A DNA stretch of 39,900 nt, from the sequence record SRR20825010_5116, one strand, 5' to 3'. Shown one piece after another: positions 1 to 39,900 of this stretch. Under the pieces are notes generated by a model. That model was not told the DNA's origin. It saw nothing but the letters and a program-made list of their open reading frames with translations, and searched no databases. The position numbers and the translations under genes were made by a program. Positions within the stretch are counted from its first letter, which is position 1, and the number at the start of each line of letters is the position of its first letter.

Positions 1-35
1 TCGGTCCTCCCATCAAGGGAGGAAGGGAAAACTCC

Positions 36-2456
36 TTATTCTCCGTCACCGCCGCCGCCACTGTTATTTACAGGGACTTTTAGCTTTGAGTCTGGACCTC
101 CAAATCGATAGGAAGCGCTCAGGTAGAATCGTCTGGTTAACCATTTGTATTCTGCCAGCTGATTAATTCCTTCCTGCTCAAATTCTAATTGAAAACCTTG
201 TCGATTGAAAATATCCGTAACTCTCATTCCAACGGATAGTCGTTTGTTTAACAATCGCTTTTCCAAAGCAATATCAATTCCAGCGCGTGGCTGAACAATT
301 CCTTGTGGACGAACCATTGGACCGTTATACTTTGCATTCATCTGAAGAGTAGCCGACTTCTTCCAGAAATCAATATTGGTAATGTACTTGAATCCCCAAC
401 TGAATCCGTCGTTGTTCCAATCAACTGATGGATCGTTATTCGTATAGCTGATGTAATTACCATTAAAGGAGATCGTATTTTTCCACCATTTCAGAGGCTT
501 GTAGATAAAGATAAGTTCAGATCCTGTACTCACGCTCTCGTCAATGTTATCATACGTTACGACAGATGTATTGTCTGGATAGTACACTTTTACACGATTG
601 ATTACATCAGATGTGCGTCTGTGAAATACACTCGCCGACATGGTCAAGTCTTTCTTTGAAAACGAGTAACCAAGATCAAAGGAATTGATGAACTCTGGCT
701 TCAGCGCAGGATTTCCACGACGAAGGTTAAATGGATCATCATAACTAGAAAAAGGATTTAGCTGTCCCGAAGAAGCACGATTTATCCTTCTGCTATAACT
801 CAAACTTAATTTATGATTCTTTTTCAGGTCATATTTAATATGTCCCGAAGGAAACAAATTAAGAAATTCGTTTTTATACACCTCCCCCGTCAAGGGAAGT
901 TCTGGCGTTTGCTCCGAATATTCTCCTCTCACTCCGACTTGATAACGGAATTTGCCCAATTCTTGACCGAAAATTCCATAAACGCTATAAATTCGTTCGT
1001 AATAATTGTAGTCGAAATTAGCCAGTGTATCTGGATTGTACACATTTGTTACCGTGTCGCGCGCCTCAGAAAAAGTAGATTGAATTTCATTTTGAACAAT
1101 TACCTTTCCACCAGCTTCAACGCGAGCTTTAATTTGCTCAAAAATACGACTCGCATCCGTTTGGATAGTCGTAATTTGATTCTGCGAAGTATTGTCCAAC
1201 TGTTGATTCAACCTCGATTGATTCGAAATCGTTCCGTCCAAATTGTAATACACCTCTTCGTAAAAGCCTTGAGTATTTCGTGATCCAAAAGATTGATTAG
1301 CGTTAAAAGACCATTCTCCTTTGTCGTCTTTAAACGTCTTCACGTAACCAAGGTTAACATCACCATTCAAGTTTTTAATTGGATCCCGCGACGATCTTTC
1401 CCAATGTCGATACAAATCTGTAGTATCTGTATAAAAGTAGTTTTCTAACAATCCCGTTCGGATGCGATCTCCCATTGAGCCCGTTACAGAAATGGTCAAA
1501 AGGTTGAGTTTATTAATGTTCCATTCATTTCCAAGAACAAGCGTATTCCCGAGTTTGTAGTCCGTTCCTTCGCGATCTTGATCTAAATAAATCGAAGAAT
1601 CTCCAGGGAAATTGCGGTATAAATCACTGAAATTATTTCTATATCCTTCGTAGTAATCAAATGAATAATTCAGGTAAGTATTTGTTTTCTTTCCTTGATA
1701 ACTCAGTGCCAAATTTACGTTCGCAAGGTTTCCTGTTGCGCCAGTAACTCCTACTAATCCATTAAATCCTTTCGAGCGATTCTTTTTCAGTACAATGTTT
1801 ATAATTCCAGACGTACCATCTGGATCGTATTTTGCAGAAGGATTGGTTACAACTTCAATTTTCTCAATCGAACTTGCTGGCAAAGCATCTAATAAATTCT
1901 GCCCATCTCCAGCAGCTAGCGTGCTTGGTCTACCATTGATCAAAATAGTGACATTTCCATCGCCTCGTAGACTGATATTTCCATCTTGATCAACGGAAAT
2001 AGAAGGAATGTTCCCCAATACATCGTTAGCAGATCCTCCTCGAACGCTGATGTCTTGGTCTACCGTATAAATTTTCTTATCGATTCCCGACTTCAATTCA
2101 TCCAGCGAACCATTTACGGTTACCTCGTCGAGGTTTAGGGTTTTGTCCAATACCAATTCCACGTTTCCAAGGTCGATTGGCTTTGAAACAACATTGATTG
2201 ACGAAACATATTTGATTTCATGACCGAGAAACGTCACTTTCAACAAGTACTTTCCATCTTTTATATCTTCCAAAAGAAACTCTCCAGACACATCTGTGAA
2301 GGCACCTTTTACAACTGTTGTGTCAGCGGGATTACAAAGTCTAACTGAAGCAAACTCCACAGGCTTTTTATCTGCACCGATTACCGTTCCAGAAATCGAT
2401 TGACTAAATACTAACGCACTAATTCCAGAAAAAAGGATTACTAATAAATTTTTCAT
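36..2456 (-). CDS. TonB-dependent receptor / outer-membrane beta-barrel protein with N-terminal carboxypeptidase-regulatory-like domain
   Basis: 806 aa ORF; signal peptide; SISGTV...ASV...TDVSGEFLL N-domain; plug motif (NVTILINGRP, IEKIEVVTNPSAKYD); barrel motifs GNPALKPE and C-terminal SASYRFG. Confidence 0.9.
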   Translation of the reverse strand: MKNLLVILFSGISALVFSQSISGTVIGADKKPVEFASVRLCNPADTTVVKGAFTDVSGEFLLEDIKDGKYLLKVTFLGHEIKYVSSINVVSKPIDLGNVELVLDKTLNLDEVTVNGSLDELKSGIDKKIYTVDQDISVRGGSANDVLGNIPSISVDQDGNISLRGDGNVTILINGRPSTLAAGDGQNLLDALPASSIEKIEVVTNPSAKYDPDGTSGIINIVLKKNRSKGFNGLVGVTGATGNLANVNLALSYQGKKTNTYLNYSFDYYEGYRNNFSDLYRNFPGDSSIYLDQDREGTDYKLGNTLVLGNEWNINKLNLLTISVTGSMGDRIRTGLLENYFYTDTTDLYRHWERSSRDPIKNLNGDVNLGYVKTFKDDKGEWSFNANQSFGSRNTQGFYEEVYYNLDGTISNQSRLNQQLDNTSQNQITTIQTDASRIFEQIKARVEAGGKVIVQNEIQSTFSEARDTVTNVYNPDTLANFDYNYYERIYSVYGIFGQELGKFRYQVGVRGEYSEQTPELPLTGEVYKNEFLNLFPSGHIKYDLKKNHKLSLSYSRRINRASSGQLNPFSSYDDPFNLRRGNPALKPEFINSFDLGYSFSKKDLTMSASVFHRRTSDVINRVKVYYPDNTSVVTYDNIDESVSTGSELIFIYKPLKWWKNTISFNGNYISYTNNDPSVDWNNDGFSWGFKYITNIDFWKKSATLQMNAKYNGPMVRPQGIVQPRAGIDIALEKRLLNKRLSVGMRVTDIFNRQGFQLEFEQEGINQLAEYKWLTRRFYLSASYRFGGPDSKLKVPVNNSGGGGDGE

Positions 2457-2462
2457 CCTTGA

Positions 2463-2912
2463 TTACATCCTTAGTTTGTCCAATAAATCACTCAATAAAT
2501 CCGCTTCTTCCTCCGTCAATTTTGTTGGAATAAATTCTTCAGTGCTGTTTTCAATTTTAGCATCAATATCGCTCAGAATTTTCAACCCTGCAGGGGAGAT
2601 TTTCACATACACTACTCTTCTATCCTCAGAGCACCTTTCTCTTTCAATTAAGTTTTTCTCAATCAGTTTATCCATCAGTCGAGTCGTATTTGGAGATTTT
2701 TCTACCATACGATCCTTTACCGAATTCACCGTAATTGCGCCTTTGGCTCCTCTTAAAATTCTAAGAATATTAAATTGAGGCATTGTTAAATCATATTCAA
2801 ACATGAACTTATTCTGCTTTGCAGCTAAGTAATTTGATGTATAACGAACGTTTACGGCCGCTCTGTGGTAGGGAGAGGAAAACTTGCTTTGAATCACTTC
2901 ATCTATTTTCAT
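2463..2912 (-). CDS. MarR family transcriptional regulator
   Basis: 149 aa; LTMPQFNILRILR...NTTRLMDKL...DRRVVYVKIS winged-helix pattern; 6 bp upstream of the receptor gene, probably co-transcribed. Confidence 0.92.
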   Translation of the reverse strand: MKIDEVIQSKFSSPYHRAAVNVRYTSNYLAAKQNKFMFEYDLTMPQFNILRILRGAKGAITVNSVKDRMVEKSPNTTRLMDKLIEKNLIERERCSEDRRVVYVKISPAGLKILSDIDAKIENSTEEFIPTKLTEEEADLLSDLLDKLRM

Positions 2913-2916
2913 GGCA

Positions 2917-2936
2917 CAAAAATAACTACCATGGTA
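2917..2936 (-). promoter_or_regulatory. Bacteroidota -7 element (TATTTTTG, 2924-2917) next to the perfect palindrome TACCATGGTA (2927-2936), a candidate MarR operator
   Basis: Matches TAnnTTTG, 4 nt before the marR ATG; 10-bp palindrome immediately upstream. Confidence 0.55.
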
Positions 2937-3163
2937 ATAAATTCAAAATTATTTAACTAATCATTTCAGAAATTGAATTATTCATAATGAGTCTAAAAAA
3001 GGGCACAATCGAATAGTTTCCAATCAAAATTAATGCACGAGATCAAATAAACCACAAGCAGCGATCTTTTTGTACCTTTAGAATATTGCACGCGCAAAGA
3101 ATAATAGTTACCGAGTAAAATAAAGCGTTGTAAAAAGCCTAGATTACTCACAAAACACACTTT

Positions 3164-3970
3164 ATGAATTTAAATTTAGCCGTACTTATTGACGGTGACA
3201 ACATACCTTCCGCATACATTAAAGAAATGATGGAAGAAATTGCCAAGTATGGAAATCCAACGATTAAACGAATCTATGGAGATTGGACGAAACCACATTT
3301 GAGCAAATGGAAAAATCTCTTATTAGAAAACGCAATCACCCCTATTCAGCAATATGGATATACATCGGGGAAAAACGCCACTGATTCGGCAATGATCATC
3401 GACGCGATGGATATTCTGTATACGGGTAAAGTAAATGGTTTTTGCATAGTATCCAGCGACAGTGATTTTACGCGTTTGGCCATACGCCTGCGCGAAGCAA
3501 GTATGCATGTTATAGGAATCGGGGAAAAGAAAACCCCAAATCCATTCATTGTAGCATGTGATCGCTTCGTATTCATTGAAGTACTTAAAAACGATGCTCA
3601 AAAAGTAGCTTCTGATGACGAAAAAGCACCTGTAAAAAACTCTGTGGACAAAATTACTCCTAAGGAAATTGCACTAATAAGATCTTCAGTTTCTGACCTT
3701 TCAGACGAAGATGGATGGGCATTTCTGGGTGATGTGGGCAGTTTAATCCAGAAAAAGCTTCCTAGTTTCGATGCCAGAAATTATGGTTTCCTGAAGCTTA
3801 CACCGCTTGTAAAATCATTAGAAGAATTTGAAATAGAAGAGAGAGAAGCTCCAAAAAGCAGACACAAACTGATCTATATTAAAAACAGAGAAAAAGCCGC
3901 GCCCAAAAAGCCTGTAAGAACAAAATCTAGAAGAAAACCACCACAGAAACCTGCTTCTAACGGAGAGTGA
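3164..3970 (+). CDS. NYN domain protein (LabA/DUF88, PIN-like) with C-terminal OST-HTH/LOTUS domain
   Basis: LIDGDN, RIYGDW, GKNATD...IDAMD, VSSDSDF motifs; GWAFLGDVG...FDARNYGFLKL LOTUS-like segment; basic tail. Confidence 0.9.
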   Translation: MNLNLAVLIDGDNIPSAYIKEMMEEIAKYGNPTIKRIYGDWTKPHLSKWKNLLLENAITPIQQYGYTSGKNATDSAMIIDAMDILYTGKVNGFCIVSSDSDFTRLAIRLREASMHVIGIGEKKTPNPFIVACDRFVFIEVLKNDAQKVASDDEKAPVKNSVDKITPKEIALIRSSVSDLSDEDGWAFLGDVGSLIQKKLPSFDARNYGFLKLTPLVKSLEEFEIEEREAPKSRHKLIYIKNREKAAPKKPVRTKSRRKPPQKPASNGE

Positions 3971-4027
3971 ATTTTGCCGTAATGGCTCCAATGATTTTTT
4001 TCATAACTTCGCGTAAACTAACGCATT

Positions 4028-5722
4028 ATGAAAAAGACAATCTTATTAATCGCCCTTGGAATTAGCTCCATAGGGTTTTCTCAATCGTGCTTTGATGGAG
4101 GTACAGGTTCGGATGGAGCTTACGTCGCAACTGTAAACACCACATTAGCTGGTGGAACGTACAACTTCACTTCATTTACAATTAATCCAGGTGTTACTGT
4201 TAACGTTACAGGAACTATTCCACTTGAAATTTTCTGCCAAGGAAACACGAACATTAGTGGGACATTATCTGCAAATGGTGGTAATGGGACAAATGGAATC
4301 ACTTCTTCATCAGGAGGAATAGGTGGAATAGGTGTTGCAGGCGGTGGAAACGGCGGTGCAGGATCGTTTTCCCCTTCCGTTGGTGAAGTTCCTGGAAATG
4401 ACGGTGCAAATTCTGGAGGAGTAGGAAACTTAGGTGCTGGCTGGTCAGGTGGCGGAGGAGCTGGATACGCAAGTGTTGGTCAATCAACTGGGGGGACAAC
4501 AGGTGGATTTGGTGGCCCTATTTACGGTACAGCCGATTTAACAACAATGACTAGCGGCTCAGGCGGCGGTGGCGGTTCTGGCGGATATAACTGTGGTGCT
4601 GGTGGCGGTGGCGCTGGTGGCGGAATTATTATCATTCGTTCGGTGTCTATTGACATCAATGCAGGTGGAATGATTTCTTCGAATGGCGGTAATGGCGGTT
4701 CAGACGGAAATGGAAACTGCGGTGGCGGTGGCGCTGGATCTGGTGGTACAATTTGGCTTCAAACTCCCTCATTAACGAATAACGGAACAATTTCAGCTAT
4801 TGGCGGAATTGGCGGAGCTTCTGCGATTCCTGGTTCACCTTATTACGGTATCGGTGGAAATGGCAGTGAAGGAAGAGTTAGAATTGATGGAATAATCTCT
4901 GGTGCTGGTTCAACAAATCCCCCAGTTGGCTTTTTTGGTCCATTACCTACTCCACTTACCAATCAAACAGTTACGCTGTGTTATGCAGAAACAATTACTG
5001 TTGGATCAAACACATACTCAGCGACTGGAAACTATTCAGACACATTACAAACTCCTGCTGGTTGCGATAGCATTGTCAACACCGATTTAACTGTTTTACC
5101 ACAAAACGAAACAGCGCAATCTTTTACACTTTGTGAAGGAGAATCAATCACTGTTGGGACAAGTACATATTCTACAGACGGAACATATACAGATCTATTC
5201 ACTGCTACAAATGGATGCGATAGTCTAGTTATGACAACCATTTCAGTAGAGGTAATTGATGCATCGTTTGAAACATATTTCGATTCGTTGTATGCTTTAA
5301 CATCAAATGCAACTTACCAGTGGTTCGATTGCTCAAGCGGAAACTTTATAGCAATTTCTGGAGCAACATCACAAGCACTTACAAGTGTTACATTTGGAAA
5401 CTCTTACGCACTTGTTATTTCATTCAACGGCTGCACTGACACTTCAGATTGTGTTTATTTAGTTCTTGAGGGTGTGAATGAATATATGCCGAAACTCATC
5501 TCCATCTTCCCAAACCCAACGAATGGAACAATCTATTTGGAAGGAATTGAGAAAATTTCAGGATTCGAATCTTTAGAAATTCATTCTGCAAGTGGTCAAA
5601 AAGTAGCAACATTTAATGAGTTGAAAGCATCGTATGATCTTTCATCATTGGACGAAGGGATCTACTTTATGGAGCTTCAATTAACTAATTATAAAGAAAC
5701 CATTCGATTCATTAAGAACTAA
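4028..5722 (+). CDS. Glycine-rich secreted protein with T9SS type A sorting domain
   Basis: Signal peptide; long GGxGG-rich region; two ~51-aa C...GCDS repeats; C-terminal IFPNPTNG...LDEGIYF...FIKN. Confidence 0.88.
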   Translation: MKKTILLIALGISSIGFSQSCFDGGTGSDGAYVATVNTTLAGGTYNFTSFTINPGVTVNVTGTIPLEIFCQGNTNISGTLSANGGNGTNGITSSSGGIGGIGVAGGGNGGAGSFSPSVGEVPGNDGANSGGVGNLGAGWSGGGGAGYASVGQSTGGTTGGFGGPIYGTADLTTMTSGSGGGGGSGGYNCGAGGGGAGGGIIIIRSVSIDINAGGMISSNGGNGGSDGNGNCGGGGAGSGGTIWLQTPSLTNNGTISAIGGIGGASAIPGSPYYGIGGNGSEGRVRIDGIISGAGSTNPPVGFFGPLPTPLTNQTVTLCYAETITVGSNTYSATGNYSDTLQTPAGCDSIVNTDLTVLPQNETAQSFTLCEGESITVGTSTYSTDGTYTDLFTATNGCDSLVMTTISVEVIDASFETYFDSLYALTSNATYQWFDCSSGNFIAISGATSQALTSVTFGNSYALVISFNGCTDTSDCVYLVLEGVNEYMPKLISIFPNPTNGTIYLEGIEKISGFESLEIHSASGQKVATFNELKASYDLSSLDEGIYFMELQLTNYKETIRFIKN

Positions 5723-5744
5723 TAGAAGTATAAAGAGAAAATTT

Positions 5745-5776
5745 AACGACTAGTCGAAAGGCTGGTCGTTTTTTTT
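5745..5776 (+). terminator. Rho-independent terminator
   Basis: Stem AACGACTAGTC / GGCTGGTCGTT with GAAA tetraloop followed by a T run, just after the T9SS gene. Confidence 0.85.
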
Positions 5777-5938
5777 AGTCTAAAAACAGTGAGCGATTGG
5801 ACATGTATAATTACACCCGTAACTATTGTGAAAATGCATTTCATAAAAATTAAATAATCTATTTTCGTTACAACTAAAATGTTCAAAGAGAACAAATCGA
5901 GACAAAATATCTTTAAGACATCCAAAACTACACGGCAA

Positions 5939-6928
5939 ATGAAAACTAAATTAACCCTCATTCTATTCCTTGTCTGTAACTCAATCTTGGCGCAAGAAGC
6001 AAAAATTGAGTTTTTACCCAATCTCCCTTACGATAAGTACGAATTAGAAAGAACGGATAAAAAAGATACCATTACATTCTACCTTTCTGTTACCTCTGCG
6101 AAAGATAAATTGCCCTTAGTTGTTTACATTCAAGGCTCAGGAATGAATTCTATGTTCGTCGAAAGCGACGATAGAATTATCACGAACGCGGGACACATGA
6201 CATGGTTTGATTTATCTGAAGAAAAGAGCAGAATTCTAATCATTGAGAAACCAGGAGTAGATTACTTACAAACAGGACCTTCTGAATCTTTTGACGCACA
6301 ATTTTCACTTAAGAACTGGAGCGAAACAATTGTTGACGCGATCAACTACATTCTTGAACACGAAGAAATCGATCCTGGGAAAGTTCTAATCGCTGGACAT
6401 TCTGAAGGAGGCATTGTCGCTTCAAGAGTAGCCAATTTAATGAAGGAAAAGGTGTCTAATGTTGCCATTTTAGCAGGCGAAGGCCCTTCCCAACTCTACA
6501 GCTTGTACAAGTTCGCTGAGGACGGTACTTTTTTCAATACGCCAGAGCACAATATGCCTACGTCAGAGCAACGAATCAATTACGTAACGAATACCTGGAA
6601 TGATATTTTGAGTGATCCAACCAACACAGAAAAAAAATTCTGGGGATTCACTTATTTAAGATGGTATAGTTTCTTGAAAACTTCAGTAATCGATGAACTC
6701 ACAAACTATAACGGTAAAATACTAATTGTGCAAGGAACGGAAGACAAAGCTGTACACCCTGAATCAGCTATCGTTTCATATACATCTTTATTGACGAAAG
6801 GGAGAAATGTAACATTAACACTCGTAGAAAATGCGGATCATTCTTTTAATATTTCAGATCAAAAGGAAGTTGACGGCTGGAAAATGGTCATAGAAAGCAC
6901 TCTTGAGTGGTTCATTAAATCCCATTAA
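5939..6928 (+). CDS. Secreted alpha/beta hydrolase (S9 peptidase/esterase-like)
   Basis: GHSEG nucleophile elbow, QGTEDKAV Asp, ADHSF His; start set at ATG 5939 because it begins a signal peptide (MKTKLTLILFLV). Confidence 0.85.
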   Translation: MKTKLTLILFLVCNSILAQEAKIEFLPNLPYDKYELERTDKKDTITFYLSVTSAKDKLPLVVYIQGSGMNSMFVESDDRIITNAGHMTWFDLSEEKSRILIIEKPGVDYLQTGPSESFDAQFSLKNWSETIVDAINYILEHEEIDPGKVLIAGHSEGGIVASRVANLMKEKVSNVAILAGEGPSQLYSLYKFAEDGTFFNTPEHNMPTSEQRINYVTNTWNDILSDPTNTEKKFWGFTYLRWYSFLKTSVIDELTNYNGKILIVQGTEDKAVHPESAIVSYTSLLTKGRNVTLTLVENADHSFNISDQKEVDGWKMVIESTLEWFIKSH

Positions 6929-6970
6929 TGTGCATACTATCGAATACTTCTACAATTGAAAATCTTCTTT

Positions 6971-9448
6971 TTACAGCCACATTAGTTTCAAATCTTCTTC
7001 GTTAAGTTCACCCGTAAATGTGAGTTGAAAAGTATGCGTTCCTGGCAACAAACTTTCGAAGTTGTGATCAAATTTCACTCCAGACTTATTGGAAGAAATC
7101 CAAAGATTTCTCACGAACGTTTTATTCGTAATTGTAACCTGACCTCTTCCCGCTTTGTCCGTTTCAAAAACCATTTCCACCTGATTTTTCGTCGCTTTTG
7201 AATAGCTTGATCTTAAATTATCGAACGTTCTAATCTGTTGTTTCCCAAGTTGATCTTTAAAAGTAAACACGAGTTGAAGGTTCTGGTTTTTCAGCTCACT
7301 TTCAATTCCCTTCAAACACAGCTTCGTACTTCCTTGACCGTTGATCATTTGTGAAAGCTCCAACGTTGTTTTATGCTTCCCTTGTAAATCATACACATCA
7401 CATTTAATATCCAACATCAACGTGTCTACAAGGTCAGAAACGATATAATAATCAATCGTTTGGAGGTCTGAATACTTCGCCACAACACTGATGTCCGAAT
7501 AGTCCTTTTTCATTTGGTATTGCAAGGCTTTCCAATTTCCATAATAATCGATGCTCGACCAAGATGGAGCTGGCCAACAATCGTTCAACTGCCAGTAAAT
7601 TGTTCCACCACAACGAGGAAAATCAACTCTGTGTCCAGCAACAGCCATACTCACCGCCATCGATTGAGTTAATTGTGAGAAGTATACGAACTCTTCAAAA
7701 TCGGTTGGATTTCCGTATAATTTCTTCGCATGCTTTAAGATCATATCGTTTCCAACATAGCTCTTTTGGTGATGCTTCATGACTGCCGAACTCAAGTCCC
7801 AATCGCCAGCATCCGAGAACATTCGAATTGTACCGTACTCTGGAAAGCTCTGGAATCCATATTCTGCGTTAAATCGCCCGATTTTCTTTCCAAAGTCTTC
7901 AATTGGATCCTTTCCATGCCAAACACCCCAATAATGCTGAGATCCATGATTGTAAAACTCATCCTTTCCCCAGTTACTTAGCGGAGAAGTATGGATATAA
8001 GGAATGGTTGTAAAATTCTCAACGACTGACGGAGCTACCTTTTTAAACAAACGGTCATACGCTTCCTCGATTTCCTTCGCACTTTTTCCAAAAAGTCCAT
8101 ACTTTATTTGGAATCCCCAGTTTTCCCATGCGACTTTTACTTCATTATTTCCATTAAAAAGAACAACGCTTGGATGGGCTGCAATTCTCGGAACCTGATA
8201 TTCGAATTCCTCCACAACATTTGCCATGAATAAATCGTCTCCTGGATACATGGAGCATGCGAACATCAAATCCTCCCACACCATAATTCCCAATTCGTCG
8301 CACGCATTAAAAAAGACTTCATCCGGGTAATATCCACCACCCCAAACGCGCACCATGTTGAAATTGGATTCAGCCATGTCTTCCACCAGTTTTCGAATCT
8401 CTGTGTCTTTCACACGTGCTGGAAAGATATCCTGAGGAATGTAATCAGCTCCTTTACAAAAAACTGTTCGTCCATTAATTTTGAAGTAATAACTCGTCCC
8501 CCATTGATCTTTTTCCTGAATCAATTCGGACGTTTTTATGCCGTATTTTACATTATTCGTTGAAATCAATGCATTTTCTTTCAAAAACGACCAAGTATCG
8601 CTGTAAATCTGTTGCTCTCCGTGTCCTCTAGGCCACCATAAACTGGGGTTTTCAACGCTCTCTTTTCGAACTGCGTTTCCGTTTTTAACACGAACTTCGT
8701 CAATTCCAAATCTTTTCGATTTCCACGAAAGTGTTTCATCTTTTTTCACTGCGAACTGAACTTCAAATTCCATTTCAGCAATGTTATCTTGGATAGAAAT
8801 TGTTCGAGTGGTTGTCCACAAAACGCGGTTACCATCGTAGGCGTAGATTTTTGCGGGTTTATTGAAACCAATTGTATTCAACCGAAGCGCCCAGTCCCAA
8901 CCAAACTGATACTGTGGCTTGCGGGTAAGAGGTGCAATCGCAGTTTCGTGTACATCATTTGGAGCAGGCAATTTATACCCCATCTTTTTGTAGGTATCAG
9001 CGTGATATCGAACAGGAGGTACAATTACCACGTGAAGTTCGTTCAGGCCTTCTTTCGCCAAATCTTGGATAAAAACGCGGTGCGGAATATATGCATTTGC
9101 CGTTTCCAAAATGAGTTTATCATTGAGGTAAAACTTCGCGTAGGTATCAACGGAACCAAATTCGAGTTCGAGATACTCTTTATCGAGCATTTCTTTGGTA
9201 ATAAAAAATAGCGATTTGAATTCCCAATCGTGTTCTTCAAACCAACCAAATTTGTTCTCGTTTGTCCCGTAAAAAGGATCGGGCATTTCACCCGTAGCAA
9301 TGAGTGCTTCTTGCACAGAACCCTTTTCACCGAGTTCCATCCACGATTTACTCAATGGATGAAAAAACGACCATTCTAACTTCATATCTTCCTGACTCAT
9401 CGCGTTAAATCCGAGCATAACGCCGATTAATAAAATCCATTTTCTCAT
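6971..9448 (-). CDS. Beta-mannosidase, glycoside hydrolase family 2
   Basis: 825 aa; RKPQYQFGWDW, RVWGGGYY, GNNE (acid/base), AEYGFQS (nucleophile), YWQLNDCWP; signal peptide. Confidence 0.93.
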   Translation of the reverse strand: MRKWILLIGVMLGFNAMSQEDMKLEWSFFHPLSKSWMELGEKGSVQEALIATGEMPDPFYGTNENKFGWFEEHDWEFKSLFFITKEMLDKEYLELEFGSVDTYAKFYLNDKLILETANAYIPHRVFIQDLAKEGLNELHVVIVPPVRYHADTYKKMGYKLPAPNDVHETAIAPLTRKPQYQFGWDWALRLNTIGFNKPAKIYAYDGNRVLWTTTRTISIQDNIAEMEFEVQFAVKKDETLSWKSKRFGIDEVRVKNGNAVRKESVENPSLWWPRGHGEQQIYSDTWSFLKENALISTNNVKYGIKTSELIQEKDQWGTSYYFKINGRTVFCKGADYIPQDIFPARVKDTEIRKLVEDMAESNFNMVRVWGGGYYPDEVFFNACDELGIMVWEDLMFACSMYPGDDLFMANVVEEFEYQVPRIAAHPSVVLFNGNNEVKVAWENWGFQIKYGLFGKSAKEIEEAYDRLFKKVAPSVVENFTTIPYIHTSPLSNWGKDEFYNHGSQHYWGVWHGKDPIEDFGKKIGRFNAEYGFQSFPEYGTIRMFSDAGDWDLSSAVMKHHQKSYVGNDMILKHAKKLYGNPTDFEEFVYFSQLTQSMAVSMAVAGHRVDFPRCGGTIYWQLNDCWPAPSWSSIDYYGNWKALQYQMKKDYSDISVVAKYSDLQTIDYYIVSDLVDTLMLDIKCDVYDLQGKHKTTLELSQMINGQGSTKLCLKGIESELKNQNLQLVFTFKDQLGKQQIRTFDNLRSSYSKATKNQVEMVFETDKAGRGQVTITNKTFVRNLWISSNKSGVKFDHNFESLLPGTHTFQLTFTGELNEEDLKLMWL

Positions 9449-10458
9449 TTTATTTGTCCGTTCCAGTCTCTATTATAATCTGCATCTACCAATTTGTTCA
9501 TTTTGGAATTTTTTAAGGCAAAATTAAAGCCGTTGTAGACAGAAAAACCGCCATAATTCCCGTATTTATCTATCGCGATAAAGCCACACTGAAGACCTTC
9601 AAGATCATCGTGCTTTGCAATAATTCGTTCAACAGCCTCTCTGCAAGCATCTTGAGGAGAAGATCCTTGACGCATTAACTCTACAACTGTGTGACTTCCT
9701 GCAATGCGAATAATTGCCTCACCGAGTCCAGTTGCACATGCTCCCCCAACATCTCCATCGATAAACAATCCAGCGCCGATAATGGGTGAATCTCCTATTC
9801 TTCCATGTAATTTGTATGCCCAACCGCTCGTTGTACATGCGCCGCTTATTCGTCCAGCTTGATCCATAGCCAACATTCCAATCGTATCGTGATTTTCATG
9901 GTTGATCTCTGGTTTTTTGAACAAATCCTTATTTTCCTTCTTCCATTCTTTCCATTCCTTTTTCACTTCTTTGATCGGGGTTTTCACCTTCTCAAAACCG
10001 TGATCTAAGGCAAATTCACGTGCTCCCTCACCTACCAACATTACGTGCTGTGTTGCTTCCATTACTCTCCGAGCAACAGAAATTGGATGTTTTATTCCCT
10101 CAAGAAAGCCTACGGAGCCACATTTAGAATCATGGTCCATAATACACGCATCCAAGGTAACATGCCCATCACGGTCAGGCATACCGCCAGAACCAACACT
10201 TCTATTTGAAAGATCCGATTCTGTAACTTTCACACCATTTTCGACAGCATCGAGTGCGTTTCCACCTTTTGAAATGACTTCCCATGCGGCTTCATTTGCT
10301 GCAAGTCCATGACTCCAGGTAGAAATAACAAGTGGTTCGAACGCTTTTCGAAGATATGATTCTTGCAACAGTTCACTCGCCTTAACCGGCTTGAACAATC
10401 CAATAGCAGTAGCCGTTAGCCCAAGTTTGAAAAACGTTCTTCGCTTTAAATCCGTCAT
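9445..10458 (-). CDS. N(4)-(beta-N-acetylglucosaminyl)-L-asparaginase (glycosylasparaginase, Ntn hydrolase), Tat-exported
   Basis: HD|TIG autoproteolysis site, TTSG, GRIGDSPIIGAG; twin-arginine KRRTFFK; start at 10458 gives an ATGA overlap with the mltG stop. Confidence 0.9.
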   Translation of the reverse strand: MTDLKRRTFFKLGLTATAIGLFKPVKASELLQESYLRKAFEPLVISTWSHGLAANEAAWEVISKGGNALDAVENGVKVTESDLSNRSVGSGGMPDRDGHVTLDACIMDHDSKCGSVGFLEGIKHPISVARRVMEATQHVMLVGEGAREFALDHGFEKVKTPIKEVKKEWKEWKKENKDLFKKPEINHENHDTIGMLAMDQAGRISGACTTSGWAYKLHGRIGDSPIIGAGLFIDGDVGGACATGLGEAIIRIAGSHTVVELMRQGSSPQDACREAVERIIAKHDDLEGLQCGFIAIDKYGNYGGFSVYNGFNFALKNSKMNKLVDADYNRDWNGQIK

Positions 10459-11519
10459 GAATTCTGTTTTTTTAAGTATTCTTTCAACCAAACGCGGTAT
10501 TTCGCCACATTTTTGTTGTGTTCGGCATTCGTTGAAGCAAAATTATGATGCCCCGTTCCATCGCCGCACAAGAAAATATAGTTGACATCTGCTGGATTTA
10601 AAACCGCTTCTACTACATCGTAGGGAGGCAAACAAATTGGTCCAGGAGGAATTCCTTTGTAAATATATGTGTTATAGGGACAATCTTTATCGCGGTGAAC
10701 ATTCAAGAGACGTTCAACTCCCTTTAATCGATCTGGCCAACAAAATTTGAATGTTGGATCTGCCTGAAGCGGAATTCCCTGTTCTATTCTATTCATGTAC
10801 AATTTCGCGATGATCGGCCATTCCTCTGGCACACGCGATTGTTCCATGTAAACAATACTCGCTAGAGTAACCGCTTGAGAAGGTGAAGTTAAACCGACAT
10901 TTTTGAGTTTTTGCATTCGTTCGGCATTCCAGAAAGAACGAAATTCAGTCGCCATAAATTCAACAAAAGCTTCTGCATCTGTATCGAAATACATTTCATA
11001 CTTTTTCGCAATAAACATGGCTGGAACTTGCTCCGCAGTGAAACCGTATTTTTTCAATGTTTCGCTCGAAAGAATATAATCCACGATTGACGCGCTATCA
11101 GCGATAATGCATTTACTAATATTCGAACCAACATCTGAAATATCAATACAGCGATTGAAAAGCACATTCACCTTTACTTCAGCTGCACCTTGTCCGTTTT
11201 CTCCTTTCACGAAACCACCGACAAGGTCGCGCATTTTTGTACCCGAAAGAATAATGTATTTCCCAGCTGCGAACTGCGTGGTATCAATTCCCTGTTCCTT
11301 TACAGCCGATTCAAACTTCGATTCAGATGAAATCACGCCATTTTTCAGCAATTCAGCCGTTAACTCAGAGAGCGTCGGGTCCGTTCTGAAAAGCAATTTC
11401 ACTTCACTAGAATTGGATGAACGATCACCATTCATAAAGAACGATTTTAGTTCACTCCGAAAGAGAAAACCTAAGATTCCAACACCCACAAAGAGTAAGA
11501 TTGCTATTTTTTTAACCAT
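10455..11519 (-). CDS. mltG: Endolytic transglycosylase MltG
   Basis: N-terminal TM; LASIVxxE, LQADPT, PYNTY...GIPPGPI, HNFAST motifs. Confidence 0.93.
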   Translation of the reverse strand: MVKKIAILLFVGVGILGFLFRSELKSFFMNGDRSSNSSEVKLLFRTDPTLSELTAELLKNGVISSESKFESAVKEQGIDTTQFAAGKYIILSGTKMRDLVGGFVKGENGQGAAEVKVNVLFNRCIDISDVGSNISKCIIADSASIVDYILSSETLKKYGFTAEQVPAMFIAKKYEMYFDTDAEAFVEFMATEFRSFWNAERMQKLKNVGLTSPSQAVTLASIVYMEQSRVPEEWPIIAKLYMNRIEQGIPLQADPTFKFCWPDRLKGVERLLNVHRDKDCPYNTYIYKGIPPGPICLPPYDVVEAVLNPADVNYIFLCGDGTGHHNFASTNAEHNKNVAKYRVWLKEYLKKQNS

Positions 11520-12022
11520 TTTTCTAGTACTTGGGTTTGAATATAAGGAGCATTTGGCAATAAGCGTATTTTTCGCGTTCCATTTTTAACATAGTTTAAG
11601 CTCAAAAATAAGTTCAAACTTGCCTCGTTTTCAGTTTCAACTAACGCAACGAGCTTTGACAGTTGAAAATCAGCTACTACGTGCGACTCTGCGAGGATTA
11701 GAGCATCAGTTGCAATTCCTTTCCTTCTATCCTCTGGATCTGCAATTAAAATTCCAATTTCTCCGCTTCCCTCTTTTCGATTAATGCAAAAAACATCTAC
11801 GGAGCCATAGATTTTGTTCGTTTCAGCATGCACGATCATATATCGAACTTGGTCAAGCTCATTGAGGTTCTGAAATGTTTGAATAAGTTGAACGATGTGA
11901 TCATATTCATAGGGCGCTTCCGTGCTCGAATACTGCCAGTTTTCGGGGTTATTTTCCCAATTGAGAATAAAATCCGCATCTTCAGTGATAGGAAGTCGAA
12001 GTAAGATATTATTTACCAACAT
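11504..12022 (-). CDS. GNAT acetyltransferase (RimJ/SpeG-like)
   Basis: LNWENNPENW, EIGILI...RRKGIA, NEASLNLF; usual position between dapF and mltG in Bacteroidota. Confidence 0.88.
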   Translation of the reverse strand: MLVNNILLRLPITEDADFILNWENNPENWQYSSTEAPYEYDHIVQLIQTFQNLNELDQVRYMIVHAETNKIYGSVDVFCINRKEGSGEIGILIADPEDRRKGIATDALILAESHVVADFQLSKLVALVETENEASLNLFLSLNYVKNGTRKIRLLPNAPYIQTQVLEKWLKK

Positions 12023-12500
12023 CTTCTAAGAATTGCAATCTTTTATGAATGTCCGCTTCGGTATAAAATGGAAGTCCAGCATACATTTGATCGATGTTAA
12101 AACCCGTGATTTCGCCCAATTCACCGCGCGTTTCCAGGTCTTTCAAAAGTAATTCCAACTTTGCAAATTTTGGTCGATCTAGAAGTTGCTCTATCGGAGC
12201 TAAACAAGTAATTTCATTAGAAAATGTCTTTTCAAAATTGAGAAAAGTACGATTCAATTGTTCACGCGTAAACTCACTCTTCAATCGAATAGCCAATGAC
12301 TTAATTCCTTTTCGATCGATGAGCTGAATAACATGCTCTACTGACAGATTTTCATCCTTTCCGTTGTATTTCAAGCTATAGTAACTCCCAGAGGCAGAAA
12401 TTCCAACATGCGGGGGGATTTTATCCGCATGAAGCACCCAGAGGTAATTTTCTGTGGATTCAAACAATGACGCGTCAAATGGAATTATTCTATCAAACAT
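12009..12500 (-). CDS. Hypothetical protein (possible permuted papain-like His...Cys enzyme)
   Basis: Overlaps both neighbours; PPHVGI and later TCL motifs; ATG at 12500 (alternative GTG at 12521). Confidence 0.7.
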   Translation of the reverse strand: MFDRIIPFDASLFESTENYLWVLHADKIPPHVGISASGSYYSLKYNGKDENLSVEHVIQLIDRKGIKSLAIRLKSEFTREQLNRTFLNFEKTFSNEITCLAPIEQLLDRPKFAKLELLLKDLETRGELGEITGFNIDQMYAGLPFYTEADIHKRLQFLEDVGK

Positions 12501-13281
12501 TTTCTTGGAGTTCAATTTCACCTGAAAAAACGTGTTCAGCCGGACCGATTAGCCAAATATTCTCATAACCTCCAGTCTCTTTTCTATTCGCTTTTACACT
12601 TAATGTCCCACCCTTCGTTTGAACCTCAATTTCACCGTCAAGAATCTTATTTAATTCCATGTAAACGAGTGCGCAACCTGTAACACCAGTACCGCAAGAA
12701 AGCGTCTCATCTTCCACTCCGCGTTCGTACGTTTCCACCGCGATTACGTCAGTAGATAATTCATTTAAGTAATTTACATTAACACCTTCATTAACATACA
12801 CTTCTGAATAACGAATGGATCTTCCGTAGGTAACGATATCAGCATCATTTCCCGACTTTAAATGAACATAATGTGGTGATCCTGTATTCACGAAAAAATC
12901 CTCTCCAACGCGATCAATTTGATCCACTGGCAACATCTCAAGATGTATTAATCCTCCCTCAATTTCTCCCCTATGTAAACCATCAATGGCACTAAAATTT
13001 GTCTCCCGATCTACTAACCCCAATTGCTTTGCAAAGGCAATACTGCAGCGTGCTCCATTTCCACAAAAACTTTTTGATCCATCTGCATTGTAATAATCTA
13101 CTTCGAAATCCACTTGAGACGAAGCATTCAATTTGATCAATCCATCCGCACCGATTCCCATTTTCCGATCACACAAAAACTGAATTTGCGACAGTGACAA
13201 ATTGTCGTATCGCCCATCCATATTATCAATCATCACGAAATCGTTTCCTGTTCCTTGATATTTGTAGAATTCTATCTGCAT
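12493..13281 (-). CDS. dapF: Diaminopimelate epimerase
   Basis: KYQGTGNDF, GIGADG, CGNGARC, NTGSPH, ERGVEDETLSCGTG. Confidence 0.97.
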   Translation of the reverse strand: MQIEFYKYQGTGNDFVMIDNMDGRYDNLSLSQIQFLCDRKMGIGADGLIKLNASSQVDFEVDYYNADGSKSFCGNGARCSIAFAKQLGLVDRETNFSAIDGLHRGEIEGGLIHLEMLPVDQIDRVGEDFFVNTGSPHYVHLKSGNDADIVTYGRSIRYSEVYVNEGVNVNYLNELSTDVIAVETYERGVEDETLSCGTGVTGCALVYMELNKILDGEIEVQTKGGTLSVKANRKETGGYENIWLIGPAEHVFSGEIELQENV

Positions 13282-13348
13282 GTTACAAAATTATGAAATA
13301 TCATGTGCGCTTTTGCTTAAATCCAATATATTTGAACAAATCCTATTT

Positions 13349-14515
13349 ATGAAAAAATTACTTTTTCTCGCGTGCTGTATTCTTCTTGGCTGTAGTTCAA
13401 AAAACACAAGGGAACTTGTGAACGAAAATGGGGGTGCAATTATTCAGGTAACGATTAATTATCAAGAATTTATTCGAGGCGAACTTGCCAATCCAAATCA
13501 AGAACGAATCCAACACACCTTATCTACTTTGAAGGATTTTAAAGGAACTCCGGATGAATTCGTGCAAAAATTTATGGATTCTTTTGAAAAAAACTACCCA
13601 AAAACAAAAATCGTTCAATACATGCAATTTGGAAAGAAAGATGGTCCAACCATTTCATCTTCCAACGATGAAATTCGAAAATACCTTACTTCAAAACTAA
13701 ATAAGTACTTAGAGTTGGATAAAACGACCATTGCTACTCGGATTCAGTCTATGGGAACATACCCTGGAGAAGTTAACATGAAAGACGACGGAATCATAGA
13801 GATATTAGCTCCAGGAGTTTCTTCTAGTCAAAAAATCGTGCAAATCACTGCTTATGGCGGGAAACTGAACTTTTATGAGAACTACGAGTTTTCTGAAATT
13901 ACTGAGTTATGGAGCAAGATTCAGTCTAAAATTGACAGTTTAGAAAACTCTTATTTGGCAGAAAACCCACAAAACAATATCAACAGAAACCCTCAACGAG
14001 AATATTTGGTTGTCGCAGATCGCTTCGTTTATGAAATACAGCATTTTATTGAACTTTTAAAGGATTCTGGGGAACTCCCCGATGACCTATCGTTTATTTT
14101 AGAAAGTAGTGGTCTCCATGATCAAACCCACGGATTCTTTCTAAGACCATGTAAAACACCAAAGGACTGGGAATCACCCATCCAATCGAGAGATATTGTA
14201 AGTTCAATTGTAGATTTAAGCGAGAATGGCCAAGTTGCCATCAATATCACTCTAACAGACGATGGAGCGAAAAAATGGGGAGATTGGACACGTGACCACG
14301 TTGGGAAAACCGTCTCAATTGTTTGGGAAAACAGAGCATTGAGTTCACCAAAAATCATCCAGCCGATTTCGGGAAATGTTACTCAAATCTCTGGAAGCTT
14401 CTCAAAAGAAGAAGCCAAGTCACTTGCAACGCTGATTCCTCGATCAAATTTATTCTTGAATTATTCACTTGTTAAAACTGACATTATTTCAGCGAGAAAA
14501 GCTGTGAAAAAATAG
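13349..14515 (+). CDS. Lipoprotein consisting of a SecD/SecDF periplasmic P1 domain without the membrane core
   Basis: Lipobox LLGC; RIQSMG...IEILAPGV and DGAKKW...VSIVWEN...SPKI...TQISGSFSKEEAKSLA match SecD P1 base/head motifs; no downstream TM helices; -7 element TATATTTG at 13327-13334. Confidence 0.75.
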   Translation: MKKLLFLACCILLGCSSKNTRELVNENGGAIIQVTINYQEFIRGELANPNQERIQHTLSTLKDFKGTPDEFVQKFMDSFEKNYPKTKIVQYMQFGKKDGPTISSSNDEIRKYLTSKLNKYLELDKTTIATRIQSMGTYPGEVNMKDDGIIEILAPGVSSSQKIVQITAYGGKLNFYENYEFSEITELWSKIQSKIDSLENSYLAENPQNNINRNPQREYLVVADRFVYEIQHFIELLKDSGELPDDLSFILESSGLHDQTHGFFLRPCKTPKDWESPIQSRDIVSSIVDLSENGQVAINITLTDDGAKKWGDWTRDHVGKTVSIVWENRALSSPKIIQPISGNVTQISGSFSKEEAKSLATLIPRSNLFLNYSLVKTDIISARKAVKK

Positions 14516-14614
14516 TGTTACAGGCTTAACAATCTTTAACATGACATTCTGGTATCTTTTCCTTCTGTGGCGTTATTATTGATGTAATTGAATTAACTAA
14601 TAAATCAGAAATAC

Positions 14615-16093
14615 ATGAATAATAACGTGAAACTTTTTGGACTTGGCTTGCTAGGAGGAACGCTTCCGTTAGCCGCTTTTTTACTTTTCGGAAATGGGAA
14701 TGCAGGAACTTCTCAATCTGACACTATTTTAGGACTCAACAATAATGACGCTGCGAGAAACGTCAATTTTGATTGGGCATCTGCTGCTCCACCTGAAGAT
14801 TTTGTTGTAGCGTCGGAAAGTAGCTTAAATTCTGTGGTACATGTTACCACGAAAGTAGAAACAGTTTCGTTTCAGCGTGACATTTTTTCAGAGTTCTTTT
14901 ACGGCCCAGGAGCTGGAGGAAGAGAATTCAAACAATTTGGTCAAGGTTCTGGATCGGGAGTGATTATTTCTGGAGATGGCTACATTGTTACGAATAACCA
15001 CGTGATTGAGAACGCGAAGGAAATCGAAGTAATCTTAAATGACAATCGCAAATACACCGCGAAAATTGTCGGAGCGGATCCATCCACGGACATTGCTGTT
15101 TTAAAAATTGAAGCAAAAGGACTCGCAGCACTTCCATTGGGAAATAGTGACAATGTGAAAGTTGGAGAATGGGTGCTTGCCGTTGGAAATCCATTTAATT
15201 TAACATCGACAGTAACGGCTGGGATTGTTTCGGCAAAAGCAAGAAACCTGAATCTTATTTCTGGAAAATCGAACTCTAACGTAGTACCGATTGAGTCTTT
15301 CATACAGACAGATGCAGCAGTAAACCCTGGAAACAGTGGTGGCGCACTTGTAAATACGCGTGGAGAACTCATTGGAATCAATACAGCGATTGCTTCACAA
15401 ACAGGAAGCTACTCTGGTTATTCGTTTGCCGTTCCAGTGAACCTTGTAAAAAAGGTTATGGCAGATATTATTGATTACGGAATTGTTCAACGCGGTTATT
15501 TGGGTGTTCAAATTGCTGACATTACACAAGAATTAAAAGAAGAAAAATCACTTCCAAACTTGAAAGGTGTGTTTGTCGCAGGTACAGTTGATGGAGGAAG
15601 TGCTCAGAAAGCAGGAATTAAAGATGGTGACGTCATTCTAAAAATTGGAAACAAGGATGTCAACTCATCAGCAGAGCTTCAAGAAGAAATTGGAAGAAGA
15701 CGTCCTGGAGACAAAGTTGCGGCAACCGTTCGAAGAGCAAAAGGCTCAACAGAAGTAATTGAATTGGTGTTGCGCAATCAAGATGGAGAGACCACACTTG
15801 TTTCCAAAGAAGAAATCAGTAAAAATGTGGCATTAGGTGCAACATTTACTGAATTATCGAGTAAAGAAAAGAAAGAATTAAACATTTCAAGCGGGGTGAA
15901 AATTAAATCGTTGAATGCTGGGAAGCTAAAATCCCTTGGTCTACAAGAAGGTATGATCATTACGAAAATCAACAATCAACCCGTGGATAGTGTAGAACAA
16001 CTTACAACAAAGCTAAATGGACAAAGTAACGGAGTGTTACTAGAGATCATGACGTCAAGTGGGAAGAAAGATTACGTTGGCTTCGGTTTGTAG
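14615..16093 (+). CDS. htrA: HtrA/DegP (Do family) serine protease with two PDZ domains
   Basis: TNNHV, DIAVLK, GNSGG catalytic triad; YLGV and ALGA PDZ starts. Confidence 0.95.
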   Translation: MNNNVKLFGLGLLGGTLPLAAFLLFGNGNAGTSQSDTILGLNNNDAARNVNFDWASAAPPEDFVVASESSLNSVVHVTTKVETVSFQRDIFSEFFYGPGAGGREFKQFGQGSGSGVIISGDGYIVTNNHVIENAKEIEVILNDNRKYTAKIVGADPSTDIAVLKIEAKGLAALPLGNSDNVKVGEWVLAVGNPFNLTSTVTAGIVSAKARNLNLISGKSNSNVVPIESFIQTDAAVNPGNSGGALVNTRGELIGINTAIASQTGSYSGYSFAVPVNLVKKVMADIIDYGIVQRGYLGVQIADITQELKEEKSLPNLKGVFVAGTVDGGSAQKAGIKDGDVILKIGNKDVNSSAELQEEIGRRRPGDKVAATVRRAKGSTEVIELVLRNQDGETTLVSKEEISKNVALGATFTELSSKEKKELNISSGVKIKSLNAGKLKSLGLQEGMIITKINNQPVDSVEQLTTKLNGQSNGVLLEIMTSSGKKDYVGFGL

Positions 16094-16154
16094 ATTAACC
16101 AGTTAACATATCGCCAGACAAACATCATTAGATTAAAAAATTGTTAATCTTTTA

Positions 16155-16187
16155 TTTGCATGGCACACTCTTTTCGTCGTATCTTTG
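16155..16187 (+). promoter_or_regulatory. Bacteroidota housekeeping promoter (-33 TTTG, -7 TATCTTTG) of rpoD
   Basis: TTTG 16155-16158 and TATCTTTG 16180-16187 with a 21-nt spacer. Confidence 0.7.
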
Positions 16188-16229
16188 CGTTCGCTTTAGC
16201 GCTAAAACAAATCTGTAGAGAAAATTTCT

Positions 16230-17096
16230 ATGAGACAACTAAAAATCACCAAGTCGATTACCAATCGCGAGAGTCAGTCATTAGACAAATACTTGCAAGA
16301 CATTGGTAAGGAGGAACTTATTACCGCGGAGGAAGAGGTAGAATTGGCACAAAAAATCAAGCAAGGGGATCAAAGAGCCCTTGAAAAACTTACAAGAGCC
16401 AATCTTCGTTTCGTAGTATCAGTTGCTAAACAGTACCAAAATCAGGGGTTGACTTTACCTGATCTTATTAATGAAGGGAATTTAGGGCTAATTAAAGCAG
16501 CACAAAAATTTGATGAAACAAGAGGATTTAAATTTATTTCCTATGCCGTATGGTGGATTCGTCAGTCAATTCTGCAAGCATTAGCTGAACAGGCGCGTAT
16601 TGTGCGTCTTCCATTGAACCAAGTTGGTTCTTTGAACAAGATTAACAAAGCATTTTCTCGACTAGAACAAGAATTCGAACGTCCACCTTCAGCAGAAGAG
16701 TTGGCGGAAGCATTGGAAGTTCCAGAAGACAAAATCAAAGAAAGTTTGAATGTATCAGGTCGTCACGTATCTATGGACGCTCCCCTATCGACTTCGGAAG
16801 ATGGTGGAACTTTGATGGACGTAATGGCAAATGCAGATTCACCAAAAGCAGATCACGCGTTGATGGCTGAATCATTACAAAGAGAAATAGAACGCTCATT
16901 AAGCACTTTGACAGACAAGGAGCGTGAAATCATTCGTTTATTCTTCGGAATTGGAATGAATCACGGTTTGACGCTTGAAGAGATCGGTGCTAAGTTTAAC
17001 TTAACACGTGAGCGTGTTCGACAGATTAAGGAAAAGGCCATTCGCCGACTCCGACATACGTCGCGCAACAAATTACTGAAAGCTTATCTAGGATAA
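16230..17096 (+). CDS. rpoD: Primary RNA polymerase sigma factor (Bacteroidota short RpoD/SigA)
   Basis: [14 protein letters not shown] start; [42 protein letters not shown]. Confidence 0.97.
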
Positions 17097-17101
17097 GAAT
17101 G

Positions 17102-17132
17102 AAAAGCTGCCCTCCAACGGGTAGCTTTTTTT
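17102..17132 (+). terminator. Rho-independent terminator after rpoD
   Basis: AAAAGCTGCCC-TCCAAC-GGGTAGCTTTT followed by TTT. Confidence 0.85.
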
Positions 17133-17169
17133 GTTTGCAATCAATTTTAAATCAACATTTTAATTAAAC

Positions 17170-18618
17170 ATGGAAACAGCGTTGGGTTACGAAAATGAAC
17201 TAAAATCGCACCTCGAGAAAGAAAGAGCTGCAGTTAAACTGTCAAGCAAAGTGGGAGAGCTATTGTATGACAAAGGTGTGGAACTTGTATTGTTCCGTCA
17301 GCACTTATTGGATACAACAATCTCGGAAATTTTGAATTTTCACGATTATGCGGAAAAGGTTGTAAACAAACCAATTGATGTATTCACGACATCAGACCTT
17401 GCGGAGGAAATTCTTAACATGGATATCGCACCAGCAAAGTTAGACATTGGAAAATTAGCAAACGAGTGGCTAACAGAAAAAGCAAATTTCGCTTCAAAAG
17501 TTGATTTCCTTGAAAGCAAATTGGGCAATATGTCTAATGCTACGAGTCAACCATTTCAACCACGTGATGTAATCTTGTACGGATTCGGTCGTATCGGTCG
17601 TTTAGCAGCTAGAGAATTAATCAAGCAAGCTGGAAAAGGACAACAATTACGATTGAGAGCAATTGTAACACGCGACAAACCAGGTGATATCATCAAACGT
17701 GCGGCATTATTGAAAAATGATTCTGTTCACGGTGCATTCAGAGGAACGGTTGAAGTGAACATGGAAAACCAAACCATTTCAATTAATGGACAAATGGTTC
17801 AAATGATTAGCGCAAATGCTCCAGAAGATATCGATTATACGGCTTACGGAATCAATAATGCGCTGGTAATTGACAATACAGGAGCTTTCACGGATAGAAC
17901 AGCATTGAGCAGACACCTTCAATCTAAAGGAGTTTCTCGTGTTTTGTTAACTGCTCCAGGAAAAGAAATTCCAAACGTGGTTTACGGAATCAACCAAGGA
18001 ACACTTGATTTAGAAACAGAGAAAATCTATTCCGCTGCGTCTTGTACAACGAACGCTATCTCCCCTATTCTAAAAGTTATCGAAGATGAATTCGGTGTTG
18101 AAAAAGGGCACATTGAAACTGTTCATGCGTATACAAATGACCAAAATTTATTGGACAACATGCACAGTAAGCCACGTCGTGGTCGATCTGCAGCGATCAA
18201 TATGGTTATCACGTCAACAGGTGCTGGTAGCGCGGTAACAAAAGTAATTCCATCATTGGACGGGAAACTAACGGCAAACGCTGTTCGTGTACCTACTCCA
18301 AATGGATCTTTGGCAATTTTGAGTCTTTCGCTGAACAAAGCAACAACTTTTGAAGAAGTGAATGCGAAAATTAGAAATGCGGCGTTGAACGGAGATTTGG
18401 TAAATCAAATCTTCTACTCTATTGATCCTGAATTGGTTTCTAATGACATTATCGGAAACACTTGCTGTTCGGTATATGATTCAAACGCTACGATTGTATC
18501 GAAAGATGGAAAAAATGTAGTTCTTTACGCATGGTACGATAACGAATTCGGTTACACGAAACAAGTAATTCGTATGGCGAAGTATATTACAAAAGTAAGA
18601 CGCGCGATTTATTATTAA
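17170..18618 (+). CDS. gap: Glyceraldehyde-3-phosphate dehydrogenase, long form with N-terminal extension
   Basis: GFGRIGR, ASCTTN, HAYTNDQ, WYDNEFGY. Confidence 0.95.
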   Translation: METALGYENELKSHLEKERAAVKLSSKVGELLYDKGVELVLFRQHLLDTTISEILNFHDYAEKVVNKPIDVFTTSDLAEEILNMDIAPAKLDIGKLANEWLTEKANFASKVDFLESKLGNMSNATSQPFQPRDVILYGFGRIGRLAARELIKQAGKGQQLRLRAIVTRDKPGDIIKRAALLKNDSVHGAFRGTVEVNMENQTISINGQMVQMISANAPEDIDYTAYGINNALVIDNTGAFTDRTALSRHLQSKGVSRVLLTAPGKEIPNVVYGINQGTLDLETEKIYSAASCTTNAISPILKVIEDEFGVEKGHIETVHAYTNDQNLLDNMHSKPRRGRSAAINMVITSTGAGSAVTKVIPSLDGKLTANAVRVPTPNGSLAILSLSLNKATTFEEVNAKIRNAALNGDLVNQIFYSIDPELVSNDIIGNTCCSVYDSNATIVSKDGKNVVLYAWYDNEFGYTKQVIRMAKYITKVRRAIYY

Positions 18619-18634
18619 TCGACAAGAAATAAAC

Positions 18635-18674
18635 AAAAAGATCCCTTTCGTGTATGCGGGAGGGATTTTTTTTT
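18635..18674 (+). terminator. Rho-independent terminator after gap
   Basis: GATCCCTTTCG / CGGGAGGGATT stem flanked by an A run and a 9-T run. Confidence 0.88.
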
Positions 18675-18708
18675 ATTCAGAACCGTTATTTACCATTAAC
18701 CTGAGAAT

Positions 18709-19185
18709 ATGACAGATTTAAAAATTGGAATTCCAATTGGAGAAAATCAAATTCTGAAATGGGGTATGCCTAAGGAAGAATTACTTCGTACTGGCAATCC
18801 TGATGTTAAAGAAGATCAAATGTTTGCTCGTTGGAAGGGAATTAAGCTGTTTAATGACACTATGGTTGATGTGACAGTTTCTTTTTACTCCGAAAATCCA
18901 AATGGGAAATTAGAGTATGTGAGAATAGAATGTCCCGATATTGAAGAAAATGAAAACGCACCATGGGAAATCTATCACATCTATTCAGTCCTTTTCAATG
19001 AAACATTCGGAATCCCTAAAGAAAAAGGAACATTCGGAAACCGTCCTTTTGAAAGATGGGTCTTCGGAAATCATGAAATCACCATTGGTGTAGCTGAAAG
19101 ATTTATGGATTATTCCATTTTTGTAATAAAGCACAGACCCCGTTTAACCGGAATTCAACGTTTCAAAAGATTATGGAATAAATAA
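18709..19185 (+). CDS. Hypothetical protein
   Basis: 158 aa ATG ORF with globular composition; no family recognised. Confidence 0.7.
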   Translation: MTDLKIGIPIGENQILKWGMPKEELLRTGNPDVKEDQMFARWKGIKLFNDTMVDVTVSFYSENPNGKLEYVRIECPDIEENENAPWEIYHIYSVLFNETFGIPKEKGTFGNRPFERWVFGNHEITIGVAERFMDYSIFVIKHRPRLTGIQRFKRLWNK

Positions 19186-19313
19186 CTTCACTTTCTGAAT
19201 TATTACACCTCTCAGATTCACCAAACCATTTTATATTAGTGAACTATTCCTATTTTAGAAACTCTAATTTTCTATGAACATTGAACTAAAAGATAGAAAT
19301 TGAATTAACCAAT

Positions 19314-19775
19314 ATGAATCCAAGAGAAAATTTAGCCAAGCTTAATCTTGAACTCCCTGAAGTTTCTACACCTGGTGGGAGCTATGTTTCCGTGAACGTT
19401 CGTGGAAATATTGCATTTATAGCAATTCAGTTTCCAATATTAAACGAAAAGTATCTTTACCAAGGTCGCTTAGGGAACGAGCTTACAACTCAAGACGGAT
19501 ATAAAGCAATGGAATTGTGCGCTTTGAATGTTTTGGCTCAAGTGGAAATGAAAATCGGGTTCGATAAGATCGTGGGTCTGAATCACATTGATACGTATTT
19601 CCAATCTGGAGCGGATTGGGATGATTCACCAATTATTGTCAATGGAGCCTCAGATTTGTTCGTAAAAGTACTAGAAGAAAAAGGAAAACACTCAAGAGCC
19701 ATTTTCGGAGTTGAAAAACTTCCAAGAAATTTTAGCGTTGGACTAACCGCCTCATTTACCATAGAAACAGAATAA
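19314..19775 (+). CDS. RidA/YjgF family protein
   Basis: LPEVSTPGGSYV, CALNVLAQ, NGASDLF...GKHSRAIFGV..LP. Confidence 0.9.
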   Translation: MNPRENLAKLNLELPEVSTPGGSYVSVNVRGNIAFIAIQFPILNEKYLYQGRLGNELTTQDGYKAMELCALNVLAQVEMKIGFDKIVGLNHIDTYFQSGADWDDSPIIVNGASDLFVKVLEEKGKHSRAIFGVEKLPRNFSVGLTASFTIETE

Positions 19776-19843
19776 AAGCTCTTGCCTGAAACCATTTGCA
19801 CAAACACTAAATAACTGACAATAAATGTTTTATAATTCAAACT

Positions 19844-20281
19844 ATGACAATAAGAGAGGCACATATTGATGATATAAAGCAAATTCAGATCGTTAGAAAC
19901 TCAGTCGTTGAAAACACCTTATCTGACCCGAGTGTAGTTACAGATGAGGACTGTAAAATATTCATTACCGAAAAAGGACAAGGTTAGATTTGTGAGGTTA
20001 ATAAGGAAATTGTTGGTTTTTCAATAGTTGATTTGAAGGGCAACAATATTTGGGCTTTGTTTTTAAACCCAAAGTTTGAAAAACAGGGAATTGGTCAGCA
20101 ACTCCATAACGTAATGCTCGATTGGTATTTTAAACAAACAACAAAAACTGTTTGGTTGGGAACATCTCCAAAGACAAGAGCAGAAATCTTTTATAGAAAA
20201 GCGGGGTGGAAAGAAGTTGGAACACACGGAAAAAATGAAATCAAGTTTGAAATGACCTATTCAGACTGGAAGAATCGTTAG
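19844..20281 (+). pseudogene. GNAT acetyltransferase interrupted by an in-frame TAG at 19985-19987
   Basis: ATG 19844 reads MTIREAHIDDIKQIQIVRNSVVENTLSDP...KGQG*ICEVNKEIVGFS and continues in frame into the 20033-20281 ORF (IWALF...QGIG...FYRKAGW). Confidence 0.85.
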
Positions 20282-20527
20282 ATGATCCAAAACTCAACTT
20301 CATGAAAACAATTATTCTTGATCGAATGTAAGTAATTCGAAAAAACAACGATGATTACTCTACTGGGTAGTTCATCCGTCCAATAATCCTAGCACTTCCC
20401 TACTCGATTTCCGTCTATTCTGTACGCCCGCCACGTCTTAATCCTGAACATAATTCAAACATAAAAGAACATAATTGACATTTTTACAGAGATAGAATCA
20501 AGACCTTATGTTTCTTAATCACAAGCT

Positions 20528-22213
20528 ATGTATGATCAGATTAAACAGAATGATGGAATCGTTAAACAATCAAAGAAGAAATCTTCTGCAGAACTAAATC
20601 CATCTTCTCAAAACAGTGCTCTCAAGCAAGCAGACGGTAAAAACGCAGCCAAGTTAACCGCGCTTGCAGATTCATATATAGACAAGAAACATCCTCTACA
20701 GAAAAAAGCAAATCCAAAAGGGATTGAAAAGACAAATAATACAGGTTTACCCGACAAGTTGAAGTCTGGAATTGAAAACCTCTCAGGTTACTCAATGGAT
20801 GATGTGAAGGTGCATTACAATTCTAGCAAGCCCGCGCAATTACAGGCTCATGCGTATGCTCAGGGAAATCAAATTCATTTATCTGCTGGCCAAGAAAAAC
20901 ACCTTCCACATGAAGCTTGGCATGTTGTGCAGCAAAAACAAGGGCGTGTAAGACCTACTTTTCAATTGAAGGAAAATGTGGCAGTTAATGACAACAAATC
21001 CTTGGAAAAAGAGGCTGACGTGATGGGGAAAAGAGCAAATAGTTCAAGTCTCCATACACAACCTTCGGTAAATCAAATTGAGACCAACGAGTCAGGTAAT
21101 ACGATACAACCAAAATGGATACAAGAAAGTGATAGTTTGCTTCGGTGGAATGGGCTGTTGCAAGGTGTACAATGGTACGAAATAATTGATGGGGTTGAAA
21201 AAGGGAAAATGTACTATAAAGTTGTAAATCCAAGAGTTATCCCGCCAGATCATCTTGCTTCATATTTAGAGAATCAAAAGAAACCAATGCAACGAGATTT
21301 CTATTTGGAAAACAGTGAATTTGGAGATCTTTATGGTCAATTGGACTCTCAAGTAATATCAGAAGAAGAAGCTAGAGTAACAGCCCCAGAGAGCTCATTG
21401 ACCGAAGCTTTTTTGCACAAGTACTCAGAACAGTTAACGGAAATAACTAGCAAGGTTGCCGAGATGAAAGGCATAATAACACGTGTTATAGCTGCAGAAA
21501 AACAATATTCCAGCACACATTTTGTTTTCTACCATGCGATGTCTAAAACATCAAGGCTCATGGTTGAATACAACAAAGCTAAAGGTGGTTATGAAAGAGA
21601 CTACCAAAACATAATGCAATATTTTAGAACTCCCGATTTTTTTGTTAGTGAGTCCCGTCCAAACACAGTTGAAGACGCAACAAAGTCACTTTCCGAAAAA
21701 GCAGGAGATCACGGATCAATTAGATCCCATATTATTTCTCTGAGTACTTCATTATTTTCGAATTTCGAGGATATCGGAGAATCTACACTGAATTTCTTTA
21801 TGCAAAACATCAATATTTCTACTCCATGGAAAGATCAATTGGCAGAAAAGTTAAAAGGACCTAAATTTGGGAAGTGGTGGAAAGCCTTCGGGCAGATAGA
21901 AGATGCTGAAGGGCAATCTGGGGATTTAGTTCAGATAATCATTCCAAAAGATATTGCTGAGCAAATCGTACTTGCTACCACGGCAGGAGGTACGCCAGCA
22001 CAAATGCCCATATCGAGTGCTATAAATATTGGCCCTGAAAAGGTTACAACTTCAAAAGGAGAGGAAGAACATTTACAAGGTCGACTTTTGCTTACTAGTG
22101 ATATAACAAAAAAGGTGATGGACGAAATAATTACTAACGTATATTCATTTGGCGAGTTATCAGGCCTAGATGAAAAAATTCAAAAAATGGTTAAAGCTAT
22201 TCCATCTAAATAA
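20528..22213 (+). CDS. DUF4157 (eCIS core) domain protein with an uncharacterised C-terminal putative effector domain
   Basis: NNTGLPDKLKSGIENLSG...VKVHYNS...AHAYAQG..IH...LPHEAWHVVQQ...LEKEAD; ~370 aa variable C-terminus. Confidence 0.88.
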   Translation: MYDQIKQNDGIVKQSKKKSSAELNPSSQNSALKQADGKNAAKLTALADSYIDKKHPLQKKANPKGIEKTNNTGLPDKLKSGIENLSGYSMDDVKVHYNSSKPAQLQAHAYAQGNQIHLSAGQEKHLPHEAWHVVQQKQGRVRPTFQLKENVAVNDNKSLEKEADVMGKRANSSSLHTQPSVNQIETNESGNTIQPKWIQESDSLLRWNGLLQGVQWYEIIDGVEKGKMYYKVVNPRVIPPDHLASYLENQKKPMQRDFYLENSEFGDLYGQLDSQVISEEEARVTAPESSLTEAFLHKYSEQLTEITSKVAEMKGIITRVIAAEKQYSSTHFVFYHAMSKTSRLMVEYNKAKGGYERDYQNIMQYFRTPDFFVSESRPNTVEDATKSLSEKAGDHGSIRSHIISLSTSLFSNFEDIGESTLNFFMQNINISTPWKDQLAEKLKGPKFGKWWKAFGQIEDAEGQSGDLVQIIIPKDIAEQIVLATTAGGTPAQMPISSAINIGPEKVTTSKGEEEHLQGRLLLTSDITKKVMDEIITNVYSFGELSGLDEKIQKMVKAIPSK

Positions 22214-22283
22214 CTTTAGAACCGATAATATCTTTAATGATCGCACTCTACTCCTCCAACGGATAGCTCAAACGTGAATCTTT

Positions 22284-22318
22284 TGCGTCCTTTTCCGCTT
22301 TTTCTCGTCTTTAAGATA
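22284..22318 (+). promoter_or_regulatory. Putative SigZ-dependent promoter 1 (autoregulatory): TGCGTC-N16-CGTC
   Basis: -35 at 22284-22289, -10 at 22306-22309; near-identical copy at 22898. Confidence 0.7.
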
Positions 22319-22342
22319 GTCTGGAACAAATCCATCAACTGA

Positions 22343-22891
22343 ATGAATGACATAATCGAGAATATTTGGAACGACTTCCATAAAGAATTAAAAAAATTCA
22401 TCCTGAAAAAAGTACAGGACGAAGATATTGCCAATGATATTTTACAGGACGTGTTCCTCAAAATAATCGATAATGCGGACAAAATCGCACAAGCCAAAAG
22501 TGTTCAGCAATATATTTATGGAATTGCCCGAAACGTCACCATTGACCATTTTAGAAAATCTGGAAAAAAAACATCCGTAGAAAACGAATACACGCTTATT
22601 TCTGAGGAAGAAACCGATTCTTTGAATGCCACTATCGCACATTGCTGCATCAAACCTTTTATCAAACAGCTTCCTAACAAATACCAAGTAGCACTTACAA
22701 AAACGGAGTTTGAAAATATCAGTCAAAAAGACTTGGCGAAGGAGCTTAATATTTCGTACTCCGGAGCTAAATCAAGGGTTCAAAGAGGAAAAGAACAACT
22801 GAAAGAACTCATCATCGCTTGTTGCAATTTTCCAAGCGACATTTATGGTAATCTTCAACCTACGGAATCCAAAAAATGTAACTGCGATTAA
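22343..22891 (+). CDS. sigZ: ECF sigma factor, SigZ-type, with Cys-rich C-terminal half
   Basis: DILQDVFLK, IARNVTIDHFRK, SQKDLAKELNISYSGAKSRVQRGK; Cys clusters HCC, ACC, KCNCD; no anti-sigma gene adjacent. Confidence 0.9.
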   Translation: MNDIIENIWNDFHKELKKFILKKVQDEDIANDILQDVFLKIIDNADKIAQAKSVQQYIYGIARNVTIDHFRKSGKKTSVENEYTLISEEETDSLNATIAHCCIKPFIKQLPNKYQVALTKTEFENISQKDLAKELNISYSGAKSRVQRGKEQLKELIIACCNFPSDIYGNLQPTESKKCNCD

Positions 22892-22897
22892 TTTTTT

Positions 22898-22931
22898 TGC
22901 GTCTTTTTCTTCTGTCTTGCGTGTTTAGATA
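22898..22931 (+). promoter_or_regulatory. Putative SigZ-dependent promoter 2: TGCGTC-N16-CGTG, upstream of the deacetylase-arsM pair
   Basis: -35 at 22898-22903, -10 at 22920-22923; same spacing and pyrimidine-rich spacer as promoter 1. Confidence 0.7.
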
Positions 22932-22950
22932 AACAGATAAAAAAGACAGA

Positions 22951-23670
22951 ATGAAAATCATGTACATCTTTCCGCATCCTGATGACGAATCATTTGGACC
23001 AGCGGGAGCAATCGACAAGCAAATTAAAGAAGGAAACGAAGTTATTCTTTTGACGCTTACAAAGGGCGGTGCGACAAAAGTGAGACATCAACTTGGATTG
23101 ACCGTTCAGGAAATGGGCGAAGTGAGAGAAAAAGAAATGCGAAAAGTACAAAAGACTTTGCGTATTTCAGAGATGACCGTTTTAGACTACGAAGATGGCG
23201 GACTAGCGAAAATCAACCCGCTCCATCTTGAACGTGAACTACAAAAATGGCTTCAACAATACCAACCCAATGTTGTAGTTACCTATCCCGTTCACGGAGG
23301 TAGCGGACATCACGATCACATTGCGTTGCACCACGTTATCAAGCATTTATTTTTCAGTAAAAAGAACGATCTCCTATTTTGGAAACGACTCGCCTATTTC
23401 ACAGTTGTTGATACGGGACTTCCCATGTTCTTTGAAGGAGGAATGCCAAGAGTTACTTGGACTAAAAAAGAAGATGTTATGGTCACTGAAATGTTAAGCG
23501 ATTCGAACATCAATCAAATGAAAGAAGCTTTGCTTTGCTACGACACGTATCAAGAAATGGTGAAAACCACCAATGTAATTGAAAGAATTGGAGATAAAAC
23601 GTACTTCGAACTCGAAAGTGAAGTACATCCCAAAATGCTCTCATCCATAACTGAATCACTCAATAATTAA
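22951..23670 (+). CDS. PIG-L / LmbE family deacetylase (BshB/MshB/Mca superfamily)
   Basis: PHPDDES, LTKGG, REKEM, GHHDH metal-binding motifs. Confidence 0.9.
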   Translation: MKIMYIFPHPDDESFGPAGAIDKQIKEGNEVILLTLTKGGATKVRHQLGLTVQEMGEVREKEMRKVQKTLRISEMTVLDYEDGGLAKINPLHLERELQKWLQQYQPNVVVTYPVHGGSGHHDHIALHHVIKHLFFSKKNDLLFWKRLAYFTVVDTGLPMFFEGGMPRVTWTKKEDVMVTEMLSDSNINQMKEALLCYDTYQEMVKTTNVIERIGDKTYFELESEVHPKMLSSITESLNN

Positions 23671-23680
23671 ACTCAAAAAA

Positions 23681-24610
23681 ATGACGACAGTAAAAGAAGA
23701 AATCAAAAGATCGTACGGAGAAATTGCAAAAGGAACCATTCAAGTAGGTTGCTGTTCAACGGATACGGAATGTTGCACTACAGGTGAATTTAGCACTTCA
23801 ATGGCTGAAAACTATGACGGCATCGAGGGTTATGAAAAATCCTCTGATTTGTCGCTAGGTTGTGGTCTTCCAACAGAAATAGCCAATATAAACGAAGGAG
23901 ATACCGTTATCGATCTCGGTTCAGGAGCTGGAAATGACGTGTTCATTGCACGCAGAATTGTAGGCGAAACAGGAAAGGTAATTGGCGTTGACAGGACCCC
24001 TGAAATGGTAATCCGTGCTTTACAAAACAACCAAAAATTAGGTTACAAAAACGTGGAGTTTGTGTTGGGTGAAATAGAAAATATGACGGAAATATCAACA
24101 AGTACCGCAGATGTAGTGATCAGCAATTGCGTTATGAACCTCACGCCAGACAAAGAAAAAGCATTTAAAGAAGTTCACAGAGTTTTAAAAGTTGGTGGAC
24201 ATTTCAGTATTTCGGATGTTGTTTCTATCGGGACACTTCCCAATGGGATTTTACAAGCAGCTGAAATGTATGCTGGATGCATCTCTGGAGCCACTGAAAA
24301 AGGAGCCTACTTGGGAATCATCAAGTCTGTTGGATTCAAGAACATTCAAATAAAAAAAGAACGGCTGATTGAATTATCTGACGAGTTACTTCTAAAGTAT
24401 GTGAGTCCAAAAGAATTGAAAAAGTTCAGAAACGCGAATTCGGGAATTTACAGCATTACCGTTTACGCTGACAAATTGGACGAAGGTGCATGCTGCGAGT
24501 CTTCCAACAGTGGATGTTGTGGCAGCGAAACGTCAAAGTCGGAAAAAAATGTAGAATCGAGTTGCTGTACTACTGCATCGGAAAGTAAAAGTTCAAGTTG
24601 TTGTAGTTAA
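23681..24610 (+). CDS. arsM: Arsenite methyltransferase with Cys-rich N- and C-terminal tails
   Basis: GCC, LSLGCGLP, DLGSGAGND, ISNCVMNL and YAGCISGA conserved ArsM cysteine motifs; tail with four CC pairs. Confidence 0.95.
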   Translation: MTTVKEEIKRSYGEIAKGTIQVGCCSTDTECCTTGEFSTSMAENYDGIEGYEKSSDLSLGCGLPTEIANINEGDTVIDLGSGAGNDVFIARRIVGETGKVIGVDRTPEMVIRALQNNQKLGYKNVEFVLGEIENMTEISTSTADVVISNCVMNLTPDKEKAFKEVHRVLKVGGHFSISDVVSIGTLPNGILQAAEMYAGCISGATEKGAYLGIIKSVGFKNIQIKKERLIELSDELLLKYVSPKELKKFRNANSGIYSITVYADKLDEGACCESSNSGCCGSETSKSEKNVESSCCTTASESKSSSCCS

Positions 24611-24798
24611 GTCCACTCAATAGCCATGTATACTTTTCAATTGTTTGGATAAAAACGCGGCTAGTCCTTGTATACTTACTCTATACAATCGCATGCAATT
24701 CACTCATATAAAAACAATTAGATCAAAAAAAAGCGAAGCTTTTTCAAGAAAATTACTCACAATTAAACATTCATTTACTTCAATATAAAGATCAAATT

Positions 24799-25665
24799 AT
24801 GAAACAATTTGTTATCACATTAAACCTCATTTTGTGTTCCGTTTATGGTTATTCACAAGAGTTTTCCTTCAATTTAATCGTTGAAGATGCTATCGGAAAT
24901 ACGGACACATTGATTTTCGGTTATGATGCTACAGCAACAAATGGAATTGACGCTTTTTTCGGAGAAACAAACATTGTATCCACCCCGATTACCACGGCTC
25001 TAGACGTTAGATTCTCGGATGTAATGAAAAACGGCACCTTAACTCCTACACATCAATCGAAAAAGCAAATCATCACCAATGAGTGTCCAAACTGGCTATC
25101 ATCTGATTTTGGAACCTCCATTGAAATTTATTCAAACAATTATCCCGTTACCTTAAAATGGGACAGCGCACAATTCAATGACACGTGCAGAATTGGGACT
25201 ATTCTAACGGATGTTCACCCCGGAGGATGGTTCGATACACAAGGAACTTTTCGAACTTTCTTAGCACAGACGGATAGTGTGACGATTAATTTTCCTCACT
25301 ATGACTACACAAACAGTCAATCTCAAACGATGGGAGTACTTTGGATTTCATTTATGGATACTTCTGTATTTGACATTCCTTTTGATCCCATAATTTTTGA
25401 CCCCAACTGGGCTAATTCTCTTGAAGAGTATAATTCATCTTCACTCCAAATCTACCCGAACCCAGCCGACAACTATGCTACAATTCGTTGCTCAGAAAAA
25501 ATGGAGTCGATCAATATATTTAATAGTTACGGACAACTTGTATATTCACAACTCAAAAATGTAACGAATGAAGTCGATTTATCCTCGCTTACTTCTGGAA
25601 TCTATACAGTCAGAATTAGGACAGAAAATGGATTGATGATTAGACAAAAACTGGTTAAGAAATGA
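24799..25665 (+). CDS. Secreted protein with T9SS type A sorting domain
   Basis: Signal peptide; FGYDATATNGID motif; IYPNPA...IFNSYGQLV...LTSGIY...KLVKK. Confidence 0.88.
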   Translation: MKQFVITLNLILCSVYGYSQEFSFNLIVEDAIGNTDTLIFGYDATATNGIDAFFGETNIVSTPITTALDVRFSDVMKNGTLTPTHQSKKQIITNECPNWLSSDFGTSIEIYSNNYPVTLKWDSAQFNDTCRIGTILTDVHPGGWFDTQGTFRTFLAQTDSVTINFPHYDYTNSQSQTMGVLWISFMDTSVFDIPFDPIIFDPNWANSLEEYNSSSLQIYPNPADNYATIRCSEKMESINIFNSYGQLVYSQLKNVTNEVDLSSLTSGIYTVRIRTENGLMIRQKLVKK

Positions 25666-26114
25666 AGGAAGTAATACTAATCTATCTGTTTACCTTGGGT
25701 TTCACTTGTCTAGGACAGAGTGAAATACCTGAATGTATTCTGAATAAATCGACATTTTACAGCACTTTTGACACTTTACGTATGAATGATTTATCCCAAC
25801 AGATTCAAGACCTCGAACCAACAAGTTCTAGAGGGAAAGAAGGAAAAAAGCTTAAATTTGGTGCATCGCTCAAATTACCAGAATTCGATTCCAACGATAG
25901 TCTTCTTCGTATCACTGTTCGCGAAAAAGAAAACAAAAAATGGCTTGAACTTTCAAAAAAGGACGACTCATTTGTGTTCGTTAAAATCAACGACAGAAAC
26001 AAGGAAGTAATTTTTTCACGGAGCTCTTCAAAAAAAGTGAATTCCCGTCGTTATAGACGTTATTTAAGGAAATTAACTTCAATTCTAAACGATTGTAACA
26101 TCCATTGTTCCTAG
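25662..26114 (+). CDS. Hypothetical exported protein
   Basis: ATGA overlap with the upstream gene; signal-peptide-like N-terminus. Confidence 0.7.
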   Translation: MKEVILIYLFTLGFTCLGQSEIPECILNKSTFYSTFDTLRMNDLSQQIQDLEPTSSRGKEGKKLKFGASLKLPEFDSNDSLLRITVREKENKKWLELSKKDDSFVFVKINDRNKEVIFSRSSSKKVNSRRYRRYLRKLTSILNDCNIHCS

Positions 26115-26133
26115 CATATTATCTTTGAAATTT

Positions 26134-26910
26134 ATGAGAGAACGCTTTTTGATATTGTTTTTACTATTCTTGTCCAATGTGGTAAATAGCCAATTAACAA
26201 ATGTGCACATTTCTTCATTGGATTCAATTCGGAAGAACTCTGATTTTGACCTATTAAATAGTCACGATCACCATTGGAATAAGATGTCCGTTGAACGATT
26301 AGATAAGCGAATAAATCGATTTAAATCTTCTGCCTATTTCAATGATTCGCTCTCTGCTCAGGAGCAAATAGATACGATCCAAAAAATATATGATTACTCA
26401 ATACTCTACCGCGAAAACAGAAGTCGTTTTCAATTAATCGAGTTTGAGAATCACGAAATTAAGGACACTGTTAGAATTGACAAAGGGGCAAAAGCCATCT
26501 GCCTATATGAAGATTCGTCACTTTCCATTTTCACCGGTTTCGGAATTTTTGGCGGTATTTATTTTGAACTTGAACTTCAAAATGAGCAGTTAAGTGCTTT
26601 TATGATCATTGATGAATACAAAGAACAAGTGTTCAAGTTAAATGTAAATGATACGACACTCAACAGTAGTATTGAAATTCCTTTAGAGTCTCAACTCATA
26701 CACCTGGATCATTCGCCACAATTGTACAACGGAGAAATCCTCCACGGAAAGCTGGAATTCAAATCACCTACTTTTTACCGAAGTTCCAATCTCGATCCAT
26801 ACCTCTCCAAGGATTATTATAATCCGAATGAAGTTAACCAAGTATATTATACAGGGGAGTTAGAATTCACGTGTAAAGTTCTTGAGCCGCAATACAGAGT
26901 TGATTGGTAG
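26134..26910 (+). CDS. Hypothetical exported protein
   Basis: Signal peptide MRERFLILFLLFLSNVVNS; no family recognised. Confidence 0.75.
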   Translation: MRERFLILFLLFLSNVVNSQLTNVHISSLDSIRKNSDFDLLNSHDHHWNKMSVERLDKRINRFKSSAYFNDSLSAQEQIDTIQKIYDYSILYRENRSRFQLIEFENHEIKDTVRIDKGAKAICLYEDSSLSIFTGFGIFGGIYFELELQNEQLSAFMIIDEYKEQVFKLNVNDTTLNSSIEIPLESQLIHLDHSPQLYNGEILHGKLEFKSPTFYRSSNLDPYLSKDYYNPNEVNQVYYTGELEFTCKVLEPQYRVDW

Positions 26911-26937
26911 TAATGTATTTCAAAAAACCTATCCCAA

Positions 26938-27561
26938 ATGATCACTAACGTAAAATACCTGCTGCTTCTTTTCAGTTTCACGCTAATCGGCTGCAGATCG
27001 AACAATTCAATTGAAAAAAGGAGCGAGAAAGATGATGCGTTTATTGAAGCACTCATTTATCGTCATGATTTTAAAGTACAAGCACAAATCAACAACTTTA
27101 AAAGTAAAGGTGAAGTTGATCGAAAAATTGTCACCAACCGAGCGTCATCTGGAATTAACAAGTGGACTCCACTCTGCTTTGCTTCGTTTATTGGAAACCA
27201 TAACGCGGTTAATCAACTCATTAAAATTGGTGCAAATATTCATTTCAAGGATTTAAACGGTCAATCACCTATAATTCTGGCAGCAATTGCTGGAAACACT
27301 GAAGTCATTACCGTTTTACTTAAGCATGGGGCAAACATCAATGATATGGACAATAATAATTCCACGCCTTTAATTCATGCCGCTTCACAAGGAAATATTG
27401 AAACAGTTAAATTGTTAGTCAGATCCAAAGCGCTATTCAAGCCAGAAAAGAAGCACAGCGCGCTTGATTTTGCCTTATTTCACAATCGTAAGGAGGTTGC
27501 TGAGTATTTAAAGAAGGTAGAATCAGATCAACTAAAAAACACCCACGAGGGAGACCAATAA
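26938..27561 (+). CDS. Ankyrin-repeat lipoprotein
   Basis: Lipobox LIGC; TPLCFA, SPIILAA, TPLIHAA, SALDFA ankyrin repeats. Confidence 0.9.
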   Translation: MITNVKYLLLLFSFTLIGCRSNNSIEKRSEKDDAFIEALIYRHDFKVQAQINNFKSKGEVDRKIVTNRASSGINKWTPLCFASFIGNHNAVNQLIKIGANIHFKDLNGQSPIILAAIAGNTEVITVLLKHGANINDMDNNNSTPLIHAASQGNIETVKLLVRSKALFKPEKKHSALDFALFHNRKEVAEYLKKVESDQLKNTHEGDQ

Positions 27562-27578
27562 TAAACTATCATTACACC

Positions 27579-28139
27579 ATGGAAATTACATTTAAAGGAA
27601 AACTTCTATCTGAGAGTATATTAGATGAATATCAGTCTAGGTGGAAAATCCATCGAAAGAGAATGAAGGGCATTCTAGTCATCTTTGGAATTTTCACCAT
27701 CGCTTCTGGTATTATGGGGTTTGTTGGAATCGGTAAATACTCCATGATCAATCTCGTTGAAAATGAAATCCATTTCAACCTGAACCTCTTTTTTTCGATC
27801 GCTCTTTCCTCACTGTTAGTGTTTATGTACTTTCTTCTAATGACCTCAAAGAAGAAAAAACATCTCCTGACTTCAGGAAGATTAAGTGCCCAAAAGTATG
27901 CTGACATCGAGGAAATGACTGTCAATTTTGGCGATGATTTCATTCAAATTGATAAAAAGTTAACGGTTGTAAAATTGAATTGGATGCTTTTCTCGCATGT
28001 TTTCTATGTGGATCAATTTATTTTTATTGCCTTTTCAATTGATCCTTTGGATAGTCTTTGTCTTGACACCGAAATGATTTCTCCAGCAGAACTTGATCAA
28101 ATAAAAGTCTTTTTGGATCAAAAGATTAAATCGAGATAA
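27579..28139 (+). CDS. Two-TM membrane protein, YcxB-like C-terminus
   Basis: Two hydrophobic helices followed by F.DD.I......LNW..F..V beta-rich tail. Confidence 0.7.
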   Translation: MEITFKGKLLSESILDEYQSRWKIHRKRMKGILVIFGIFTIASGIMGFVGIGKYSMINLVENEIHFNLNLFFSIALSSLLVFMYFLLMTSKKKKHLLTSGRLSAQKYADIEEMTVNFGDDFIQIDKKLTVVKLNWMLFSHVFYVDQFIFIAFSIDPLDSLCLDTEMISPAELDQIKVFLDQKIKSR

Positions 28140-28329
28140 GAGCTGAAAGTTTCATGATCAACATTCGTTACAAATATTGGATTCTATTGATGCTTCAAAT
28201 GAAAGTACGCTAACCTAGAAACACACTTGCGCTATTCGCAAATTCATTTTTTGTTTCTTCGAAATTCAGTAGCGCCCCTTGCTAAAAACTTACATTCTTT
28301 GTTGCAAACAAATGCAATTCTTAATGTAT

Positions 28330-29079
28330 ATGCTTGCTTCAAAAAAACACACTTTAATACTCCTCACACTACTCCTTTCCTCTATTGATTCTCATGGTCA
28401 AATTGGAACTAGGTATCGTCGATCGCGTCCTCCAAACTTGACTGTTGATCTTGGTCATAATCTGAATTTTGAGCCCATTCAGCATAGATCCTGTTATTCT
28501 TTATGGAATACTCATCTAAAACTATCCGTCTCCAAAACCATAAAACGGACGAATGTTTTTGGTCTAGAGTTTGGAATAGATGCAAGGAATTTTAAACTCG
28601 ATTGTCTTGGAGAGCTTCTTGACGTTGATGTGGATTATGCTCAATTTTCTTCCTTCACAAAACATAACTATGGCTCATTCTTTCTTGGCGCAAATTATCA
28701 CAAGTGTTACATTAAAAACCGCTCCTATTTTTCATACGGGCTTAGCATTGGTAGCAATTATACCATTCGAAATAGATTAACCGTAGGCTTTCAACCTTTT
28801 GATAATTCTACTTATTCCGAAATTTTACTCTCTACTGCTCCACAAAAAGGTCCTTCATTCGGATTTTACTCTCAATTATCTGCCCGATTTGGCTTTATTT
28901 CAAACGGCTTCGTTTTTGGTATTGCTCCTGGAATTCGACTTAATCACGTATCCATTCCCTCCGTTTATCGGGAGAAGAAGGATACGGATGCATTCCCAAC
29001 AACAATTGAGTATCAAGACCAAATCACCCAAGTGCAATTCTCCGCATCACTTTTTGTCATTGTTCCAATAAATCTGTGA
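28330..29079 (+). CDS. Hypothetical exported protein, possible outer-membrane beta-barrel
   Basis: Signal peptide after ATG 28330; alternating hydrophobic/aromatic strands; start uncertain. Confidence 0.65.
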   Translation: MLASKKHTLILLTLLLSSIDSHGQIGTRYRRSRPPNLTVDLGHNLNFEPIQHRSCYSLWNTHLKLSVSKTIKRTNVFGLEFGIDARNFKLDCLGELLDVDVDYAQFSSFTKHNYGSFFLGANYHKCYIKNRSYFSYGLSIGSNYTIRNRLTVGFQPFDNSTYSEILLSTAPQKGPSFGFYSQLSARFGFISNGFVFGIAPGIRLNHVSIPSVYREKKDTDAFPTTIEYQDQITQVQFSASLFVIVPINL

Positions 29080-29236
29080 TCATTTCCGCGACATTGCAAG
29101 AAGACGAATACCTATTTCCACCCACCAATAACTGTTTTCAACCAATGGAAATAATCTTGTGAGAAAAAAGCCAAGAATAACTCAACTTTGAGTTCATGAA
29201 TTAAATCATCTTGTTCAGGTGAATTATAGCATAAAA

Positions 29237-29866
29237 ATGAGCGGAAAATCTCAATACAAAGCGGAAAAGTTCTGGGATAGAACGGCAAGCAGCTACGATA
29301 GCGAAGAGAAAAAAGACGAGAAAATCTACTTGCAGATTATTGAACACACTCGAAAATATTTAAAACCGTCCACTACCCTTTTGGATTTCGGTTGCGGAAC
29401 GGGAATAATCACCAATGAACTTGCGAGAAATGTCAGTAACATCGATGGGATTGATTTATCCTCAAAAATGATTGAAATCGCTCGAAGTAAAGCAGAAAAA
29501 GCAGGAATCCAGAATATCAAGTACGCACACACGACCATTCTCGATCCTAACTTAAAGCCAACTTCGTATGATGTCATTGTTTGTTTTTATGTGCTGCATT
29601 TACTCGACGATGCACAAGAAGCAATGCAAAAAATACATTCACTTCTAAAACCTGAAGGAATTTTAATCTCGGTCACTCCATGTATGGCGGAGAAACCGAT
29701 TCAAGGATTTTTGTTTTCTCTTTTGAGTAAAATAGGAATTCTTCCCAAACTAAATTTGCTTAAACGGCGGGACTTAGAACAATTGTCCGAAGCACATTTC
29801 AGTACAATCGAAAGTGAACGTTTGCCAAACACTTCGAATCAATATTTCCTCGTATCAAAAAAGTAG
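29237..29866 (+). CDS. Class I SAM-dependent methyltransferase
   Basis: FWDRTA, LDFGCGTG, GIDLSSKMI, YDVI, LKPEG. Confidence 0.92.
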   Translation: MSGKSQYKAEKFWDRTASSYDSEEKKDEKIYLQIIEHTRKYLKPSTTLLDFGCGTGIITNELARNVSNIDGIDLSSKMIEIARSKAEKAGIQNIKYAHTTILDPNLKPTSYDVIVCFYVLHLLDDAQEAMQKIHSLLKPEGILISVTPCMAEKPIQGFLFSLLSKIGILPKLNLLKRRDLEQLSEAHFSTIESERLPNTSNQYFLVSKK

Positions 29867-29869
29867 TTT

Positions 29870-30559
29870 ATGAATGTAATAAAACGGAATACACGCATCG
29901 CAGGATTGTTGATCATAGCCAGCATGACTACAGGTATTTTCAGTGTCGCTCCTGCTGTTGATTCTCCAGAGTATTTAACGGAAGCTGTGACAAATTCCAA
30001 TCAAGTGATCTTTGGCGCTTTATTTCAGTTTTTAATGGCCATCACTTACGTAGGTGTAGCGGTTTTGTTCTATCCGATTATTAAGCGATTTGGAAAAAGT
30101 CTCGCCATCGGCTTTTTGAGTTTTAGAATCATTGCGGCAACCCTTGTGATTTTCGGAACGATTGTTTTATTGTCCATTTTGGCATTAAGCAAGGCTGCAA
30201 ACGAATCTTTATCTACGAATCACACTAATTTAGAAGCGTTTGGAAATGTTTTAAAATCCACACGAGATTATATAAATCACGTATTCATGATTGTGATTTT
30301 GTGTACTGGAAATATCGCACTTTACATTCTACTGATACGATCAAAACTCATTCCACGATGGATTTCAATTGCAGGAATAGTTGGTGCCTTTTTGTCTATT
30401 ATCGCCAGCTTTTTGGTTTTATTTGGCACGATAGAAATCATTACACCTGAGTACCTACTTTTGAATGCACCCACAGGGCTGATAGAACTTGTTTTTGGAA
30501 TCTGGCTAATTATTAAAGGTGTGGATCAAAAAATGACAGTTCTAAACACAATCAAATAG
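29870..30559 (+). CDS. DUF4386-type membrane protein
   Basis: About six TM helices; RIAGLL start, SKLIPRWIS and E....IWLIIKG motifs. Confidence 0.8.
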   Translation: MNVIKRNTRIAGLLIIASMTTGIFSVAPAVDSPEYLTEAVTNSNQVIFGALFQFLMAITYVGVAVLFYPIIKRFGKSLAIGFLSFRIIAATLVIFGTIVLLSILALSKAANESLSTNHTNLEAFGNVLKSTRDYINHVFMIVILCTGNIALYILLIRSKLIPRWISIAGIVGAFLSIIASFLVLFGTIEIITPEYLLLNAPTGLIELVFGIWLIIKGVDQKMTVLNTIK

Positions 30560-30625
30560 ATGAAAAGGTACGTACTCAACTGTTTTCTCTTGCCATTCCT
30601 ATCCGTGCATAGAATATTTTCTTGA
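30560..30625 (+). pseudogene. Possible 5' remnant of a decayed membrane-protein gene
   Basis: ATG directly after the DUF4386 stop; reads MKRYVLNCFLL, then with a frameshift IPIRA*NIFL. Confidence 0.3.
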
Positions 30626-30721
30626 GAATACCGCTGAGTATTTCAACAACTACCCTACTTTTTTTTTCCTTTCATAATATTCACGCTTTTACTATCTATT
30701 TTAGGACTTATTAATTAAAAC

Positions 30722-31324
30722 ATGGAATTCGAAGAGGAAAAATACATTTCGGAGTTAAAAAAAAGGTTTAACAGCTATTCTCCGATCTCGGAAGAATCTT
30801 GGCTTCAAGTGCGATCGATTCTTCAATTTCAGTCTGTGAAAAAGGGTGAAATGATATTGAGAGCAGGACAAACCGCCAAAAACATGCACTTTATTTGCAA
30901 AGGTGTATTGCGAACATTCTATTCCGATGCGCATGGAAATGTGTACACCAAAAATCTCTTTTTTGAAAATAGTTTTCCCGCGTCCAAGGTTTCGTTGCTC
31001 CAAAACGCGCCTTCCAACTTCTCGATTGAAGCATTGGAAGATTCCATTTTAATCAACTTTAGGTTTGAAGATTATAAGAAGTTGATTCGTGAAAAAGACG
31101 ATTTAAAGGATTTCTACATCGCCTACATCGAGCAAAATTGGATCATTGAAAAAGAACAAAAGGAAATATCGTTAGTCATGGAAAACGCAAGCGAACGATA
31201 CGTAAAACTCCTCCAAAAACATCCGAACATAGAAAAACAAATCTCTCAGCATCATCTCGCTTCTCATATAGGAATTACACCTACTCAGTTAAGTAGAATT
31301 AGAAAAGCACTAAAAAATAGCTAA
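30722..31324 (+). CDS. Crp/Fnr family transcriptional regulator
   Basis: cNMP-binding-like HFICKGVLR; ASERY; LASHIGITPTQLSRIRK HTH. Confidence 0.93.
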   Translation: MEFEEEKYISELKKRFNSYSPISEESWLQVRSILQFQSVKKGEMILRAGQTAKNMHFICKGVLRTFYSDAHGNVYTKNLFFENSFPASKVSLLQNAPSNFSIEALEDSILINFRFEDYKKLIREKDDLKDFYIAYIEQNWIIEKEQKEISLVMENASERYVKLLQKHPNIEKQISQHHLASHIGITPTQLSRIRKALKNS

Positions 31325-31340
31325 ATCAACATATGTTGAT
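31325..31340. promoter_or_regulatory. Perfect 16-bp palindrome ATCAACATATGTTGAT, candidate Crp/Fnr-family box
   Basis: Starts right after the regulator stop codon, upstream of the DMT-GNAT pair. Confidence 0.7.
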
Positions 31341-31373
31341 GTTTTTGGGAAATGAATGCCTGAAATTTGTCCC

Positions 31374-31823
31374 ATGAATCAATTTAGTTTATCCGTACTC
31401 GCATTTATTGGTGGTGTTTTCTTGGCACTTCAAGGCGGATTGAATGCGCATTTGGGAGTACTTCTCAAAAATCCTTTGCTGGCCTCAGTTATTGCCTTCT
31501 TCAGTAGCTTTCTTTTTGCCGTTGTAATCGTACTTCTCACCGTAAAAACTTTTCCAACAGTGAATGAGCTAAAGGAAATCCCTTGGTATCTTTGGTTTGC
31601 TGGCGGTCTTTTTAGCGTTGTTGGCATCAGTTTATATTACTACACAATTCCAAAACTCGGAGTTTCAACGATGATTTCTTATGGATTGTGTGGACAGCTC
31701 ATTTTTGCAGTAATTGCAGGACATTTTGGATGGCTCAACTTGCCTGTTGAACCGATAACGATCAAGCGCATGGCGGGGATTGCAGCAATGATCAGTGGAA
31801 TTTTTCTAATCAATTGGAAATGA
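31374..31823 (+). CDS. DMT family transporter (YdcZ/DUF606-like)
   Basis: LALQGGLNAHLG, PWYLWFAGG, PKLGV, GQL...GHFGW. Confidence 0.9.
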   Translation: MNQFSLSVLAFIGGVFLALQGGLNAHLGVLLKNPLLASVIAFFSSFLFAVVIVLLTVKTFPTVNELKEIPWYLWFAGGLFSVVGISLYYYTIPKLGVSTMISYGLCGQLIFAVIAGHFGWLNLPVEPITIKRMAGIAAMISGIFLINWK

Positions 31824-32575
31824 AAGACAAATCAAATCTTATTTATAAAAACATTGATAACCTGACTTCTTTGTGGGAAGAAGCAAGTCGTTTCAATACC
31901 AGTTTAGTGCGTTCAGAAGCGTTCAACTATTCGGCATTTGAAAATAGACAGTGGCCCAATCGACTGTGGTTTAATACTGACTGCAACCAGGAAGCAATAC
32001 TTCGGGCAAAAAACGAAGTTTTCTCTGTTCACCCTTCCCTCACGATACCTTATTGGGATATCTATGGAAGCAACTCAAATCAGCTCCTCGAACAAAACGG
32101 TTTTACGAAAACCTTCGAGCAAACGGCTATGAATCTGCAGTTAGATAAACCTTTTGAACAACAAAAAGACGTCAGCATCAATCTCGTTTCTACCAAAAAT
32201 GAAGCGATTCTCTGGAGCAAACTCTTTACGTCCGCTTTCGGATATCAAATTCACCCAAATACGGTTCTCAATACGCTCGAAAACATCCAATTCTACATTG
32301 CTCATTTTGAAGGAAAAGCAATTGGAACGACCATCACTTATCAGACAGGAAACGTAACCGGAATCCACGCGATGGGGATTATTCCTGAAGGAAGACGACA
32401 GGGACTTGCCAACGAGCTTATGAAAATCGTACTCAATGATGCCCTAAAAAAGAAAAGCGAATCAGTTGCTTTGCAAGCGTCACAAATGGGGAAAGATCTT
32501 TATCTAAAATTGGGGTTTAAAGAACTGTTCGGAATAAAAAATTACCGATTATCGTCTTGGTTGGATGAAAAATAG
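31820..32575 (+). CDS. GNAT acetyltransferase
   Basis: MGIIPEGRRQGLA, LQASQMG..LYLKLGF; ATGA overlap with the DMT gene. Confidence 0.9.
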   Translation: MKDKSNLIYKNIDNLTSLWEEASRFNTSLVRSEAFNYSAFENRQWPNRLWFNTDCNQEAILRAKNEVFSVHPSLTIPYWDIYGSNSNQLLEQNGFTKTFEQTAMNLQLDKPFEQQKDVSINLVSTKNEAILWSKLFTSAFGYQIHPNTVLNTLENIQFYIAHFEGKAIGTTITYQTGNVTGIHAMGIIPEGRRQGLANELMKIVLNDALKKKSESVALQASQMGKDLYLKLGFKELFGIKNYRLSSWLDEK

Positions 32576-32632
32576 CGCTGTTTTAATATGCATAATAATT
32601 ATTGTTATTTTGGTAGTAGAATAAAAACGTTA

Positions 32633-33130
32633 ATGAAATACCTTATTCTGTTCATCTTAGTAATCTTATGCTCTTCTCTCTCTCAAAAAAAGACTGGGGT
32701 ACTAGGAGAATGGCACTTAGAACTCGTAGCAATTAATGATACGCTCATTTTTAATAGAAACGATTACTCTGTTTCACTTAAGTACAACTACTCATTAAAC
32801 AATCCCAAGACAAAGGAAGACAGTTTGGATGTTCAAAAAATGGCGGCGACTAAATTTGAAAACTCAAAAAGCTTAGAGCTAAGATTTGAAACCGATAGTA
32901 CATTTATAACCACAAAAATTAGAAGCGGCGGTCGCATTGATCCTATTATCAATGAGAATGGGCATTATTTCTCATCAAATGATAGTCTATACCTGACTGT
33001 TCCAACAAGAAACAACTATAAATTTGTTTTGAACTACAATAAAAAGAATGACATCCTTTTCATTGAGAATATTCTCGATAGCACAAAAACTTATGTTCAA
33101 TATTGTAGATTTCAAAAGTCTCCTAAGTAA
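32633..33130 (+). CDS. Hypothetical exported protein (lipocalin-like LGEW start)
   Basis: Signal/lipoprotein-like N-terminus MKYLILFILVILC; VLGEWHL motif. Confidence 0.7.
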   Translation: MKYLILFILVILCSSLSQKKTGVLGEWHLELVAINDTLIFNRNDYSVSLKYNYSLNNPKTKEDSLDVQKMAATKFENSKSLELRFETDSTFITTKIRSGGRIDPIINENGHYFSSNDSLYLTVPTRNNYKFVLNYNKKNDILFIENILDSTKTYVQYCRFQKSPK

Positions 33131-33204
33131 CATTTTAAGCTTAGAAGTGTTACATTCGATAAACGGTTGCAGAAAACCGAAAACACTTCGCTTTCTATTC
33201 TAGT

Positions 33205-33651
33205 ATGAATTGGATTAATAAAATCGAGTTAAGAAAAATGGTTGTGTCTGGCGTTCCTTATTTGTGGAAAAGAGGACATTACCATTTACCCGAATTTGAA
33301 CATTCCGAATGTGTAGAAAAGGTGATCATTTATCTTGAAGGATTTAAAAATTCACCTCTTCAGTTATTGTTCCGCGAGGAAGACAATTTGACCTTAAAGA
33401 AGGACGTCACACAAGAAAAATGGTGCGTCGGTTATCCAGAAAATGGCGTGATTTGGTTATTTAAACAGCAATCTGCCCAGAAACCTTCCTTGGAACATCT
33501 TGAAGTAAATTTAAATCGACCTGCCGTCATTTCTAAACTCATAGCACATTTCATGGGGAATGAATGGAAACCAAAAGAAAGCACTAAGCCTCTCGTTATT
33601 GAAGATGCTTTGAAGTATTTGGAATTAATTGATCTCCCCAAAGGCAGTTGA
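33205..33651 (+). CDS. Hypothetical protein
   Basis: 148 aa ATG ORF; no family recognised. Confidence 0.7.
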   Translation: MNWINKIELRKMVVSGVPYLWKRGHYHLPEFEHSECVEKVIIYLEGFKNSPLQLLFREEDNLTLKKDVTQEKWCVGYPENGVIWLFKQQSAQKPSLEHLEVNLNRPAVISKLIAHFMGNEWKPKESTKPLVIEDALKYLELIDLPKGS

Positions 33652-33682
33652 ACAGAATGAATGAATTTTAACCCGAACTAAT

Positions 33683-34117
33683 ATGACCACAATTATCGCG
33701 ATTCCTTTGCTTCTCATTTTTCTCTTCTTATCGGGAATTCACGTCTACTGGGGTTTTGGTGGACATTGGGGAAATGGAGCCGTACTTCCAACAAAAGACG
33801 ATGATGTGAAGGTAATGATGCCTGGTATTGTACCTACGTTTACCGTTGCTTTCGGGTTGCTTGGCTTTGGACTCATAGTACTTGCAAATACTGTAGAATT
33901 GGGATTCGAACTTCCTTCTTGGTTAGAATTCGTGCGCAGTTACGGACTTTGGGTGATCGCAGGAATCTTCATTATTCGAGCAATTGGAGAGTTCAATTAT
34001 GTCGGTTTTTTCAAGAAGCACAAGCACACCAAGTTTGGAAAGAACGACACAAAGTACTATTCGCCATTATGTTTGCTCATTGGAATACTAGCAATTATTC
34101 TAGAGGTGATTAAATAA
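33683..34117 (+). CDS. DUF3995-type membrane protein
   Basis: IHVYWGFGG.W, RAIGEFNYVGFFK, DTKYYSPLCL. Confidence 0.85.
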   Translation: MTTIIAIPLLLIFLFLSGIHVYWGFGGHWGNGAVLPTKDDDVKVMMPGIVPTFTVAFGLLGFGLIVLANTVELGFELPSWLEFVRSYGLWVIAGIFIIRAIGEFNYVGFFKKHKHTKFGKNDTKYYSPLCLLIGILAIILEVIK

Positions 34118-34125
34118 ATGATAGC

Positions 34126-34147
34126 ACATTAACAAGAACTAAAATGA
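34126..34147 (+). repeat. 22-bp intergenic repeat ACATTAACAAGAACTAAAATGA, copy 1
   Basis: Identical to 35202-35223; similarity continues ~10 bp further. Confidence 0.85.
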
Positions 34148-34240
34148 GCACTCTTTTAAAAGTGTTATATTCGAATCGTTACTAAATATATACTTTATAC
34201 GCCGCTTTTAAATATATAGCTATTCACCATTTCATCAAAA

Positions 34241-34669
34241 ATGAACCAAATTATCAATAAACTAAAGTCTATTCTTGACGAGTCTTACCCAAATATTCAA
34301 TATGATCTAAAAAATCCGGATGACCTATTTATTCCATCCAACAGTAAAAACGGATATGACATTTTTCTAAAATGCACCTTAGATGAATCTATCATCTATT
34401 TTAACTCTTGGCATTGGCACTTTCAAAATACTGAAGACGGTAAAAATGAACTAGCGCAATGTTTCGGTCTAGGGCTTTCTTCCGCAGGTAGATTAAAAAC
34501 TTTTTTGAAAAATGGGAAGGAATATAAATGGACCTTCGAGTCTTTTAACCAATTAGAGAACAAATGGTATCCGATGGGCACTGTTGGTGTAATCAATCTT
34601 AAATTCTGGCTGAAAAGCGAAGTGAAATATTATCAAAATGACCTAATTCAACTAAACGAGCGTTCGTAA
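34241..34669 (+). CDS. Hypothetical protein
   Basis: 142 aa ATG ORF; WHWHF motif; no family recognised. Confidence 0.72.
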   Translation: MNQIINKLKSILDESYPNIQYDLKNPDDLFIPSNSKNGYDIFLKCTLDESIIYFNSWHWHFQNTEDGKNELAQCFGLGLSSAGRLKTFLKNGKEYKWTFESFNQLENKWYPMGTVGVINLKFWLKSEVKYYQNDLIQLNERS

Positions 34670-34705
34670 CCGTATAACTTATTGAATTCAATCAATTGTT
34701 AAATA

Positions 34706-34924
34706 ATGAAAAATAAATTAGATTATCTCAACTCGTTCTTTTTCGGAAAGTACCTGAAACTCTTCTTGATGTTAGGAGGAATACTCTTTTGTCTTTCAAC
34801 CGTGAATCCATACAGAAATACTGATTCCGAAACCATGAGTATCAATATTCGAAATGGCGTTATTGGAATTGGACTCATTTTCACTTCTGTTTATATACAT
34901 GTTAATGAACTTAACTCGAAATGA
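34706..34924 (+). CDS. Small two-TM hypothetical protein
   Basis: 72 aa with two hydrophobic segments. Confidence 0.5.
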   Translation: MKNKLDYLNSFFFGKYLKLFLMLGGILFCLSTVNPYRNTDSETMSINIRNGVIGIGLIFTSVYIHVNELNSK

Positions 34925-35201
34925 ACTACGTTACAACTCGAGTTTATTCAGACGATACAGATAAGAACAACGGAGCATTGAAATGATTCCAGTATCGCAT
35001 CTCCATGGATTAATCCGAACTCATTATGAGCGCTTTAATATCGTAAATGAGCGAGTTTGAGAAGTGAAAAAGGGGTAAAATAAATCTATTGAAACCTTTA
35101 ACGTTACATGTTTCCAATAGAACAACAAATGGAAAAAAAAGACATCCGATAGATTTAGAATTTAACAAGCGTAAATTAGAAATTACTTAGCGAAACTGAA
35201 G

Positions 35202-35223
35202 ACATTAACAAGAACTAAAATGA
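35202..35223 (+). repeat. 22-bp intergenic repeat, copy 2
   Basis: Identical to 34126-34147; followed by -7 element TAACTTTG at 35235-35242. Confidence 0.85.
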
Positions 35224-35264
35224 ACAGTCTTTTTTAACTTTGTGTACTCCTTGTAATTTAAACC

Positions 35265-35774
35265 ATGACACGCAACGCTCGACATTTAGAAATATTCATA
35301 AGTATAATTCTGATGATACTCGGCTTGCTTTTAGCTTACGGAGTATACTGGAGCATCAATTCTTGGGTGGAAATTTTTGAAAGGCTTAGTAACCACGATT
35401 GGGAAATCTCTTGGCACAAAGTTGTGTTAAACTGGCATTTTTCATTTTTAGGAAGTCTCCTACTTCTATTCGGAGGTCTTTTCCTTCTTCTTGGCAAAAA
35501 AATAGGATGGTATCTAACACTAATATCTAGCGTTTTTAACTGCATCTATTGGGGTATATTACCATTAGTATCGGATGAGGAAAGTATTCTGAGCAACGAT
35601 TATTATTGGATAACGTGCTCCATAAGTCTATTTTTCGCCTTAATAGCCATCTTTTCAGTATCGCGTCCTGTTCGCAAGAAGTATAAAACGACTAAAACAT
35701 CCTTTCTTTTTGCATTCATTGGAGTGTCTCTACTATTTCTCGACAGGTTCATTATGTGGGCGTTTTCTTTTTAG
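35265..35774 (+). CDS. Hypothetical membrane protein (about five TM)
   Basis: 169 aa, strongly hydrophobic. Confidence 0.75.
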   Translation: MTRNARHLEIFISIILMILGLLLAYGVYWSINSWVEIFERLSNHDWEISWHKVVLNWHFSFLGSLLLLFGGLFLLLGKKIGWYLTLISSVFNCIYWGILPLVSDEESILSNDYYWITCSISLFFALIAIFSVSRPVRKKYKTTKTSFLFAFIGVSLLFLDRFIMWAFSF

Positions 35775-35862
35775 TTTTGATGTTATTAAATTCAAAATAG
35801 CCGCCGAAACATCCCCTATTTATTAACCCAAACACGATTAGAACGAAGAAAAAATTGAACTA

Positions 35863-36195
35863 ATGGAATTACTATTCTCTTACGGAACATTACAACTTGA
35901 AAAAGTGCAATTGGAATCATTTGGAAGGAAACTCACAGGAACCCCAGAAATCCTAAAAGGATACAGAACAGGACAACTGAGGATTACAGATGAGCTAGTC
36001 CTGGCAAAAAGTCAACAGGAAACGCACCCGATTGCAATTCAGACAAACAACGAAAATGATCAAATAATTGGGACGCTTTACGAAATTTCATACGAAGAAC
36101 TTCTACAGGCAGATTTGTATGAAGTGTCGGATTATCAGAGAGTAAAAGTCACTTTCAGTTCTAACAAAAAAGGATGGATTTATGTGAAAAAGTAG
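35863..36195 (+). CDS. Gamma-glutamylcyclotransferase (AIG2-like) family protein
   Basis: LFSYGTLQ, ADLYE...YQRV, WIY. Confidence 0.9.
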   Translation: MELLFSYGTLQLEKVQLESFGRKLTGTPEILKGYRTGQLRITDELVLAKSQQETHPIAIQTNNENDQIIGTLYEISYEELLQADLYEVSDYQRVKVTFSSNKKGWIYVKK

Positions 36196-36211
36196 TTAAT
36201 TCTTTTTTAAG

Positions 36212-36233
36212 TTAGGAATCCTTACTATATTTA
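36212..36233 (+). promoter_or_regulatory. Operator copy 1 (TTAGGAATCCTTA) next to -7-like TATATTTA of the thioredoxin gene
   Basis: One mismatch to the palindrome TTAGGAnTCCTAA, which recurs at 36520, 36539 and 36640. Confidence 0.65.
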
Positions 36234-36268
36234 TGGCGCAATGTTGCACTAACGAAAAATATAGTAAA

Positions 36269-36502
36269 ATGAGTAAATCAATTTTTTATCACGCTGGATG
36301 TCCTGTATGCGTAAGTGCTGAGCAGGAAATAATTAACCTTATTGGGAGAGAAAATGTGGAGATCGTTCACCTTGGTACAGAACAAGGAAGAATTTCCGAA
36401 GCAGAAAAAGCAGGAGTGAAATCGGTTCCGGCTTTGGTTACAACAAATGGGAACGCGCTGCATATTAATTTCGGTGCATCAATCGAGGATGTAAAAGCAT
36501 AA
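36269..36502 (+). CDS. Small thioredoxin/glutaredoxin-like protein
   Basis: FYHAGCPVC active site; GVKSVPALV cis-Pro motif; 77 aa from ATG 36269. Confidence 0.9.
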   Translation: MSKSIFYHAGCPVCVSAEQEIINLIGRENVEIVHLGTEQGRISEAEKAGVKSVPALVTTNGNALHINFGASIEDVKA

Positions 36503-36519
36503 TTCTTCGTCTTACAATG

Positions 36520-36557
36520 TTAGGACTCCTAATGTTACTTAGGGGTCCTTGCTTTAT
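36520..36557 (+). terminator. Hairpin (probable terminator) formed from operator copies 2 and 3
   Basis: AGGACTCCTAA-TGTTAC-TTAGGGGTCCT followed by TGCTTTATT; weak U tract. Confidence 0.5.
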
Positions 36558-36639
36558 TCAAAGAGTAAAATAGAAGATAATCAAGTCATTAATGAAAACC
36601 GAACCGAGCTGTTGACTTATAAAATTGTTATTCATTTAA

Positions 36640-36657
36640 TTAGGATCACTAACTTTA
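36640..36657 (+). promoter_or_regulatory. Operator copy 4 (TTAGGATCACTAA) overlapping -7-like TAACTTTA of marR
   Basis: Two mismatches to the consensus; directly upstream of the MarR gene. Confidence 0.6.
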
Positions 36658-36687
36658 CAGTTAGATTTATTAACAATTGGTTTTTTG

Positions 36688-37299
36688 ATGAATAAAAGTA
36701 CATTTAACCCTCAACAGCAAGAAAAGGACCTTTCAAGTAAAATTGTTGCAGGATTGGAACGTGTTTCCGAAGTCTTTAAAATTTTGCTTTGGGATAAAGC
36801 TAAACTTGTCGGGTTGAGCCCAATTCAAATTCAGATTCTCCTATTTATTGCATTCCACAAAGAAAACCTTTGCAACGTGAGTCATCTTGCCAAAGAGTTT
36901 AATGTTACCAAGCCTACAATCAGCGATGCCATTAAAATTTTAGATAAGAAAGGAATGATTATTAAAGACTTTTCATCGTCGGACAGTCGCAGTTATTCCA
37001 TATCACTATCTGAATCAGGAAAAGAAATTGTCGCTCAAACGTATGATTTCTCCGCTCCATTACACAACCAAATTGATGATTTTTCGCAACCAGAACTAGA
37101 AAGCTTGTTTGGAACACTCAGCCAACTTATTTACAAATTAAATCGCAGTGGGATTCTCAGTGTTCAGAGAACGTGCTATGGATGCAAGTTCTATTCGAAA
37201 ATCGAGGACAGCGATTATTGTAACCTACTTCAGAAGAAATTAGTAAAGCAAGAGATTCGAATAGACTGTCCTGAATACGAAGAAAATCCCAAGGCTTAA
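36688..37299 (+). CDS. MarR family regulator with C-terminal four-Cys domain
   Basis: LSPIQIQILL, VTKPTISDAI, DSRS winged helix; C-terminal CYGC-x10-C-x14-CPEY; ATG at 36688 (TTG at 36685). Confidence 0.9.
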   Translation: MNKSTFNPQQQEKDLSSKIVAGLERVSEVFKILLWDKAKLVGLSPIQIQILLFIAFHKENLCNVSHLAKEFNVTKPTISDAIKILDKKGMIIKDFSSSDSRSYSISLSESGKEIVAQTYDFSAPLHNQIDDFSQPELESLFGTLSQLIYKLNRSGILSVQRTCYGCKFYSKIEDSDYCNLLQKKLVKQEIRIDCPEYEENPKA

Positions 37300-37349
37300 C
37301 TTTTGTGTGATTAATGTATTTTCGATTTTAATTTGACAATATTTGAAGC

Positions 37350-37724
37350 ATGACGCGTAAAGAAAAAATAGAACAAGCAATAACAGATTTTGTTAATGGC
37401 GGTGACACTAGCGATCTTGGATTATTAGATAAGGTATTGCATCCCGACTTTCGTGTAACCAATAACGGATTTATGGGAATTCCTGGGGTTAAAATACTTA
37501 ACAAGCAGGAATATCTATCGAACATCGAGAAGGGTATTTTCGGTGGATTGCCGAGAAAAATGATCATCGAAAGTATTGACCATAGTGAAACAATCGCAAC
37601 GGTGAAGATTCGCTTAGAGAGTTCTGAAAACTATTTTGTTTCCTACAACTCGTTCGTTTTAGATACAGATGACCAATGGAAACTAATTAATAATCTCGCA
37701 GTTGTTGTGGCGAAAACGCTTTAA
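37350..37724 (+). CDS. NTF2-like (putative lumazine-binding / SnoaL-like) protein
   Basis: IEQAITDF..GGD..D...L..VLHPDF, ATVKIRL, WKLIN. Confidence 0.82.
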   Translation: MTRKEKIEQAITDFVNGGDTSDLGLLDKVLHPDFRVTNNGFMGIPGVKILNKQEYLSNIEKGIFGGLPRKMIIESIDHSETIATVKIRLESSENYFVSYNSFVLDTDDQWKLINNLAVVVAKTL

Positions 37725-37785
37725 ACAATAGCTGAAAATAGAACTTGAATTGACAAGTTTATTGGATTTAGAATCGAGTTTTACT

Positions 37786-38577
37786 ATGACCAACACATAC
37801 TTTATATTGCTTTTTCTGATTATCCTCTGCCCCACTTTTGGCAATGGACAAATTAAAATGAACGAAGAATGTGAGATTGTACCCAAAGGACTAAAATCAT
37901 TGTCCTTCATTGTTGAACAAGGTGCTTTTGGTTCGCAAGAGATTGAAAAAAACTACTATACTGAAGACGGTTTGAAGTTCAAAACGGAATTCATTTTCGA
38001 TTCTTTATTGGTTAAAATTGACACTTTCATTTACAACAGTGAAAATAGACTGATTAGACGGGGAAGCTTAGATCCAACTTTTCATAGTCCATTCGAAGTG
38101 TCAGAGTTTTTCTACGATAATAATGGTTCGAATATCAGGACTATGAATACCTCCTTTACCTTGGTTTGGGTTGATTCAGTGAGCGTTGATACGAATTATA
38201 CACATACGCGATATGATTTTATTCGTGACGATAAAGGAAGATTTACGGAGAGAAAGATGTTCTACAGTTCAGATAGAGAACCTGTATTTGATCTTTCAAG
38301 GTTCGATATTACATTTCATCATTGGATAAATGATTCCGTAGTGGTCGTGGAAGATCATTATGCAAACACGATTGACTATCGCAAACAGTATTATCAGCAG
38401 CGCAGCTTGATTAGAACAGAGTTTCGAGATGCAAAAAATCGGGTAATTGATTTTTATGACTACGAATACACGGAATTTGACGGAAATGGATTTTGGTCGG
38501 TCTGTAAGATTTTTCTGAACAGAGACGGGAAAAGAACTCTTGTTAATACTCATCTACAAGAAGTCGAAATGTATTAG
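37786..38577 (+). CDS. Exported protein with YD/Rhs-like repeats
   Basis: Signal peptide; YTEDGL, YNSENRL, YDNNGS, RDDKGR, FDGNGFW. Confidence 0.7.
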   Translation: MTNTYFILLFLIILCPTFGNGQIKMNEECEIVPKGLKSLSFIVEQGAFGSQEIEKNYYTEDGLKFKTEFIFDSLLVKIDTFIYNSENRLIRRGSLDPTFHSPFEVSEFFYDNNGSNIRTMNTSFTLVWVDSVSVDTNYTHTRYDFIRDDKGRFTERKMFYSSDREPVFDLSRFDITFHHWINDSVVVVEDHYANTIDYRKQYYQQRSLIRTEFRDAKNRVIDFYDYEYTEFDGNGFWSVCKIFLNRDGKRTLVNTHLQEVEMY

Positions 38578-38626
38578 GCTACCAACAAAATTAATTGAGA
38601 ACGTTAGCTTTAGAAACAGATAACAA

Positions 38627-39205
38627 ATGGAAAATAAACTGATCAGCTATTTTTTAAAAATAACCAACTTAACGGAAGAAGAAATCAATGTTCTAACCGA
38701 AGGTATGATCGTAAGAAAATTCACCAAAGGCAGTTATATTGTAACGGAAGGACAGTTCAACAATGACACATTTTTCATTCTAGACGGACTTGTACGACAA
38801 CATAAAATAGTTGATGGAAATGATATAACGACAAACTTTTACTCCGAAGAACAATGGATTATTTCACTGGAAAACTTTGAAAAAAAAACACCTTCAAAGT
38901 ATTCTTTGATCTGCGTTGAAGACAGCACGGTTGTTACTGGAAACGAGCAAAAGGCGCAAGAGTTATTTAAACAATTCCCGCGATTCGAGACAATTTCACG
39001 ACAAATTATGGAAACTGTTTTTATGGAGCAACAAGATTTAATGACCTCGTATATTACTGACAAACCCGAAGTTCGTTATTTGAAATTATTAAAATCAAGA
39101 CCCGATATTTTTCAACGAGTTCCCCAATACGACATTGCGACTTACATTGGCGTAAAACCAGAATCATTGAGCAGAATCAGGAAGAAATTACAAACCAAAG
39201 GCTAA
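38627..39205 (+). CDS. Crp/Fnr family transcriptional regulator
   Basis: FFILDGLVR, PEVRY, VPQYDIATYIGVKPESLSRIRK. Confidence 0.93.
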   Translation: MENKLISYFLKITNLTEEEINVLTEGMIVRKFTKGSYIVTEGQFNNDTFFILDGLVRQHKIVDGNDITTNFYSEEQWIISLENFEKKTPSKYSLICVEDSTVVTGNEQKAQELFKQFPRFETISRQIMETVFMEQQDLMTSYITDKPEVRYLKLLKSRPDIFQRVPQYDIATYIGVKPESLSRIRKKLQTKG

Positions 39206-39606
39206 ACCAAGAGGCTTTCTTTTTCCCTCAACCACCTGATCGCGTACCAAACAATAAATAGGGTCGTTGCTATTTCGATAGCGGCAAAAAACAGGTAGTA
39301 CTTTGTAGTGCTTCCGATAAAAAGGGTCGCAAGCATCACCAACGTTTTCAAAGTTCCCGCGATAATATTTGCCCAACAGTTTTTCTTCTTACCCAAGGTT
39401 TTTGAAAGCAACACCATCGCAATTGGCACTTCCATTAGGATTCCCGCAAAAAGCAGAAAGTTTTCGTCAATCCTGAGTCCCTCAATGTTGCCTGTTAAAT
39501 ATTGCTTCAGAAGACTTGAATCCATCAGTCCAATTAAATCGCAGTACAAATAGTTTAGTGTGACGAAAATCCACAGCGTGGTCAATAATTCCTTCTTGTT
39601 TTTCAT
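39202..39606 (-). CDS. DUF6326-type membrane protein
   Basis: LWIFVTLNYLYCD, LMEVPIAMVLLS, WANIIAG, YYLFFAAIE. Confidence 0.8.
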   Translation of the reverse strand: MKNKKELLTTLWIFVTLNYLYCDLIGLMDSSLLKQYLTGNIEGLRIDENFLLFAGILMEVPIAMVLLSKTLGKKKNCWANIIAGTLKTLVMLATLFIGSTTKYYLFFAAIEIATTLFIVWYAIRWLREKESLLV

Positions 39607-39658
39607 TTGAATCTTTTAAAGTATGTCACAAAAGTCCTGAGATCTTGAATCGATTTCA

Positions 39659-39672
39659 TTGACTTTGGTTAA
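39659..39672 (-). promoter_or_regulatory. Imperfect palindrome TTAAC-CAAA-GTCAA, candidate Crp/Fnr-family box upstream of the DUF6326 gene
   Basis: FNR-like 5-4-5 layout; same spacing to a degenerate -7 element as the 31326 box. Confidence 0.6.
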
Positions 39673-39692
39673 GAAATGTTGAGCGTTCGATT

Positions 39693-39900
39693 CTATTTCT
39701 GCTTTGAAAACGGCATTTTGCTGTTGGAAAGTTTCAGCTCCCAATTTTGGGGATTATTCTTGATATAATTTGTGATGTTATCTAGTGCTCGGGAATTGCG
39801 TATGATTCTTTCATAATAATTCCTTTGCCAGATGGATTTATTGGGATTCATTTTCTTAAGGAGTTTAATCTCTTCTTCTGTCGGAGCGAATAGCAATTCT
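39693..39900 (-). mobile_element. 3' end of a REP-associated tyrosine transposase (RAYT, Y1 HUH / IS200-like), truncated by the window edge
   Basis: IWQRNYYERIIRN...YIKNNPQNW signature; the frame is open to the edge. Confidence 0.85.

Follow-up and report, generated by a model that had tools for sequence, protein, structure and literature searches.

Arsenic resistance (ars) genes are the textbook case of control by an ArsR repressor. In the window analysed here (a stretch of 39,900 nucleotides), an arsenite methyltransferase gene, arsM, stands in a row with a gene for a SigZ-type sigma factor and one for a PIG-L family protein. The question raised by this locus is whether the sigma factor takes the place of ArsR and, if so, what signal it would answer. 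A sequence-only reading had proposed that the sigma factor senses arsenic directly through its cysteines and activates its own gene together with arsM, as an ArsR-independent, one-component detoxification system.

The three genes singled out in this proposal are indeed co-oriented open reading frames (Table 1), and the neighbours of sigZ are the genes for an eCIS_core protein and for PIG-L. The proposal also held that anti-sigma, arsR, arsC and acr3 genes are missing from the window, and this is borne out by a Pfam scan of 44 of its ORFs (43 of the 55 ORFs of at least 90 aa, the other 12 being overlapping or antisense frames, plus one of 82 aa), which gave no match to ArsR/HTH_5, HTH_20, ArsC/LMWPc, Acr3/SBF, ArsB or anti-sigma domains. 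Small HTH regulators are limited in the window to the products of two MarR genes, at a distance of about 14-19 kb. The absence of arsR is a statement about the window; the genome-wide checks described below were made on five relatives that carry the same trio of genes.

Table 1. Genes and predicted promoters of the sigZ-arsM locus (positions are those of the window)
Feature	Position	Strand	Basis
Predicted SigZ-dependent promoter of sigZ	22284..22309	+	-35 TGCGTC 22284-22289, 16-nt T-rich spacer, -10 CGTC 22306-22309
sigZ, SigZ/ECF238-type ECF sigma factor, 182 aa	22343..22891	+	TIGR02959, Sigma70_r2, r4_2
Predicted internal SigZ-dependent promoter, PIG-L-arsM	22898..22923	+	-35 TGCGTC 22898-22903, 16-nt spacer, -10 CGTG 22920-22923
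PIG-L/LmbE-family metal-dependent deacetylase or amidase, 239 aa	22951..23670	+	PF02585
arsM, ArsM arsenite methyltransferase, 309 aa	23681..24610	+	NF008823

The generality of this arrangement was judged from the best 80 of at least 499 confirmed loci of SigZ relatives, picked by similarity to the query. An ArsM homologue is encoded by the next gene downstream, on the same strand, in 46 of these 80 loci, mostly at 44-130 nt from sigZ. The 46 pairs span Bacteroidota, Acidobacteriota, Ignavibacteriota, Chloroflexota, Pseudomonadota and Krumholzibacteriota and are found on both sides of the SigZ tree. Cultured marine and soil Bacteroidota are among the carriers: Roseivirga echinicomitans KMM 6058 (L003), which has the whole trio, Marivirga aurantiaca S37H4 (L006), Nubsella zeaxanthinifaciens TDMA-5 (L012) and Aquimarina sp. 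Aq78 (L041). When 835 neighbouring ORFs were clustered, the only widely shared clusters were sigZ and arsM themselves. Hence the expected linkage of SigZ homologues to arsM stands, but that to PIG-L does not: PIG-L is present in only 6 of the 46 pairs, and its membership of the conserved core was rejected. In the window sigZ has no anti-sigma gene beside it, and the same holds for the 46 pairs. The remaining 34 loci carry other downstream genes, including those for PhzF, a metallo-beta-lactamase fold protein, a histidine kinase and CysE/CysK, showing that the SigZ family is not arsenic-specific. An ArsP_1 permease is encoded downstream of sigZ in two loci (L052 and L056), a MerT-like transporter downstream of arsM in four, and CysE/CysK, thioredoxin-like and AhpC-like proteins or the PatB C-S lyase adjoin sigZ or arsM in others. 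Of 201 evenly sampled Bacteroidota genomes, just 3 have the pair, against 84 with arsM. The literature searched yielded nothing that links SigZ or ECF238 to arsM, and the pairing is apparently undescribed.

Matching promoter-like motifs had been pointed out before sigZ and before the deacetylase-arsM pair, and both were recovered as TGCGTC-N16-CGT(C/G). The first lies 34 nt upstream of the sigZ ATG; the second starts 7 nt past the sigZ stop and lies 28 nt upstream of the PIG-L ATG. Matches to TGCGTC-N15-17-CGT number three in the window against 0.33 expected, a count reached in none of 100 shuffles; the third of them (33424) falls within an ORF. The strict motif is found between sigZ and arsM/PIG-L in 32 of the 46 arsM-linked loci (42 with a relaxed pattern). 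Of 78 related loci, 43 have it in the 150 nt before sigZ, against a background of 2 in 573 upstream of other ORFs. The motif also occurs in 9 of 13 metagenome loci with close PIG-L homologues. A 16-nt spacer is the commoner form (66 cases, against 29 with 15 nt), and the motif is kept from locus to locus while the flanking sequence varies. Genome-wide scanning of the five relatives with an extended motif gave nine matches, every one of them at the sigZ locus, while the reversed-motif control gave three. This comparison shows the predicted promoter of the sigma factor to be tTTGCGTCtTTTT-N11-CGTC(t)t. A scan of positions 22000-25000 for sigma-70-type promoters, with terminators, gave fewer promoter-like sites than shuffled sequences and none at either motif, as expected of an ECF promoter. 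Taken together, the linkage, the shared promoter and the confinement of the motif to the locus in the five relatives fit the claim that the sigma factor activates itself and arsM, and it is very probable that this sigma factor transcribes arsM from the motif. The ECF classification paper describes the promoter motifs of ECF238 as not conserved and the group as not autoregulated; the ECF238 of that paper is wider than the best 80 SigZ loci compared here.

Arsenic methylation genes of the ordinary kind look different. Among 20 arsM genes that come from a random Bacteroidota sample and are not beside sigZ, 18 have an ArsR-family gene upstream, which matches the published arsRMC operon of Arsenicibacter, and none has the SigZ motif. 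Nine of these 20 come from genomes with a SigZ-like gene elsewhere, and a general control of unlinked arsM by SigZ relatives was rejected on the finding that the motif precedes arsM in none of the nine. Nevertheless, the term ArsR-independent, as proposed, is not supported by the comparison. A separate arsR-DUF6428-(ArsC-like)-acr3 operon is present in three of the five relatives that carry the trio. Moreover, arsR-DUF6428-acr3 directly adjoins sigZ in four other loci (L032, L042, L074 and L078). In L032 and L042, sigZ even stands at the end of an arsR-DUF6428-ArsC-like-acr3 operon, where ArsR could control it. Given the arsR-acr3 operons of the relatives, the description as a one-component detoxification system is unsupported as written. 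The sigZ-arsM module looks like an add-on to ArsR-controlled acr3 efflux, rather than a replacement for it.

The PIG-L protein of the window matches PF02585 at E 7e-30, and its translation contains HPDD and HHDH motifs. It thus shares a fold family and metal-binding motifs with BshB1, BshB2/Bca, MshB and Mca, but at 39.5, 58.9, 40.8 and 61.6 bits against the BshB1, BshB2, MshB and Mca models, respectively, it remains far below every equivalog cut-off (182.5, 195.25, 224.35 and 277.15), which places it in a separate subfamily; by these scores it is a paralogue, though a distant one, of BshB and Mca. BshC and BshB1 exceed their cut-offs in all five relatives, and by gene content the host lineage would be a bacillithiol-making one. 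Close homologues of this PIG-L are found almost only inside the sigZ-arsM module. As far as gene distribution tells, PIG-L is a lineage-specific insert in bacteria predicted to make bacillithiol.

The sigma factor itself scores 171.3 bits against the NCBIfam SigZ model TIGR02959 (cut-off 168.65) and 191 against a second SigZ model, NF007215, below the cut-off of 212. Its only sigma domains are Sigma70_r2 and r4_2, the ECF architecture, and the AlphaFold2 model has a pLDDT of 80, with a low-confidence tail. The HCC, ACC and terminal KCNCD clusters on which the earlier proposal was built are found in the translation as H100-C101-C102, A159-C160-C161 and K178-C179-N180-C181-D182. C101 and C102 lie between sigma2 and sigma4, and C160, C161, C179 and C181 within the last 23 residues. 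Across 23 aligned homologues, C102, C160 and C161 never vary, while conservation reaches at least 90% at C101, C179 and C181. Among 45 arsM-linked SigZ proteins, the CC pair (160-161) is kept in all, whereas 7 are without a linker cysteine (present in 38) and 5 have fewer than two tail cysteines (40 have at least two). All three features occur together in 34 of the 45 arsM-linked sigmas and in 19 of 32 unlinked ones, a modest difference, and the CC pair alone is kept in 28 of these 32.

A Cys-rich C-terminal extension of about 20 aa, additional linker cysteines and the lack of an associated anti-sigma factor (in the window, and with arsM next downstream in 46 of the 80 loci) are features that the window protein shares with the SigZ/ECF238 group. 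In the ECF classification, ECF238 is described as Cys-rich, without an associated anti-sigma factor and putatively regulated by metals, and it unites SigZ of B. subtilis (ECF238s9) with CorE2. The analogy with CorE is therefore closer than was claimed. CorE and CorE2 of Myxococcus xanthus were originally assigned to ECF44 and are now in ECF238; the main text of Rhodius et al. 2013 has no entry for ECF24 or ECF44. CorE senses Cu and CorE2 Cd/Zn, and a single Cys change switches the specificity. Activation of CorE2 proceeds through the Cys-rich domain at its C-terminus and requires a CxC in the linker, with no anti-sigma factor involved. For their part, the repressors AfArsR and CgArsR bind As(III) with a vicinal Cys pair and a third cysteine.

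Several other explanations of these data have to be considered. That the adjacency and the repeated motif are a coincidence, or reflect recent common descent of a few genomes, is scarcely credible: many of the 80 loci, which were chosen by their similarity to the query, do come from metagenome-assembled genomes of related Bacteroidota, but the pair spans six phyla and both sides of the SigZ tree, and the motif is conserved where its flanks are not, is rare in the background and falls at the locus in all nine genome-wide matches. It is also very unlikely that the methyltransferase acts on another metalloid such as Sb, Se or Te, or on a thiol compound that PIG-L makes or sets free, which would take the module out of arsenic metabolism altogether. 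PIG-L, C-S lyase and PAP2 neighbours hint at small-molecule thiol chemistry. However, the window ArsM has a class I SAM methyltransferase domain (Methyltransf_31, E 5e-36) and reaches 300.8 bits against NF008823, above the NCBI arsenite methyltransferase cut-off of 263; its best solved relatives, 5evj and 4fr0, are both arsenite methyltransferases; and it is about 50% identical over the full length to ArsM encoded beside arsR in other Bacteroidota. Its C61, C150 and C200 align with the As(III)-binding cysteines of solved ArsMs, at the GCG, SNCV and GCxxGA positions in 5evj. Of the 46 sigZ-linked homologues, all keep C24, C150 and C200, and 43 keep C61.

Two further alternatives concern the signal. 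The sigma factor could drive arsM while its cysteines respond to another thiophilic ion (Cd, Zn, Cu, Hg or Sb) or to general thiol/disulfide stress; arsenic methylation would then belong to a wider response to soft metals or thiol stress. We regard this as rather unlikely, yet there are points in its favour: the characterised ECF238 members answer Cu or Cd/Zn and need one Cys change to switch between them, the MerT-like, CysE/CysK, thioredoxin-like, AhpC-like and PatB genes of some loci would suit such a response, and most unlinked family members keep the CC pair. On the other hand, the dominant, phylum-spanning partner of sigZ is arsM, with sigZ at the exact position that ArsR occupies in ordinary arsM operons; arsR, acr3 and arsP recur beside sigZ; and the apparent regulon in the relatives with the trio, sigZ plus PIG-L-arsM, better suits a dedicated response. 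It is unlikely that the sigma factor is not gated by a ligand at all, and that its cysteines are structural (a zinc site, for example) in a protein that only amplifies a signal set by an unlinked anti-sigma factor, by proteolysis, or by a repressor such as ArsR at the sigZ promoter. The two loci in which sigZ ends an arsR-acr3 operon point that way, as do the low expression and lack of phenotype reported for B. subtilis SigZ; in addition, a 7-bp inverted repeat, which could be an operator, is conserved in seven loci between arsM and the -10 element. The window is devoid of this repeat, though, no anti-sigma gene adjoins sigZ there or in the 46 pairs, the ECF238 group has no associated anti-sigma factor, and the conserved cysteines lie where the functionally essential ones of CorE2 do.

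The interpretation that we favour, which includes direct sensing of an arsenical by the sigma factor and to which as a whole we give a probability of about 0.5, is as follows. A SigZ-type (ECF238, CorE-like) sigma would fill the usual place of ArsR before arsM. It would have no anti-sigma partner and stay inactive until its thiols bind As(III) or MAs(III). Candidate thiols are those of the vicinal pair C160-C161, which is invariant, of the CxC near the C-terminus and of the linker; we infer this direct gating by analogy with Cd/Zn in CorE2 and Cu in CorE. The active sigma factor would then use the motif copy before sigZ for positive feedback and the second copy, past the sigZ stop, to transcribe PIG-L and arsM, and ArsM would methylate As(III). 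In this lineage, predicted to make bacillithiol, the co-transcribed PIG-L probably works as a deacetylase or S-conjugate amidase that supplies or recycles the low-molecular-weight thiol. The module would act alongside the ArsR-controlled acr3 efflux operon. A wider proposition, namely that SigZ-type (ECF238) sigmas are widespread one-protein, activator-type sensors of trivalent arsenicals, which bind As(III) or MAs(III) on the vicinal Cys pair with tail or linker cysteines and then transcribe their own gene and arsM, is put forward tentatively and falls somewhat short of even odds.

If this is true, SigZ would be the first metalloid-gated sigma factor as well as the first arsenic sensor that is not of the ArsR family, and the CorE-type mechanism, a sigma factor as metal sensor, would be extended from Cu, Cd and Zn to a metalloid. 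A sigma factor standing in for ArsR before arsM in six phyla would mean that arsenic methylation, the process that determines how arsenic is speciated in soils, sediments and rice paddies, can also be controlled positively. A large ECF group, described in the reference classification as having no conserved promoter, would be supplied with a defined one. In the same way, TGCGTC-N16-CGTC would become the promoter of the orphan sigma-Z of Bacillus, whose likely role would be in defence against thiophilic toxicants. With so small a predicted regulon and no partner protein, such a sigma factor would also be an attractive orthogonal part for arsenic biosensors.

Among known proteins, Bacillus SigZ invites comparison. 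SigZ of the Bacillaceae nests within the tree of the arsM-linked sigmas, and in three Bacillaceae/Paenibacillaceae SigZ loci the TGCGTC-N16-CGTC motif stands before a divergent aldo-keto reductase gene, which we take to be yrpG. A review lists yrpG as one of two suggested targets of sigma-Z in B. subtilis. The Bacillaceae SigZ loci differ in three respects: arsM is absent, the tail has no cysteines beyond the CC pair, and sigZ is not preceded by the motif. This last difference fits reports that in B. subtilis the sigZ gene is not transcribed by its own product; low expression and the absence of a phenotype have also been reported for this protein.

With the arsRMC operon of Arsenicibacter rosenii SM-1, the locus shares the arsM effector and a co-oriented regulator gene directly upstream, and in ArsR-controlled arsM operons, too, the regulator is rich in cysteine pairs. 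ArsR, however, is a repressor released by As(III), whereas the regulator here is a sigma factor with its own class of promoter, which implies positive control. The likeness to CorE and CorE2 extends to the lack of an anti-sigma factor, the short Cys-rich C-terminal extension, the cysteines between sigma2 and sigma4.2 and the choice of neighbouring metal-handling genes as targets. It has its limits in the details: CorE and CorE2 need a CxC between sigma2 and sigma4.2, where the window sigma has CC and most of its relatives a single C; the CorE-type (strict ECF44) Cys-rich domain has six cysteines in 28-38 residues, while the window tail has four (CC...CxC); and the outputs of CorE and CorE2 are Cu or Cd/Zn efflux or oxidase genes instead of an arsenite methyltransferase gene. 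Finally, CorE is only partially autoregulated, while here the motif before the sigma gene itself is conserved.

The three co-oriented genes of the sequence-only reading are real (see table). SigZ comprises sigma2 and sigma4 domains only, and the cysteines noted for it, HCC (residues 100-102), ACC (159-161) and KCNCD (178-182), are all in the protein; across 23 homologues, each is either invariant or conserved to 90% or more. The closest solved structures to ArsM are arsenite methyltransferases, and its As(III)-binding cysteines are kept in 43 to 46 of 46 sigZ-linked homologues. A Pfam scan of 44 ORFs of the window detected no ArsR, ArsC, Acr3, ArsB or anti-sigma domain, bearing out the claimed absence of an anti-sigma factor, arsR, arsC and acr3 from the window. 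The eCIS_core protein encoded directly 5' of the module is not conserved along with it. cNMP-binding proteins, found in the window, are encoded near sigZ elsewhere too (cluster c2 of the neighbouring ORFs; 11 ORFs in 10 loci).

Features of the sigZ-arsM module and other features of the window
Feature	Position	Strand	Description
eCIS_core protein	20528-22213	+	561 aa; N-terminal eCIS_core (DUF4157-type) domain, long unannotated C-terminal part
Motif upstream of sigZ	from 22284	+	TGCGTC-N16-CGTC; -10 element 34 nt before sigZ start codon
sigZ	22343-22891	+	182 aa; TIGR02959 171.3 (cut-off 168.65)
Motif upstream of PIG-L gene	from 22898	+	TGCGTC-N16-CGTG; 7 bases past sigZ stop; -10 element 28 nt before PIG-L start codon
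PIG-L enzyme	22951-23670	+	239 aa; PIG-L family, E 7e-30
arsM	23681-24610	+	309 aa; arsenite-methyltransferase model NF008823 300.8 (cut-off 263)
Methyltransferase group	29219-31324	+	second SAM methyltransferase (215 aa), then DUF4386 membrane protein, then cNMP-binding regulator
Third motif match	33424		TGCGTC-N15-17-CGT, within an ORF
cNMP-binding protein	38627-39205	+	

An alignment of SigZ homologues was searched against one genome per species, and the best 80 of 499 confirmed relatives were kept. In 46 of these 80, the next gene 3' of sigZ, on the same strand, encodes an ArsM homologue, usually after a gap of 44-130 nt, and the pairs span Bacteroidota, Acidobacteriota, Ignavibacteriota, Chloroflexota, Pseudomonadota and Krumholzibacteriota. 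On the SigZ tree, which leaves out three rows with stops in the crude translation, arsM-linked rows occur to either side of the midpoint and are intermixed with unlinked ones, and linkage changes state 16 times, compared to a mean of about 26 after shuffling; Bacillaceae SigZ is nested among the arsM-linked sigmas. Clustering of 835 neighbouring ORFs left sigZ and arsM as the only two widely shared families. The neighbourhood survey had been proposed for arsM and PIG-L together: linkage to arsM is borne out, and that to PIG-L is not, the latter gene standing between sigZ and arsM in only 6 of the 46 pairs, all from Bacteroidota near the window. Close PIG-L homologues in metagenome contigs gave 13 loci: six carry sigZ, PIG-L and arsM, three (short contigs) sigZ and PIG-L, one the motif and PIG-L only, and three neither sigZ nor arsM.

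Both promoter-like motifs claimed for the window, before sigZ and before the PIG-L-arsM pair, were found. TGCGTC-N15-17-CGT occurs there three times (0.33 expected). The -35 element, T-rich 16-nt spacer and CGT-type -10 of these putative promoters follow the ECF layout, and a scan for the sigma-70 consensus returned nothing at either motif. Over the best 80 of the 499 loci, the strict motif lies between sigZ and arsM or PIG-L in 32/46 loci (42/46 with a relaxed -10), within 150 nt upstream of sigZ in 43/78 (49/78) and, where arsM is missing, within 300 nt past the sigZ stop in 17/34, as against 2/573 upstream of other ORFs (4/573). Its consensus is tTTGCGTCtTTTT-N11-CGTCtt, with flanks that show no conservation between phyla. 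The comparison thus strongly supports the proposal that the sigma activates itself and arsM: SigZ would recognize its own promoter motif and drive transcription of sigZ and of PIG-L-arsM, a regulatory link to which we give a probability of roughly 0.9. In the five whole genomes of related bacteria with the trio, all nine matches to the extended pattern TGCGTCYTTT-N11-13-CGTS fall at the sigZ locus (the reversed control gives three), and the predicted regulon is therefore the sigma gene plus the PIG-L-arsM unit; one genome yields no match because its motif copies deviate from the pattern.

In one relative (L001; G001:C4, about 315793-316708), the sigZ locus has three motif copies; between sigZ and arsM it contains a 206-aa ORF and no more than a partial PIG-L match (124 aa), suggesting a rearranged or decaying PIG-L gene. 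At seven loci (L006, L007, L012, L013, L016, L017, L026) a conserved caAATGGCgatgttGCCATtt, a 7-bp inverted repeat with a 6-nt loop, separates an AGTG-type -10 from the arsM or PIG-L start; it could serve as operator for another regulator or form a hairpin in the 5' UTR, and is absent from the window. In Bacillus, Niallia and Paenibacillus (L037, L065, L069), TGCGTC-N16-CGTC lies about 45-60 nt upstream of sigZ on the minus strand, and faces a divergent aldo-keto reductase gene, not sigZ. We take this gene to be yrpG. According to a review, just two targets have been suggested for sigma-Z in B. subtilis, yrpG being one. The motif before the reductase would provide a candidate promoter and target for sigma-Z of the B. 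subtilis type.

Across 201 evenly sampled Bacteroidota genomes, with adjacency judged from coordinates, ArsM exceeds its cut-off in 84, a strong SigZ-like match occurs in about 27, and the two genes are adjacent in only three. Twenty non-adjacent arsM loci were compared, nine with a SigZ-like gene elsewhere in the genome and eleven without. The motif precedes arsM in none of the 20, and in 18 an ArsR-family gene lies directly 5' of arsM (in one, with an arsC-type gene intervening); the sigma therefore holds the position usual for ArsR. Most ArsR proteins of these 18 loci terminate in Cys-Cys. An AT-rich palindrome (aatcgcaatattgcgataat type), which looks like the ArsR operator, is present in several intergenic regions among the 20. 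The 18 loci share the layout of arsRMC, an operon characterised in Arsenicibacter rosenii.

The label "ArsR-independent" is not supported. Acr3 is encoded elsewhere in the genome in three of the five relatives, within operons of the form arsR-DUF6428-(about 210 aa, weakly ArsC-like)-acr3; such an operon terminates in sigZ at L032 and L042, and is convergent with sigZ-arsM at L074 and L078. Because of these operons, the module is seen as complementing ArsR-controlled efflux, not replacing it. An ArsP_1 permease gene lies 3' of sigZ at L052 and L056, and ars genes beside sigZ strengthen the arsenic theme. Bacteroidota ars operons at L081-L083, L032, L042, L074 and L078 have this form; their about 210-aa protein has no Pfam match and a weak, partial one to thioredoxin-type ArsC (47 bits).

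The PIG-L protein retains the HPDD and HHDH metal motifs, scores far under the BshB1, BshB2, MshB and Mca cut-offs, and coexists with BshC and a true BshB1 encoded elsewhere in all five relatives. Tentatively, it may be a deacetylase or conjugate amidase linked to bacillithiol that the module has recruited. Other lineages encode, in the position after arsM, a PatB-type C-S lyase, a MerT-like or a PAP2-like protein, and CysE/CysK genes lie 3' of sigZ at L055; the common theme of these neighbours is thiol supply or thiol-conjugate processing. The C-S lyase, which exceeds the TIGR04350 cut-off, is encoded after sigZ-arsM at L041, L043, L050 and L076; depending on the locus, it is accompanied by a PAP2-like protein, a family-less protein of roughly 215 aa, or both; L043 and L063 encode a DsbD_TM-like membrane protein.

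The ECF238 group is already known, as are its cysteines, the absence of an anti-sigma factor and the mechanism of CorE. In the ECF reclassification, SigZ of B. subtilis and CorE2 of M. xanthus both belong to ECF238 (subgroups 9 and 15, respectively), and the classification paper describes the group's promoter motifs as not conserved and the group as not autoregulated. The literature on SigZ/ECF238, CorE/ECF44 and arsM or arsenic disclosed no SigZ-arsM link, within a coverage that excludes most subscription journals. CorE2 activation by Cd/Zn requires the tail cysteines and a linker CxC, a single Cys change turns its specificity to Cu, and the As(III) site of AfArsR and CgArsR combines a vicinal Cys pair with a third Cys. 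SigZ of the window has a linker CC, where CorE2 has CxC, and a CC...CxC tail; of 45 arsM-linked SigZ proteins, all 45 contain the CC pair, 38 a linker Cys and 40 two or more Cys in the tail. Cys content separates arsM-linked from unlinked SigZ only modestly, and other family members have different downstream genes. Given the kinship with CorE2 and the cysteines resembling those of AfArsR and CgArsR, it is plausible by analogy that As(III) or MAs(III) gates SigZ directly: the trivalent arsenical, bound by the SigZ cysteines, would render the sigma active. The whole model, sensing by SigZ included, stands at about even odds. The module would then be a CorE-type metal-sensing sigma with a new output and, relative to ArsR, a regulator swap.
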